Source of the DNA: Candidatus Krumholzibacteriia bacterium
Lineage (GTDB): Bacteria; Krumholzibacteriota; Krumholzibacteriia; JAJRXK01
NCBI GenBank assembly: GCA_041484665.1
Contig: JBGPIA010000001.1
Coordinates: 576,001-640,000 of the forward strand
Length of the DNA stretch: 64,000 bases
Direction: 5' to 3'
Every line of letters starts with the position of its first letter. Positions within the stretch are counted from its first letter, which is position 1. The notes beneath the pieces are model-generated. The model was not told where the DNA came from and did not search any database. It saw nothing but the letters and a program-made list of their open reading frames with translations. The translations under genes were made by a program, and so were the position numbers. Positions 1 to 64,000 of the stretch are shown one piece after another.

Positions 1-231
1 ATGGGCCAGCTGCGCATGAACCTCCCCGAGAACGCCCACTGGGACTTCGCCCACGGCGGCGTGCGCGCCAGCATGGGGAACGTGACCGGCACGACGCAGA
101 ATCCCGGCACCCCCGATCCCGAAGGGCCAAAGCTGCACATCGACGCGGGCGTGCTCATGGGGGAGCTGCAGCTCGGCTCCTACCCGGCCGACGCTGCCTC
201 CGAATTGCTCGGCGGCCCGCGCGGTCACTGA
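1..231 (+). CDS. C-terminal part of a hypothetical protein (LiaF/DUF2154-like beta-strand repeat), probably truncated by the window edge
   Basis: Open frame from base 1 to TGA 229-231; repeated 'MG(Q/N/E)(L/V)' motifs and 'KLHIDAGVLMGEL' resemble LiaF-type C-terminal domains. Confidence 0.5.
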   Translation: MGQLRMNLPENAHWDFAHGGVRASMGNVTGTTQNPGTPDPEGPKLHIDAGVLMGELQLGSYPADAASELLGGPRGH

Positions 232-388
232 GCCAACGCGCGGCAGTCGCGTCCCCCTTGACGCGGTTCGCGGGCGTCGCGATGCTGGAGAGCACCCCCT
301 GCGGGCCGCCCCGGTCCCGCGCTCGTGCGGTCGATTCGCCCCCGGCCCGCAGTCCAGCCATGCGAGCCGAATCCTCCAAGGAGCCGCC

Positions 389-724
389 GTGTCCGAGACG
401 TACTACGACCCCCGCGACCTCGCGAAGTTCAGCAGCATCGGGGAGGACGCTCCCGAGCTCTGGAAGAAGTTCCTCGCCTGGTACAGCGCGGTCTTCACGG
501 AAGGCGCGCTCACCGAGCGCGAGAAGGCGCTCATCGCGCTGGGCGTGGCCCACGCGGTGCAGTGCCCCTACTGCATCGACGCCTACACCCAGGCCTGCCT
601 GGAGAAGGGCTCCAATGCGGAGCAGATGACCGAGGCCGTGCACGTTGCCGCCGCGATCCGCGGGGGCGCCTCCCTGGTGCACGGCGTGCAGATGCGCAAC
701 TGCGCCCACAGGCTTTCCATGTAG
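389..724 (+). CDS. AhpD/CMD-family peroxidase-like protein associated with ArsS-type radical SAM
   Basis: GTG start after AAGGAG; 'YYDPRDL..F', 'GALTEREKALIALGVAHAVQCPYCIDAY' CxxC motif; adjacent to arsS. Confidence 0.9.
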   Translation: MSETYYDPRDLAKFSSIGEDAPELWKKFLAWYSAVFTEGALTEREKALIALGVAHAVQCPYCIDAYTQACLEKGSNAEQMTEAVHVAAAIRGGASLVHGVQMRNCAHRLSM

Positions 725-786
725 GAGCTGCGGCGCCCCGTGGTGCGTGGCGCCGCGCCGCCAGGCCCCCCCGATCGGAGCCATCC

Positions 787-1839
787 ATGACGCTCTCGCT
801 GCGCAAACGGGAGCATGCGCTGTCGTCGAGCCTGGCGCAGCGGGAGCATCTGGCGGGGTTGCCGCTTGCTTCCTCGTTCGAGGACAAGCTGCAGCAGTCG
901 GGGCTGTTCCCCTTGCGCCCGCTGCGGATCGACACGCTACAGATCAACGTCGGCAAGCAGTGCAACCAGGTCTGCCGGCACTGCCATGTGGACGCCGGTC
1001 CCGACCGCCGGGAGCTGATGGGCGACGAGGTCCTGGAGGCGTGCCTGCGCCTGTTCTGCGACTCGGACATCCCCACGCTGGACGTCACGGGCGGGGCGCC
1101 GGAGCTGCACCCGCGTTTCCGCGAGCTCCTCGAGCGAGCCACCGGCGCCGGACGTCACGTGATGCATCGCTGCAACCTGACGGCGATCCTGCTGCCCGGC
1201 TACGACGACCTGCCGGAGCTGCTCGCGCGCCGGCGCGTGGAGGTCGTGGCCTCGCTGCCCTACTATCTCCCCAAGCAGACCGACGCGCAGCGCGGCGATG
1301 GGGTGTTCGAGAAGTCGCTCCAGGGGCTGCGCCGCCTCAACGCTTTGGGTTACGGCCGCAGAGACAGCGGGCTCGTACTGAACCTCGTCACCAACCCCGT
1401 GGGAGCCTACCTGCCGGGCAAGCAGCAGGCGGTGGAGCAGGATTGGAGGCGCGAGCTGGAGCGCCGCTATGGGATCATCTTCAACCACCTCTACACGATC
1501 ACCAACATGCCCATCAGCCGGTTCCTGGAGTTCCTCGAGGACACGGGCAATCTGGAGGGCTACATGGAGAGGCTGGTGGCGGCCTTCAACCCGACGGCGG
1601 CGGCGGGCGTGATGTGCCGCACCCTGGTGTCCATCGGGTGGGACGGCACGATCTACGATTGCGACTTCAATCAGATGCTCGAGCTGCCGGTGGCCTCCAA
1701 TGGCACACGCCCATCGGTGCTGGGAACCGCGCCTGCCCGCTTGTTGGAGGCCCTGCGAGCGCGGCCCATCCAGGTCGCCCCCCACTGCTTCGGCTGCACC
1801 GCGGGCGCGGGGAGCAGCTGCGGGGGAGCGACGGCCTGA
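787..1839 (+). CDS. arsS: Arsenosugar-biosynthesis-type radical SAM protein ArsS (Cys form)
   Basis: ATG 787 after GGAG; 'LQINVGKQCNQVCRHCHVDAGP' CxxxCxxC; 'YDCDFNQM'; C-terminal 'HCFGCTAGAGSSCGG'. Confidence 0.9.
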   Translation: MTLSLRKREHALSSSLAQREHLAGLPLASSFEDKLQQSGLFPLRPLRIDTLQINVGKQCNQVCRHCHVDAGPDRRELMGDEVLEACLRLFCDSDIPTLDVTGGAPELHPRFRELLERATGAGRHVMHRCNLTAILLPGYDDLPELLARRRVEVVASLPYYLPKQTDAQRGDGVFEKSLQGLRRLNALGYGRRDSGLVLNLVTNPVGAYLPGKQQAVEQDWRRELERRYGIIFNHLYTITNMPISRFLEFLEDTGNLEGYMERLVAAFNPTAAAGVMCRTLVSIGWDGTIYDCDFNQMLELPVASNGTRPSVLGTAPARLLEALRARPIQVAPHCFGCTAGAGSSCGGATA

Positions 1840-1949
1840 AGCCACCCGCGTGCGGTTACTGGCCGCGCCGGCATTCTCACCAGTGGAATGGGACGCGCGC
1901 GTGCGGCGGGCGGGTGTCGCCCTCCGCGGCGGGCGAGACCGCGAGAGCC

Positions 1950-4900
1950 ATGGTATGGACGCGTCGGCGAGATGGCCTGCTGGCGCGCAGGGGGCCTTTG
2001 CTGCTCCACGGCGCGGTGCTGGCGTGCGCCGGGGCGCTGGCGTTGGCCGCCGCCGCGGAGCCGTCACCCGCCGCCAGATCGGGGCCGGCGCCAGCCACCG
2101 AACCCGCGCCGTCGGTCGCGGCCATCGACTCTGTGCGCGCGTTGCTCGCGCGGGGCCAGGTCGAGCCGGCGCGCGCCGCTTCCGATGCAGCCGTGCGCGC
2201 ATGGCAGGCCGAGCTGGCCGGCGACCCGCTTGCACTGGCCGCGCGCCTGACGGCGCTGGCCGATGTGACCTCGGGTCGGGGGCAGTACGCGGCCGCGATT
2301 GAGCTCGACCGCCACGCGCTGGAGCTGCAAACCGCAGCGCTGGGTGCGCAGCACCTGGAGGTGGCCGCCACCCACGTGGCGCTGGCAAGCTGCTACTTTG
2401 GCCTCGAGGATCTCGCCTCGGCGTTGCAACACCAGCAGCAGGCCGTGGCGATCCAGCGCGCCCTGCTGGCCCAAGACGACGCGCGACTGGGGGAATCGCT
2501 GGTATCCCTGGGCTACCTGCACTACGGGCTGCGGCGCTTCCGTGAGGCGGCCGTGGCGTGGGAGCAGGCGCTCGCGGTCCTGCAGGCGGCCCCGGAGTCC
2601 GACCACAAGCGCATCGTATGGTGCCAATCCGACCTAGCCGAGATGAAGCGCGTGCTGGGCCACTACGATACGGCGGAGAGCCTGCAGATCGCGGCCATCG
2701 ACCGGTCGCGCGCGCACCTACCGCAGGACGCCTTCCACGCCACGCTGCTCAACAACCTCGGCGCCCTCTACTGGGACCAGGACCGCTTCGACGACACCGA
2801 GCGGCTGTGGGCCGCGGCCTTGCGTCTGAGCGAGGCCGACCCCCTGGCCGAGCCCTCGCGCATCGCGACCGCGCACCTCAACCTGGGCACGCTCTTCCGC
2901 GACCAGGGCAAGCTCACCGAGGCGCAGGTGCACATGACCCAGGCGTTGGAGCTGGCGCGCGCGGCGATCGGCGCGAAGGACGCCCGCTTCGTGATCTTCC
3001 TGCTGGAAAAGGGCAAACTCGACGCAGAACAGGACCGCTGGGACCCGGCGATCGCGGCATGGGAGGAGGGCCTGCAGGTCCTGGGCTCGCTGGGGGTCCC
3101 GCAGGAGATCTACGAGACCTACGTGTTGCAGCAGCTGGCCCGCGGCTACGCCCATCGCGGCGACCTGCCGCGCGCCGAGCAGAGCCTCCAGCGCGCCGTC
3201 GACACGCTGCAACGCACGCTGGGACCGCGGCATCCCGATGTCGGCGTGGCGCTGGCGATCTGGGCGCAGCTTCGCTCGCAGTTCGCAGCCAGTGACGATC
3301 CCATCACGCTGAACATTGCGTCCCGCGCGGTCGACATCCTCGCCGGCCTCAGCACCGCTCCCGAGTCGCTGGCCGAAGCCTACGCCGTCATGGCGCGCTG
3401 CGAGTGGGCGCAGGCCGGCCGCGCCGCGGCGTGCTCCGACATGGAGCGTGCGCTCGCGCTGGTGGAGCGCCTGCGGCCGCACCGCGGCGGCAACGACCTC
3501 TCGCGGGCGCGATTCCTGGAGCGGTTCCACGCCTATGCCAACGATTTGATCGCGTGGCGGGTCGAGACGGGCGATCTGCAGCAGGCGCTGGCCACCAGCG
3601 AGCGGGCGCGGGCGCGCGTGCTGCGCGACCAGCTGCTGGCCGGCGGCGTCGACCTGCGCGGCGAGATCTCGCCCGAGGTACTGGCGCCACTGGAGAGGCG
3701 TGAGCGCGATGCGCGCGGGCGGCTGCGCCGCGCACAGCAGTCGCTCACCTGGCAGAAAACGAGCTGGGCGCGCGGCGACGGGCAGGGCCTCGCCTCGCTC
3801 GCCGAGCTCGAACAGGAGGTCGCGGCGGCCGCCGCGACGCTGGACGCCGTCGGGCAGGAGATCAAGTTGCACAGCCCCGCATGGAGCCGCCTGCTGCAGG
3901 AGCAGTCCGAGCCGTTCGCGCTGGCCCAGGCGCAGGCGGAGCTGCTGCGCCCAAACGAGCAGCTGATCGTCTACCAGATCGGCCCGCGGGCGAGCTTCGT
4001 GTTCTTGGTCGCGCCGCAGCCGGGAGCCCTCCAGTGCTTCCCCCTCACCGTGGACGCGGAGGCCGCCGCAGCGCTGGGTGTCCCGGCCGGGCCACTCACC
4101 GACGCCGGGCTGCGCGGGCTGCTGTCCGCCAGCGCCGCGCCAGGTGACGCCAGCAGCGTGGCAGGCCTGCTGCTGGCGTTTCGCGGCGTGGGCACGCTCG
4201 CGCCTTCTTCCTCCGCGGGCTCTGCCCCTGCGCCGCCGTCCCCCGCGGGCGGCGCGCTGGACCTCGAGGTTCGGCTCTACCAGCTGTGGCGCACGCTGCT
4301 ACCTGCTTCGGCGTGGACGGCGATGCGCCGCTGCCACTCTGTTCTGGTCGTCCCCGACGGCGCGCTGCACCTGCTGCCGTTCGAGTCGCTGGTGGTGGCC
4401 GCGCCGGGGCATGGGTCGCCGCCTCGGTACTGGATCGACGTGGGCCCGGTCGTGCGCTACGCGCACTCGATCGCCACCGCGGTGGAGTTCGAGCGGCGGG
4501 CGCTGGCAGCGGCTGGGCGCCGGGAGCGTACTTCCCGGGCGGAGGGAATCGTCAGCGTGAGTGACCCTGCGTTCGCCCCAGAACAGACCGTCGGAGGCGC
4601 CCCGATCCGGCGGCTGCCCGGCACGCGCGCGGAGAGCGCGGCACTGGCGCAGGCTTTCCACGGCGCGACGGTACAGCTGCTGCAGGGTGAGTTCGCCACC
4701 GAGCGTGCCCTGAGGGCCGCCGCCCCCGGCGCGCGGATCCTCCACCTTGCTACGCACGGCATCGTGGACGAGGAGCAGAACCCGCCCTTCGCCGCGCTGC
4801 TGCTTACGCCTCCGCCACCGGGCTCGCTGCCGGCCTCTTCCGGGAGCACGGAGGGCCAGAGCCGTTCCGGTCGCGCCACTGGCCCGGGCCGTGCCGGTCA

Positions 4901-5300
4901 CGCCCGCGGCCCGGACCGCGGCGGTGACGACGCCTCCAACGACGGCGTCCTGCGCCTGAGCGAGGTGTACGACCTCAATCTGGACTGCGATCTCGCTGTA
5001 TTATCTGCGTGCGACACGAAGCTCGGCAAGCAGGTGCAAGGAGAGGGCGTGTTCGCTCTGTCGCGTGCGTTCCAGGCGGCCGGCGCCCGGCGGACGGTCG
5101 CGAGCCTCTGGGCCGTGGCCGACGAATCGACTGCCCTGCTCATGAGAGAGTATTTCCAGCGTATCGCTCGGGCACAGGCCCGCGGCGGGGAGCTGGACTA
5201 CGCGCGCCTGCTGCGAGATGCTAAGCGCAGACTGCGCGACGACCCGCGCTGGTCCCAACCCATCTTCTGGGCGCCGTTCGTCCTGAGCGGAGCCAGATGA
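1950..5300 (+). CDS. TPR-repeat + CHAT (caspase-like) domain protein, probably exported
   Basis: Hydrophobic N-terminus; kinesin-light-chain-like TPRs ('ATLLNNLGALY', 'TAHLNLGTLF'); 'VPDGALHLLPFESL', 'LHLATHG', 'VLSACDT', 'SLWAVAD', 'WAPFVLSG'. Start chosen at ATG 1950; the upstream part of the 645 ORF overlaps arsS. Confidence 0.9.
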   Translation: MVWTRRRDGLLARRGPLLLHGAVLACAGALALAAAAEPSPAARSGPAPATEPAPSVAAIDSVRALLARGQVEPARAASDAAVRAWQAELAGDPLALAARLTALADVTSGRGQYAAAIELDRHALELQTAALGAQHLEVAATHVALASCYFGLEDLASALQHQQQAVAIQRALLAQDDARLGESLVSLGYLHYGLRRFREAAVAWEQALAVLQAAPESDHKRIVWCQSDLAEMKRVLGHYDTAESLQIAAIDRSRAHLPQDAFHATLLNNLGALYWDQDRFDDTERLWAAALRLSEADPLAEPSRIATAHLNLGTLFRDQGKLTEAQVHMTQALELARAAIGAKDARFVIFLLEKGKLDAEQDRWDPAIAAWEEGLQVLGSLGVPQEIYETYVLQQLARGYAHRGDLPRAEQSLQRAVDTLQRTLGPRHPDVGVALAIWAQLRSQFAASDDPITLNIASRAVDILAGLSTAPESLAEAYAVMARCEWAQAGRAAACSDMERALALVERLRPHRGGNDLSRARFLERFHAYANDLIAWRVETGDLQQALATSERARARVLRDQLLAGGVDLRGEISPEVLAPLERRERDARGRLRRAQQSLTWQKTSWARGDGQGLASLAELEQEVAAAAATLDAVGQEIKLHSPAWSRLLQEQSEPFALAQAQAELLRPNEQLIVYQIGPRASFVFLVAPQPGALQCFPLTVDAEAAAALGVPAGPLTDAGLRGLLSASAAPGDASSVAGLLLAFRGVGTLAPSSSAGSAPAPPSPAGGALDLEVRLYQLWRTLLPASAWTAMRRCHSVLVVPDGALHLLPFESLVVAAPGHGSPPRYWIDVGPVVRYAHSIATAVEFERRALAAAGRRERTSRAEGIVSVSDPAFAPEQTVGGAPIRRLPGTRAESAALAQAFHGATVQLLQGEFATERALRAAAPGARILHLATHGIVDEEQNPPFAALLLTPPPPGSLPASSGSTEGQSRSGRATGPGRAGHARGPDRGGDDASNDGVLRLSEVYDLNLDCDLAVLSACDTKLGKQVQGEGVFALSRAFQAAGARRTVASLWAVADESTALLMREYFQRIARAQARGGELDYARLLRDAKRRLRDDPRWSQPIFWAPFVLSGAR

Positions 5301-5313
5301 GCCGGAGGCAGAC

Positions 5314-7638
5314 ATGACGCCGACGAGCCAACTCCTGCTTCGGACGCGGGGCGCGACAGCGCCACGAGGCCAGGCAGCGCCGCAGGATTCGCCCTTGCTG
5401 CGTGTCGCGCTGCTACTGTCAGTGCTCGCATCCGCGCGACCGGCGCTGGCGTCGGGACCGGCCATCGGCGGCGGCGGCCCCATCGACCGCCCGGCGCAGC
5501 ACACCCTCTTCTGGTGCTCGTCGCGTCCTCTCTTCACGGGGGAGTTCACGGCCAACGGGCCGCAGGCGACCATCGCCTTCACGGGCAAGATCCACAAGAC
5601 CATGAATCCCAGCCAGTGGATGCGGATCCGCATCGACGACGTCGCAGTGGTGCAAAAGAGCGTGTACTTGGCGCACAGCGGAGCTGTGGACGATCCGGTA
5701 CACATCTTCTGCACGCAAAATGGCCCGCAGGAAGCGTTCTTGTTCGATACCACCCCGCCGCAGGAGATCCTGTTCCTCGATCTGTTTGCGAGCGGGGTCT
5801 CGCCTGCGTGGAACCTGGGTCCCTCCGGCTACTACATCGCCAACGACTCGGCGCAGAACAGCCTGAGCAATCCCGTGTCGTCGCCCACGGGCGGATCCCT
5901 TGGGCTAGGCCAGACGAACGATCCCGCGCAGTTCGCCACCGTCAGCGCCACGATCAACGGCCTGCAGGACGGAGTCGAGTACGTGCTCACCTTCTGGTGG
6001 AGCGCTTCCAACGACGACGTCAACGACGCAGGCGATCTCTGGATCGACATCTACGGCACCGAGCCGCCGACGACCGTGGCCTGCCAGCTGGACAAGGTCA
6101 CCGCGCTCGACGCTGCCGCTTCCGATGAGTTCGGGGAGTCGGTCGCGATCAGCGGCACGCAGTTCGTGGTGGGCGCGCACCTCGAAGAGGACGCGGTCGG
6201 CGGCGCGGGCTCGGCGTACCTCTACCAGATCAGCGGCAGCGGCTACTATCTGCTCAAGAAGCTCAAGTCCGCGGATCCCAACCGCGGCGACGAGTTCGGG
6301 CGGGCCGTGGCGCTCACGCCCGGCATTGCCCTGGTCGGTGCGTGGCTCGATGACGACAAGGGAGTCGACGCCGGCACGGCGTTCGTGTTCAGCGAGAATG
6401 GCGGCCTTTGGACCCTGGAGCAGAAGCTCGTAGCGTCCGACGGTGCGGCCGGCGACTGGTTCGGATCCGCCGTGGCGATCAGCGGGAACCGGGCGCTGGT
6501 AGGGGCGCACGGCGCAGACCCGGCGGGCGCGCAGTCCGGCGAAGCCTACGTCTTCCAGCGGTCCGGCGCGACGTGGAGCCTGCAGCAGAAGCTGACGGCC
6601 TTCGACGGCGCCGCTGGAGACAACTTCGGCACCGCCGTAGCCTTGGACGGCAACGTCGCCGTCATCGGAGCGCCGGGCGATGACCATGATGGGCTCGACG
6701 CGGGCTCGGCGTACGTATTCCGTCTCAGCGGTGTGACGTGGGCCCTAGAGCAAAAGCTCTCAGCACCTGCGCCTGGGCCGGGCGACGATTTCGGCCATGC
6801 AGTCGCGGTGAGCGGCGGCCGGATCGTCGTGGGCGCACCGCTGGACGATGGATTGGGCGCCGATGCCGGCTCGGCCGCCGTCTTCGAGTCCACCGGAAGC
6901 ACCTGGACCGCGGCCCCGCCGCTCTTGGCCGGCGACGGCGTCGCCCTCGACCGCTTCGGCGAGTCGGTCTCCATCAGCGGCGACGTCGTCGTCGTGGGAG
7001 CGGACAAGGACGATCCGGCCGGGAGCAGCTCGGGATCCGCGTACGTGTTTCGGCGCAGCGGCACTGGCTGGGAGGAGAGCTACAAGTTCATCGCGCCCGA
7101 CGGTGCCGCTGGGGACCAAGCGGGCGTCGCTGTGGCCGCCAGCGGCGACCGCGCGATCGCGGGCGCCGATCTCGACGACACGTCCACCACGGACACGGGC
7201 TCGGCATATCTGTTCGCGGTGGGTCCGGACTGTAATCGCAACGGGCTGCCCGACACCTGCGACATCGCCACCGCCTTCAGCCGCGACGTCAACGAGAATG
7301 GAGTGCCCGATGAGTGCGAGGGCACGGCCATCGGGGATCCACCGCCGCCCGCTGACCTTCGCGCACGGCTGCTCGGCAACGCGCCCAACCCGTTCAATCC
7401 GCGTACGACCATCGTCTTCGAGCTGCCGCAGGCGGAGGAGCGCGTCACGCTGCGCGTGTACGATGCCGCGGGTGCGCTGGTGAAGACGCTCATCGCCGGT
7501 CCGCAGCCGGCCGGGCGCGGCAGCGTGGTGTGGGAGGGGGACGATCGAGCGGGTCACCGGGCGCCCAACGGTGTGTATCGCTACGTGCTGCGGACCCGGA
7601 CGCAGCAGTTACAGGGAAAGATGGCTGTCGTGCGTTAG
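5314..7638 (+). CDS. Secreted FG-GAP seven-blade propeller protein with Ca-binding DxNxNG repeats and C-terminal FlgD-Ig/T9SS-CTD-like domain
   Basis: GGAGG RBS; seven 'D.FG..VA.SG'-type repeats; 'DCNRNGLPDTCD', 'DVNENGVPDECE'; 'NAPNPFNPRTTIVFELP...VYDAAG...WEGDD...GVY'. Confidence 0.88.
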   Translation: MTPTSQLLLRTRGATAPRGQAAPQDSPLLRVALLLSVLASARPALASGPAIGGGGPIDRPAQHTLFWCSSRPLFTGEFTANGPQATIAFTGKIHKTMNPSQWMRIRIDDVAVVQKSVYLAHSGAVDDPVHIFCTQNGPQEAFLFDTTPPQEILFLDLFASGVSPAWNLGPSGYYIANDSAQNSLSNPVSSPTGGSLGLGQTNDPAQFATVSATINGLQDGVEYVLTFWWSASNDDVNDAGDLWIDIYGTEPPTTVACQLDKVTALDAAASDEFGESVAISGTQFVVGAHLEEDAVGGAGSAYLYQISGSGYYLLKKLKSADPNRGDEFGRAVALTPGIALVGAWLDDDKGVDAGTAFVFSENGGLWTLEQKLVASDGAAGDWFGSAVAISGNRALVGAHGADPAGAQSGEAYVFQRSGATWSLQQKLTAFDGAAGDNFGTAVALDGNVAVIGAPGDDHDGLDAGSAYVFRLSGVTWALEQKLSAPAPGPGDDFGHAVAVSGGRIVVGAPLDDGLGADAGSAAVFESTGSTWTAAPPLLAGDGVALDRFGESVSISGDVVVVGADKDDPAGSSSGSAYVFRRSGTGWEESYKFIAPDGAAGDQAGVAVAASGDRAIAGADLDDTSTTDTGSAYLFAVGPDCNRNGLPDTCDIATAFSRDVNENGVPDECEGTAIGDPPPPADLRARLLGNAPNPFNPRTTIVFELPQAEERVTLRVYDAAGALVKTLIAGPQPAGRGSVVWEGDDRAGHRAPNGVYRYVLRTRTQQLQGKMAVVR

Positions 7639-7735
7639 GCGCGCGTCCGTGGCCTTGAGCTTGCGCGCCGCTCTGGGCTCGCCCACCACCCGTCAGGCAT
7701 CCGCTGTCCGCGGGCGGTGGCGCGTGTCCCCGCGC

Positions 7736-10621
7736 CTACTGTGGCCTCAACGACACCTGCACGTAGTTATCCGCGTGCAGGTAGCGCCGCGCGGCGTCCT
7801 GCAGGGTTGCCGCGTCGAGACCCTTCACCAGGTCCGCATAGGTGAGGATCTCGCCGGGGTCGAGCCCGTAGCGGTCCCGGTACATGAGCTGTGCGAGCCA
7901 GTAGCCGTTGCTGCGCAGCGACGTCTCGTAGTCGCGCCGCTGCTCCTCGCGCACCTTCGTCACGTCGCCCGCTGCCACGCCCTCCTGCTGCAGGCGCTCG
8001 ATCACGCGGAAGACCTCTTGGCTGAGCTCGTCCAGTCGATGCGGATCGCAGCCGAAGGAGACCGCGACGCGGTAGCGGGGGAAGGGGTCGCGGTCCGTGC
8101 CCGCCGAGGCCGAGACGCTGTAAGTCCCGCTGAGGTCCTCGCGTAGGACCTCGCGCAGCCGCAGCTGCAGCACGTCGGCCAGGGACTGCAGCGCGTAGCG
8201 GTTCTCCCGCTTCCATTCCAGGGGTCCGGTGAAGACGATCTGCGTCTGGCTCTTGGGCTCCTTGCCGCGCAGGACGGTCTTGCGGACGACGCCCGTGGGC
8301 GGACGGATCCCCGTATCGCGCCAGGTCTCGGCCCGCTGCAGGGCGGGCAGCCCGCCCAGCCATTGGAGGACCAGCGGCCGCACCTGATCGAGCTGGAAGC
8401 TGCCGACCAGCGCGAACGAGAACCCGCTCGCATCGGCGAAGCGGTCCTTGTAGAAGGCCAGCGCCGCGTCGAGGTCGAGGGTGGCCACCGTCTCGCTGCT
8501 CAACGGCCGCACGCGGGGGTGGTGCTGCGCCATGGTAACCGCCAGCGTGTCGGAAAAGGCCTGGTTGGGGTCGAGCGCCCTGTTGGCCACGATCGCGCCC
8601 AGGCGCTCCTTGAGCGACGCAAAGGCCTCCGGGTCGCGGCGCGGCGCGGTGAAACAGAGGTAGAGCAGCTCGAAGCACGTCTGTGCATCCGCCAGCGAGC
8701 AGCCGCCTTGCACGCCCTCGGTCAATTCGGTCACGAACGGCGAAACACGCAGGCTCCGGCCCGCCAGTCGCTTCTGCAGCTCGACCGCGCTGAATTCGCC
8801 CACCCCGCCCGCACCCACGATGGTCGTGGCAAGCTCCACGGACGGCAGCCCGTCGTCGGCTGCTAGCGATGTCCCGCCGGGGTGCAAGCCGCTGAATAAC
8901 AGCTCGTCCTGCTGGAAATCGGTCGGCTTGAGCCACACGCGCACACCGTTGCTGAGCTGCCAGCGTGTCACCCCCAGCGCGTCGTAGGCGACCTCCTCCA
9001 CGATGGTGGCCGGCGGGGGCGGTTGCGCCACCAACGCCGCCTCGTTCACCACGTCGTGATAGGGCTCGACCTCAGCGGCCGCCGCAGCGGTGAAGATGCC
9101 GCGCAGCTCGTCCTCGACGGGGACGGTCACGCCCTCCTTCTGCGGCCCGCTCTCCATCACGACGCGGCTGCTCTCGCCCAGCCAATCCCGCGACAGCGCG
9201 TTGACCTCCTCCAACGCGATGCCGGGCACGATCTGCTGGGCGAGCGCGTAGCGGTACTCGATCCCTGGTGCTGGGTCCTGCTCGAGGAAATGGTCGACGT
9301 AGGCGTCGGCGAAGACGCCGGAGTCGGTTTTCTCGCGCTCCTGCCAGCGCTGCTCCAGTCCGCGCAGCAGGCTCTTCTTGCGCCGTTCCAGCTCGGAGGC
9401 GGTGAAACCGTGCCGCTGCACGCGCGCAGCCTCCGTCAGCAGGGCCGTGAGTGCCCGCGGCAGGCCGTTGTTCTCGGCGGATGCGCTCAGGCTGAGCGAC
9501 TCGGTTCCGCGCACCAGCGACCCGCTACCGGTGAACGCGCCCAGGAACGGCGGGTCGGGCTTCTGGAGGATCTCGCCCAGGCGCGCGTTGAACATCCCGC
9601 TGTAGAGATTGTCGATCAGGTCGCGCCGGTAGTCGCCGACGGTGGCGTGGCTCTCAGCGGGGCGTTTGAGGGTGACCGTGATGCGCGAGCTGGTCGCCTC
9701 GGGATCCGTGGCGATGGCGAACAGGGTCTGGTCGTGGCCCGGGACTGGATGGTCCGGACGCTGCACGGGCGGGCGCGAGGCGGGGATGCGCCCGAAGTGT
9801 TCGCGGATCCAGCGTTCGACCTTGGCGTCGTCGAAGTCGCCCACGGCGATGACCGCCATCAGCTCGGGGCGATACCACTGGCGATAGAAGCGCACGAGCG
9901 CCTCGCGCGGGAAGGTCTCCAGGAGGTCCTTCTGACCGATGGGCAGGCGCTTGGCGTAGAGCGACCCGTGCAGCAAAACGGGGTATTGCTGGTCGAGGAT
10001 GCGCTGCCCCGCACCGCGGCGCAGCCGCCACTCCTCGATCACAACCCCGCGCTCCTTGTGCACCTCCTTGGGATCGAATCGAAGCCAGCGTGCCCAGTCT
10101 TCCAAGACCTGGAACGCCTTGGCCAGCACCGCCTGGTCGTCGGTGGGGATGGTGAGCATGTACACGGTCTCGTCGAAGCTTGTGTAGGCGTTGATGTCGG
10201 GCCCAAAACGCATGCCAGCGCGCTCCAGGTAGTCCACCAGCTGCTGTGCCTTGAAGTGCTTCGTGCCGTTGAAGGCCATGTGCTCGACGAAGTGCGCCAG
10301 CCCCTGCTGGTCGTCCTGCTCGAGGATGCTCCCGGCGTTGATCACCAGCCGCAGCTCTGCGCGTTGGCGTGGCTCGTGGTTGACGTGGATGTAGTAGCGC
10401 AGCCCGTTGGGCAGCGTCTTGAGCGTCGCCTTCGGGTCCAGGGGAAGTCGGGCCTGCAGATCGACCGCCGGAGCGCCCGCCGCGGCGTCGGATCCCGGTG
10501 CGCTCGTGGTGGTCGGCTGCGCGGTCGCGCGTGCAGCGAGCGCTCCCAGCATGGTGAACAGCGCGAGCGGCGCGAGGAACAGAGCGCGCCCACGCGGCGG
10601 CGGAATCGGGATCGGCAACAT
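7736..10621 (-). CDS. M16 zinc peptidase (PqqL-like, insulinase family)
   Basis: Signal peptide; 'LPNGLRYY', 'GLAHFVEHMAFNGT' HxxEH, 'ERGVVIEEWR', 'LSNGVRVWLKPTDF', 'LREDLSGTY'. Confidence 0.93.
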   Translation of the reverse strand: MLPIPIPPPRGRALFLAPLALFTMLGALAARATAQPTTTSAPGSDAAAGAPAVDLQARLPLDPKATLKTLPNGLRYYIHVNHEPRQRAELRLVINAGSILEQDDQQGLAHFVEHMAFNGTKHFKAQQLVDYLERAGMRFGPDINAYTSFDETVYMLTIPTDDQAVLAKAFQVLEDWARWLRFDPKEVHKERGVVIEEWRLRRGAGQRILDQQYPVLLHGSLYAKRLPIGQKDLLETFPREALVRFYRQWYRPELMAVIAVGDFDDAKVERWIREHFGRIPASRPPVQRPDHPVPGHDQTLFAIATDPEATSSRITVTLKRPAESHATVGDYRRDLIDNLYSGMFNARLGEILQKPDPPFLGAFTGSGSLVRGTESLSLSASAENNGLPRALTALLTEAARVQRHGFTASELERRKKSLLRGLEQRWQEREKTDSGVFADAYVDHFLEQDPAPGIEYRYALAQQIVPGIALEEVNALSRDWLGESSRVVMESGPQKEGVTVPVEDELRGIFTAAAAAEVEPYHDVVNEAALVAQPPPPATIVEEVAYDALGVTRWQLSNGVRVWLKPTDFQQDELLFSGLHPGGTSLAADDGLPSVELATTIVGAGGVGEFSAVELQKRLAGRSLRVSPFVTELTEGVQGGCSLADAQTCFELLYLCFTAPRRDPEAFASLKERLGAIVANRALDPNQAFSDTLAVTMAQHHPRVRPLSSETVATLDLDAALAFYKDRFADASGFSFALVGSFQLDQVRPLVLQWLGGLPALQRAETWRDTGIRPPTGVVRKTVLRGKEPKSQTQIVFTGPLEWKRENRYALQSLADVLQLRLREVLREDLSGTYSVSASAGTDRDPFPRYRVAVSFGCDPHRLDELSQEVFRVIERLQQEGVAAGDVTKVREEQRRDYETSLRSNGYWLAQLMYRDRYGLDPGEILTYADLVKGLDAATLQDAARRYLHADNYVQVSLRPQ

Positions 10622-10781
10622 CGGTGAGCGGCTCTCCGGGCCGGGCAGGGGGAGGCTGGCGGCGGCGGCAGGGAGTATAGGGGCGCCCCGCGAGCCGGTC
10701 GAACGGTTTACCCGGGGAAACGGTTGCGGTTCCGGGCTGCTGAGCGCCGCCCGGTTCGGTCACCCACGGGCACGCCCGCCG

Positions 10782-11594
10782 TCAGGGCAATCCCTCCGCG
10801 CCGTAGAACAGATGGAAGTGATGGAGCGGTCCGTGGCCGTGACCGAGCGGGAGCGCGTTGCGGATGGCTTCCGTGACGAACTCTTTGGCCTGCGCCACCG
10901 CCTCGGGGAGGGAGCGCCCTCGCGCGAGCAGCGCCGCGATCGCCGCGCTGAACGTGCACCCGGTGCCGTGCGTGCTGGAGGTCACGATGCGCTCGCAGGG
11001 CAGGACGCGCGCGCTACGGGCGTCGCAGTAGACGTCGTCGGCGTCGCCGGCACGGTGACCGCCCTTGATCACGACCGCGCGCGGGCCCAGCGCGAGCAGC
11101 TCGCGCGCGGCCGCCAGCACATCCTCGTCGCGCGGTCCGATGGGATGATCCAGCAGCACCTCCGCCTCGGGCAGGTTGGGCGTGACGATCAGCGCCAGGG
11201 GCAACAGGCGCGACCGCAACGCTCCGATGGCATCCTCGTCCAGCAGCCGCGCGCCACTCTTGGCGATCATCACCGGATCGACCACCAGCTGGTCGAGGTG
11301 GTGGCGGGCGACGGCTTGGGCCACCGCCTCGACGATGACGGCGGAGACGAGCATCCCGGTCTTCGCAGCGGCGACCTGGAAGTCCTGCGCCACCGCGTCG
11401 ATCTGCGCGGTGACCATGTCGGGCGGGATCGGGTAGATCCCGGTGACGCCTTGGGTGTTCTGCGCGGTCAGGGCCGTGATCGCGCTCGTCGCGAAGACGC
11501 CCAGCGCCGAGAAGGTCTTCAGATCGGCCTGGATCCCCGCGCCGCCACCGCTGTCGCTGCCGGCAATGCTGAGGGCTACGCTCATCGGTCGCAT
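10782..11594 (-). CDS. thiD: Hydroxymethylpyrimidine/phosphomethylpyrimidine kinase
   Basis: '[18 protein letters not shown]', 'VVDPVM', 'TPNLPEA', 'THGTGCTFS'; GGAGG 6 nt before ATG 11594. Confidence 0.95.
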
Positions 11595-11754
11595 GCCGCG
11601 CCTCCATCGTATGCAAGCCAGGACCAGGCGCGTGCCGCGGGCGCGCCCCCGGCCGCGTCCCGACAGGTTGGAGGGTAGACCCGCCGCGCGCAAGGCCGCT
11701 GCGATCCCCGCGGCCGGCGCGGGCCCGCGCCGCAACCTGCGGGTCGGCGCAGCC

Positions 11755-11784
11755 TTGACGCGGCGCTTCCGGCGGGCGTATCGT
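11755..11784 (+). promoter_or_regulatory. Putative sigma70 promoter of the rrf2-sulfate operon
   Basis: TTGACG (11755-11760), 18-nt spacer, TATCGT (11779-11784). Confidence 0.55.
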
Positions 11785-11819
11785 CGACTCAGTCGATCGT
11801 CTTACTAGGGTGATAGACG

Positions 11820-12284
11820 ATGCTCTCTAACAAGGCCAAGTACGCCCTGAAAGCGCTGCTGGCGCTGGCGGGACGGTACGGCGAGGGCCCGGTGCTCATC
11901 GCGCAGTTGGCCGACAGCGAGGCCATCCCGCGCAGATTCCTGGAGCAGATCCTCCTGCAGCTCAAGCAGCAGGGGATCCTCCACAGCAAGAAGGGCCGCG
12001 GCGGTGGGTACGTGCTTGCCAGGGACCCGGCGCGGATCGCCGTGGGACAGGTCGTCCGGCTGATCGACGGCCCGCTGGCTCCGGTGCCCTGCGCGAGCCA
12101 GACCGCCTACCGCAAGTGCGCCGAGTGCGTGGACGAGGAGACCTGCGGCGTCCGGATGGTGATGCGGAATGTGCGCGACGCCACGGCCGAGATCCTGGAC
12201 GGGACGTCGCTGGCGGACGTACGGCGCCAGATGGACGCTGCGCTGCGGCCGGCCAGGCGCAAGTCCCGACGCCGCGGCCCCTGA
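11820..12284 (+). CDS. Rrf2-family transcriptional regulator (CymR/IscR-like)
   Basis: 'KAKYALKAL', 'IPRRFLEQILLQLK', 'SKKGRGGGYVLAR', 'PVPCASQTAYRKCAECVDEETC'; heads the sulfate ABC operon. Confidence 0.93.
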   Translation: MLSNKAKYALKALLALAGRYGEGPVLIAQLADSEAIPRRFLEQILLQLKQQGILHSKKGRGGGYVLARDPARIAVGQVVRLIDGPLAPVPCASQTAYRKCAECVDEETCGVRMVMRNVRDATAEILDGTSLADVRRQMDAALRPARRKSRRRGP

Positions 12285-12401
12285 CGCGCACGCAGTCTGG
12301 AGGCCGCAACCACTGGCCCGGCCGAACGGCCAGCCGCACCGTTGTAGAGGTCCACACCGCCGGACGGCCGGCGCCGGGGCCGCCGACCCAAGGAGGGAGA
12401 C

Positions 12402-13544
12402 ATGCGAAGCCGACCCATCGCAGGACGCACGCGCGTGAGGCGGCGGGCGCCAGGGTTGCCCGGCACGCTCGTCGCATCGGCACTCGTGCAACCCGCGTTC
12501 GTGCTCCCTGCACTGGCGCTCACGGTCGCCTTCACGCTGGCGCTCGGCCTGGCGCTCGCGCTGGCCGGGTGCCAGACGAAGCGCGCGGCAGCGCCGGACG
12601 TCACGCTGCTGAATGTCTCCTACGACCCCACGCGCGAGCTGTACCAGGAGTACAACGCAGCGTTCGCGGCCTACTGGAAAGAGCAGACCGGCCAGATCGT
12701 GACGATGCGCCAGTCGCACGGCGGCTCGGGCAAGCAGGCGCGGGCCGTGATCGACGGGCTGGAGGCCGACGTGGTGACGCTGGCTCTGGCGTACGACGTC
12801 GACGCCATCGCCAACGCGGGGTGGATCCAGCAGGATTGGCAGCGGCGGCTGCCCAACAACAGCTCCCCGTACACCTCGACCATCGTGTTCGTCGTCCGCA
12901 AGGGCAACCCCAAGGGAATCAAGGACTGGGGCGATCTGGTCCAGCCCGGCGTGGCGGTCATCACCCCCAACCCCAAGACCTCCGGCGGAGCGCGCTGGAA
13001 CTACCTGGCGGCCTGGGGCTACGCTCTGCGGGCCAGCGGCGACGACGAGAGCAGAGCGCGCGCCTTCGTGCAGAAGCTGTTCCACAATGTTCCCGTGCTG
13101 GACTCGGGGGCGCGCGGATCGACCACGACCTTCATCGAGCGCGGGATCGGCGACGTGCTGCTGGCGTGGGAGAGCGAGGCGCTGTTGGTCGTCACCGAGC
13201 TGGGAGCGGACAAGTTCGAACTCGTGATCCCCTCGGTGAGCATCCTCGCCGAGCCGCCCGTCAGCGTCGTGGACAAGGTGGTCGACCGGCGGGGCACGCG
13301 CGCCGCCGCGCAGGCCTACCTGGAGTACCTCTACTCCCCACAGGGGCAGCAGATCGTGGCCCGCCACCATTACCGGCCGCGCAGAGCGGTCCAGGCGGAT
13401 CAGCAGTCGACGCAGCGAGCGGACCAGTTCGCCCAGCTGCAGCTGTTCACCATCGACGAGGTCTTTGGAGGATGGGCCAGGGCCCAGAGACAGCACTTCG
13501 ATGACGGCGGAACCTTCGACCAAATCTTCGAGCCGGGCCACTAG
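12402..13544 (+). CDS. sbp: Sulfate ABC transporter substrate-binding lipoprotein
   Basis: '[13 protein letters not shown]', '[24 protein letters not shown]', '[15 protein letters not shown]'; lipobox LAGC. Confidence 0.95.
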
Positions 13545-14376
13545 GCCCGCGGCCACGCGCCGCGAGTCGCTTCCTGGCTTTGGGCTGACGCTGGGCTGCG
13601 TCGTGCTGCAGCTCAGCCTCGTCGTGCTGATCCCGCTGTCGATGATCGTGCTGGAAGCGTCGACCCAGAGCTGGGCGCAGCTGTGGAGCACCGTGACCAC
13701 CGCCCGGGCGCTCGCCGCCTTCCGCCTCAGCCTGGGGGCGGCGCTGGCGGCGGCGGTCGTGAACTCCGTGTTCGGCCTGCTGGTCGCCTGGGTGCTGGTG
13801 CGCTATCGCTTCCCCGGACGGCAGCTGCTCGACGCGCTGGTGGACCTGCCGTTCGCGCTGCCCACGGCGGTGGCTGGCATCGCCCTGACTGCAGTCTTCT
13901 CGGCCCACGGCTGGGTCGGGCATCCGCTGAAAGCGCTGGGGATCGACGTCGCGTACACCCCGCTGGGCGTCGCCGTCGCGCTGACGTTCATCGGGCTGCC
14001 GTTCGTGGTGCGAACCGTCCAGCCCGTGCTGGAGGACCTCCCAGCGGAGCTGGAGGAGGCCGCGATCAGCCTGGGCGCCACCCCCTGGCAGACCTTCCGG
14101 CGCGTGATCCTGCCCGAGCTCACACCAGCGCTGCGCACCGGTTTCGCGCTGGCCTTCGCCCGTGCCGTGGGCGAGTACGGATCGGTGGTGTTCATCTCGG
14201 GCAACATGCCCGGGCGCACCGAGATCACGCCGCTGCTGATCATGATCAAGCTCGAGCAGTACGATTATGCGGGCGCGGCCGCGCTGGCGTCCGTGTCGCT
14301 GCTCGCCTCGATGTCGCTGCTGCTGCTGGCGGGTTGGCTGCAGTCGCGGACGCGCATCCTTCCCATCGAGAGCTGA
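13501..14376 (+). CDS. cysT: Sulfate ABC transporter permease CysT
   Basis: 'LPGFGLTLG', '[12 protein letters not shown]', 'EEAAISLGA' EAA motif; start ATG 13501 lies inside the sbp 3' end. Confidence 0.93.
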
Positions 14377-14391
14377 GGAAGGGAGAGGCCC

Positions 14392-15315
14392 ATGCGCGAC
14401 CTTCCTCCGCCGGCGCGGCGCGCGCCCGGCGCCGCACCGCGGCGGTGGCTGGCGCTGCGGAGAACGCGGGCAGCGCACCAGCCGCCCGCGCCGAAGCCGC
14501 CCCCCGCGCCGCGCAACGCCTCCCGCGGCCGCGGGCTGCTGATCGCAGGCGCGTGCGCATACCTCATCCTGCTGCTGGTCGTGCCGCTGGTGGTGGTCTT
14601 CTCCGAGGCGCTGCGCGACGGCTTGCGTACCTACCTGGCAGCGATCACCGAGCCCGACGCGCGCGCCGCGATCCGGCTCACGCTGCTCACGGCGGCGATC
14701 GTCGTTCCACTCAACGTCGCCTTCGGTCTGGCGGCGGCCTGGGCGATCGGCAAGCACGAATTCCCGGGCAAGCGGCTGCTGATCACGCTCATCGACCTGC
14801 CCCTGTCCGTCTCGCCGGTGGTCGCCGGGATGATCTTCCTGCTCTTGTTCGGCGCGCGCAGCGTGCTGGGCCCGTGGCTGACGGCGCACCACCTGCACAT
14901 CGTCTTCGCCGTCCCCGGGATCGTGCTGGCCACGTTGTTCGTGACGCTGCCACTGGTGGCCCGCGAGCTGATCCCACTGCTCGAAGCGCAGGGCCGTGAA
15001 GAGGAGGAGGCCGCCCTCACCCTGGGCGCCAGCGGCTGGCAGACGTTCTGGCGCGTGACGCTCCCCAACGCCCGCTGGGGCCTGCTCTACGGCGTGATCC
15101 TCTGCAACGCGCGCGCCATGGGCGAGTTCGGGGCCGTGTCGGTGGTCTCGGGGCACGTGCGGGGCGTGACGAACACCATGCCCCTGCACGTGGAGATCCT
15201 GTACAACGAGTACCATTTCTCGGCGGCCTTCGCGGTGGCCTCGCTGCTGGCCCTGCTGGCGCTGGTGACGCTGGCCGCGAAACACCTGCTGCGGCGGAAG
15301 GTGATCCGGGGATGA
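14392..15315 (+). CDS. cysW: Sulfate ABC transporter permease CysW
   Basis: '[12 protein letters not shown]', '[13 protein letters not shown]', '[17 protein letters not shown]', '[13 protein letters not shown]'. Confidence 0.94.
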
Positions 15316-16436
15316 GCGACGCAAAAGCGGCGGCAGGCATCCGCGGCAGCGGACTGCGCATCGAGCTGCGCGACCTGAGCAAGGCGTTCGGGCCGTTCCG
15401 CGCGCTCGACCGGGTCAGCCTCTCGGTGGCGCCCGGCGAGCTCGTGGCGCTCTTGGGGCCGTCGGGCTCGGGCAAGACGACGCTGCTGCGCATCCTGGCC
15501 GGCCTGGAGCGACCCGATGCCGGCACGATCCTGTTCGACGGCCGCGACGCCATGGCGCGCAGCGCCCGCGAGCGCCGCGTGGGCTTCGTCTTCCAGCACT
15601 ACGCGTTGTTCCGCCACATGACCGTGCGCGAAAACGTGGGCTTCGGCCTGCGCGTACGGCCGCGCGGCGCCCGGCCGGCCGACTCCGAGATCCGTGCTCG
15701 CGTGGACGCGCTGCTGCAGCTGGTGCAGCTCGAGTGGCTGGCCGATCGCTATCCCTCGCAGCTGAGCGGTGGCCAGCGCCAGCGCGTGGCACTGGCGCGG
15801 GCGCTGGCGGTCGAGCCCAAGGTCCTGCTGCTGGACGAGCCGTTCGGGTCGCTGGATGCGCGCGTGCGGCAGGAGCTGCGGCGCTGGCTGCGGCGCCTGC
15901 ACGACGAGATCCACATCACCAGCGTGTTCGTCACCCACGACCAGGAGGAGGCGCTCGAGGTGGCCGACCGCGTGGTGGTAATGAACGATGGGCGCATCGA
16001 GCAGATCGGCACGCCGGAGGAGGTCTACGACCACCCGATCAACCCCTTCGTCTACAACTTCCTGGGCAACGTGAACCTGTTCCGTGGCCGGATCGAAGGC
16101 GGCAAGGCCTACATCGGCGACGTGGTGGTCGACCTGCCCGATCTGGCGCTGCCCGAGTCCGCCAACGCGCTGGTCTATCTGCGGCCGCACGAGCTGGACG
16201 TCGAGCGCCAGCCCACGGCGGGAGCCCGCTTCCACGCCCGCGTACAGCAGATCCACCGGGCCGGCCCGATGGTGAGGGTGCATCTGCTCACCGACTGGGG
16301 CGACCTGATGCAGGTGGCGATGACCCAGGAGCGCTTCCAGGCATTGCAGCTGGAGACGGGCGCCGAGGTGTTCGTGAGCGCGCGGGGGATGAAGGTGTTT
16401 CCCGACGAGCCCCCGGCGAGCGGAGCCTCGAGCTGA
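15312..16436 (+). CDS. cysA: Sulfate ABC transporter ATP-binding protein CysA
   Basis: Walker [17 protein letters not shown], 'LLLDEPF', 'VTHDQEEA', C-terminal TOBE-like domain; ATGA overlap with cysW. Confidence 0.95.
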
Positions 16437-16563
16437 GCAGCGAGCGGTCCCGGCCGGGCGCCCAGTTCTCCTGCGCGTGCCTGTCCCGCCCCGAGCCCCC
16501 CGCGGCGGGCTCGGCTGTGGAGGGCAAGCCTGCGCAGGCCTCGCCTGCGCTGCGGGTTGCGCG

Positions 16564-17088
16564 TCAGCTGCCAGCGACCTTGCAAAACGTCATCCGCTCG
16601 TGGTCCTTCACCACGCCCGGGAAGCGCAGCACCTGGTTGTGCATCGCGACGTACACTCCCGGGGGGACGACCTGCACGGCCAAGAGCGCCTCGGTGAGGT
16701 TTTGCAGCGCGTCGGTATTGCGCAGCTCCCACGGCTTCATGGCGCCGGTGAGCACGATCGGCACCGTCGGCTTCTCCCCCAGCCGCCGCACCAGCAGCTC
16801 GCCGGTCAAGTGCAGGCGGTCGGTGCCATGGGTGATGATCAGCCCGTCGTGGGACTCGCAATAGGCTCCGGCGACCTTCACGATGCGCTCGTGGTCGGAC
16901 TCGGCCAGCTCGAGCGAATCCACGTTCATCACGGGGATCCGGTCGATGACCACGCCGTTGAGCACGAGCTGGCCCAGCATGATCTCCAGCACGCTGCGCT
17001 GGTTGGAGAGTGTGCCGCTGGAATCGCAGTAGGTCTTCTCGATGGTGCCGCCGGTGGACAGGATGGCGATGCGTTTGGGCTGGGCCAT
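16564..17088 (-). CDS. Short asparaginase-domain protein (N-terminal domain only, 174 aa)
   Basis: 'ILSTGGTIEKTY', 'IITHGTD', 'IVLTGAMKP', 'GVYVAMH'. Confidence 0.85.
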   Translation of the reverse strand: MAQPKRIAILSTGGTIEKTYCDSSGTLSNQRSVLEIMLGQLVLNGVVIDRIPVMNVDSLELAESDHERIVKVAGAYCESHDGLIITHGTDRLHLTGELLVRRLGEKPTVPIVLTGAMKPWELRNTDALQNLTEALLAVQVVPPGVYVAMHNQVLRFPGVVKDHERMTFCKVAGS

Positions 17089-17156
17089 GGCCGGCGGAGG
17101 ATAGCATCCCGCGCGCCAGGTCTCCAGCCTGGGCGCGCTGCCGCTCGGCCGGCCCC

Positions 17157-18608
17157 CTATCCCTTCACCACCACCAGCGGCCGCAGGCGCGCCACCTTGC
17201 GACTGATCCCGGCCGCCACCACCGCGTCCACCACGTCGGCCACGTCCTTGTAGGCGGCCGCCGTCTCCTCCTGTTGGGTGCGCAGGTTTGCGGAGCGCAC
17301 GTGGATTCCGCGGTCCTCGAGCTCGCGGGCGATGGCGCGGTGGCGCTCCTGCTTGCGCGCGGCCGTGCGGCTGAGGCGGCGGCCCGCCCCATGGCACGTG
17401 CTGCCGAACGTCAGCCGCATCGCCTCCGCCGTGCCCACCAATACGTAGCTGTAGCGCTCCATGTCACCGGGGATCAGCACCGGCTGGCCGACGTCGCGGT
17501 AGTCCGCGGGCACGTCGGCATGCCCGGCCGGGAATGCCCGCGTGGCTCCCTTGCGGTGCACGCAGACGCGGCGCGGCTTGCCGGCAATCACGTGGGTCTC
17601 GAGCTTCGCGATGTTGTGGGCGATCTCGTACACCGTGCGCGCACCAAGCTCACGCGGCGTGATCTCCAACGCGGCGCAGAGCGCCTTGACGGCACGGCCG
17701 GCCAGGATCTGGCGGTTCGCGAACGCGAAGTTCACGGCGGCATTCATCGCGCCCAGATAAGCGCGGCCCTCGGGCGATTCGAGCGGCACGCAGCACAGCT
17801 GGCGGTCAGGCACCTGGATGCGATGACGCACCATGGCCGGCTCCATGGTCTTGAGGAAATCCGTGCACACCTGATGCCCGAGCCCGCGGCTGCCGCTGTG
17901 CAACAGCAGCGTCACCTGCCCCACGCGCAGCCCGAAGGCGCGCGCTGCCTCCTGGTCGTAGAGCTCGTCGACCACCCCCACCTCCATGAAATGATTGCCC
18001 GAGCCCAGCGTACCGAGCTGGTCCTTGCCACGCTCCAGCGCCCGCGCGCTGACCTGTGCGGGGTCGGCGCCGCCCATGCAGCCCTGCTCCTCGACGTGCT
18101 CGATGTCCGCGCGATCGCCGAAGCCGCGCTCCACGGCCCAGGCAGCGCCGCGCGCGAGCACGGCCTGTAGCTCGTGGGGAGCGGCACGCACGTCCCCGCC
18201 GCGCCCGACGCCGCAGGGGACGTGGGCGTAGAGCAGGTCGGCAATGTGGGGCAGGCGCGCGCGGATGTCGCTCTCCTGCAGGGCGAACGCGAGCAGTCGC
18301 ACGCCGCAGTTGATGTCGTAGCCGACCCCGCCGGGGCTGATCACACCGCGCTCGGCGTCGGTGGCGGCGACCCCGCCGATGGGAAAACCGTAGCCCATGT
18401 GCACGTCGGGCATGGCCCACACGCTGCCCAGAGCGCCGGGCAGCGTGGCGACGTTGCGCAGCTGCTCGAGCGACTCGCGGTCCTCGCGGATCGCGTCGAG
18501 CATGCCGTGGGTGGCGATGAAGCGCGCGGGGACGCGCCCGTCCGCGCGGCTCTCCAGCTCCCAGATCGCCTCTCCGGCCGGCCGGATCTTGAGGAACTGC
18601 GTCGCCAT
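17157..18608 (-). CDS. rtcB: RNA-splicing/repair ligase RtcB (archaeal-like long form)
   Basis: 'MPDVHMGYGFPIGGV', 'GYDINCG', 'GTLGSGNHF', 'HSGSRG', 'HNIAK', 'HRKGAT', 'STCHGAGR', 'AYKDV'. Confidence 0.96.
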   Translation of the reverse strand: MATQFLKIRPAGEAIWELESRADGRVPARFIATHGMLDAIREDRESLEQLRNVATLPGALGSVWAMPDVHMGYGFPIGGVAATDAERGVISPGGVGYDINCGVRLLAFALQESDIRARLPHIADLLYAHVPCGVGRGGDVRAAPHELQAVLARGAAWAVERGFGDRADIEHVEEQGCMGGADPAQVSARALERGKDQLGTLGSGNHFMEVGVVDELYDQEAARAFGLRVGQVTLLLHSGSRGLGHQVCTDFLKTMEPAMVRHRIQVPDRQLCCVPLESPEGRAYLGAMNAAVNFAFANRQILAGRAVKALCAALEITPRELGARTVYEIAHNIAKLETHVIAGKPRRVCVHRKGATRAFPAGHADVPADYRDVGQPVLIPGDMERYSYVLVGTAEAMRLTFGSTCHGAGRRLSRTAARKQERHRAIARELEDRGIHVRSANLRTQQEETAAAYKDVADVVDAVVAAGISRKVARLRPLVVVKG

Positions 18609-18650
18609 GAACGCCTCGCGCGCGTGCGCCCGTGCTCGCGATGAAGGGGG

Positions 18651-19073
18651 TCAGATGTCCAGCAGCACGAACGCCACGAAGCCCTCGTCGGTGGCCCGCA
18701 CGGAGAGCTCGTGCCACGTGACTGCCTTGACCTCCAGGTGGGCGGCGTGGCGCTGCGGGTCGAAGCGCTCGCCTGCCACCTGCGCGCGCAACGCCGTGCC
18801 GGCGTGGGTCACCTCGACCTCGAAGTGGCCGTACATCTCGCCGTGGATCTGATGGAGGCTGTTGAGCTCCTCGAGCCACTCGTGGAGCAGCTCGGCGGCT
18901 CCGGCGGCCCGCAGACGCAGGTCGCGCGTCAGCGCCGGCTGCACGGAGCCCGGCTCGCCGATCACCGAGAAGAGACCGAGCGCCATCTGCACGAAGAGCT
19001 GCCCCAGATCGGGTGCGCGGCCGCGGATCCCGAGGTCGGCAGTGTGGTCGACCAGCTCGAAGCTGGGCTGCAT
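18651..19073 (-). CDS. Archease (RtcB cofactor)
   Basis: 'FELVDHTADLG', 'GERFD', 'EVKAVTWH', C-terminal 'LLDI'; directly upstream of rtcB. Confidence 0.93.
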   Translation of the reverse strand: MQPSFELVDHTADLGIRGRAPDLGQLFVQMALGLFSVIGEPGSVQPALTRDLRLRAAGAAELLHEWLEELNSLHQIHGEMYGHFEVEVTHAGTALRAQVAGERFDPQRHAAHLEVKAVTWHELSVRATDEGFVAFVLLDI

Positions 19074-19230
19074 GAGCTGAGCTTCCCCAGGCGCATCGAG
19101 GAGTGTGCGGACACCGGTCGCGGCCCTGCGGGCGCCGCGCCCCCACGCTCAAGAGTAGTCCGCGGCGGGGTCGCTGACCAAGGTCAACCGCCCGGCCCCG
19201 CGACCCACGAGCGAGGGACCCCACACAACG

Positions 19231-19258
19231 AGCGAGGGGCCCGCAGAGGCCCCTCGCT
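19231..19258 (-). terminator. GC-rich hairpin, likely terminator of the two upstream minus-strand genes
   Basis: Perfect 11-bp stem AGCGAGGGGCC-cgcaga-GGCCCCTCGCT, about 70 nt past the stop at 19330; U-tract is weak. Confidence 0.55.
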
Positions 19259-19329
19259 GCCAGCGTCGGTCGGTCTGCGCGCCAATCGTGCGCCACGGGG
19301 GGCGCACGCCGCGCAGGCAAGGGTGCGGC

Positions 19330-19950
19330 CTAGGGCTGGTAGTCGCCCTTGACGCGGCCCCAGCTCTTGAGCTCGTTGGGAATGATCGGCGACTGGGGCT
19401 CCACCTTGCCATCCCAGTTCTCGTCGTAGCCGGCCACGACGAACTCGGGACGGCGGCTGATCCCCGTGACGAACGCCCAGCCGAGACGGTCGGAGGGCGA
19501 GATCAGGGCGATCTGCGTCCCGCCGGTCCAGTCTGTCAGCCCGTTGGCCGTGCCCAGGGTGGGCAGGACCAGCGTACGGTTCAGCGTCCGCAGGACGCCG
19601 ATCAGGATCTGGGTGCCGTCGGTGAAGGTCGCCGGATTGGAATAGTCGGCCGGCGTCGCGTTGTCCTCGTACAGGACGATCGCCCCGTTCAAGTACTGCT
19701 GCGTGGGGGACCCGGCCACCCAGGTCAGGTTCGTCACCACCAGCGTGTACTGGAAATTGGCGAAGTCCAGCGGGATCGGCGTCGGCACCTGGTTGTTGTT
19801 GGTGACGATGCTGTACATGGTGAGCGTCCCGCCCACCTGGGCCGGCACGCGGGCCTGCCCGTTGAAGTCAAAGAACTGCTGAGCCTGGGCCGCAACCGGC
19901 ACGACCGCCAGAACGACCGCGGCGAGAAGCAGCGACTGCATTCTCTTCAT
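19330..19950 (-). CDS. Secreted hypothetical protein with C-terminal 'SWGRVKGDY' motif
   Basis: GGAGG RBS; signal peptide ending AQA; 'LYEDNATPADY...TFTDGT'; paralog of the neighbouring gene. Confidence 0.85.
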   Translation of the reverse strand: MKRMQSLLLAAVVLAVVPVAAQAQQFFDFNGQARVPAQVGGTLTMYSIVTNNNQVPTPIPLDFANFQYTLVVTNLTWVAGSPTQQYLNGAIVLYEDNATPADYSNPATFTDGTQILIGVLRTLNRTLVLPTLGTANGLTDWTGGTQIALISPSDRLGWAFVTGISRRPEFVVAGYDENWDGKVEPQSPIIPNELKSWGRVKGDYQP

Positions 19951-20002
19951 CTGCTAGTCCTCCGGTCGTCAACACCTTCCGGTGTGACGGAAGTGGTTTC
20001 GG

Positions 20003-20668
20003 TCAGTTCCGGTAGAGCGCCTTGAGAGCGCCCCAGCCCGTGGTCTCACGCGGAACGGCCCGGTTGACCTCCAAGGTCCCATCGATCTGGAGGTCGTAGC
20101 CTTCGAGCACCTGCGCTCCGGTGCCGCGCGTGAACGCGCCGCCGAAGGTGTAGGCACAGCCACTGCACAGCTGCACGGCAGAGCCGCCGACGCCGTCGAG
20201 GTTGCCCTCGTACGTGCCGGCCCCGGGGCCGGTGAAGATCAGCGTGAAGCTGGTGAAGGCACCGCGGAACAGGAGCGTCCCGTCGGTGAATGTTGAGGGA
20301 ACCGAGCCGTTAGGAGGAAACGTTCCCCAATCACGGTTGCGGGCGGGATCGGAGTAGAGCTCGAGGGTGCCGCCGTTGTAGCTGATGATCGTCCAGCCGG
20401 TGTTCACATCGGTGAACTCGCCGGCGCTCGTCAGCCCGTAGATGAAGATCGTGGCTTCCTCGCTCGCGAGATTGACCCCGAACATGGGATCGATCACGTC
20501 GGCGACCGCCGCGATCTGGAGCGCGTCACCGACGTTGCTGGGCGGAACGCCCCCGCTCTCCCACCCGTACCCGACGTAGTCGACGATGGCCGTCTGGGCC
20601 AGCGCAGGGCTTGCTGCGAGAGCGCCGGCGACGAGCGCCGCCAGCACTTTCAATAGCGTTTTGGTCAT
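20003..20668 (-). CDS. Secreted hypothetical protein with C-terminal 'GWGALKALYR' motif
   Basis: GGGAGG RBS 10 nt before ATG 20668; signal peptide ending ALA; 'LYSDPARNRDW...TFTDGT'. Confidence 0.85.
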   Translation of the reverse strand: MTKTLLKVLAALVAGALAASPALAQTAIVDYVGYGWESGGVPPSNVGDALQIAAVADVIDPMFGVNLASEEATIFIYGLTSAGEFTDVNTGWTIISYNGGTLELYSDPARNRDWGTFPPNGSVPSTFTDGTLLFRGAFTSFTLIFTGPGAGTYEGNLDGVGGSAVQLCSGCAYTFGGAFTRGTGAQVLEGYDLQIDGTLEVNRAVPRETTGWGALKALYRN

Positions 20669-21077
20669 GCGTCCCATACCTCCCGTGCGACCTGGACATC
20701 CCCGCTGCGAGAGAACGGACGGGTCCCCTCCAGCGATCGGGATGAGCTGTAGTGTCGATCGGCGTCTCCGGCCGGCGGATGCCGTGCGCAGCCAGAGGTT
20801 GAGAGCAAGGTTGTCGTTCCCGCGGACGAGTCTCGAGGAGGGAGCGGCGATGCCGCGCCCGAGGGAGCAAGACGACGGAGCGCCCGGTGTCGTCTACGAA
20901 GGAGTTTAGCACGGGACGGAATCCCGCGGAAGTTCCGGATTTGTGAACGGTCGCGCATTCCTTTCACCCTCGACGGGCGACGCGCTTCGCGGCATCCCGC
21001 GTCGGCCACGAGGCGAGCGGATGGCGCTACCGCAGGCGGCCGGCGCTCAGAGGCCCCGCGTCTGAGCATCCGGGCGC

Positions 21078-22058
21078 CTAGATCCGGCCGATGAAGTGGG
21101 TCCCCCCCCGCCCCTCGATCGCATCGCCGAGGCTGTCGGGATTCGTGATCAGCGCGCGCACTCCGCCGCGGCGGAGGAACTCGATCACCGCGTCGATCTT
21201 CGGTCCCATGCTGCCCGGGGGGAAATGACCCTGGTCTCGCAACTCCTCGATCTCGCGCAGGGTGACCGCCCCCAGCGCACGCTGCTGCGGTGTGTTGAAT
21301 CCGGCGTAGACCTGGGCGACGGCGGTGAGGACGATGAAGAGGTCGGCGCCGATCTCGGTGGCCAGGATGCTGCTCGTGAGGTCCTTGTCGATCACGGCCT
21401 CGATGCCCTTGTAGTCGCCGGAAGCGTCGTCCTCGACGATGGGGATTCCGCCGCCGCCGCCAGCCAGGACGATGTGCCCCTGCCGCGCCGCATCCTGGAT
21501 CGTGTGGCGCTGGATGACCTTGATCGGAGCCGGGGACGGCACCAACCGCCGCCAGCCGCGGCCAGCGTCCTCCTTGACCATCCAACCGAGCGTGGCAGCG
21601 CGCTTGCGCGCCTCGGCCTCGCTCAGGAAGGGCCCGATGGGCTTGCTGGGCCGCTGAAACGCCGGGTCCTTGCCGTCCACGAGCACCTGGGTGACGACGG
21701 TGAGCACGTAGCGGCGAATCCCCCTGCGCCGCAGCTGATTCAGCAGCGCCTGCTGCAGGATGTAGCCGAGGCTGCCCTCCGTCTGCGCCACGAGGACATC
21801 CAGCGGCATGGCGGGGATCTCCTTCTGCGTCAGCTCCTGCTGCAGCAGAAGATTGCCGACCTGCGGGCCGTTGCCGTGCGTGAGGACCAGGTTGTAGCCG
21901 CGGTCCACCAGCGTCATGAGCAGCTCGCACAGGTGGTGCGCGTTGCGCTCGTGCTCTTCGATCGTGCCGCTCTCGCCCGCCTCCATGAAGGCGTGCCCAC
22001 CCACGGCGACCAGCGCGATCGGATTCTCCTTCTGGGACGCTGTCGCGGTGCTCGCCAT
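21078..22058 (-). CDS. arcC: Carbamate kinase
   Basis: 'THGNGPQVG', 'PSKPIGP', 'GWRRLVPSP', 'GGGGIP', 'EAVIDKD', 'GSMGPK'; [11 protein letters not shown]. Confidence 0.95.
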   Translation of the reverse strand: MASTATASQKENPIALVAVGGHAFMEAGESGTIEEHERNAHHLCELLMTLVDRGYNLVLTHGNGPQVGNLLLQQELTQKEIPAMPLDVLVAQTEGSLGYILQQALLNQLRRRGIRRYVLTVVTQVLVDGKDPAFQRPSKPIGPFLSEAEARKRAATLGWMVKEDAGRGWRRLVPSPAPIKVIQRHTIQDAARQGHIVLAGGGGGIPIVEDDASGDYKGIEAVIDKDLTSSILATEIGADLFIVLTAVAQVYAGFNTPQQRALGAVTLREIEELRDQGHFPPGSMGPKIDAVIEFLRRGGVRALITNPDSLGDAIEGRGGTHFIGRI

Positions 22059-22470
22059 GACCCCTCCCGGCCCTGCGCCCGTCGTGTGCGGTTTTGCGGT
22101 CGGGACATGGTACGGGAAAGCGCCGGGCGTTGCACCGCTGGAGTCGCGCAGGCTGCGCGCGGTGCCCACCGGCGGCTTGCTGGGCCATCTTCATGGTCGG
22201 CCAGAGCCCCGCTGGGCCCGCCCTCTGCTGGGGCGGCGACTCGTGGCGGCCGCGCCGGGCGAGACCGGCAGGTCTGCGGCGCGGCCCTGCGCGCTCGCGC
22301 GCCGGCCCCCCGGCGCGGCCCGACCTCGCCCCGCGTCGGGCGGCCGCCTCCAGCGCGCTTGCCAGCGAGCCCGCGGCAGAGCTTGATTGTGGCCGGGGGC
22401 GAACGCCAGTGTGGTTGGACGAGCTCGAATGTGGCCGCGCGAGCTCGAGCGTGGCCTGGGAGGTGCACCC

Positions 22471-23556
22471 ATGAGTCGAACGACAGACGCCGCCAGCCTG
22501 CGCGCGGTGCTGGCGCAGCGCACCGCCGACGCCGACCCCGCGCTGATCGAAGACCTGGGCGAGGGCGCGCTGCGCTGCCTCGCCTGCGGCCACCGCTGCA
22601 AGGTCGGCGACGGGAAGCGAGGCATTTGCCAGGTGCGTTTCAACGAGGGCGGCCGGCTGCGGGTGCCGTGGGGCTACGTGGCCGGGCTGCAGCTGGATCC
22701 CATCGAGAAGAAACCGTTCTTCCACGCCTTCCCGGGCGAGGGCGCCCTCTCCTTCGGGATGATGGGCTGCGACCTCCACTGCGCCTACTGCCAGAACTGG
22801 GTCACCAGCCAGGCGCTGCGTGACGATGAGGCCGTTTCGTCCGTGCGCGCCGTGACCCCCCGGCAGGTCGTGGATCTGGCGCAGCACCATGGCAGCCGCG
22901 TGCTGGTCAGCACGTACAACGAGCCGCTCATCACCAGTGAGTGGGCCGCCGCCGTCTTTCGCGAGGGCAAGGCGCGCGGCATGACCTGCGCCTACGTGAG
23001 CAATGGCAACGGCACGCCGGAGGTGCTCGACTACCTGCGACCGCTGGTGGACTTGTACAAAGTCGACCTCAAGGGTTTCGACGACCGCCGCTATCGCCAG
23101 CTGGGCGGCGTGCTCGCCAACGTCCTGCGCACGATCGAGCAGCTCAAGGCGCGCGGATTCTGGATCGAGGTCGTGACGCTGGTGATCCCGGGCTTCAATG
23201 ACGGCGAAACGGAGCTGCGCGGCATCGCGGAGTTCCTCGCCGGGATCGGGCGCGAGATCCCCTGGCACGTGACGGCGTTCCATCCCGACTACAAGATGGG
23301 TGACACGCAGGCCACCAGCGCGCAGACGCTGCTGCGCGCCTACGAGCTGGGCAAGGCCGCCGGCCTGTGGTTCGTCTATCCGGGGAACCTGCCCGGCCGC
23401 GTCGGTGACGGTGAATCCACCTTCTGCCCGCGCTGCAACGCGCTCCTGATCGCCCGCCTGGGCTTCCGCGTGATGAGTAATCGCGTGCAGGGCGGACGCT
23501 GTCCCGACTGCGCGTTCGAAGTGCCCGGGGTGTGGAGCCGGCGCCCGGAGGCCTGA
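22471..23556 (+). CDS. amrS: AmmeMemoRadiSam system radical SAM enzyme
   Basis: GGAGG RBS; 'CLACGHRC', 'DPIEKKPFFH', 'GCDLHCAYCQNW', 'TYNEP', 'FHPDYKM', 'TFCPRC'. Confidence 0.93.
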   Translation: MSRTTDAASLRAVLAQRTADADPALIEDLGEGALRCLACGHRCKVGDGKRGICQVRFNEGGRLRVPWGYVAGLQLDPIEKKPFFHAFPGEGALSFGMMGCDLHCAYCQNWVTSQALRDDEAVSSVRAVTPRQVVDLAQHHGSRVLVSTYNEPLITSEWAAAVFREGKARGMTCAYVSNGNGTPEVLDYLRPLVDLYKVDLKGFDDRRYRQLGGVLANVLRTIEQLKARGFWIEVVTLVIPGFNDGETELRGIAEFLAGIGREIPWHVTAFHPDYKMGDTQATSAQTLLRAYELGKAAGLWFVYPGNLPGRVGDGESTFCPRCNALLIARLGFRVMSNRVQGGRCPDCAFEVPGVWSRRPEA

Positions 23557-23571
23557 GCGCACCCAACCCCG

Positions 23572-25875
23572 TCAATCCAGCGCGCCGCCGCCTGCCTCGC
23601 CCGAGCGCGCCGCACCGGCACCCGCCAGCCGCTCCGCCAGCCAGGTCATCCGCCGCTGCCGCGAGGCGTTGCGCACCGCGATGGCCAGCGCTTTGCGGCT
23701 GCCGACCAGCGTCACCAGCTGCTTACCGCGCGTCACCGCCGTATACAGCAGGTTGCGCTGCAGGAGCGCGTAGTGCTGGGTGTGCAGCGGCATGACCACG
23801 GCGGGGTACTCGCTGCCCTGCGCCTTGTGCACCGAGCAAGCGTAGGCCAGCACCAGCTCGTCGAGGTCTGCGCTCTCGTAGTCGACGCGCCGTCCCTCGA
23901 AATCGACGGTGACGCGGTCCGCGTCGATATCGAGATCGGAGATGCGGCCAATGTCGCCGTTGAAGACCTCGAGCCTGTAGTTGTTGCGGGTCTGCATCAC
24001 CTTGTCGCCCACACGGTAGGTGAGGCCGCGGCGCGCGATCCCCGGCCGGTCGGGGTTGAGCAGTTGCTGCAGACGCTCGTTGAGCTGGCGCGCCCCCAGC
24101 TCCCCTTTGTGCATGGGCGTGAGCACCTGGATGTCGTTGAGGGGGTCGAGGCCGAAGCGCCGGGGGATCCGCCGGGCCACCAGCTCCTCCAGCGCCGCGA
24201 GAATCTGGTCCGGCTCGTCGCGCTCGATGAAGAAGAAGTCGCCGGCTTCGTCCCCGGCCTGCTCGCAGGGCATCTGACCGTGGTTGATGCGGTGGGCATT
24301 GACCACGATGCTGCTGCGCTGGGCCTGGCGGAAGATGTGGTCCAGCCGCACCACGTCCACGGCGCGCGAGCGGATCAGATCCGCGAGCACGGCGCCGGGA
24401 CCGACCGAGGGGAGCTGGTCCACGTCGCCGACCAGCACCAGCTGGCAGGACGGTGGCAGCGCCTTGAGCAGGTCGTAGAACAACACAACGTCCACCATGG
24501 AGACCTCGTCGGCGACGACCAAGTCGGCCTCCAGCGGGTGGTCCTGGCGCCGGGCGAACTCCATGGTGCGCGGGCTGAACTCCAGCAGGCGATGGATCGT
24601 GAGCGCGGGCCGGCCGGTCGCCTCGAACAGGCGCCGCGCGGCGCGCCCGGTCGGCGCGCACAGCAGGATGCGCCACCCCTTCCGCTCCAGGATCCGCAGG
24701 ATGGCCGTTACCAGGGTCGTCTTGCCGGTGCCAGGGCCGCCCGTGATTACCACGACCTTGCGCTGCACCGCCAGAGCCACCGCATCCTTCTGACGGTCGG
24801 CGAGCTGCAGGCCAGCCTTGGATTGGAACCACGCGATGGCTCGCGGCAGGTCGATGGCAACCGCCCGGGTCGGCGCGGCCAGCAGCTGGCGCAGCAAACG
24901 CGCGGCGCCGCTCTCGGCCACGTGCAGCGACTTCAAGAACACCCGGGGCACGGGCACGCTACCGGTGTGGGTGCGGGCGACGGCGATCGCGCGGTGGGGC
25001 CCGCTGGGGTCGCCTTCGCGTTGGTCGCGCAGCTCGTCGCCGGCGTGGCCGGCTGGGTCGTCGACAACGTCGGCCTCGCGCACGATCTTGCCCTCGTGCG
25101 CCAGCGTCTCGATCGCCTGCTCGATACGGTGCGCGTCGACCGCGAGCGCCTGCGCCGTGCTCTCCACCAGTCGGTCCTGCGGGCAGAGCACGTGCCCCGC
25201 GTCGGCGTGCTCGGAGAGCATGTGCAGCACGCCGGCGCGAGCCCGGTAGGGCGAGGTAGGAGCGACGCCCAGGCTGGCGGCAATGCGATCGGCCGTCTTG
25301 AACCCGATGCCGAAGATGTCCTCGGCGAGCTGGTAGGGGTTCTCGCGGACCACGGCGATCGAGCGCGGCCCGTAGCGCTTGTAGATCTTCACCGCGTAGG
25401 TGGCCGACACGCCGTGGGCCTGCAGGAAGATCATGACCTCGCGGATCTCCTTCTGCTGGGCCCACGCCTCCTGGATGGCACGCGAGCGCATCGGGCCGAT
25501 CCCGTCGACCTCGGTGAGGCGCTCGCCGTGGCGCTCGATGACGTCGAGAGTCTTCAGGCCGAAGCGGACGACCAGCCGCTCGGCCATGGCCTTGCCGATG
25601 CCCTTCACCAGCCCCGAGCCAAGGTAGCGCTGGATCCCCACCAGCGTCGCGGGGTGCATGGTCACCCAGGACTCCACCCGGAACTGCTGGCCATAGGTGC
25701 GGTCGTTCTGCCAGGTCCCGGTCAGGCGCACGCTCTCCCCAGGGCGCACCCCCAGGAGGTTTCCCACCGCGGTCAACGGCTCGCGCTCGCCCTCGATCAG
25801 CAGGCGGACGACGCTCCAGCCGTCGTCCTCGTTCGCGAAGACGACGCGGTCGAGGATGCCCTCCAGGACGCTCAT
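23572..25875 (-). CDS. recD2: ATP-dependent RecD-like DNA helicase (RecD2)
   Basis: 'YLGSGLVKGIG', 'ENPYQLA..IFGIGFKTAD', Walker A GGPGTGKT, 'GDVDQLPSVGPG', 'HKAQGSEY', 'LLYTAVTR'. Confidence 0.95.
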   Translation of the reverse strand: MSVLEGILDRVVFANEDDGWSVVRLLIEGEREPLTAVGNLLGVRPGESVRLTGTWQNDRTYGQQFRVESWVTMHPATLVGIQRYLGSGLVKGIGKAMAERLVVRFGLKTLDVIERHGERLTEVDGIGPMRSRAIQEAWAQQKEIREVMIFLQAHGVSATYAVKIYKRYGPRSIAVVRENPYQLAEDIFGIGFKTADRIAASLGVAPTSPYRARAGVLHMLSEHADAGHVLCPQDRLVESTAQALAVDAHRIEQAIETLAHEGKIVREADVVDDPAGHAGDELRDQREGDPSGPHRAIAVARTHTGSVPVPRVFLKSLHVAESGAARLLRQLLAAPTRAVAIDLPRAIAWFQSKAGLQLADRQKDAVALAVQRKVVVITGGPGTGKTTLVTAILRILERKGWRILLCAPTGRAARRLFEATGRPALTIHRLLEFSPRTMEFARRQDHPLEADLVVADEVSMVDVVLFYDLLKALPPSCQLVLVGDVDQLPSVGPGAVLADLIRSRAVDVVRLDHIFRQAQRSSIVVNAHRINHGQMPCEQAGDEAGDFFFIERDEPDQILAALEELVARRIPRRFGLDPLNDIQVLTPMHKGELGARQLNERLQQLLNPDRPGIARRGLTYRVGDKVMQTRNNYRLEVFNGDIGRISDLDIDADRVTVDFEGRRVDYESADLDELVLAYACSVHKAQGSEYPAVVMPLHTQHYALLQRNLLYTAVTRGKQLVTLVGSRKALAIAVRNASRQRRMTWLAERLAGAGAARSGEAGGGALD

Positions 25876-26148
25876 CGTGATGTGCTCCGTGGGAGGCGTG
25901 GCAAACCGGCCGGCTCTGACGCCGGGGCACCGGCCCACGCCACGCCCGGCCAAGGCGGTCGCGCGGCCGGCACTACCCTAGCACCATGGAACGGCAAGCG
26001 GCAGGCGCTGCCGCGCTCTACGTCCTATACTATGTGGCGGACACGGCGTCCGCTCCACGCACCCCGGCGTGTGCGGCACGCCGTCGCAAACGAGGAATTC
26101 CCGGGGCCGTGCCACACATGGGCCCGGCGTGACGTGCGCAGGAGGGTC

Positions 26149-26709
26149 ATGAGCCAGGATCCAGCCAAGATCCCCATTCAGGCGCAGGGAACCCCCAACC
26201 CGCGCAGTGTAAAGTTCATCACCGATCGCACCCTGTTGCCCAAGGGCAGCGCCGACTTCCGCGATCCCGAGAGCGCCAAGCGGTCGCCGCTGGCGCGACG
26301 GCTGCTCGACATCGACGGGGTGACCGGAATCTTCCTCTGCCAGAACTTCGTCACGGTGACGGCGGGCGACCAGGACGACTGGCAGGAGCTGGCGCCGCGG
26401 GTCGCCACTGCGCTGCGGGAGTTCCTCGCGGCCGGCGAGCCGGCGCTCGAGGGCGAGCTCGACGCGCATGGCGCCGGCGAAACCGAAGCCGAGAAGCGCA
26501 TCAAGGACATCCTGGACCAGCAGATCCGTCCGGCCGTGGCGATGGACGGTGGCGATGTGATCTTCGTGGACTACCGAGGCGGTGTGGTTTACCTGCGCAT
26601 GCAGGGCGCCTGCGGCGGTTGTCCTAGCTCCAGCGCGACGCTCAAGGCAGGGATCGAGGCGCGCCTGCGCCACTACCTCCCCGAGATCATGGCCGTCGAG
26701 GCGGTCTAG
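26149..26709 (+). CDS. NifU/Nfu-family Fe-S cluster carrier (Nfu_N + NifU_C)
   Basis: AGGAGG RBS; 'TPNPRSVKF', 'SPLARRL', 'IRPAVAMDGGD', 'GACGGCPSS'. Confidence 0.93.
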   Translation: MSQDPAKIPIQAQGTPNPRSVKFITDRTLLPKGSADFRDPESAKRSPLARRLLDIDGVTGIFLCQNFVTVTAGDQDDWQELAPRVATALREFLAAGEPALEGELDAHGAGETEAEKRIKDILDQQIRPAVAMDGGDVIFVDYRGGVVYLRMQGACGGCPSSSATLKAGIEARLRHYLPEIMAVEAV

Positions 26710-26930
26710 GCGCTCACGGGCGATCGACGCGGCCGCGCGGCCGCCGGGCCCCCCGAGGCTCGCCCGTGCATTCAGGAAGGCCGCCCGCACCCTTTTGCCT
26801 TCCCCCCCCGATTGCGTCATCGCCGCGGACCACCGCGGGCGGTGGTCAGGGCGTTGCAGGTCCTTTCCCGTGCTGCCGTCAGGGGCTGCGTTGCACCCCC
26901 GCCCGGTGACGGGACCCCGCCAAGGCCGCG

Positions 26931-26946
26931 CGGCACCGGGCATGCA
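26931..26946 (+). promoter_or_regulatory. Putative sigma54 (-24/-12) promoter of the pilin gene
   Basis: CGGCAC-cgggc-ATGCA; GG 26932-33 and GC 26944-45 are exactly N10 apart. Confidence 0.55.
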
Positions 26947-26992
26947 TGATGCGCCAGGCGTGGGGGTTGGTTCGGCCTCGGGAGGTCCGACC

Positions 26993-27385
26993 ATGTCTGC
27001 CGCTTCGCGCGGTGAGCGTGGATTCACGCTCATCGAGTTGATGATCGTCACGGTGATCCTCGGGCTTCTGCTCACGATCGCGATTCCCAATTTCAACCGC
27101 ATTCGCCAGCGGGCCTACGAAGCTACGATGAAGAGCGACCTGCACGCAGCCTTCATCTGCATCGAGGATTACCGTGTGCAGAACGCCCTGAACCTCCCGC
27201 CGACCTCGGCGGCGCTGGAGGCGACCACCGACATGCAGCTCTCCCCGCACGTACTGTGGGATCGATTCGCGCCGGGTCAGCGCAACGGCATTCCGTCGGT
27301 GGACATCACGCTGGCCCACGAACGCACGACGTCCAAGTGGGGCAGCTGGTATCCGTCCGACCCCACCTTCATCGAAGCCCGCTAG
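26993..27385 (+). CDS. Type IV pilin / pseudopilin-like protein
   Basis: GGAGG RBS; class III signal 'RGERG|FTLIELMIVTVILGLLLTIAIPNF' with E5. Confidence 0.9.
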   Translation: MSAASRGERGFTLIELMIVTVILGLLLTIAIPNFNRIRQRAYEATMKSDLHAAFICIEDYRVQNALNLPPTSAALEATTDMQLSPHVLWDRFAPGQRNGIPSVDITLAHERTTSKWGSWYPSDPTFIEAR

Positions 27386-27583
27386 GGCGTTCGCCCGCGC
27401 TGGGCGCCGGGATCCGCAGCTTGGCCCGCCGCGCCGGATGGAGCGGCGGGCTTTGCGTTCGCCCGCGGGCCACGCCAGAACCACGACCGCCGCCATCGCC
27501 CTGGCCCGCGCGGGCCGTCTCGGCTATCGTCTGCCCTCGCCCCATGGGGCCACCGCTGTAAGTCGGCCACCCTTCCGCGGACC

Positions 27584-29713
27584 ATGCCCAGACTCCCCAC
27601 CCGCACCGAGATGGTCACCGAGACGCTCCACGGCGTCGAGATCGTGGATCCGTACCGCTGGCTGGAGGACGGAGATTCCCCGGAGGTACATGCGTGGGTC
27701 GCCACGCAGAACTCGGCCACGGTCGCGGCGCTGGAGTCCTTGCCGGCACGGCCAGCGATCCATGCCCGCCTCAGCGAGCTGCTGCGCATCGGGATGCTCT
27801 CCACCCCGGTGCCCCGCGGCCAATGGCTCTTCTACGAGCGTCGCGACGGCGAGCAGGACCAGCCCGTGCTGTACGTGCGTCGGGTGGACGACGCGCGGGG
27901 CGCGGCGAGGGGGCCCGGCGCGGTAGGTGGCCCGGGTGCGGCCGAGCGCGTGCTCATCGACACCAATGCGTTGGACCCCTCGGGTACCACTGCGCTGGAT
28001 TGGTGGATCCCGTCCTTGGACGGCAACCTGCTGGCCTACGGCCTGAGCGAAGGTGGAAGCGAGCGCTCTGTCCTGCGCGTCCGCGACGTGGAGAGCGGCC
28101 GGGATCATTCCGATGTCATCCCACACTGCCGCGCCGCCTCGATCGCCTGGGAGCCGGGCGGCGCTGGCTTCTACTACACGCGCTATCCGGCGCCTGGCGA
28201 GGTGCCCGCCGGCGAGGAGAACTATCGGCGGCGCGTGTTCCACCACCGCCTCGGCCGGCCCTGGCCACAGGACCCGCTGGTGTTCGGGGCGGAGCTCGAC
28301 CCCCACCACTGGCCCATGGTCCAACTTTCCTCCGATGGCCGGTGGCTGCTCTGCACGGTGCAGAAGGGCTGGACGTCGACCGAGCTGTATCTGCGGGATC
28401 TGCGCGATCCGCGCGGAGCGTTCGAGCAGCTGGCGGCAGGCGTGGAGGCGATCTTCGCGGGCGATCTCTACCGCGACTGCCTCTATGTCACGACCAACTG
28501 GGACGCGCCCCGCTTCCGGGCGCTGCGCGCCGACCTGGACGCCCCCCAGCGTGCCGCGCTGGCGAGCTGGACGGAGCTGCTCCCCGAGGGCGACGGGGTG
28601 CTGCAGGGCGCGCTGGTGATCGGCGGTCGGCTGTTCGCCGTCTACCTGGAGCACGCCCACTCCCGGGTGCGCGCCTTCGAGCTCGACGGGCGTCCGCTGC
28701 CGGCGGTCGACCTGCCGGCGCTGGGCACGATCGAAGGCCCCGCTGGAGAGGAGGACGGCGACGCGGCCTGGTTCCTCTATTCGAGCTTCTTCGTTCCCCC
28801 CACCGTGTATCGCCTCGATCTGGAGACCTGGCGCAGCGCGGAGCGCGAACGCATCCGCGCAGATGTGGATCCGGCCCGCTACGAAAGCCGCCAGGTGTGG
28901 TACGAGAGCAAGGACGGCACGCGCGTGTCGATGTTCCTCACCCACCGGCGTGGGCTGCGGACCGACGGCGACAACCCCACGTTGCTGTACGGTTACGGGG
29001 GATTCAGCGTGCCGCTGACGCCGGCCTTCCAGCGCAACACGTTCCTGTGGCTGGAGAGCGGCGGCGTGCTGGCGGTGCCCAATCTGCGCGGCGGCGGCGA
29101 ATACGGCGAGGGCTGGCACGAGGCCGGCATGCTCGAGCACAAGCAGAACAGCTTCGACGATTTCCTGGCGGCGGCCCGCTGGCTCATCGACCAACGGATC
29201 ACACGCCCGCAGCGCCTGGGGATCATGGGCGGAAGCAACGGAGGATTGCTGGTGGGCGCGGCGCTCACGCAGGCGCCCGAGCTGTTCGCCGCCGCCGTAT
29301 GCCAGGTTCCGTTGCTGGACATGCTGCGCTACCCCCGCTTCCTGCTCGGGCGGCTGTGGATCCCCGAATACGGCGATCCCGACGATCCCGAGCAGTTCCG
29401 GTGGCTGCTGGCGTACTCCCCCTACCACCGCGTGCGCGAAGGAGCGACGTACCCGGCGACGCTCATCATGACCAGCGAGGAGGACACGCGCGTGGACCCC
29501 ATGCACGCGCGGAAGATGGCCGCGCGGCTCCAGGCGTCCACGCCCGGGGAGGAGCCGATCCTGCTGCGCATCGAGAGCCGCGCCGGGCACGGGGCGGGCA
29601 AGCCCATCTCCAAGACGCTCGCTGAATACACCGACATCTGGAGCTTCCTGTTCTGGCGCCTGCGGCTCTCACCGCCGGCGGCACCGGGGCGCGAAGCGGG
29701 AACGGAAGTGTGA
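27584..29713 (+). CDS. Prolyl oligopeptidase (S9A)
   Basis: 'DPYRWLED', 'LYGYGGF', 'NLRGGGEYGEGWH', 'GGSNGGLL', 'DTRVDP', 'AGHG'. Confidence 0.95.
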   Translation: MPRLPTRTEMVTETLHGVEIVDPYRWLEDGDSPEVHAWVATQNSATVAALESLPARPAIHARLSELLRIGMLSTPVPRGQWLFYERRDGEQDQPVLYVRRVDDARGAARGPGAVGGPGAAERVLIDTNALDPSGTTALDWWIPSLDGNLLAYGLSEGGSERSVLRVRDVESGRDHSDVIPHCRAASIAWEPGGAGFYYTRYPAPGEVPAGEENYRRRVFHHRLGRPWPQDPLVFGAELDPHHWPMVQLSSDGRWLLCTVQKGWTSTELYLRDLRDPRGAFEQLAAGVEAIFAGDLYRDCLYVTTNWDAPRFRALRADLDAPQRAALASWTELLPEGDGVLQGALVIGGRLFAVYLEHAHSRVRAFELDGRPLPAVDLPALGTIEGPAGEEDGDAAWFLYSSFFVPPTVYRLDLETWRSAERERIRADVDPARYESRQVWYESKDGTRVSMFLTHRRGLRTDGDNPTLLYGYGGFSVPLTPAFQRNTFLWLESGGVLAVPNLRGGGEYGEGWHEAGMLEHKQNSFDDFLAAARWLIDQRITRPQRLGIMGGSNGGLLVGAALTQAPELFAAAVCQVPLLDMLRYPRFLLGRLWIPEYGDPDDPEQFRWLLAYSPYHRVREGATYPATLIMTSEEDTRVDPMHARKMAARLQASTPGEEPILLRIESRAGHGAGKPISKTLAEYTDIWSFLFWRLRLSPPAAPGREAGTEV

Positions 29714-30573
29714 TGCGCCAGACCAGCGGAGCGATCGTCTGCTCGAGCTGCGGCCGGCTGGTCGACGTCAACGAGTCCCGCTGCCCCTACTGCGGGCAAT
29801 GGCGTCCGGGGATGTTCGGCTTCTCCACTTTCCTGCAGCAGAGACTCGGGGACATCGACGTCACCACCGCGATCTCCGGCTTCTGCATCGTGCTGTACGT
29901 CCTGGGGCTGCTGCTGGACCCGCGTGGGCTCCTGCACATCCGCGGGCTGTTCTCGCTGCTGTCGCCCACGGTCCGGTCGCTGGTGCTGCTGGGCATGACG
30001 GGCGACGTGGTCGGCCGCGGCGGCGCGCAGGGCGACTTCTGGCTGCAGCTGCGGGCGTGGACCTCGGTCGTGTCGGCGATCTTCCTGCACGGCGGCCTGC
30101 TCCACATCTTCTTCAACCTGATGTGGATCCGACAGCTCGGCCCGTTCGTCGAAGAGTCATACGGAAGCGCGCGGGCGTTCCTGATCTTCGTGGTATCGGG
30201 AGCCGGTGGATTCGTCTTGTCCAACCTGGTGAGCGGTACGCCGACCGTGGGCGCGTCGGGATCGATCTTCGGACTGCTCGCCGCCACTGTGGCCTACGGG
30301 CGGCGGCGCGGCGGCTCCATCGGCGCGGCGGTGAGCCAGCAGGCCTTGATGTGGGCTGTGATGGTGTTCGCAATGGGTTTCCTCATGCCGGCGGTGAACA
30401 ACTGGGCGCACGGGGGCGGGTTCGCCGGTGGCTACCTCGTCTCGTTGGCCCTACTCCCCCATGTCCACCGCGCCGAGAGCCCGCGTATGCGCCTGACGGC
30501 GCTGCTCTTGGCGCTCTTGTGCGTCGCCTCGATCCTGGTGTCGGTGGTGACGATCTTCACGCGCATGATCTAG
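29713..30573 (+). CDS. Rhomboid intramembrane serine protease with N-terminal zinc ribbon
   Basis: TGATG coupling; 'CSSC..CPYC'; 'FLHGGLLHIFFN', 'VGASGSIFG', 'NWAHGGG'. Confidence 0.92.
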   Translation: MRQTSGAIVCSSCGRLVDVNESRCPYCGQWRPGMFGFSTFLQQRLGDIDVTTAISGFCIVLYVLGLLLDPRGLLHIRGLFSLLSPTVRSLVLLGMTGDVVGRGGAQGDFWLQLRAWTSVVSAIFLHGGLLHIFFNLMWIRQLGPFVEESYGSARAFLIFVVSGAGGFVLSNLVSGTPTVGASGSIFGLLAATVAYGRRRGGSIGAAVSQQALMWAVMVFAMGFLMPAVNNWAHGGGFAGGYLVSLALLPHVHRAESPRMRLTALLLALLCVASILVSVVTIFTRMI

Positions 30574-30715
30574 CTTCACATCAGGAGAGCGCGCAGCGCG
30601 ACCGCGGGCGGGCGCATGACGCAGTGCACCCAAGACGAAGCGGGCCCGACTTTGGCCGGACCCGCTGCGACCCACCGCAATGGCCACCGGGCGGGCGCGC
30701 CGTGCGCGCCGTCAC

Positions 30716-31315
30716 TCAGCTCGCCTTCTTCTGGACGGCTTCGACCTCGATGTCGATGGTCACGTCGTCGCCCAGCAGCATCCCGCCGTTGTCGAGCGCC
30801 TTGTTCCAGAGCAGGCCGAAGTCCTTGCGGTTGATCTTCAGGCTCCCTGCGAAGCCGGCGCGGGTGTTTCCCCAGGGGTCCTTCCCCGAGCCGCGATACT
30901 CGAAGGGGATCGTCACGGACTTGGTGACCCCGTGGATGCTGAGGTCTCCGGTGAGCTCCATGCCGTCCTTGGTCTTCTTGACAGCAGTGGTCTTGAACGT
31001 GAGCGTCGGGAATTTCTCCACGTCGAAGAAGTCGGGGCTGCGCAGGTGCTTGTCGCGATCGTCGTTGGCCGTGCTGATGCTCGCGGCCTGGATCGTGATG
31101 TCGGCCGCGCCCTTCTCGAGATCCGCGGGATCAAATTCCATCGTGCCGGACCACTGGTTGAACTTGCCCGTGCTATTGGAGAAGAGGTGCCGGACCTTGA
31201 AGGTCAGCACGGAGTGCACCGTGTCGATGTTCCAGGTGGCGGCAGCCGGGGTGGAAGCCATCGCAAGAGCGACGGCGATCCCCAGTGCGATGGGTGTGAC
31301 GAACTTTCGCATCAT
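30716..31315 (-). CDS. YceI-family periplasmic lipid/polyisoprenoid-binding protein
   Basis: 'WNIDTVHS', 'RDKHLRSPDFFDVEKFP', 'GDLSIHGVTK', 'DPWGNTRAGF'. Confidence 0.95.
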   Translation of the reverse strand: MMRKFVTPIALGIAVALAMASTPAAATWNIDTVHSVLTFKVRHLFSNSTGKFNQWSGTMEFDPADLEKGAADITIQAASISTANDDRDKHLRSPDFFDVEKFPTLTFKTTAVKKTKDGMELTGDLSIHGVTKSVTIPFEYRGSGKDPWGNTRAGFAGSLKINRKDFGLLWNKALDNGGMLLGDDVTIDIEVEAVQKKAS

Positions 31316-31510
31316 TACTCCGTCCTTGGGTCGAGGTCATGGTCGGGAACAGCAGTCTGCTCACGACGCGCACCCGACAGTCGACGAGCAGGTGCGCCTG
31401 GTTGACGCGATAGCATAGGCTGGGATGCCCGATTTCGCATCCCCCGCCGCTCGAGCGTGCCGGCGATGCTCGTCGCGTTGGCGCTGGACCGGGCTGCGGG
31501 GCGCCAGCCA

Positions 31511-31606
31511 GGACGACACTCTGGAAGGTGGCCGGGACAACACCCCGGACAGCGCCGAGGCGACCTGCCGGATGACCACGCGGACGACAGCCCGGACAGC
31601 GCCGGA
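31511..31606 (+). repeat. Degenerate ~12-bp tandem repeat in the yceI / M2 peptidase intergenic region
   Basis: Units ggacgacactct, ggaaggtggccg, ggacaacacccc, ggacagcgccga, ggcgacctgcc, ggatgaccacgc, ggacgacagccc, ggacagcgcc; perfect 14-mer cccggacagcgccg at 31544 and 31591. Confidence 0.45.
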
Positions 31607-31740
31607 GCGGTTGCCACCCCCGCAGCGGCTGCAGCACGCGAACCGCGCTGGATGCGCCGCGCGCGAAGCGTTAGACTGGCCCGCCGTCCCCCCACCAGCG
31701 ACCGACGCAGCCCGTCGCAGGCCCGACAAGAGGATCCACC

Positions 31741-33672
31741 ATGTTTTGCAAGTCTGTGAAAAGTGCCCCGTGCTCACCCCGCTCTCCTATTCGCAGCGCC
31801 GGCCCTGCGACGGCGGCGATCGCCGTCGCGGCGCTTTGGAGCGTAGTCGGCAGCGGAATCGGCGATGTGGTCTTCGCCGCGCACGCGACCGCCGCGCCCG
31901 CAACGGAGGGCGATACCACGCGAGCCGCCGGGGCTTCCACCCCGCAGCAGGAGGCGGACGCCTTCCTGCACCTCTACTCCTCGGTATTCCAGCGGCTGTT
32001 CACGGTGGACGAGGGCTCCAACTGGCTCGCCACCACCGACGTCACCCCGGAACACGACGGGATGCGGGTGGCGGCCGGCAAGGCGTCCGCGGCATTCTCG
32101 GGCGACCCGGTGGTCATCGACACGCTGCGCCGCCTGCGCGCCCAGAGCGCGCAGCTCGACGCCCTCACCGTGCGCCAGCTCGAGAAGGCCTGGCTGGACG
32201 CCGCGGAGGCGCCCGGGACCATCCCCGACGTCGTCAACGCCCGCATCGAGGCCGAGTCGCGCCAGAGCAGCACGCTCGACAGCTTCGAGTTCTGCCTGGA
32301 GCGCAACGCCGAAGGCAGCTGCGTCAAGGTGCTCACCGCCAACCAGATCGACGATCTGCTGCTGAAGAGCCGCGACCTGGCCGAGCGCCAGCGGGTCTGG
32401 GAAGCGAGCAAGGAGAGCGGCAAGGCCCTCAAGCCCGGACTGATCCAGCTGCAGAAGCTGCGCAACGCGGTCGCCAAGGAGATGGGATACGACTCCTTCT
32501 TCGCGCTGCAGGTGGCCGACTACGGCATGACCGTGCCCGAGATGATGGCGATGCTCGACCAGTGGCTGCAGGATCTGCAACCTCTCTACGTGGAGCTGCA
32601 CACGTGGGCCAAGTACAGCCTCGCCAAGCGCTACAACCAGCCCGTGCCCAAGAGCATTCCCGCCCACTGGCTGGGCAACCGCTGGTCGCAGAGCTGGCCG
32701 GGGCTGGTGGACGCGGTCGACCTCGACGCGCTGTTCAAGGACAAGAGCCCCGAGCAGATCGTGAAGATGGGAGAGAGCTTCTACGTGTCGATGGGCTTTC
32801 CCAGCCTGCCGCCGACCTTCTGGGAGCGCAGCGATCTCTATCCCGTCGACCCCAAGAGCGGCCGCAAGAAGAACACGCACGCCAGCGCATGGCACATCGA
32901 CCTCGATCACGACGTGCGTTCGCTGATGAGCGTGGAGAGCAATGCCGAGTGGTTCGGCACGGTCCACCACGAGCTGGGGCACATCTACTATTACCTGTCC
33001 TACACCCGGCCCGAGGTGCCCGTGCTGCTGCGCGCTGGCGCCAACCGTGGCTTCCACGAGGGGATCGGCGAGCAGATCACCATCGCCGCGTTCCAGGCGC
33101 CGTATCTCCGGCAGGTCGGCATCCTGCCCGAGGGCTACAAGGTCGATCCCATCCTGTGGCTCTTGAACGAGGCGCTGACCGAGACCGTGACGTTCCTGCC
33201 ATGGGCCGCCGGCACCATGAGCCACTGGGAGCATGACCTCTACGAGGAGAATCTCTCCCCCGAGCAGTGGAACAAGCGCTGGTGGGAGTACGTGGCGAAG
33301 TACCAGGGCGTCGAGCCGCCAGCGCAGCGCGCTGGCGAGGAGCTCTGCGACCCCGCGACTAAGACCCACGTCAACGACGACCCGGCGCAGTATTACGACT
33401 ACGCCCTGGCGACCGTGCTGAAGTACCAGCTCCACAACCAAATCGCCAAACAGATCCTCAAGCAGCCGGCGACCAGTTGCAGCTACTACGGCAGCAAGGA
33501 AACGGGGACCTTCTTGCGGTCGATCCTGGAGAAGGGCGCCACGCAGGACTGGCGCAAGGTGCTGGTTGAGGCCACCGGTGAGCCGCTCTCGACGCGGGCG
33601 ATGATGGAGTACTTCCAGCCCCTGTACGAATGGCTGCAGAAGGAGAACAAGGGCAGGCAGAAGGGGTGGTAG
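31741..33672 (+). CDS. M2-family metallopeptidase (ACE-like peptidyl-dipeptidase)
   Basis: GAGGA RBS; 'IPAHWLGNRWSQSW', 'HASAW', 'HHELGH' HExxH, 'GANRGFHEGIGE', 'DPATKTHV'. Confidence 0.93.
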   Translation: MFCKSVKSAPCSPRSPIRSAGPATAAIAVAALWSVVGSGIGDVVFAAHATAAPATEGDTTRAAGASTPQQEADAFLHLYSSVFQRLFTVDEGSNWLATTDVTPEHDGMRVAAGKASAAFSGDPVVIDTLRRLRAQSAQLDALTVRQLEKAWLDAAEAPGTIPDVVNARIEAESRQSSTLDSFEFCLERNAEGSCVKVLTANQIDDLLLKSRDLAERQRVWEASKESGKALKPGLIQLQKLRNAVAKEMGYDSFFALQVADYGMTVPEMMAMLDQWLQDLQPLYVELHTWAKYSLAKRYNQPVPKSIPAHWLGNRWSQSWPGLVDAVDLDALFKDKSPEQIVKMGESFYVSMGFPSLPPTFWERSDLYPVDPKSGRKKNTHASAWHIDLDHDVRSLMSVESNAEWFGTVHHELGHIYYYLSYTRPEVPVLLRAGANRGFHEGIGEQITIAAFQAPYLRQVGILPEGYKVDPILWLLNEALTETVTFLPWAAGTMSHWEHDLYEENLSPEQWNKRWWEYVAKYQGVEPPAQRAGEELCDPATKTHVNDDPAQYYDYALATVLKYQLHNQIAKQILKQPATSCSYYGSKETGTFLRSILEKGATQDWRKVLVEATGEPLSTRAMMEYFQPLYEWLQKENKGRQKGW

Positions 33673-33935
33673 CGGGCGGCCCTCCTGGACCGGCGTTCCG
33701 GACGCTCGCGAGGGAGGCGAGCGCTGGCAGAACGGCGTGCCCCCAGCGATCCACGCAGGCTGCGTCCACGATGTGCACCAGACGCTGATCGCTCGTCAGT
33801 TGAGGCGTTGAGCCGGGTAGACTCCCGCGTCCCGGGTGCAAAGCCCAGCCAGCCTGCTCGCCGGGCGGCCGCTCGAGGGCCAAGCTCGCCCCCCGCGTCC
33901 GATCCGCGCCGTCGACGATCTCGGCCCGCCCCCCC

Positions 33936-33981
33936 TTGCATTTGTGTCTCATCTACACTATCGTTTGTGTCGTGCCTACAC
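33936..33981 (+). promoter_or_regulatory. Sigma70 promoter with two tandem NrtR-type operators
   Basis: TTGCAT (33936-41), 17 nt, TATCGT (33959-64); tttGTGTctcatctACAC (33941-58) and tttGTGTcgtgcctACAC (33964-81), both GT-N7-AC palindromes. Confidence 0.75.
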
Positions 33982-34706
33982 CGACTGACAGCCACAGGAC
34001 CGAGGGTCCGACGACCCTCGTGGACTCCCACCACCTCCCGGACCTGCCGGTCACGGTGGATACCGTGATCCTCACGGTGCTGGAGGGGGCGCTGCAGGTC
34101 CTGTTGGTGCGCCGCCTGGATGACCCGTTCGCGGGCCTCTGGGCGCTGCCGGGGGGGTTCGTGAGGCGAGAGGAGCCACTGGAGGAGGCGGCGCTGCGCG
34201 AGTTGCGGGAGGCCACCGGCACGACCGATGTCTATCTGGAGCAGCTCTACACCTTCGGTGCGCCGGGCCGCGACACGCGCGGGCGCGTAGTCAGCGTGGC
34301 CTACGTGGCGCTGGTGGCGGCCGACAGGGTGCCCCTGGCTCCCCACCGCTTGGAAGCCGAGGCGCGCTGGTGGCCGGTGTATGCGCTGCCGCCCATGGCC
34401 TTCGACCACGGCCCGATGATCGATGTCGCTCTGCGCCGGGTGCGAACGAAGCTGGAGTACACGACGATCGGCTTCCAGCTCGTGCCATCGACCTTCAGTC
34501 TGGTCGAGCTGCAGTCGATCTACGAGGTGGTGCTCGGGCGCGGCCTCGACAAGCGCAACTTCCGGCGCAAGCTGCGCCTGCTGGGGCTGGTCGAGCCCAC
34601 GCAGCAGCGCCGCGCCGAGGGCCCGGGCCGCCCGGCGATGCTGTACCGCTTCCCGAGGGTGGACTTCGTCAACCTGCGGGACCGCGGGATCCACGTCCCG
34701 TTCTAG
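33972..34706 (+). CDS. nrtR: NrtR-family Nudix-related transcriptional regulator
   Basis: 'VTVDTVI', 'WALPGGFV', 'AALRELREATG', 'LEQLYTFG', 'MAFDH', wHTH 'LDKRNFRRKL..GRPAMLY'; start is GTG 33972 (leaderless) or GTG 34020. Confidence 0.88.
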   Translation: MPTPTDSHRTEGPTTLVDSHHLPDLPVTVDTVILTVLEGALQVLLVRRLDDPFAGLWALPGGFVRREEPLEEAALRELREATGTTDVYLEQLYTFGAPGRDTRGRVVSVAYVALVAADRVPLAPHRLEAEARWWPVYALPPMAFDHGPMIDVALRRVRTKLEYTTIGFQLVPSTFSLVELQSIYEVVLGRGLDKRNFRRKLRLLGLVEPTQQRRAEGPGRPAMLYRFPRVDFVNLRDRGIHVPF

Positions 34707-34744
34707 CCCCTCCCTGCGAGGCCCCTGTGAGCGAGGAACTTGAA

Positions 34745-35881
34745 GTGAGCACGACCTACACCCCCCTGCCCGACTCGATCACGTCCCTGCCGGCGGAGGA
34801 CCTCCAGGCCCGGATCGTCGCGGCCCGACGCCTGCTGGGCAAGGAGCTCGTGATCCTGGGCCACCACTACCAGGCCGACGATGTGATCCGCCACGCTGAC
34901 TGCACCGGGGACAGCTTCAAGCTGGCGCAGCACGCGGCGGCGCAGAAGCACTCGCCGTACGTGATCATGTGCGGCGTGCATTTCATGGCCGAGAGCGCCG
35001 ACATCCTCACCAGCGACCGGCAGACGGTGATCTTGCCGGACCTGGCGGCTGGCTGCTCCATGGCCGACATGGCTGACATCGACGACGTCGAGGAGGCGTG
35101 GGACCTGCTGAACGCGCTGGGCGCGGGCGGGATCGTGCCCATCACCTACATCAATTCCAGCGCGGCCATCAAGGACTTCTGCGGCCGCCACGGCGGCGTG
35201 GTGTGCACCAGCAGCAATGCGGCGAAGGTGCTCACCTGGGCCTTCGAGCGCGGTGAGCGGGCGATGTTCATCCCCGACCAGCACCTGGGTCGCAATACGG
35301 CTTACGCCATGGGCATTCCGCTGGAGCAGATGCCGCTGTGGGATCCCAAGGCCAGCAAGGGGGGCGCGAGCCCTGACGTCTACCGCCAAAGTAAGGTGAT
35401 CCTCTGGCGCGGTCACTGCAGCGTGCACGCCAAGTTCACCCTCGACGGCGTCGAGCGCATCCGCGCCGCCGATCCGGCCTTCAAGATTCTCGTGCACCCC
35501 GAGTGCAACTTCCAGGTCGTGCAGGCCGCCGATCTGGTCGGTTCCACGGAGTTCATCATCCGCGCTGTCGAGGGCGCTGCCGCAGGAGCGAAGTGGGCGA
35601 TCGGGACCGAGTTCCACCTGGTAAATCGCCTGGCGGACCAGCACCCCGAGCAGACGATCGTGAGCTTGGCGGGGATCCAGTGCGCCTGCGCCACGATGTA
35701 CCGCATCGACCCGCCCCACCTGCTATGGGCGCTGGAGAACCTGGCGCGGGGCCAGGTCGTGAACCCCATCCACGTCCGCAAGGATGTGGCCGAGGGCGCG
35801 CGCCTGGCGCTCGACCGCATGCTCGCCTTGCGCGGCGACGGGGCGGTTGGCAAGGCGAAGCTGGCAATGGCGCCGGCCTAG
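34745..35881 (+). CDS. nadA: Quinolinate synthase
   Basis: 'ILGHHYQ', 'GDSFKLA', 'CGVHFMAE', 'AGCSMADMA', 'YINSSA', 'CTSSNA', 'HPEC'; GAGGA RBS before GTG. Confidence 0.95.
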   Translation: MSTTYTPLPDSITSLPAEDLQARIVAARRLLGKELVILGHHYQADDVIRHADCTGDSFKLAQHAAAQKHSPYVIMCGVHFMAESADILTSDRQTVILPDLAAGCSMADMADIDDVEEAWDLLNALGAGGIVPITYINSSAAIKDFCGRHGGVVCTSSNAAKVLTWAFERGERAMFIPDQHLGRNTAYAMGIPLEQMPLWDPKASKGGASPDVYRQSKVILWRGHCSVHAKFTLDGVERIRAADPAFKILVHPECNFQVVQAADLVGSTEFIIRAVEGAAAGAKWAIGTEFHLVNRLADQHPEQTIVSLAGIQCACATMYRIDPPHLLWALENLARGQVVNPIHVRKDVAEGARLALDRMLALRGDGAVGKAKLAMAPA

Positions 35882-36206
35882 TTGCACCACCGGCCGCAGC
35901 GGGCCGCCTTGCCATCCGCATCCTGACCGGCCCCTGTGGCGCCCGGGGCGGATCGCCGGTACGTCGCTGACGGCGGCCTCCCGCAACCCGGGCGGCGCTG
36001 CGCACGTATCGCTTGCCGACCGCGAGCCGGTGGACTTCCTTTGCGATCGCCTGACCTGGGGCGACCAGCGGCGCCGGTCACAACCACAGACTGCATCCAG
36101 CGGCCCCCGCGCTTCCACCCGCCCCGCCCCGGATGGTAAGCTGCCAGTTCCCCGCACTGGCACTCGCGACCGCTGCCAGCCGCCCCTTATTCCCGCCGGA
36201 GGATCC

Positions 36207-38996
36207 ATGATCCGCAGATTCCCGAGAGCGATGGCCGCCCTGGCCATCGCCTGCCTGGGGCTCTGGCCCGCCGTCTCGGTCCACGCCGACGACGCCACCG
36301 CCAAGTCCAAGCTCCCCGAATTCAAGACCGAGACCTTCACGCTCTCCAACGGACTACAGGTGATCCTGCACGAGGACCACAGCACGCCCATCGCCGCGGT
36401 CGACATCTGGTACCACGTGGGCAGCAAGAACGAGCGCAGAGGTCGCACCGGCTTCGCCCACCTCTTCGAGCACATGATGTTCCAGGGGAGCCAGCACAAC
36501 GAGGACGAGTACTTCGGCCCCATCCAGGAGGCGGGCGGCACCCTCAACGGCTCCACGAACGAGGACCGGACCAATTACTGGGAGGTCGTGCCAAGCAACT
36601 ACCTCGAGCGCGCGCTGATGGTGGAGGCCGACCGCATGGGCTGGCTGTTGCCGGCCATGACCAAGGAAAAGCTCAGCAATCAGCAGGAGGTCGTGCGCAA
36701 CGAGCGCCGGCAGAGCGGGGAGAACCAGCCCTACGGCGTCTTCTTCCTGCAGCTCAATGAGCTCATCTACCCCCCCGAGCATCCCTACGGCCACAGCGTC
36801 ATCGGAAGCCACGAGGACCTCGAGGCGGCGAGCCTGGAGGACGTGAAGGACTTCTTCCGCACCTATTACACGCCGTGCAACGCAACGCTGTGCATCGGCG
36901 GCGACATCGATCCCAAGCAGGCCCGCGCGTGGGCGGAGAGGTACTTCGGGCCGATCGCCCCGGGCAAGCCCGTCCAGCAGCTCGACCGCTGGGTCCCCGA
37001 TTGGACGGCCGACCGCCGCGTGACCATGGAGGACCGCGTGCAGCTGCCGCGGGTGTACTGCGTGTGGCACTCCCCGGCCTCGTACGACGACGGGGACGCC
37101 GCCCTCAGCCTGCTCGCCCGCATCCTGAGCGATGGGAAGGGCAGCCGCTTGTACAACCGGCTGGTCTACACCGAGCAGATCGCCCAGGACGTGCGCGCGA
37201 GTCAAAACTCGTCACAGCTGGCCAGCACGTTCATCGTGTCGGCCACCGCCAAGCCGCAGCAGACCCCGCAGGCGATCGAAGCGGCGCTGCAGGAGGAGAT
37301 CGCGCGCCTGCTGGACAAGGGCGTGACCGGCGATGAGCTGCAGCGCGCCAAGTCCTCTTTCGAGCGCGAGTTCATCGACGGCTGGGCGCGGGTCGGCAGC
37401 TTCGGCGGCCGCGTCGATCGCTTCAACGAGTACAACCACTACGTCGGACGGCCCGACTACATGCGGCAGGATTTCGACCGCCACATGCGCCTGAGCGTGG
37501 CCGACGTCAACGCCGCGGCAAGGCGCTGGCTGGCCAAGGGTCACCTGATTGCCCAGGTCGTCCCCTTCGGCAAGCCCGCCGAGTCCAAGGACACGGCCGA
37601 CCGCACCCGCATCCCGGGGGCGAACGGCCCCGACCCGGTGCTGGCGCTGCCGAAGATGCAGCGCGAGACCCTGTCCAACGGGCTCACGCTGCTGCTGATG
37701 GAGCAGCACGAGATCCCCGTCGTGCAGTTCAACATGGTATTCCGCGCAGGCAGCGCGGCCGATCCGGTTGGCCTCGCGGGTCTGGCCGCCTTCACGGCCG
37801 ACATGCTCGATGAGGGTACCAAGACGCGCAGCGCAGTTGCGATCAGCGAGGCCGCGCGCGAGCTGGGCGCCGATCTCACGATCGCGTCGAGCTGGGATGG
37901 GATCACGGCGTCCATCGGCTCGCTGCGCAAGAACATGGATGGCGCGCTGGCGCTCCTCTCCGACGTCGTGCGCAACCCGGCCTTCGACCCCAAAGAGGCT
38001 CAGCGCGTGCGCACGACGCGCCAGACGCAGTACCTCCAGAGCAAGGACAATCCCAATGCGCTGGCGAACCGCATCGGGGCCAGGGCCGTCTTCCCCGCGA
38101 GCCACCCCTACTCCTTCACGGAGATGGGCACCGACAAGACGCTCGCGGCGATCGCGCCCGCGGCGATGCGCGACTTCTACGCGAAGGACCTGGTGCCCGC
38201 CAATGCCACGCTGATCGCCGTCGGCGACCTGACGATGGCCGACCTGAAGAAGAGCGCCGTGGAGGCCATGGGCGCGTGGACGGGCGGGCCCGCGCCCAGC
38301 GTGAATGTCCCGGATGCCCCTGCACTTTCCGGCATCAAGCTGGTGCTGGTGGACAAGCCCGGCGCGACGCAGAGCATCGTCATCTTGGGTCAGCTCGGAG
38401 TGGCGCGCGGCAACCCGGACGAATACGCGATCCGGGTCATGAATCAGTCCCTGGGCGGGCAGTTCATGAGCCGCATCAACCTCAACCTGCGCGAGGACAA
38501 GGGTTACACCTACGGAGCGCGCTCGTTCTTCGACATGCGACGCACGCCGGGCCCGTTCATCGCGACCGCCGCGGTCCAAACCGAGGTGACCGCCCTGGCG
38601 GTCACGGAGTTCATGAAGGAGCTGCGCGACGTCCACGGAGCGCGGCCGCTGAGCGACAAGGAGCTGCAGGACGCCCGCGCCTCGCTCACGTTGGGCTTCG
38701 CACGGCAGTTCGAGACGGCGTCCGACCTGGCGAATCGCCTGACCGATCTGGTGCTCTACAACCTGCCAGCGGACCACTTCGAGACGTTCGTGCCGAAGGT
38801 CCAGGCCGTCTCCCTGGAGCAGGCGAACCATGCCGGCCGCGACTACGTCCACCCGGACAAGCTGGCCGTGGTCGTGGTGGGCGACCTGTCGAGGATCGAG
38901 AAGGACCTGCTGGCGCTGCAACTGGGGCCGGTGGAGTACCGCGATCTGGACGGCAACCTGATGGAGCGGCCGCAGCTCAGCAGCCTGGGGCAGTAG
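36207..38996 (+). CDS. M16 zinc peptidase (pitrilysin family, two fused halves)
   Basis: GGAGG RBS; signal peptide; 'WYHVGSKNE..GRTGFAHLFEHMMFQGS'; second half lacks HxxEH and carries 'LREDKGYTYG'. Confidence 0.93.
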   Translation: MIRRFPRAMAALAIACLGLWPAVSVHADDATAKSKLPEFKTETFTLSNGLQVILHEDHSTPIAAVDIWYHVGSKNERRGRTGFAHLFEHMMFQGSQHNEDEYFGPIQEAGGTLNGSTNEDRTNYWEVVPSNYLERALMVEADRMGWLLPAMTKEKLSNQQEVVRNERRQSGENQPYGVFFLQLNELIYPPEHPYGHSVIGSHEDLEAASLEDVKDFFRTYYTPCNATLCIGGDIDPKQARAWAERYFGPIAPGKPVQQLDRWVPDWTADRRVTMEDRVQLPRVYCVWHSPASYDDGDAALSLLARILSDGKGSRLYNRLVYTEQIAQDVRASQNSSQLASTFIVSATAKPQQTPQAIEAALQEEIARLLDKGVTGDELQRAKSSFEREFIDGWARVGSFGGRVDRFNEYNHYVGRPDYMRQDFDRHMRLSVADVNAAARRWLAKGHLIAQVVPFGKPAESKDTADRTRIPGANGPDPVLALPKMQRETLSNGLTLLLMEQHEIPVVQFNMVFRAGSAADPVGLAGLAAFTADMLDEGTKTRSAVAISEAARELGADLTIASSWDGITASIGSLRKNMDGALALLSDVVRNPAFDPKEAQRVRTTRQTQYLQSKDNPNALANRIGARAVFPASHPYSFTEMGTDKTLAAIAPAAMRDFYAKDLVPANATLIAVGDLTMADLKKSAVEAMGAWTGGPAPSVNVPDAPALSGIKLVLVDKPGATQSIVILGQLGVARGNPDEYAIRVMNQSLGGQFMSRINLNLREDKGYTYGARSFFDMRRTPGPFIATAAVQTEVTALAVTEFMKELRDVHGARPLSDKELQDARASLTLGFARQFETASDLANRLTDLVLYNLPADHFETFVPKVQAVSLEQANHAGRDYVHPDKLAVVVVGDLSRIEKDLLALQLGPVEYRDLDGNLMERPQLSSLGQ

Positions 38997-39147
38997 GCTC
39001 GATCGGCACGGCGCGCCTCGCGCGCCCGGCGTCGACGAGAGCGGCCCGGATCGCAACGCGAGCCGGGCCGCTCGTCATCATATCCCACGCCATCGTACCT
39101 CCGCCGCCTGGCCCGGGTTGCGCAATGCCACCCGCTGGGGCCTGCAG

Positions 39148-39258
39148 CTACTGGCCATCTTTACCGTGGTGTGCCAGCACGCGGGCGAAGCACCAGATCG
39201 TCAGGCCCCACACGAAGCCGACCGACAGCACCATGAAGATCCACCCTCCTGCCTGCAC
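39148..39258 (-). CDS. Small single-TM protein (36 aa), MetS-like NSS transporter small subunit; absent from the ORF track
   Basis: AGGAGGA RBS overlapping the transporter stop; GTG start; MQAGGWIFMVLSVGFVWGLTIWCFARVLAHHGKDGQ-TAG. Confidence 0.75.
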   Translation of the reverse strand: MQAGGWIFMVLSVGFVWGLTIWCFARVLAHHGKDGQ

Positions 39259-39270
39259 GGCGGCGTCCTC

Positions 39271-40845
39271 CTAGTCGTTGGGGGGGTACTTGCCGTCGAG
39301 ATCCAGATCCAGCTCGCGCCAGCGCAGCTCGCCGCGCCGCGTCATCACCAGGAACACGAGCCAGGTGACCGCGATCACGGCCACCGACCCGACGGCCACC
39401 CGGTTGCTGGAGAGGTTCCGGACGTAGCCCGGGAGGCTCTGGATGCAGAAACCCACCAGCACCACCAGCAGGTACAGGGGCGAGACGTACTTCATGATGA
39501 ACATGAAGATGCGGGGGATGCGGATGAGCGCCCCGGTGTGCGCCTCCTCCCATCCCCGCTTGATGCCGAACACCCACGCGAACGTGATGATCTGCACGGC
39601 CGCCATCGCGAACACGAGGAACGTCCCGACCCAGAAATCGATGGTGTCGAGTGCCGTCAGCCCCTGGCTGAAGAAGATCACGAACAGCGAGCCGAGCAAC
39701 GCCATCACGCCAAGGACGGCCGCAGCCTTCTTGCGATCCCATCCCATCGCTTCGCCCAGGAAGGCCAGGACCGGCTGGAGCATCGACAGCGAGCTGGTGA
39801 TTGCCGCCAGGAACAACATGAGAAACCAGACAGCGCCGATGAAGCGCCCAAACGAGCCCATGTACTGGAACACAACCGGCAGCGTGTTGAAGCCTAGCCC
39901 GAACGTGCCACCCACCGCGGCGGTGGCCCCCAGGAACACGAACGCCGCCGGGATCGTGATCAGGCCGCCGAACCCCACCTCGAACAGCTCGTTGGTCGCC
40001 GACGCCGTCAGGCCCGAGAGCACGACATCGTCCTTCTTCCCGAGGTAGGCCGCGTAGTTGATGATCACGCCGAAACCCACCGAGAGCGTGAAGAAGATCT
40101 GCCCGCCCGCGGCGAGCCAGGTGGCGAAGTGGGTGAGCTCGTGGAAGTTGGGATTCCACATGAAACCGAGCCCATTCAGGACGCTGCGCCCGGACCCGGC
40201 CAGGGGCGTCCCCAGCGTGAGCACTCGCCCGAGCACGATCAAGGCGCATACCGCCATGGTAGGCATCGCGGCCGAGCAGAACGCCTCGATCCCCTTGGAG
40301 AGGCCGCGATAGATCAGCCAGAAGTTCAAAGCCCCGGTGATGATCCAGAACACGAAGGTGGGATGGATGCCGTGCAACAGGAGCCCATTGGCGTCCGTCG
40401 CGGCGACCCTTGTGAACAACGCCTGGGACGCCTGGACGTAGCCCGACGGATCGCTGCCGAGATGCACGCCGCCCACCAGGTACTCGAAGAAGTATCGCAG
40501 GCACCAGGCCTCGACCAGCGCGTAGTAGTAGAACACGGCGAGCGGAATCAGCAGCCCGAGCGTTCCGATGTAGCGGGTCACGCGGCCGCGGCCGATCACC
40601 CCCAGGATCGCGGGCGCGGACCGGAATCCCTTGCGTCCTCCGTAGCGCCCCATGGTCCACTCGGCCCAGCAGATGGGGATACCGAGCAGGAACAGCGCAC
40701 AGAAGTACGGGATCATGAACGCCCCGCCGCCGTGCTGGGCCGCCTGCCCGGGAAAGCGCAGGAAATTGCCCAAACCGACGGCCGAGCCTGCCACCGCCAG
40801 GATCACGCCCAGGCGGCTGCCCCACTGCTCCTTCTGCTGCGCCAT
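39271..40845 (-). CDS. Sodium-dependent transporter, NSS/SNF (LeuT-like) family
   Basis: 'EQWGSRLGVILAVAGSAVGLGNFLRFP', 'GGGAFMIPY', 'QIFFTLSVGFG', 'AAITSSLSMLQP'. Confidence 0.95.
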   Translation of the reverse strand: MAQQKEQWGSRLGVILAVAGSAVGLGNFLRFPGQAAQHGGGAFMIPYFCALFLLGIPICWAEWTMGRYGGRKGFRSAPAILGVIGRGRVTRYIGTLGLLIPLAVFYYYALVEAWCLRYFFEYLVGGVHLGSDPSGYVQASQALFTRVAATDANGLLLHGIHPTFVFWIITGALNFWLIYRGLSKGIEAFCSAAMPTMAVCALIVLGRVLTLGTPLAGSGRSVLNGLGFMWNPNFHELTHFATWLAAGGQIFFTLSVGFGVIINYAAYLGKKDDVVLSGLTASATNELFEVGFGGLITIPAAFVFLGATAAVGGTFGLGFNTLPVVFQYMGSFGRFIGAVWFLMLFLAAITSSLSMLQPVLAFLGEAMGWDRKKAAAVLGVMALLGSLFVIFFSQGLTALDTIDFWVGTFLVFAMAAVQIITFAWVFGIKRGWEEAHTGALIRIPRIFMFIMKYVSPLYLLVVLVGFCIQSLPGYVRNLSSNRVAVGSVAVIAVTWLVFLVMTRRGELRWRELDLDLDGKYPPND

Positions 40846-40927
40846 GCCGAAGGCTTCCTGCGCGACGGGGAGGTCAGACGTTAACACACGCGTTGCGGGC
40901 CGCAGAAGGGGTGAAGTTCGCGGGCGC

Positions 40928-42076
40928 TCAACGTGCCGCGCCGCTGAGACGCTGCGCCTTCTCCTGCAGGCTGGCCAGCAGGTCGTCGAAGCTCTTCGCG
41001 AACTTGTCGACACCGTCGCGCAGGAGCAGCTCGGTGATCTCGTCCATGTCGAGCCCTAAGGCCGCGAGTTTGCGGAAGAGGGTGATTGCCCAGTCGGCGT
41101 CCTGCAGCACGCGGTCGGGCGCGGGTTGGCCGTGATCGCGGTAAGCAGCGATGGTGGCGGTAGGCATGGTGTTGACCGTGTCGCGGCCGATGAGGGTCTC
41201 CACGTACATCACGTCGGAGTATGCTTTGTCCTTCGTGCTAGTGCTGGCCCACAGCGGGCGCTGGACGCGGGCGCCTTTGGCGACCAGGGTCTTCCAGCGC
41301 TTGCCGGAGAAGATCCGCAGGAAATTCTGGTAGGCCTGGCGGGCGTTGGCGATGGCAGCCTTGCCGCGCAGCGCTTGGGCCAAGTCGGTCCCGGTGGCAT
41401 CCAGCCGAGCGTCCACCAGCGAGTCGACGCGGCTGACGAAGAAGCTCGCCACCGAAGCGATGCGATCCACCGGCTGGTCGCGTCGCACGCGCTCCTCCAG
41501 CGCGTCCAGGTAGGCCAGCATGACGTCCTCGTGCGCGCGCTGGGCGAAGAGCAGCGTGACGTTCACGTTCAGGCCCGCTGTCAGGCACTCACGGATGGCC
41601 GGCAGCCCTTGCGCTGTCCCGGGAATCTTGATCATCAGATTCGGACAGCCGACACGCTGCCAGAGCGCCTTCGCCTGCGCCACCGTCGCTGCGGCGTCGT
41701 AGGCCAGGTGCGGATCGACCTCCAGGCTGACGAAGCCGTCGCCGCCTTCCGACTCGTCGTAGACGGGTCGCAGGACCGCGCAGGCGTCCTTGATGTCGAG
41801 GACGGCGAGCTCCCAGAAAATCTCCGCGGGCCGCTTTCCCTCGCCTGCGAGTCGGACGATGGCCGCATCGTAGTCGTCGCTGCGGGCAATCGCCTCGTGG
41901 AAGATCGTAGGGTTGCTCGTGATGCCCCGCACGCCGTCCTCGTCGCGCATCCGCTTCAGCTCGCCCTTGTCCAGGGCGTGACGGGAGAGCGAGTCCCACC
42001 AGAAGGACTGGCCGTGATCGTGCAGTCGGCGCAGGGGGTTGTCGGCGACGGATCGACGGCTCTGGTCTGCGCTCAT
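40928..42076 (-). CDS. tal: Transaldolase
   Basis: 'GQSFWWD', 'GITSNPTIF', 'VSLEVDP', 'NLMIKIPGT', 'NVNVTLLF', 'ASFFVSRVD', 'RPLWASTSTK'. Confidence 0.95.
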   Translation of the reverse strand: MSADQSRRSVADNPLRRLHDHGQSFWWDSLSRHALDKGELKRMRDEDGVRGITSNPTIFHEAIARSDDYDAAIVRLAGEGKRPAEIFWELAVLDIKDACAVLRPVYDESEGGDGFVSLEVDPHLAYDAAATVAQAKALWQRVGCPNLMIKIPGTAQGLPAIRECLTAGLNVNVTLLFAQRAHEDVMLAYLDALEERVRRDQPVDRIASVASFFVSRVDSLVDARLDATGTDLAQALRGKAAIANARQAYQNFLRIFSGKRWKTLVAKGARVQRPLWASTSTKDKAYSDVMYVETLIGRDTVNTMPTATIAAYRDHGQPAPDRVLQDADWAITLFRKLAALGLDMDEITELLLRDGVDKFAKSFDDLLASLQEKAQRLSGAAR

Positions 42077-42543
42077 GGTTTGCTCTCCGGGAATGGTTGC
42101 TGGGTCTGCTCCAGACGGGCGATCTTGGCCATCCGGCGGGCGTGGCGCTCCTCGCCGGTGAAGCGCGCGCCAAGGAAGGCGTGCACCAGCTCCAAGACGA
42201 CGGCGCTGCCGACGATGCGCCCGCCCAGGCAGAGCACGTTCAGGTCGTCGTGCTCCACGCCCTGGTGCGCGCTGTAGGTATCGTGACAGACGCAGGCTCG
42301 GATACCGCGGATCTTGTTGGCTGCCACCGCCGCGCCCACACCGCTGCCACAGAGGATCACGCCTCGCTCCGCGCGGCGGTCCAGCATCGCTTGCGCCACG
42401 GCGGAGACGTAGTCGGGATAGTCGACGGGATCGATTGAATGGGTGCCGCAATCGACAGGCTCGTGTCCGCCAGCGCGGAGTGCGTCCAGCACCGCAGCCT
42501 TGAGCGGGTACCCGGCGTGATCGCAGCCGATGGCCACGCGCAT
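42073..42543 (-). CDS. rpiB: Ribose-5-phosphate isomerase B
   Basis: 'IGCDHAG', 'VDYPD', 'CGSGVG', 'ANKIRGIRA', 'RHARR'; ATGA coupling to tal. Confidence 0.95.
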   Translation of the reverse strand: MRVAIGCDHAGYPLKAAVLDALRAGGHEPVDCGTHSIDPVDYPDYVSAVAQAMLDRRAERGVILCGSGVGAAVAANKIRGIRACVCHDTYSAHQGVEHDDLNVLCLGGRIVGSAVVLELVHAFLGARFTGEERHARRMAKIARLEQTQQPFPESKP

Positions 42544-42743
42544 GGAAGCTGGCCCCCTGCGCGGCCGGCGGCCGCGATCCAGAAGTGGGCGCGGCCGGTC
42601 CGCGGCGAGACAGTAGGCCTCAGTCTACGGGCTCGCCCCGCGGGCGGCAACCCAAGCAGTGCGGCCTCGCCGCCGGGCGGCGAGCGGGGTAGACTGATCG
42701 CCGCCGCGCCCGGCGCCGGGGCGGCTCCACACGGGAGGTATCG

Positions 42744-44165
42744 ATGTCCGCGTGGCCGCGCATGCTTCCGTTCCCCGCTCCCCGCCGCTCATGCGCTGCG
42801 CTCGTGGCGGCGCTGTTTCTGGCGGCGGCAAGCGTTTCCTGCGCGCCCCGACGCTCCGTGGGCACCTCCGCACGCGTGGGCACGACTCAAGGCGCCGGCG
42901 CCACCTCGGGCATGGGCAGCGCGCCGGATGCCGGCGGGGCGACGACTTCAGGCACGGCCGCGAGCCCGGGCTCCGCCGCGAAGTCCGGCAGCGGATCGGC
43001 CGGGGACCGCACGGGACCGGCGGCGCTGGCCGTGGAGCTCGTGGAGACCTTCCCAGTGGAAACGAGCCTCGATCACCCCGACGTCCGCGAGGCGTACCAG
43101 GTCTGGCTGGAGATGATCCGCAGCGCGACGCGCACGCTCGACATCGCCGAGTTCTATGTGAACACGGAGCCGGGCAGCCGCCTGGAGCCAATCGTGCAGG
43201 CTGTCGAGGATGCCGCCGCGCGCGCCGTACGCGTGCGAGTGCTCGCGGACGCGAAGTTCTACAAGACGTACCCGCAGACCCTGGAACGCCTGGCATCCCG
43301 CGCGGGCATCACCGTCCGGCGGTTCGACGTCGGGGCGCTCACGGGTGGCGTGCTCCACGCCAAGTACTTCCTGGTGGATGGGCGCGAGGTCTACCTGGGC
43401 AGCCAGAATTTCGACTGGCGCTCGCTGGAGCATATCGAGGAGGTGGGGGTGCGCGTGCGGGTCCCCGAGGTGGCGCGCACGCTGCAGGAAGTGTTCGACA
43501 TGGACTGGGTGCTGGCCGGAGGGAGTCGGGACCGTCCCCACCGGCTGCAGCCTCGCGGCGCAAGCGGCGGGACGATGGTGCTGGAAGGGCAGGATACTCT
43601 CCGCGTGCGCGCGGTGGGCAGCCCGCACGGCTGGCTGCCCGATGAGGCGCTCTGGGACCTGCCCCAGCTGGTGGCGCTCATCGACAGCGCGAGAAGCTCC
43701 GTGCGCGCGCAGCTGTACTCGTACAAGACTGTGGGCCACGACCACGACTACTTCGATGCCCTCGAGGCGGCGCTGCGGCGAGCGGCTGCGCGTGGCGTCG
43801 CGGTGCAGCTGCTGATGGCGGACTGGTGCAAGCGCAAGGGCACGATCGAGGGATTGCAGAGTCTGCAGTCGGTCCCGGGAATCGACGTGCGGCTGGTGAC
43901 GATCCCGCAGCACAGCGGCGGCTTCATCCCATTCGCGCGAGTGACACACGCCAAGTACCTGACGGTCGATGCGCGGCGCTGCTGGGTCGGGACAGACAAC
44001 TGGGAGAAGGAGTACTTCTATCAGAGCCGCAACGTGGGCGTGATCGTCGAGGGCGCCTCGTTCGCCGGGCAGCTGGACCGCTTCTTCGACGACAACTGGC
44101 GCTCCTCCTACGCCTACGAGGTCGATCCCTGCAAGGTCTATGAGGTCCCGCGGATCGGGGAGTGA
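42744..44165 (+). CDS. Phospholipase D-superfamily lipoprotein (PLD3/PLD4/poxvirus K4-like)
   Basis: GGAGG RBS; lipobox-like 'SVSC'; two HKD motifs 'LHAKYFLVD..YLGSQNFDWRSL' and 'THAKYLTVD..VGTDNW'. Confidence 0.9.
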   Translation: MSAWPRMLPFPAPRRSCAALVAALFLAAASVSCAPRRSVGTSARVGTTQGAGATSGMGSAPDAGGATTSGTAASPGSAAKSGSGSAGDRTGPAALAVELVETFPVETSLDHPDVREAYQVWLEMIRSATRTLDIAEFYVNTEPGSRLEPIVQAVEDAAARAVRVRVLADAKFYKTYPQTLERLASRAGITVRRFDVGALTGGVLHAKYFLVDGREVYLGSQNFDWRSLEHIEEVGVRVRVPEVARTLQEVFDMDWVLAGGSRDRPHRLQPRGASGGTMVLEGQDTLRVRAVGSPHGWLPDEALWDLPQLVALIDSARSSVRAQLYSYKTVGHDHDYFDALEAALRRAAARGVAVQLLMADWCKRKGTIEGLQSLQSVPGIDVRLVTIPQHSGGFIPFARVTHAKYLTVDARRCWVGTDNWEKEYFYQSRNVGVIVEGASFAGQLDRFFDDNWRSSYAYEVDPCKVYEVPRIGE

Positions 44166-44213
44166 ATGCGATGGCGCGTGGACGCGCGCCGCTCGCGATA
44201 GAGGAGACCGAGC

Positions 44214-45122
44214 ATGAAGAAGTTCCTGATCGGCTGCGGCATCGTCGCGCTGGTCCTCGTGGGCCTGGGCATTGGGGCGACGATGCTGACCGTGCACTAC
44301 GTCAAACGCAGTGTCGGCGACACCAAGCGGCTGAAGTCGGTGCAGACGCAGCTCACGGCGCAGTACGGCCGGCGGGAGGACTACGCTCCCGCCGCCGACT
44401 GGCGTCTGGATCCGCAGCGACTGGAGCGCTTCCTGGGTGTGCGGGAGGATTTCGCGCGCAGCGCGGCGCCGTTCTCGGAGCGGCTGGGGGAACTGCTGGA
44501 GAAAGCCAATGCCGCCAAGGACGAGGCCAAGCCGCGCGGCGTGCTGGAGAAGCTCCGCTTCGGCTTTGCGATGGCCCGCGGAGGGCTGGGGCTGGCCAAC
44601 GCCGGGCTGGCCGCCGCCACCCAGCGCGACTCCCTGCTGCTCGCCGCCGAGATGGGCGAGGGCGAGGACCTGTACCTGTTCTGCCTGACCGCCTTCGCCT
44701 GGCTGGACTGGAACCCGATGCAGGATCCCGGCGCGCGCGACTTCCAACAGTTCACCCGTCTCAAGCGCCGTGACTTCGACCAGATTGTCGAGGAGTACCA
44801 GGACGCGTGTCGCAGCTTCTTCCTCAAGAGCCTGCAGGGGCAGTGCTCGGCGTTGCAGGCCAAGGCCGGGCGCACCCCTGAGGACGAAGCACTGCTCAAG
44901 CAGTTGCTCGACGCAGTTGAGAGATCGCGCCAGGAGCGCTCCCACTTCCCGCTGCAGGGAGCCCTGACGCCGCAGCAATTAGCGGTGCTCGCGCCCTACG
45001 AGCAGCGCGTGCGGGCGATCCTGCCGTCGACCTCACAGCAGGTATTGCTGGAGGCGCTCGCCGTCACGAAGCGGTTCGAGACCGAGCATGGACACCTGCG
45101 CGTCGATGACCGCGATCCCTGA
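44214..45122 (+). CDS. Hypothetical membrane-anchored helical protein
   Basis: GAGGAG RBS; 'MKKFLIGCGIVALVLVGLGIG' N-terminal anchor; GC3-rich codon usage. Confidence 0.8.
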   Translation: MKKFLIGCGIVALVLVGLGIGATMLTVHYVKRSVGDTKRLKSVQTQLTAQYGRREDYAPAADWRLDPQRLERFLGVREDFARSAAPFSERLGELLEKANAAKDEAKPRGVLEKLRFGFAMARGGLGLANAGLAAATQRDSLLLAAEMGEGEDLYLFCLTAFAWLDWNPMQDPGARDFQQFTRLKRRDFDQIVEEYQDACRSFFLKSLQGQCSALQAKAGRTPEDEALLKQLLDAVERSRQERSHFPLQGALTPQQLAVLAPYEQRVRAILPSTSQQVLLEALAVTKRFETEHGHLRVDDRDP

Positions 45123-45147
45123 GCGGCGACCAGCTAGGGGCGCAAGC

Positions 45148-45957
45148 GTGCACCGGCGGTGCGGACCCGCCTGCGGGGCGCTGTTGGCCCTGGGCCTGCG
45201 TGCCGGCCTGACGCTCTGCGCATGCTTGGCGCTCTGCGCGTGCCAGAGCGACGGCGGCCGCGCGCGCGCCCCGTCCAGTGCCGCCCATCGCCGCGGCGCG
45301 ACCGGCAATGCAGTGATCGCTGGGGTCGTCTCGTTCCACGGCACGCTGCCGCCACCACCGCAGCACGCGCGTCCGACCGAGTGCCCGTCCCCCGCGCAGC
45401 AACCCCCGGACCCGGGGCTGCTCCTCTCGCCGGACGGCGGAGTCGGCGGCGCCTTCGTCTGGATCAAGGCTGGCCTGCCGCCCGGGGAGTACGCCGTGCC
45501 GCAGGAGCCCGTGGTGCTCGGTCAGGCGGCCTGCGAGTTCTCCCCGCGCGTTTTCGGGCTGCGCGTGGGGCAGACACTGCGCCTGGCCGCCGGGGATGGT
45601 GGCGCGCACCACGTGCACGCCTGGCGCGAGGCGAGCCCGCTGTTCGACGTGCAACTCCGCGGTGGCGATGGGTCGGCGCAACGCACGATCGGTGAGGGCG
45701 CGGTGATGGCGCGCCTCACCTGCGATCAGCACCCCTGGGCGCGCGCCTACGCCGGCATCGTGAATCACCCGTACTTCGCCGTGACGGCGAAGAACGGCAG
45801 CTATACGATCCCGAGCCTGCCGGGCGGCACGTTTACGGTGGAGGTCTGGCAGGAGCGGATCGGGCAGGTCAACCGCCAGGTGACCCTCGACGACGGCGTG
45901 CTGGCCGTGGTGGACTTCGAGCTGCAGACGATCGGCGCGCCGGACGCGCGGCGCTGA
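45148..45957 (+). CDS. Lipoprotein with cupredoxin-like core and carboxypeptidase-regulatory-like domain
   Basis: Lipobox-like 'LCAC'; 'QAACEFSPRV', 'HHVH', 'CDQHPWA', 'HPYFAVT..GSYTI..LP.GTFTVEVWQE'; start uncertain. Confidence 0.75.
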   Translation: MHRRCGPACGALLALGLRAGLTLCACLALCACQSDGGRARAPSSAAHRRGATGNAVIAGVVSFHGTLPPPPQHARPTECPSPAQQPPDPGLLLSPDGGVGGAFVWIKAGLPPGEYAVPQEPVVLGQAACEFSPRVFGLRVGQTLRLAAGDGGAHHVHAWREASPLFDVQLRGGDGSAQRTIGEGAVMARLTCDQHPWARAYAGIVNHPYFAVTAKNGSYTIPSLPGGTFTVEVWQERIGQVNRQVTLDDGVLAVVDFELQTIGAPDARR

Positions 45958-46255
45958 GCCGGCGGAGCGGGTGGCCGCCGCGGGGAGCGAGCGCGCCGCG
46001 CAGGCGCCGCAAAGGGCCGCCACCCAGGCGCCACGGCAAGCGGCCGCGCGAAGCCGCGGCGCAAGCGTGGCACATCGCCACGGCGCGACGCGACGCTGCT
46101 GCGCTGTGCTGCAACGCTCTGGTGCAGCGCGGCACGGGTCCCGGCCGGTAGTGCGCACGCGATCCATGGTTGACGAAGCGACTCTTTGGAGCTACGGCTT
46201 TCTGCAGCCCCGCTGCGGCGGGGCATCAACGAGACCCAAGCGGAGGAGTGTGTCG

Positions 46256-47002
46256 ATGGAGATCCTTCAGTCTCTGTTCCGGTGGATCCACGTGGTTGCT
46301 GGCACCCTGTGGATCGGCCACCTCTACTTCTTCAACTGGGTGAACGCCAACTTCGCCGCCACCATGGACGGCGAGACGAAGAAAAAGGTCGTACCCGAGC
46401 TGATGCCCCGTGCGCTCTACTTCTTCCGCTGGGGAGCCGCGTGGACGTGGATCACCGGCCTGCTGTTGCTGCTGCTCGTGTACTACCACGGCGGGATCAT
46501 GTTCAACCCGATCGGCGCATGGGGGCCGCGCGCGATCGTGGCGCTCGTGCTTGTTTTCCCAGGGGTGTACATCTACGAGATCCTGGTGAAGACCATCCTG
46601 AAGAACCCGAAGGTCACCTTCTGGGGTGGCTGGATCCTCGCGTCGTTGGTGGTGTACTTCTTCGCCGACATCGCCCACCTCAGCTACCGCTCCTACGCCA
46701 TCCACCTGGGCGCTATGTTCGGATCGTTCATGGCGTTCAACGTCTGGTACCGCATCTGGCCGGCGCAGCGCAAGATCATCGCGGCGGTCAAGGCGGGCCA
46801 GGCGCCCGACGCAGCGGTCGTGGCGCTGGCCGGAACGCGCTCGAAGCACAACACCTACATGAGCGTGCCGCTGGTCTTTGCCATGGTGAGCCAGCACGCC
46901 ACCTGGGCCGCCAAGCCGGGCTATGTCTCGGCGGTGATCCTGGTGGGCTGGGCCGTGACGTTCTGGATCTACGGCAAGGCGAAGACGGTGAAGGGCTTCT
47001 GA
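46256..47002 (+). CDS. PuuD-like (urate hydroxylase N-terminal domain) membrane protein without a cytochrome c domain
   Basis: GGAGGAG RBS; 'FRWIHVVAGTLWIG', 'FRWGAAWTWITG', 'MAFNVW..IWPAQRKI', 'RSKHNTYM'; no CxxCH. Confidence 0.85.
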   Translation: MEILQSLFRWIHVVAGTLWIGHLYFFNWVNANFAATMDGETKKKVVPELMPRALYFFRWGAAWTWITGLLLLLLVYYHGGIMFNPIGAWGPRAIVALVLVFPGVYIYEILVKTILKNPKVTFWGGWILASLVVYFFADIAHLSYRSYAIHLGAMFGSFMAFNVWYRIWPAQRKIIAAVKAGQAPDAAVVALAGTRSKHNTYMSVPLVFAMVSQHATWAAKPGYVSAVILVGWAVTFWIYGKAKTVKGF

Positions 47003-47047
47003 ACCAGGCCGCTCTGCTGCGCGCGGTGCACCGCGCGGGCGATCGAC

Positions 47048-47075
47048 GAAGGCCCCTCCGCAGAGAGGGGCCTTC
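47048..47075. terminator. Hairpin between convergent genes (probable bidirectional terminator)
   Basis: Perfect 11-bp stem GAAGGCCCCTC-cgcaga-GAGGGGCCTTC followed by TGCTT. Confidence 0.65.
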
Positions 47076-47193
47076 TGCTTGCGGCCACGGCATGCGAGCT
47101 GCGGGAGGAGTGCCAAGGTGACGGTGGCCCCGCCGGCGGACACGCCACGGCGAGCGAGGCGCGGGCGGGCGCAGCAGCGCAGCGCGCTGGGAC

Positions 47194-48054
47194 TCAGGGG
47201 CCTCCGTAGACGATCGGCGGAAGCTGCAGCTGCTGCTGCGGCGTCAGGGTGACCTGCAGCTCCTTGGCACCCAGCACTTCGTGCCAGACGGCCAGCGTGT
47301 AGTCGCCCGGCGGCAGTCCGGTGAGGTGGAAGCTGCCGTCCTCGCCGGTCACGGTGAAGAATGGGTGCGCGATCACGCCGATCCAGGCCTTCATCCACGG
47401 GTGTACGTCGCAGACGACTGGAATCATCACCTCGGGGCGGTCGAAAGTGATGTCGCGGTTGCTGCCCTTGCTGGGAAGGGCCAGGTTGCGGTCCCGGTTG
47501 AGCGCGGGTTTGGCGTGGACGTTGTGCAGGATCTCATCACTGTTGAGGATCTTCAGCGGCTGCCCCACCTGCACCGCGACGATGCGCGGCGTGAACAAGC
47601 AGCCGGCCTGATCCAGCACCACCGGGTCCTTGCGCGGCTCGAACCGGAAACCCGCCAGCCCGTCCTTGATCCAGACCAGCGCTGAGGCGAGCTTCCCGTT
47701 CTTCACGCGGACCTTCTCCTCCACGGGCGGTTGCCCGTGCTGGTGGCCGCACCAGGCTTCGCTGCGCATGTTCACCGGCTGCTCCGCAGGCGGGGTGCCC
47801 GCCAACTCAACGACCCCCATGAGCGTCGCGACGGTCGCGGGATCCACGGTCTTGGCCTGCGTCGCGGGCTGGGTGGCGGCCGACGCGGCGGGCTGGCCGC
47901 CGGGTTGAGCGGCCGGCGTGCCGCCCGCCGGTCGCTGCTGCGTCGTACCGGACTGCTCGCCGGAGCAGCCCGCCGCCAGTGGCAGCGTGAGAAGCAGCAC
48001 CAGCAGGAGCGCGAGCCGACCCAGCCGATGCTGCGTCACGAGTCGAAGCGTCAT
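47194..48054 (-). CDS. Lipoprotein with cupredoxin-like core and carboxypeptidase-regulatory-like domain
   Basis: Lipobox 'AAGC'; 'DQAGCLFTPR', 'LHNVH', 'CDVHPWM', 'HPFFTVT..GSFHL..LPPGDYTLAVWHE'; paralog of 45148-45957. Confidence 0.85.
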   Translation of the reverse strand: MTLRLVTQHRLGRLALLLVLLLTLPLAAGCSGEQSGTTQQRPAGGTPAAQPGGQPAASAATQPATQAKTVDPATVATLMGVVELAGTPPAEQPVNMRSEAWCGHQHGQPPVEEKVRVKNGKLASALVWIKDGLAGFRFEPRKDPVVLDQAGCLFTPRIVAVQVGQPLKILNSDEILHNVHAKPALNRDRNLALPSKGSNRDITFDRPEVMIPVVCDVHPWMKAWIGVIAHPFFTVTGEDGSFHLTGLPPGDYTLAVWHEVLGAKELQVTLTPQQQLQLPPIVYGGP

Positions 48055-48368
48055 GTCCCGGAAGCCTCCGGTTGTGCGGGTGTGGCGTATGCGGGGCAGC
48101 GATTCGCGGACGTACGCGCGCGGAGGTGCGCACGCGGGTACGTGGGTACGTAGACACGCAGGCGGCCCGGCGCAGACGATACACGGGCCGGCCGAGCTCC
48201 GCTACCGGGCACGGCCGCGGCGACTCGCCGTCCTGGCGCAGGGCCGGTGTGATCGGCTACAGTGCCCTGCAACCGATCGTTCCCCCCCGGCGGGGGTGCG
48301 CGTTCGGAAACCCCGGGGAGCGTTGCGCCCTGGGCAGCGACCGAGGGCCGACCTTGCCAGCGGGGATC

Positions 48369-49634
48369 ATGCAGACCGCTCATCAGATCACACGCGACGA
48401 GCTCGTGGCGAAGCTGCGCGACCCCTCGCATCTCTTGCTGGACGTGCTCCCCCGTGAGTCCTTCGAGAGCAGCCACATCTTTGGCGCGGTGAGCCTGCCC
48501 CTGGCGGAGATCCCGTCGCGCGCACGTGCCGTCGCGCCCGATCTCGCGCGGCGGATCTCCGTCTACTGTGGCGGGCCGACCTGACCGCTGGGCGAGCGGG
48601 CCGTGGGCCTGCTGGGTGAGCTGGGATACCACGACGTGCGGCACTACGTGGGCGGCCTGGAGGATTGGACGAAGAGCAATCTTCCGCTGGAAGGGTCCCA
48701 TACCGTGGGGGCGCGCGCGGCCGGCGCCGGCGCGACACGACGAGCCGCGCCGGGAGTCCCCATGGCCAAGCTCCGGCGAGGGCTGCGCGGCGGCCGCTTC
48801 CTGGCCGTACTCACCGAGAGCTCGTTCGGCGGACTGTTCGGCCTGTGGATCCTCGTCGTCGCCGCCTTCGGGCTGCTGTACTGGCTGCTCGGGCTGTGGG
48901 GCGCCCCAGCGATGGCGCAGGCCGGTGCTCCGGTCCGATCGGATCTGCGCGGACTCGGCACCGCGATCTACTTCAGCTTCGTCACCGCCACCTCGGTCGG
49001 CTTCGGGGACGTGGTGCCGCTGGGACTGGGGCGTCTGGTCGCCGTCGTGGAGGCCGGTCTGGAGCTGCTGGTGTTCGGCTGCGTGGTCTCCAAGCTGGTG
49101 AGCAGCCGTCAAGAGCTGCTGACCGAGGAGATCCACCGCATTTCCTTCGAGGACCGCCTGGGTCGCGTGCGCACCAACCTCCACCTCGTCCTCTCGGAGC
49201 TGCAGGCCATCGCGCTGGCACGTGCGGCGGCCGCCAATGCGCCCGCCACCACGGGCGTCGCGCGCGCCGTGACCGCCGCCGCCACCAGCACCGCCCCCTC
49301 CGATCGCCTGTTGCCGCGCGTAGAAAGCCTGGCGATGGTCTTCCTCGGTGAGCTGCGCACCGTCCACGATCTGCTCTACCGCCCGCAGCAGCGTCCGGAC
49401 GATCAAGTTCTCGAGGGGTTGCTGGCAAGCGTCGCAGCGAACCTCCGCGAGCTGCGCGACCTCTCCGCATGGCTGCGCGAGTCCACCCAGGCTACGGCAA
49501 CCCTCAACGGGACCGCTGCGTCCATCGCGCGCCTCGCCGCGGAGATCTGCGGCGAGTGCACGCCGCGCCAGCACGTGCCCGAGGTGAAGTTGTGGATGGA
49601 CCGGATCCAGGAGATCGCCCAGCGGATCTCGTAA
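48369..49634 (+). CDS. Putative selenoprotein: rhodanese domain (CxxxxU, TGA at codon 72) fused to a 2-TM potassium-channel pore domain
   Basis: ORFs 48072-48584 and 48603-49634 share a frame and are separated only by TGA 48582-84. The rhodanese fold spans the stop ('LLDVLPRESFESSHIFGAVSLP..VYCGGPT*PLGERAVGLLGELGYHDVRHYVGGLEDW'). Channel: 'AIYFSFVTATSVGFGDVVP'. Confidence 0.8.
48585..48613 (+). promoter_or_regulatory. Putative bacterial SECIS element
   Basis: Stem AGCGGGCC (48595-602) / GGCCUGCU (48606-13), one G-U pair, loop GUG with G 18 nt after the UGA; folded by eye. Confidence 0.6.
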
Positions 49635-49691
49635 AAGGGCGATCGCCGGAACGCTGGCGTTGCGCCCGCGGTCGGGCGGAGCGCCGGGCGC

Positions 49692-50858
49692 CTACGCCTG
49701 TCGCAAGAGCTGCGCGATCGGCTCGCGCGAGGCCGACCAGGCTGGTGCGAAGCCGCCGATCACACCGGTGAGCACGGCGAGCAGGATCCCGCCCACCAGC
49801 ACGCCGGGCGTGGTGCGCAGCGAGAAACTGATCTCGCTGAAGGTCAGGAAGTTGGTGGTGCCGGTGGTATAGGCGTTCAGCGGCAGCGAGAGCACCGCTC
49901 CGACCGCACCGGCCAAGAGCCCGATCAGGGCCGCCTCCGTCACGAAGGCCCCCAGGATGCTGCGGCGACGGAAGCCCAGCGCGCGTAGCGTCCCGATCTC
50001 CGTGGCCCGGGCCGAGACCGACGCGTACATCGTGTTGGCCGCGGCGAAACAGGCGCCAAATCCCATCATGATGCCCAGCAGGTTCCCCATGACTACGAAT
50101 TGCCTACCGGTGGCGCGCGTCTGGCTGGCGTAGTACTCCGGCTCCAACAGCGGCTGCAGATGCAGGCGCTGATCGCCCGCGATGCTCGCGGCCAGTGCCT
50201 GGGCGCCCTGCGCCGATGCCGCCCGCAGCAGGCTCGAAGAGCAGACGGTCTCTCGCCGGAAGGCGTTGCCGAAATCCTCCCGCGCCCCCCAGACTTCCGA
50301 GGCAAAGCTCCCGCCCCCGGCGTCGAACAGCCCGACCACCTTGAAACCCAGGCGGCCGAAGGTCACCTCACGCCCGAGCTGCAGTTCGGGGAAGCGCGAG
50401 GCGAGCGACTTACCCACGATCACTTCTCCGGCGCCAGGTCGGAAGTTGTGCCCCTCCACGATCCGCAGCCGCGGCCGCACGAGAAACGCCTCGGGACCGA
50501 CCCCGCGCAGCGCCACGTTGCTCTCGCTGCCGTTGGCCCGCTTGAGGATCTGCAGGATCACGAGCTCGCCCGAAGCCAGCACGTTGCCGTCCGCCGCGTG
50601 GGCGATGCCCGGCATCGCCGCCATCTCGCGGTGGCGCTCCAGGGGAAAGTAGCTCTCGGACTCGCTGCGTGCGCCGTCACGGAGCACGATCACGTTGCGC
50701 GGGTCCCCGCTGCTGCCAAACGCCAGCCTCAGCCCGGCCGCCAGCGACAACACGCCGATATAGACCAGCACGACCATCGCGATCGAGGCGATGGTCATGA
50801 GCGTGGTCCCGCGGCGCACGAACAGGCTGCGGAAGTTGTACTTCATGGGGATGTTCAT
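49692..50858 (-). CDS. ABC transporter permease (MacB/FtsX family)
   Basis: 'YNFRSLFVRRGTT', 'ANTMYASVSARATEIGTLRALGF'. Confidence 0.92.
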   Translation of the reverse strand: MNIPMKYNFRSLFVRRGTTLMTIASIAMVVLVYIGVLSLAAGLRLAFGSSGDPRNVIVLRDGARSESESYFPLERHREMAAMPGIAHAADGNVLASGELVILQILKRANGSESNVALRGVGPEAFLVRPRLRIVEGHNFRPGAGEVIVGKSLASRFPELQLGREVTFGRLGFKVVGLFDAGGGSFASEVWGAREDFGNAFRRETVCSSSLLRAASAQGAQALAASIAGDQRLHLQPLLEPEYYASQTRATGRQFVVMGNLLGIMMGFGACFAAANTMYASVSARATEIGTLRALGFRRRSILGAFVTEAALIGLLAGAVGAVLSLPLNAYTTGTTNFLTFSEISFSLRTTPGVLVGGILLAVLTGVIGGFAPAWSASREPIAQLLRQA

Positions 50859-52003
50859 GCCACCCTCCGCAGGCCGTCGACGATGCGCAGGCGCGCTGCC
50901 TGGAACGCGGGGAACCAACCGGCGGTGGCGCCGATCAGAAGCGAGAGGCCCACGCCCGACCACAGGGCTCCAGGGGTCAGCCGCAGCGTGCCGAACAGCG
51001 GGAACACATCCCGCATTGCCTTGGCGATGCCGGGCATGATGCTGGCGGCGATCGCCATGCCGATCAGGCCTCCCATCAGGCCGACCACCACGGCCTCGGC
51101 GAGCACCATCCACACGACCTGCCCGCGCCCGAAGCCCAGCGTTTTGAGCACTGCCACCTCCGTGGTCCGCTCGCGCGCGGCCATCGCCATGGTGTTCGCC
51201 GTGATGAAGAGGATCGAGATCACGATGGCCAAGCCGATCGCCCCGAACATCAGCTTGATGTTGCCCAGCATCTCCACGAACGAGAGCCGAAACGCCGCCT
51301 CGGTCTCGGCGCGGACCTGCGCCTGCGAGTTCTCGAACATCTTCTCGGCGGCGGCCACCACGGTGGGGAGGTTCAGCGCCGAGTCCAGCAGCAGCCAGAA
51401 CGCCCCCACCTCGCCGGGGTTGCCCAGCGCTTCCTCGAGATACTTCCGGTGGAAGAGGATCTTCTGCTCCTGCGAAGGCGCGCCGGGGTCGGAGAAGATC
51501 CCGCGCAGCGTGAGGTTGAGATTCACGGGGTAGATGTCCCCCTTGATGAAGATCTGGTCGCCGATCTTCCAGCGATACTTGTCGGCCAGGGCCTGGCCAG
51601 CCAGGAAGCCTCCGCGATCCGCCTGCCACGCCTCCCTCTGCGGGTCGGCGATCTGATACTCCGGAAAGACGCCCAGCACCGTTTCGGGGTCGCTGGCAAA
51701 GCGGGCGAAGAAGTTCTCGGGCCGGTCGTTCTTGTAGACCCCCTGGAACCAGGTCAAAGGAGTGATGGCCTGCACGTGGGGCAGCGTCTGCAAGCGCTGC
51801 AGGTAGGACTCGGGCAGCGAGAATGTGAGCGAGATCGCGTTGCGTACCACCACGCGGTTCTCCTGGGAACCCTCGGCGCGCTCCATGGCCGCCAGCATCG
51901 AGAGCAGCATCGACAGCAGCAACAGCGCGAGGCTCACGCTGCCCATGGTCAGGAAGGTGCGCCGCTTGTTGCGCAGCAGGTTGCGCCAGGCCAGTTTGCC
52001 CAT
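50855..52003 (-). CDS. ABC transporter permease (MacB/FtsX family)
   Basis: '[14 protein letters not shown]', '[23 protein letters not shown]'; ATGA coupling to the next permease. Confidence 0.92.
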
Positions 52004-52132
52004 CACGGTCTCCTCGGGGCTACCGGTGGCTCTACCCGCGGTGCGGCCGCGTTCCACCGTAGGTCGAACAGCCGTTCGCCGCCGCTCGCGCGTCGAGATC
52101 GCGGCGGTCCAAGCGCGGATCCACCCCTGGCT

Positions 52133-52873
52133 CTACCCGACCCGCTCCAGCGTTCCTTTGTCCAGGTGCAGGGCATGGCTGGCGCGCTCGGCCGCGCGCG
52201 GATCGTGGGTCACCATCAAGATCGTCTTGCCGAACTCCTGGTTGAGCTGGACGAGCAGGTCGAGCACCTCGTGTGCGCTGTGGGCGTCCAGGTCGCCAGT
52301 CGGCTCGTCGGCCAACAGCAGCGTCGGGTCGGTCACGATGGCGCGGGCGATGGCCACGCGTTGCTCCTGCCCGCCGGAGAGCTGGCGCGGATAGTGATCC
52401 ATGCGGTCGGCCAGCCCCACCACCCGCAGCGCTGTCTCGACCTTGAGCTTGCGCTCGCCCTTGCTCAGTCGCGCGAGCTTGAGCGGCAGCTCCACGTTCT
52501 CGCGCGCGGTGAGCACCGGGATCAGGTTGTAGAACTGGAAGATGAAGCCCACGTTGCGATGGCGCCAGGGCGCCAGCTCGCTCTCGCTCAGCTGCGTGAT
52601 GTCCTGGCCACCGATCTCGATGGACCCTTCGCTCGGCTTGTCGATGCCTGCGATGAGGTTCAGCAGTGTGGTCTTCCCAGAGCCCGACGGGCCCATCAGC
52701 GCGATGAAATCGCCGCTGGCCACCTCCAGCTCGAGACCCTTGAGCACCTCGATCTCGAAGTTGTCGCGCCGGTAGGCCTTGCCCAGCCCGCGGATCTTCA
52801 CCACGGTCGCGCCCCGGGCAATCGCTTCGCTCTGGCTGGTCATCGACTGCGGCATGTCCGTCCGTTGCGCCAT
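52133..52873 (-). CDS. ABC transporter ATP-binding protein (LolD/MacB-like)
   Basis: GPSGSGKT, 'GFIFQFYNL', LSGGQEQR, '[10 protein letters not shown]', 'VTHD'. Confidence 0.94.
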
Positions 52874-52932
52874 GGCCGTCCTTTCCACCGTGTCCGTTCG
52901 CCGGGTTCCTGCGTGCTATCCTGCCGCCGTGC

Positions 52933-54165
52933 TCACGTCCGCACGCGACGGCCATCGCGCAGGGACTCCAGGTTGACCTGCACGATCGTCTCGCCGCCGC
53001 GCAGCCCCGACAAGACCTCCACCTGATCCCCTGCGGCAGCGCCGACGGTGACCGCCAGCTTGCGCAGCCGGCCCCCCTGCACCACGAACACGAAGGCGTC
53101 CTGCCCCTCCATGCGCACGGCGCTGCGCGTAACTACGATTTTTGCCTGCGCCGCAAGCTGCTCGGTGCGCGTGCCCTCCTCCAGGAAGGTCACCGTCGAG
53201 CTCATGTCGGGCACCAGGCGCGCGTCACGGTCGTCGATGGTGACCTTGACCTGCACGACAGCGCGCTGGCGGTCGGCCGTCGGCACGATCTGGCGCAGCC
53301 GGCCATGATAGCTGACGCCGGGAACGGCATCGACGCCGATCGTCGCCGGTTGGCCCAGCTTCAGCCGCGCGATGTAGCTCTCGTTGATGTCAGCCTCGAC
53401 CTCCAGGCTTCCGAGATCGGCGATGCGCACGATCGATCCGCTGGACTGCTGCGACGTGAAGCCCCCGGGTGCGACCATCTCCCCCACCTCGATGTTCTTG
53501 TCGACGATCACGCCGGAGATGGGGGCCGTTACGACCGTATAGGTCAGGCGGGCCCTTGCTGCCGCCAGCGCAGCCTCAGCGGTACCGAGCTGGGCGCGGG
53601 TGACGTCGAGCCGGGTGCTCGCCGCGTCGTAGTTCGCCTGTGCTCCCACGCCGCTGTCCAGCAGCCCCTGCTGGCGGCCGGCTTCCCGCTGGGCGTCGGC
53701 GACCTGGGCCTGCGCCTCGGCCACCCGCGCCTCCGCCTCCCGCACGGCGGCCTTGAGGTCGTCGCTGTCGAGGACGGCGATCACGTCGCCCGCCTTGACC
53801 GCATCGCCCTCGTCGACCCGTAGCTCCACCACGCGGCCGATGATCTTGGCGCCCACGGCGGCGCGGGTGCGGGCGTAGGTGTAGCCGGTGGCGGTCAAGA
53901 CCGTGGAGGCCTGGGTCGGCGTGATCACCTGGGCGGAGGTGGTCTCCACGCGTGGCAAAAGCCACGGCAAAGGCAACAGCCACGCCCCCGCCAGCAGCAC
54001 GGCTAGCATAACCAGGGCGATCATCCACGGGCGCACGGCCCGCCGCGGGCGGCGCACCACACCTGGGGTCTGCGCCGTGTGGCGGTTCATCCGCAGCGCC
54101 GAGAGATCGGGCCGCGTCGTCTGGCCGGACGCGGGCTCTGGCTGGGCAGTCGGCGGGCCGTCCAA
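52933..54165 (-). CDS. Periplasmic adaptor (MacA/HlyD-type membrane fusion protein)
   Basis: TM anchor; 'VDEGDAVKAGDVIA', 'APISGVI', 'GEMVAPGG', 'VPDMS'; start probably TTG 54165 after GGAG (ATG 54090 is the alternative). Confidence 0.9.
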   Translation of the reverse strand: MDGPPTAQPEPASGQTTRPDLSALRMNRHTAQTPGVVRRPRRAVRPWMIALVMLAVLLAGAWLLPLPWLLPRVETTSAQVITPTQASTVLTATGYTYARTRAAVGAKIIGRVVELRVDEGDAVKAGDVIAVLDSDDLKAAVREAEARVAEAQAQVADAQREAGRQQGLLDSGVGAQANYDAASTRLDVTRAQLGTAEAALAAARARLTYTVVTAPISGVIVDKNIEVGEMVAPGGFTSQQSSGSIVRIADLGSLEVEADINESYIARLKLGQPATIGVDAVPGVSYHGRLRQIVPTADRQRAVVQVKVTIDDRDARLVPDMSSTVTFLEEGTRTEQLAAQAKIVVTRSAVRMEGQDAFVFVVQGGRLRKLAVTVGAAAGDQVEVLSGLRGGETIVQVNLESLRDGRRVRT

Positions 54166-54506
54166 CGCTTGGCTCCGGGGCAGGGGGCAACTCGGCCGTG
54201 CGCGCGAGCGGGCGCAGGGCCACGGCTGCGATCGGGGACCCACAGGATAGCGCGGCGGGCGCGGGGCACCAACCCGGAATGCCCCTGGACCTGCTGGAGC
54301 AAGATGCTACCCTGATGTGCTGGTCCCGGGCGTACTTAGTTTGAGGCCGTTGTGCCGGAACGGCCCCGCACTGCGTGTGGGCGCTGCGCCCAAACCGTCC
54401 CGCACCGGCGCCTCGGGCTCCAAGGAAGCCCCTCATCCCATCCATGAGCGCAACCGTCGAACCGCTGCGTCCGCTCCCGACGACATCCCGATCTGCTGGA
54501 GGGCCC

Positions 54507-55211
54507 ATGAGCAGGGTGACCGCCCTGTCCCGCTCGTCCATCGGCCTGAAGGTCACGATGGCCATGACCGGCATCGTGCTCGTGCTGTTCGTGATCGTGC
54601 ACATGCTGGGCAACCTGAAGATCTTCTTGCCCGCGCACCGCGATGCGGCCGGCGCACTGGTGCCGGCCCTGGACGTATACGGGGAGTTCCTGCGCAACGC
54701 CGGCGCGCCGGTCTTCCCCCACGGCGCGGCCTTGTGGATCTTCCGGCTGGTGTTGTTGACCTGTGTGGTACTCCACGTCTCTGCCGCGGTCGTCCTGACG
54801 CGCATGGACTGGACAGCGCGTCCGGTGCGGTACAAGCAACAGACCCACCAGGGCTCCACCTACGCGTCGCGCACGCAGCGCTGGGGCGGCCTGATCGTCG
54901 GCCTGTTCGTGGTCTACCACATCCTCCATTTCACCACGGGTACGGTCCACCCGCACTTCGAGCCCGGCCACGTGCGCGCCAACGTGATCGCGGGCTTCAA
55001 CGTCTGGCCCGTCTCCATCGCCTATATCGTGGCGATGGTAGCGCTGGGGCTGCATCTCTACCACGGCGTCTGGAGCATCTTCCAGACCCTGGGCGTAAGC
55101 CACCCGCGCTGGAACGTCTGGCGGCGGAGGCTGGCAGCAGCGATTGCGCTGATCGTCGCGCTGGGCAACATCTCCATCCCGGTGGCCGTGCTCACCGGCA
55201 TCGTCCACTAG
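54507..55211 (+). CDS. sdhC: Succinate dehydrogenase cytochrome b subunit
   Basis: GGAGG RBS; 'SSIGLKVTMAMTG', 'HMLGNL', 'HLYHGVWSIFQTLG'. Confidence 0.93.
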   Translation: MSRVTALSRSSIGLKVTMAMTGIVLVLFVIVHMLGNLKIFLPAHRDAAGALVPALDVYGEFLRNAGAPVFPHGAALWIFRLVLLTCVVLHVSAAVVLTRMDWTARPVRYKQQTHQGSTYASRTQRWGGLIVGLFVVYHILHFTTGTVHPHFEPGHVRANVIAGFNVWPVSIAYIVAMVALGLHLYHGVWSIFQTLGVSHPRWNVWRRRLAAAIALIVALGNISIPVAVLTGIVH

Positions 55212-55232
55212 GGCGCCAAGAGGCAGGGCACC

Positions 55233-57146
<1,914 letters not shown>

Positions 57147-57262
57147 ACCGCGGCGCGCGGCAGCCACCGGGGCGAAACGGGCTTTGGGCACGCAAGGAAG
57201 CCGCACGCAGGCCGAGAACAACACGAGCCACGGGCAGACAAGAGATACGGCTGGAGCGACCC

Positions 57263-58009
57263 ATGGATCTGACCCTGCACATCTGGCGGCAGACGGGCCC
57301 CGACGCCAAGGGGCTATTCGTGGAGTACCACGCGGGGGACGTCTCCCCGGACATGTCGTTCCTGGAGATGCTCGACGCCCTCAACGAGCAGCTGATCGAC
57401 AAGGGTGAGGAGCCTGTCGCGTTCGATCACGACTGCCGCGAGGGGATCTGCGGCATGTGCAGCCTGGTCATCAACGGCCGGCCGCATGGTCCCAAGCAGG
57501 AGACCACGACCTGCCAGCTGCACATGCGCAACTACAAGCAGGGCGACGTGATCTGGGTGGAGCCCTGGCGCGCGAAGCCGTTTCCGGTCATCCGGGACCT
57601 GGTGGTGGACCGTACCGCGCTGGACCGGATCATGCACGTGGGCGGGTTCATCTCGGTGGGCACGGGCTGTGCGCCCGACGCCAACGCCATCCCCATCCGC
57701 AAGGAGCACGCCGACAGAGCGATGGACGCCGCGGCCTGCATTGGCTGCGGCGCGTGCGTGGCGGCCTGCCCCAACGCCTCGGCGATGCTGTTCACCGCCG
57801 CCAAGGTCTCGCACCTGGGGTTGCTGCCGCAGGGCCAGCCCGAGCGCCACGAACGCGTCGCGAAGATGGTGGCGCAGATGGATGCGGAAGGATTCGGCGG
57901 CTGCACAAACCACGCCGAGTGCGAAGCGGCCTGCCCCAAGGCCATCAGCATCGAGTTCATCGCGCGCATGAACCGCGACCTGATGAAGGCGACGCTGGTG
58001 CTGCGCTAA
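57263..58009 (+). CDS. sdhB: Succinate dehydrogenase iron-sulfur subunit
   Basis: '[10 protein letters not shown]', '[11 protein letters not shown]', '[12 protein letters not shown]'; GGAG RBS. Confidence 0.96.
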
Positions 58010-58100
58010 CATCAGCGCCCAGGCGCTCCACGTGCGCCCGGCTCGGACGGACAGATCGTCCTGGTTGGTCTCAGTCGGTGGAACTCCGCCCCCGTTGATC

Positions 58101-58574
58101 TCAGCCGGATTGCGCGGCGTCTGGGCCGGTCTCACTGGGACCACGGCCGGTCTCGATCTGCCCCGGACCCTGCGGAGCGGTCCCCTCTGCTGCAGACACC
58201 CGTGCGGGCATCACCGGGTCGCCCCCCAGCCGCCGGTTGACCTTCTCCACGATCCGCTCCACCTGGCGCTGATGGCCAAACCAGAAGCCGAAGAACAGCA
58301 TCATCAGCAGCGGGTACTCCACGGCGTAGGGCGCGCGCAGCAGGATTGCCCACAAGAGCCCGATCCAGCACAACGACCCCATCCAGATGTGGATCATCGC
58401 CAGCCAATCCGTGCGGTCCCACGGGTTGCTCGTGCTCGGCCAGAAGGTGAAGTGCTGGCGGTTCGGCAGTGCGTGCTCGGTCCTCATCTCGTGCCAGGTC
58501 CCGTAGACGCCGCCGCCGACGCCGAGCAGCGTCCCGGCGATGCCGCCGATCAGTCCGAGTGTGCCACCGTCCAT
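58101..58574 (-). CDS. Small hypothetical membrane protein
   Basis: AAGGAGG RBS; 'MDGGTLGLIGGIAGTLLGVGGGVYGTW' plus two further hydrophobic segments. Confidence 0.7.
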   Translation of the reverse strand: MDGGTLGLIGGIAGTLLGVGGGVYGTWHEMRTEHALPNRQHFTFWPSTSNPWDRTDWLAMIHIWMGSLCWIGLLWAILLRAPYAVEYPLLMMLFFGFWFGHQRQVERIVEKVNRRLGGDPVMPARVSAAEGTAPQGPGQIETGRGPSETGPDAAQSG

Positions 58575-58802
58575 GGATCCTCCTTCGGTCCGCAGGCCCA
58601 GGGGCTTGCGGCGCGGCCAGGGCCACGAGGGGCGCATGCGGGCCCGGCGAGTTGACACGGACCTAGGCCGGGCCTGTAGGATGTCCGCACCCCGGCACTG
58701 GCAAGGAGCGTTCCCGTGCTCGTTTTTCTGGCGGCCTGCGACCGATGGCGGCGAATCGTTCCCGATCGTGGCTTGTCGCGCGCTCTGCGGCGGCTTTCCT
58801 GG

Positions 58803-60017
58803 ATGCTGCTCGCGCTTTTGCTGGCGCCAGGCGCCTCGCCCGCGCGCGCCGACCGAAACCACGACCACGGCGGGCCCAGCCCCCAGGCTGGCGCCCTTCG
58901 CCACCCACAGCTCGCCGTGCAGAGCGACGGCACGGTCGTGGCGATGTGGGGAGTGCCGTCCGCCAGTCACGGCGACGGCGGGGACCTGTACATCGCCCGT
59001 TGGCTGCGCGGTGACCGGTTGGGACCCGCGACCCGGATCAATGACGCACCAGGCTCGGTCGTGCTCATGGCCTTCGACGAGATCCGCCCATCGATCGCCA
59101 CGGGGTTCGCGGGACAGATCGCCGTCGCCTGGACCGATACGGCAGGCGATGTGCGCGTTGCCATCGGCCGCGACAGCGCGATCTGCTACGCGCCTTCGAT
59201 CCGTCTGAACCAGGACGCCGGCAAGGCGCGGCAGGCCTTCGCTGTCGTGACCTTCGACCGGGCCGGCGGGCTCCATGCCGCCTGGCTCGACGGGCGGCGA
59301 GCCAAGCCCGGCGAGGAGGAGCCCTGTGACCTGTTCTACGCGCGCGTTGCGGACGGCCGCGCCAGCGAGCAGGATGTGAGTGCTGCCCACTCGGCGTCCG
59401 TCTGCAGCTGTTGCCGCCCGTGGATCGGGCTCGACGCGCAGGGCCAGGTCGAGATCCTCTTCCGCAACACGACGCCCGAGGGTTACCGCGACATCTTCCG
59501 TACGCACCTGGGGGCCAGCGGGACCTTCTCCAGGCCCGAGCCGGTGGGCCCACCCCTGTGGAAGATCCGTGGTTGTCCCGCGGCCGGAGCGGTCGAGGCA
59601 GGCGGCAGCGTCGTCTGGCGCGACGGGTCCAGCGGGCGCATGCGATTGCTGCAGGACCGGGGCGGACAAGCCCCCATCGAGATTGCGGTCGCCGCCGCGG
59701 ACAGCGCCGTGGAGAGCCGCGCGGACAGCGACGTGGGCGGCGACACCGGCAACACTCGGCACAGCGCCCCGCGCTGGGCTCCAACCCGCTCGGCGCGCGG
59801 CGTCGCATCGCGCGGCGGCGTGCTGGCCGCACTGCTCGCCCAAGGCGAGCCGGCGCCACGCCTGCTGGTGCGCACCCAGGGCGAGTGGCGCGCGGCCGCC
59901 GTGGAACTGCCAACGTGGTGCGTCAGCGCTGCGTCGTTGGACAGCCTGGTCCTGTGCGCCGGGGTCGGTGCGGGCGGGCTGAAGCTCCAAGCCCTGCCCT
60001 GGGCTGAGCGCCGCTAA
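58803..60017 (+). CDS. Secreted BNR/sialidase-like beta-propeller protein with Cys/His motifs
   Basis: Signal peptide; 'NHDHGG'; 'AAWLDGR', 'VCSCCRP', 'FRN...RDI', 'WKIRGCP'; start uncertain (58716-58803). Confidence 0.7.
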   Translation: MLLALLLAPGASPARADRNHDHGGPSPQAGALRHPQLAVQSDGTVVAMWGVPSASHGDGGDLYIARWLRGDRLGPATRINDAPGSVVLMAFDEIRPSIATGFAGQIAVAWTDTAGDVRVAIGRDSAICYAPSIRLNQDAGKARQAFAVVTFDRAGGLHAAWLDGRRAKPGEEEPCDLFYARVADGRASEQDVSAAHSASVCSCCRPWIGLDAQGQVEILFRNTTPEGYRDIFRTHLGASGTFSRPEPVGPPLWKIRGCPAAGAVEAGGSVVWRDGSSGRMRLLQDRGGQAPIEIAVAAADSAVESRADSDVGGDTGNTRHSAPRWAPTRSARGVASRGGVLAALLAQGEPAPRLLVRTQGEWRAAAVELPTWCVSAASLDSLVLCAGVGAGGLKLQALPWAERR

Positions 60018-61900
60018 CGCGCCAGCACGATCTTGCCGCTGATGACGTCGCCGGCGCTCTCCACCCTCACCGTGTAGACGCCGCTGGCGACGGTCCGGCC
60101 GCTCTGGTCGGCTCCGTCCCAGACCACCTGGTGCAGACCCGCTTGGAGCGCGCCGTCGAGCAGCCGGCGCACATGGCGCCCCGCTACATCGAACACCTCG
60201 GCACGCACAGAGCCTGGCCGCGCCAGCGCGAAGCGGATCGCCGTGCGCGGATTGGAGGGGTTCGGCACGATGTCCACCAGGCCGATCGCGCGTCCGCCCG
60301 CGGGCTGCGGCGGCGGCGGCGTGGGCCCGGGCTCCACGCCCGTCCTCGCCACTACTGCCTGCACCGCCTTGAACGCGTTCACCTTCTTGCCGATCGGTTG
60401 GTCATAGGGAACGACGTCGCCGTTGTCGATGATGACCTGCGCAAGCTGCTGCGGGCTCAGGGACGGCACCTGCGATTTGACCAGCGCGCAGACCCCGGCA
60501 GCCAGTGGGCAGGCCATCGAGGTTCCGTCGGCCAGCATGTACGGGCTCACCCCGTCCCAGCCGAAGAACAGGATGTAGAAGAGCTGCGACAGGAAATCGA
60601 TCTCATAGTTCTGGCAGATCGAGGACAGGATCTGCGAGCCCGGCGCTCCCGCGTCGACCCACGGGCCGAAGTTGGAGAAGTCGGCGCGCGCGTTGGTTTC
60701 GTCGGTGGCCCCCACGGCCAGCACGCCATTGCTCGCCGCTGGATAGCTCAGTGTGCTCGTGACGTCATTGCCCGCGGCGGCGACGCACAGCACCCCGGAC
60801 GCCGTCGCGTCATCGACCAGCGTTTGGAAGAACTCGGGCACACCCGGATCGCCGGGCGCCCCGAAGCTCATCGACAGCACGTCGGCATGCATGTCCGAGG
60901 CGTACACGAATGCCGCGGCGACCGCCGCGTCCGGAATCTCGCCGGTGACCGGGTCGCTGACCTTCAGCGCCATGATCGAGCAACCCCAGCTCGCGCCGGC
61001 GCCGCCCTCGCCGTTGTTCGTGACGGCGGAGGCGATCCCGGCCACGTGCGTCCCGTGGAAGCCGATGTCCAGCCCCAGTGTGGGATCGATGGTGGGCTCC
61101 GGCAGCGGCACGCTGTCGTTGCCGCCGAAGTCCCAGCCGAACACGTCGTCGATAAACCCGTTGCCGTCGTCGTCGACGCCGTTGTCGGGGATCTCGCCGG
61201 GGTTCGTCCAGATCGTCGCCGCCAGATCCGGATGCGTGTAGTCCACGCCCGTGTCCATGATGGCGATGGTCGTCGTCCTCGCCCCCCGCGCCAGGTCCCA
61301 GGCCTCCGGGAGATGGATGTCAGCGCCGCCGGGTGAGTGGATGTGCCACTGCTGGGGCACCAGCGGGTCGTTGGGGATGGTGCTCAGCACGCGCACGTAG
61401 TAGTTGGGAATGACGGCGCGGAAGAGTCCGGTGGCGCGCAGCTCGGACGCGGCCGCCTCCGGGTCGAAGTCCGGTCTGCTGCTGAGCAGCTCGAGGTAGC
61501 GCCGGTGCAGGGCCTTGGCCGGCTCGGCCTGGTACAGATAGGCGAAGCGATCGAGACCGTGCTTCTGGAGGATGGCTGCGACCGGGCCGCTGTCCGCTTT
61601 CAGCGTCCCGCCGGACAGCGGGGTGAGCGGCGTGTCCTCACGCAGGATCGCCAGCACCTCTCCCGGCGCGTAGCGCGGCGGCACGGCCGTCGTGCGCGCT
61701 CGCGCAGCGGCAGCCAGCTGAGGAGGCAGGGCGGCGAGCATCCGCTCGCGCAGCGAACGCGAGCCAACGCTGCCGGCGGTCGCGGCGGCTGCGCTGTCGC
61801 GCGGGGACGCGCCACCCCGCAGCGAGGCATTGGCCCGCGGGGGCGCGCAGACGACGGCACAGACCGCGGCACACACGAGCAGGAGCGATGGGCGCTTCAT
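60014..61900 (-). CDS. S8 subtilisin-like serine peptidase with C-terminal FlgD-Ig/T9SS-CTD-like domain
   Basis: Signal peptide; 'IMDTG', 'HGTHVAG', 'AAAGN', 'GTSMACP'; 'PNPSNPRTAIRF..VFDVAGR..WDG.D.SG..VASGVY'. Confidence 0.93.
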   Translation of the reverse strand: MKRPSLLLVCAAVCAVVCAPPRANASLRGGASPRDSAAAATAGSVGSRSLRERMLAALPPQLAAAARARTTAVPPRYAPGEVLAILREDTPLTPLSGGTLKADSGPVAAILQKHGLDRFAYLYQAEPAKALHRRYLELLSSRPDFDPEAAASELRATGLFRAVIPNYYVRVLSTIPNDPLVPQQWHIHSPGGADIHLPEAWDLARGARTTTIAIMDTGVDYTHPDLAATIWTNPGEIPDNGVDDDGNGFIDDVFGWDFGGNDSVPLPEPTIDPTLGLDIGFHGTHVAGIASAVTNNGEGGAGASWGCSIMALKVSDPVTGEIPDAAVAAAFVYASDMHADVLSMSFGAPGDPGVPEFFQTLVDDATASGVLCVAAAGNDVTSTLSYPAASNGVLAVGATDETNARADFSNFGPWVDAGAPGSQILSSICQNYEIDFLSQLFYILFFGWDGVSPYMLADGTSMACPLAAGVCALVKSQVPSLSPQQLAQVIIDNGDVVPYDQPIGKKVNAFKAVQAVVARTGVEPGPTPPPPQPAGGRAIGLVDIVPNPSNPRTAIRFALARPGSVRAEVFDVAGRHVRRLLDGALQAGLHQVVWDGADQSGRTVASGVYTVRVESAGDVISGKIVLAR

Positions 61901-62034
61901 CGGGGACCTTCCCTGGGGGTTGCAGCCTCTGCGTTGGGGGCCTGGCGGTGCGGCCGTCTCGGTGCCAGCGACATCCGTCCCGGGCTTCGCCTTGCCGGGC
62001 CTTTCTGTGCTGGGCGTCTCCTGCGCGGCCTCTC

Positions 62035-63477
62035 CTATTGTAGCGCGTGGCGGCCCGTCCTGTCCGGACGAGCGGACGCCCGGGCGGCGCCGGCAGCCTT
62101 GGGTGGGGCCGGACGGGCGCGGTACTTCTCCCAGAGTCGGGTGTGGCGGCTCTCGAGTGAGACCTCCTTGCCGCCGATCCACATGCGCAGCACGCGGGTG
62201 CGGATGTCGAGTAGGTCGCCGTCGGTGGCGATCAGGTGCGCCTGCTTGCCCGGCTCGATGCTTCCCATGCGCTCTGCGACTCCGAGGATCTCGGCGGGCG
62301 TGAGTGTGACCGCCCGCAACGCAGCGTCCGCGGGCAGGCCGAAGGCGACCGACATTCCGGCCAGGTCGGGGAGGTTTCGTACGCCTGCCGCCGCGAAGGC
62401 GCCCGCGCCGCTGGCGATCGCGACCTTCACGCCGGCTGCCTGCAGGCGCCCCGCCAGGCCGTAGTTGGCATCGTAGGGGTCGGTGTCGCGTCCGGGCAGT
62501 CCGGTGACGCCGTCGATGATCACCGGGACGCCGGCGTGCGCCAGACGCGGGGCGACGTGGTCCGCCTCGCGGCCGCCCGCCAGCACCATGCGCAGGTCGT
62601 GTCGGGCGCACCAGTCGAGAGCCGCGCCGATCTCGCGCTCGCCGTCGGCGTGGATCATCACCGGGATCTCTTTGCGCAGCACCGGCCCCCAGGCGTCGTA
62701 GCGGAGGTCCTCGTCATGACGCTCGGTGTCCTTCTGCCCCATCGTCGCGCGCGCCTGGGCGTAGGCCCGCGCCTCGTCCACCAGCTGGTCGAGGTGCCGC
62801 AGGCGCTCGGCGCGTTGCTCGAGCTGCTTCTTGATTGGAATCTGCGCCTGCGGCGAGCGATCGAGCTGCATGGACGGCCAGCCGACGTGGAGCGCCACGG
62901 GGCCTTTGACCAGCATGGTCTCCCAGGTCCAACCGTCGAGGGCGATCAGGCCGCTGGTGCCGCGCAGGAGCGCCCCGCCCGGCGCAACCAGCGCGTGCGT
63001 GATGCCGCCCGCGCGCGCAACGGGAATCAGCTCGGAGTCGGGGTTGACGGCAGCATAGGCCCGCAGGTGCGGGTTGAGGTCGCCGATATCGCCCACGTCG
63101 TTGGTCGCCGCGACCGCCGCGACCTCCGTGAGGCCCAGCGACGTCATGGCGTCGATCATGCCCGGGTAGAGCCGCAGGCCGTGCAGGTCGATACGCACAG
63201 CCCCCGGCGGGACCGTCGTGGAGGCGGCTGGCCCGACGGCGGCGATGGCGCCGTCGTCGCCGATCACCACCACCCCCGGATCGTGCACGGCGCCGCTGAC
63301 CGTGATGACCGTCGCGCCCACCAGCGCTTGGGCCGCCTGCGCATCGCCCGGGCTCGCGCCGCCGATGGCGAGCGCCGCCAGGGCCAGCGCGGCGAGCCCG
63401 AGCGCCGCGAGGTGGCGAGCCCTGGTCCGCTGCAAGCAGCGAGGAGCGCCCCAGCTGCCCGATTCGAACGCTTGCAT
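62035..63477 (-). CDS. Amidohydrolase-family protein (second of a pair; first metal-binding motif degenerate)
   Basis: 'LYPGMIDAMTSLG', 'AGGIT', 'TLTPAEILGV..RMGSIEPGKQAHL', 'MWIGG'; start coupled to the upstream TGA. Confidence 0.88.
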   Translation of the reverse strand: MQAFESGSWGAPRCLQRTRARHLAALGLAALALAALAIGGASPGDAQAAQALVGATVITVSGAVHDPGVVVIGDDGAIAAVGPAASTTVPPGAVRIDLHGLRLYPGMIDAMTSLGLTEVAAVAATNDVGDIGDLNPHLRAYAAVNPDSELIPVARAGGITHALVAPGGALLRGTSGLIALDGWTWETMLVKGPVALHVGWPSMQLDRSPQAQIPIKKQLEQRAERLRHLDQLVDEARAYAQARATMGQKDTERHDEDLRYDAWGPVLRKEIPVMIHADGEREIGAALDWCARHDLRMVLAGGREADHVAPRLAHAGVPVIIDGVTGLPGRDTDPYDANYGLAGRLQAAGVKVAIASGAGAFAAAGVRNLPDLAGMSVAFGLPADAALRAVTLTPAEILGVAERMGSIEPGKQAHLIATDGDLLDIRTRVLRMWIGGKEVSLESRHTRLWEKYRARPAPPKAAGAARASARPDRTGRHALQ

Positions 63478-64000
63478 CACTTTCCCTCCTCGCGGGAGCC
63501 GCCACTCAGGTCGCCACGAGCGTCTCCGCGAGCTTCGGCGCGCATGTCATCGCGCAGGTCGCCGTGCAGGTCCGCGGCGTCTAGGCAGCCACGGCCGTGG
63601 CCGTCCCAGCGCAGCTCCTCCGGTGGATGGTACGGATCGCGGGATGCCGACCGGTCGCCCGGTCGAGTGCCGGCCGCGCCGCTGGCAGCCCCCGCGGCTC
63701 CGCCTGAGCGATCCGCGGCCGCCTTCGCGGCCTCTTTCGCCTTGGCGAGCAATGCGTCGTACTCGGCGCCCAGGCGAGCACGGATTTGCGCGTCGGCCGC
63801 GCGATCGAAGTACTGCTTGCCCTCGATCCAGGTCTGCTCGCAGACCGTGCTGGCGGCCAACGGACTCCCCGACCAGATGACGAAGTCCGCGTCCTTGCCC
63901 GGCTCCAGCGAGCCCATGCGCGCGTCGATGGCCAGCTGCTTCGCCGGGTTGAGCGTCACGAAGCGCAGAGCGTCCTCTTCGCTCGTGCCGCCGTACTTCA
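63477..64000 (-). CDS. Amidohydrolase-family protein, C-terminal part (5' end outside the window)
   Basis: 'ALRFVTLNPAKQLAIDARMGSLEPGKDADFVIWSGSPL..QTWIEGKQYFDR'. Confidence 0.88.
   Translation of the reverse strand, partial: KYGGTSEEDALRFVTLNPAKQLAIDARMGSLEPGKDADFVIWSGSPLAASTVCEQTWIEGKQYFDRAADAQIRARLGAEYDALLAKAKEAAKAAADRSGGAAGAASGAAGTRPGDRSASRDPYHPPEELRWDGHGRGCLDAADLHGDLRDDMRAEARGDARGDLSGGSREEGK

Follow-up and report, generated by a model that had tools for sequence, protein, structure and literature searches.

A probable selenocysteine-containing rhodanese fused to a potassium-channel pore and hidden behind an in-frame TGA codon in a Candidatus Krumholzibacteriia genome

In the 64,000-nucleotide stretch of Candidatus Krumholzibacteriia DNA analysed here (the window), a rhodanese domain with a TGA codon in its interior is followed in the same reading frame by a potassium-channel pore. 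The question raised by this locus is whether the TGA ends one gene and leaves a second one behind it, or whether it is read as selenocysteine (Sec) within a single protein, and what such a protein could do in the cell. The locus probably encodes one inner-membrane selenoprotein of 421 residues, in which UGA72 specifies Sec and a rhodanese domain, a K+ channel and a helical bundle with a CxxC motif are joined; a coupling of the channel to redox state or sulfane sulfur is proposed. The features of the gene are listed in Table 1.

Table 1. Features of the rhodanese-channel gene, with positions in the window
Feature	Position	Strand	Remarks
Whole gene	48369..49634	+	421 codons plus TAA, with UGA72 read as selenocysteine (predicted)
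Rhodanese domain, residues 8-102	48390..48674	+	Pfam PF00581
Cys67 codon TGT	48567..48569	+	Catalytic-cysteine position of the rhodanese loop
Putative Sec72 codon TGA	48582..48584	+	Last (sixth) residue of the catalytic loop C-G-G-P-T-U
SECIS-like hairpin	48595..48613	+	8-bp stem, +14..+21 with +25..+32 (counted from the U of UGA)
GTG used as start by gene callers	48603..48605	+	Start of the 343-aa 'channel-only' product P0002
Ala/Gly/Arg-rich linker, residues 112-136	48702..48776	+	pLDDT < 50
Two-helix K+ channel pore	48825..49103	+	Pfam Ion_trans_2, AF2 helices and structure matches
Cytoplasmic helical-bundle domain, residues 246-421	49104..49631	+	Continuous with TM2
CxxC, C394-G-E-C397	49548..49559	+	In the C-terminal domain

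From the ATG at 48369 to the TAA at 49632-49634 on the forward strand there is one frame. Its sole internal stop is codon 72, the TGA at 48582-48584, and the sequence up to and including this codon is TAC TGT GGC GGG CCG ACC TGA (VYCGGPT*). The GC content of the three codon positions is 0.70/0.49/0.86 on the 5' side of the TGA and 0.74/0.51/0.87 on the 3' side. Upstream of ATG 48369 it is 0.69/0.74/0.84, and this difference supports the ATG as the start. The preliminary description of the locus had claimed a single frame from rhodanese to channel with a TGA at codon 72, which was confirmed on the sequence, and all the strings quoted in it (LGELGYHDVRHYVGGLEDW, YFSFVT, TSVGFGD and ICGEC) were found in the translated frame. 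Its statement that gene callers would split the gene was also borne out. The gene is split at the TGA, and the only public protein for the locus (P0002) is a product of 343 aa, 100% identical at 81% query cover, from an ORF at 48603-49634 (+) whose GTG start falls midway through the rhodanese domain. A read error at the TGA, the possibility of which was to be checked, is not supported: contigs from four other sediment-metagenome runs (X2-X5), which are independent assemblies, cover 48582-48584 with 0 differences. The TGA is therefore not an error of base calling or assembly.

The residues found at column 72 in homologues bear on how the codon is decoded. A scan over one genome per prokaryotic species gave 80 loci with 40-53% protein identity, all in other genomes, and their codon 72 is TGA in 72 (71 recovered by pattern and L024 added separately), a Cys codon (TGT or TGC) in seven and a Ser codon (TCG) in one. 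Among 44 aligned full-length database proteins, the same column is occupied by Cys in 34 and by Ser in 10. Neither Trp nor Arg was seen there in the 80 loci and the 44 full-length proteins. A protein search against 5.8 billion proteins returned 1046 matches, and the best 120 of these were examined; 45 are full-length fusions of rhodanese and Ion_trans_2, and the other 75 are shorter calls, the first residue of which aligns at query positions 74-141 (73 of the 75 at 74-97). The starts of the shorter calls fall just 3' of column 72, within the latter half of the rhodanese domain. Similarly, when 1.84 billion cluster representatives (50% identity) were searched with a profile, 329 proteins were obtained at E <= 1e-30, and the best 55 of these include 38 proteins with a short start, 11 of full length and six other fragments or multi-rhodanese proteins. 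In the 38 short-start representatives, the match opens at profile positions 77-99 and at residue 1 or 2 of the protein itself. Both kinds of homologue for which a search had been advised at the outset, i.e., those with Cys or a conserved TGA at this column and those with the complete rhodanese-Ion_trans_2 fusion, are thus present in the data.

A tree of 125 rows, 73 with Sec, 41 with Cys and 11 with Ser, was computed with FastTree after column 72 had been masked. The Sec and Cys forms are interleaved in it and the Ser forms make up two clades; 19 changes of state are required, and branches with good support make at least 12 of these unavoidable. Because the database rows were picked for full length, Cys and Ser are over-represented in this tree. 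One locus from an unpublished genome (L022, genome G012) is included as a single row in the alignment and the tree as well as in the counts, and none of the conclusions depends on this locus by itself. The Ser forms, which account for 10 of the 44 full-length proteins and for both of these clades, retain Cys67 and the CxxC motif without a second chalcogen, so that members of the family can do without a Cys-Sec pair. One gene, in which a putative Sec72 is combined with a predicted rhodanese domain, K+ pore and CxxC bundle and in which Sec and Cys are interchanged, is shown by comparison.

A SECIS-like hairpin with the loop G-U-G at +22..+24 lies within the gene behind the TGA. In a gap-free alignment of the 72 TGA forms, the stem columns are paired in 85.3% of the cells, as compared with 33-53% in controls in which the partner strand was slid, and RNAalifold independently recovers the stem seen in this pairing test. 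Covariation is weak, with 352 of 500 column shuffles matching the observed pairing, so that the shuffle control is not exceeded. This is caused by the high conservation of the sequence and by the overlap of the stem with the peptide QAVGLL. Because of this overlap, the support for the hairpin consists of the constraint on synonymous sites and of the contrast with only eight Cys/Ser loci. Synonymous sites are frozen in the stem and free in the loop and the flanks: the entropy of the third codon position is 0.18-0.35 bits for the stem (four codons), 1.16-1.33 bits for the loop (two codons) and 1.3-1.9 bits for codons in the flanks. Of the 73 Sec forms, 56 have the six core pairs complete and a further 11 have five of them, whereas the set of six is complete in just one of the eight Cys/Ser loci (L060). 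The median minimum free energy of +12..+35 is -12.0 kcal/mol in the Sec forms, while the Cys/Ser loci span -2.4 to -11.4. G-U occurs at +22/+23 in 69 of the 73 Sec forms, and in the genome's own selD the apex of the hairpin is at +21..+23. In the fdhF element of E. coli, the essential loop G and U are located at +23/+24. An Rfam search of 48480-48720 gave no SECIS family, the hits being sub-threshold chance matches to miRNAs only.

The genome (5.45 Mb, 93.65% complete) contains the machinery for Sec insertion, the presence of which had also been named in advance as a check. A tRNA-Sec was found with 73 bits and called by ARAGORN as SeC with anticodon tca, and selA (455 bits), selB (353 bits) and selD (333 bits) all score above their family cut-offs. 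The selD gene carries an in-frame TGA of its own and reads AAGUAAKL, at what we take to be the place where Sec- and Cys-containing SelD proteins carry Sec or Cys. Moreover, TGA is the ordinary stop of four of six nearby Pfam-supported genes, and the genetic code is therefore not reassigned. The selA gene was tested for in 50 of the 80 related genomes, of which 42 are of the TGA type, seven of the Cys type and one of the Ser type. It was detected in all 42 TGA-type genomes tested, 41 times above the cut-off and once as a partial gene at a contig end. In the seven Cys-type genomes it is intact in five and in two pieces at contig ends in one, and G007 has it as fragments only, on one contig; it is absent from the single Ser-type genome tested. 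On these comparative grounds, UGA72 is very probably decoded as selenocysteine. Each of the refuting conditions set out in the preliminary description was checked, and none of them held.

Other readings of the codon have to be weighed against this evidence. If the UGA were a true stop, the locus would have two products, a rhodanese fragment of 71 residues and, from GTG 48603, a channel of its own, which is the form in which the public gene calls have it (P0002 and 75 of the best 120 matches). Some termination product is likely in any event, since Sec insertion is rarely fully efficient. However, the called start is located midway along the rhodanese domain and both products would therefore hold half of it; moreover, frame, codon bias and residue conservation continue across the TGA, Cys is aligned with the TGA in homologues, and the hairpin and the Sec machinery are present. 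A true stop is accordingly regarded as very improbable. Recoding of the UGA to Cys or another residue by a route other than Sec, e.g., by a Cys-charged tRNA with a UCA anticodon, would agree with the functional interchangeability of Cys at column 72, and UCA-anticodon Cys recoding has been reported in some bacteria. It is nevertheless hardly credible here: the genome has the complete Sec pathway, including a Sec-containing selD, selA was found in 42 of the 42 TGA-type genomes tested, and the UCA-anticodon tRNA that a targeted search, as distinct from a whole-genome tRNA scan, brought up is of the SeC type. An error made in sequencing or assembly, or a pseudogene left by a recent mutation, has only the bare presence of a stop in its favour. 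With four other runs identical and TGA at the matching column in 72 other genomes, this explanation is refuted for practical purposes.

With decoding as Sec as the preferred reading, the parts of the protein can be considered in turn. When the TGA is read through, Pfam places the Rhodanese domain at residues 8-102 with E 1.3e-12 and 48.5 bits, where the cut-off is 22.2. The AF2 model resembles rhodaneses of known structure, with Z 17.2 to 3nhv (rmsd 2.5, 115 aligned) and Z 15.5 to GlpE (1gn0). Cys67 is invariant in 44 of 44 full-length homologues and in 125 of 125 rows, and it is aligned with the loop Cys of the solved rhodaneses 6mxv and 1yt8, which have CX4R loops. U72 is aligned with the Arg that is the last residue of CX4R in 6mxv, after which there is an insertion of two residues. 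As U72 takes the last CX4R position, Cys67 and the predicted Sec72 would be the first and last residues of a six-residue catalytic loop. In rhodanese structures, the catalytic loop wraps around the catalytic sulfur.

The AF2 run with the 45-row alignment gave a mean pLDDT of 88.8 and a pTM of 0.58. In this model the rhodanese fold takes up residues 1-110, the linker at 112-136 is disordered, and a short helix (141-150) precedes the pore. The linker is poorly aligned and varies in length among homologues. Pfam assigns residues 174-245 to Ion_trans_2 (PF07885; E 3.4e-11, 43.3 bits, cut-off 22.5), and the parts of the pore are TM1 (153-176), the pore helix (193-208), the filter T208-S-V-G-F-G-D214 and TM2 (from 220). 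The pore model matches Kv2.1 (Z 10.8, rmsd 2.7, 90 aligned), GORK (Z 10.8) and a bacterial CNG channel (Z about 10.8). Y201, G211, G213 and D214 are invariant among the aligned homologues, and the channel is presumably tetrameric like its relatives. TM2 runs on as one helix to about residue 290 and is followed by further helices. Modelled alone with AF2, the C-terminal 176 residues have a pLDDT of 91.0 and a pTM of 0.85 and form six helices. For this domain there was no Pfam family, no Foldseek match in the PDB at E <= 0.001 and no usable match in the ESM Atlas; the best match in the wide VIA-align comparison, with Z 11.7, is a de novo designed bundle, which is in the usual range for helical bundles. 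C394 and C397 are invariant in the sets of 45 and 121 sequences and conserved at 99-100% in all three classes (Sec, Cys and Ser) of the 125 rows. Two more Cys positions common in homologues correspond to R285 and W368 in this protein. Docking of the rhodanese (1-110) against the C-terminal domain (247-403) of P0005, for which an alignment (A3) of natural Cys-form homologues and not the read-through protein was the input, scored 0.22 (mark 0.32).

A mechanism that would connect these parts can be proposed. The hairpin, 14-32 nt downstream, would direct decoding of UGA72 by SelA, SelB, SelD and tRNA-Sec. In the resulting protein, Cys67 may take up sulfane sulfur or become oxidised; it is considered the primary reactive site because it is invariant even in the Ser forms. 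Sec72, or Cys72 in other members of the family, could then resolve the state of Cys67 from the far end of the loop, with formation of a selenenylsulfide or a sulfur-bridged link. The change in the loop would pass through the linker and the C-terminal bundle that is continuous with TM2 to the gate of the channel, and the K+ flux would thereby track the thiol, persulfide or oxidant status of the cell. That the channel is gated by redox state or sulfane sulfur is put at a chance a little short of even.

The main rival to gating is that the rhodanese is a membrane-tethered sulfur or selenium transferase or reductase, with the pore providing linked transport, an anchor or a scaffold for oligomerisation. 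Several observations would fit such an enzyme: Cys67 at the catalytic position is invariant, the YCGGPTU loop also occurs in rhodanese selenoproteins that are not channels, TsoB is a rhodanese selenoprotein fused to a DsbD-like membrane domain, and Sec is typical of catalytic redox sites. However, conservation in the filter TSVGFGD and at the pore residues is as strict as in the rhodanese loop, from which it follows that ion conduction is under selection. Two-helix K+ channels, moreover, usually bear regulatory cytoplasmic domains, and no conserved pathway partner gene was found among the 80 loci. The tethered enzyme is therefore judged unlikely, and gating of the channel by the rhodanese is preferred to it.

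The rhodanese-channel fusion is new to the selenoprotein catalogues searched, as far as their accessible parts go, whereas its YCGGPTU loop is already known. The accessible part of a 2026 review of the prokaryotic selenoproteome lists five forms of rhodanese selenoproteins, with the motifs UxxS, UxxG, CxU (NF041203), UxxG and, for TsoB, UxxxxU (NF045694), form 1 (UxxS) being represented by WP_010941598.1 and credited to Zhang & Gladyshev 2005 (PMC13188914). The terms 'channel', 'potassium', 'PF07885' and 'CxxxxU' are absent from that part of the text (PMC13188914). In the portion of the deep-Sep supplement that was available, entries named 'Rhodanese-like domain-containing protein' read FYCGGPTUGMS, FYCGGPTURLS and FYCGGVTUVLS, while in those named 'COG0607 form 1' the catalytic residue itself is Sec (YURSG) and those of 'form 2' read YCAU; the pore signatures SVGYGD, SVGFGD and YFSFVT have 0 occurrences in the same portion. 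In their main texts, BSepDB, deep-Sep and SelCysML use none of the words 'rhodanese', 'channel' and 'potassium', and the accessible part of the BSepDB supplement gave no relevant term. Likewise, a full-text literature search for selenoprotein or selenocysteine together with rhodanese and potassium or ion channel returned nothing relevant, and in NCBIfam release 20.0 no model was reached by this protein.

Since catalogued proteins that are not channels read YCGGPTU, the Sec-bearing type of loop has already been catalogued. The claim of the preliminary description that a YCxxxxC/U subgroup of rhodaneses and rhodanese selenoproteins are known holds good in the catalogued 'form 1' with FYCGGPTU. 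Form 1 is the closer of the known forms for the rhodanese loop, by a comparison of motifs only: it shares the C-x4-U loop, with Cys at 0 and Sec at +5, and differs in the flank, where VYCGGPTUPLG in the window stands against FYCGGPTUGMS, FYCGGPTURLS and FYCGGVTUVLS. In the accessible entries, form 1 proteins are multi-rhodanese, have N-termini that read like signal peptides and are without a K+ pore signature, whereas the protein in the window has a single cytoplasmic rhodanese with a channel and a CxxC helical bundle. TsoB (NF045694, 'form 5', with two Sec) is also a Sec-bearing rhodanese with five-residue spacing and fusion to an integral membrane domain, both of its Sec residues being placed in the rhodanese loop by inference from the motif UxxxxU alone. 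However, the protein in the window reaches 30.6 bits against the TsoB model (cut-off 805) and has Cys instead of Sec at the first loop position, and its membrane part is a K+ pore, in contrast to the DsbD-like one of TsoB. Against LYCAU (NF041203, form 3, CxU) it scores 24.7 bits (cut-off 115), with Sec at +5 and not at +2.

On the channel side, a comparison can be made with channels of the KcsA type, which are absent from the structure matches listed. These also have a two-helix pore, a T-x-V-G-Y/F-G-D filter and a TM2 extended as a long cytoplasmic helix. The protein in the window differs from them in the added N-terminal rhodanese with its predicted Sec and in the six-helix CxxC bundle, which replaces the simple helix. 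YgaP of E. coli likewise carries a cytoplasmic rhodanese on a two-helix membrane protein; it is not known to have a pore signature or Sec, and the rhodanese is its only functional domain. Its rhodanese (5hbl) matches the model of the window protein with Z 13.6, rmsd 2.3 and 103 aligned residues.

Selenoproteins are almost all soluble redox enzymes, and Sec in the sensor domain of a channel, if true, would bring membrane excitability and ion homeostasis within the scope of selenium biology. The family is common in soil and sediment bacteria, and a loop that switches between the selenol/thiol and the selenenylsulfide or sulfur-bridged state would link K+ flux to sulfane sulfur in these organisms. 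In its widest form, namely that this is the first known Sec ion channel, that it belongs to a large mis-annotated family and that its Cys-x4-Sec loop senses sulfane sulfur or oxidants and sets K+ flux and membrane potential, the proposal is a tentative one and falls somewhat short of being probable. If it is right, channel biologists would have a natural and genetically simple model of chalcogen-based gating, because Sec, Cys and Ser forms of it occur in nature. Public gene calls in the family are shortened in hundreds of cases, with annotation affected in Acidobacteriota, Binatota, Methylomirabilota, Planctomycetota, Gemmatimonadota and 'delta-proteobacterial' MAGs, and a curated model would mend this annotation.

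The gene stands alone, with a divergent CarboxypepD_reg-domain gene upstream and a convergent gene for a MacB-like permease downstream. In the clustering of neighbours over the 80 loci, no neighbour family was conserved in more than 12, so that the gene context offers no clue to the signal, and a promoter and terminator scan at the locus found nothing relevant. An antisense ORF at 48051-49574 was also considered and was taken as a high-GC artefact because no Pfam family matched it. A pattern search for a second copy of the gene in the genome found none and returned this site and one chance match only. The chance match sits on the strand opposite an ORF of 453 aa, which on reading alone is HflX-like.

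The loss of the Sec machinery seems to accompany Sec replacement in the rhodanese-channel protein. Among the genomes tested, the only one with the Ser form at the codon-72 column (G004, channel homologue L041) gave no match to selA. In the Cys-form genome G007 (homologue L051), selA was found only as fragments in one contig, with scores of 154, 135, 95 and 35 bits, and this may represent a decaying gene. A further Cys-form homologue, L060, carries TGT at this column and still keeps, in the 60 nt taken from the Cys codon, all six stem pairs of the hairpin (-11.4 kcal/mol), with the loop being CGCGA as opposed to NGUNN. Judged from its sequence, L060 looks like a recent Sec-to-Cys conversion, in which the hairpin would be a relic SECIS.

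In the genome carrying the window, the selenophosphate synthetase gene selD is itself predicted to encode a selenoprotein. Its in-frame TGA (table below) is followed on the 3' side by a 10-bp hairpin with the apex at +21..+23, counted from the U of UGA.

Features of the channel gene, selD and the neighbouring genes
Feature	Location	Remarks
YCGGPT-TGA-hairpin stretch	window 48563-48614	>=90% contig matches, runs X2-X5
Selectivity-filter stretch	window 48955-49006	>=90% contig matches, runs X2-X5
selD in-frame TGA	G000:C10, locus L017 position 1531	reads ...YASAAG-U-AAKLSP...
PLD-like protein	window 42744-44165	
Urate_ox_N membrane protein	window 45971-47002	
MacB/FtsX-type permease	window 49692-51629	
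HlyD-type adaptor	window 52933-54243	

Short contigs of other organisms, from four other metagenome runs, matched the window at 90% identity or more only in the first two stretches listed, which by nucleotide comparison are the two most conserved of the channel gene. Among the four neighbouring genes listed, none showed a link to sulfur or selenium metabolism. Rhodanese-channel proteins of greater length were also present in the family, i.e., P0008 (634 aa) and P0143 (565 aa); P0008 has a SAM-methyltransferase domain (PF13847, PF13649, PF08241) N-terminal to the rhodanese-channel unit.

Within the rhodanese coding region, an imperfect inverted repeat (GGAGATCC...GGATCTCC) spans 48501-48565. 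In the Rfam search this repeat drew miRNA matches on both strands, all of them below threshold, and these are likely chance matches in GC-rich coding DNA. Another segment, 49264-49302, falls in the C-terminal domain of the channel, in the only loop there that is poorly conserved. It is GC-rich, encodes Ala- and Thr-rich sequence, and showed a contig depth 4-9x that of its surroundings and many loose ends; in three runs there was also a variant with 1 base inserted at 49279. This segment is probably low-complexity sequence common to unrelated genomes.
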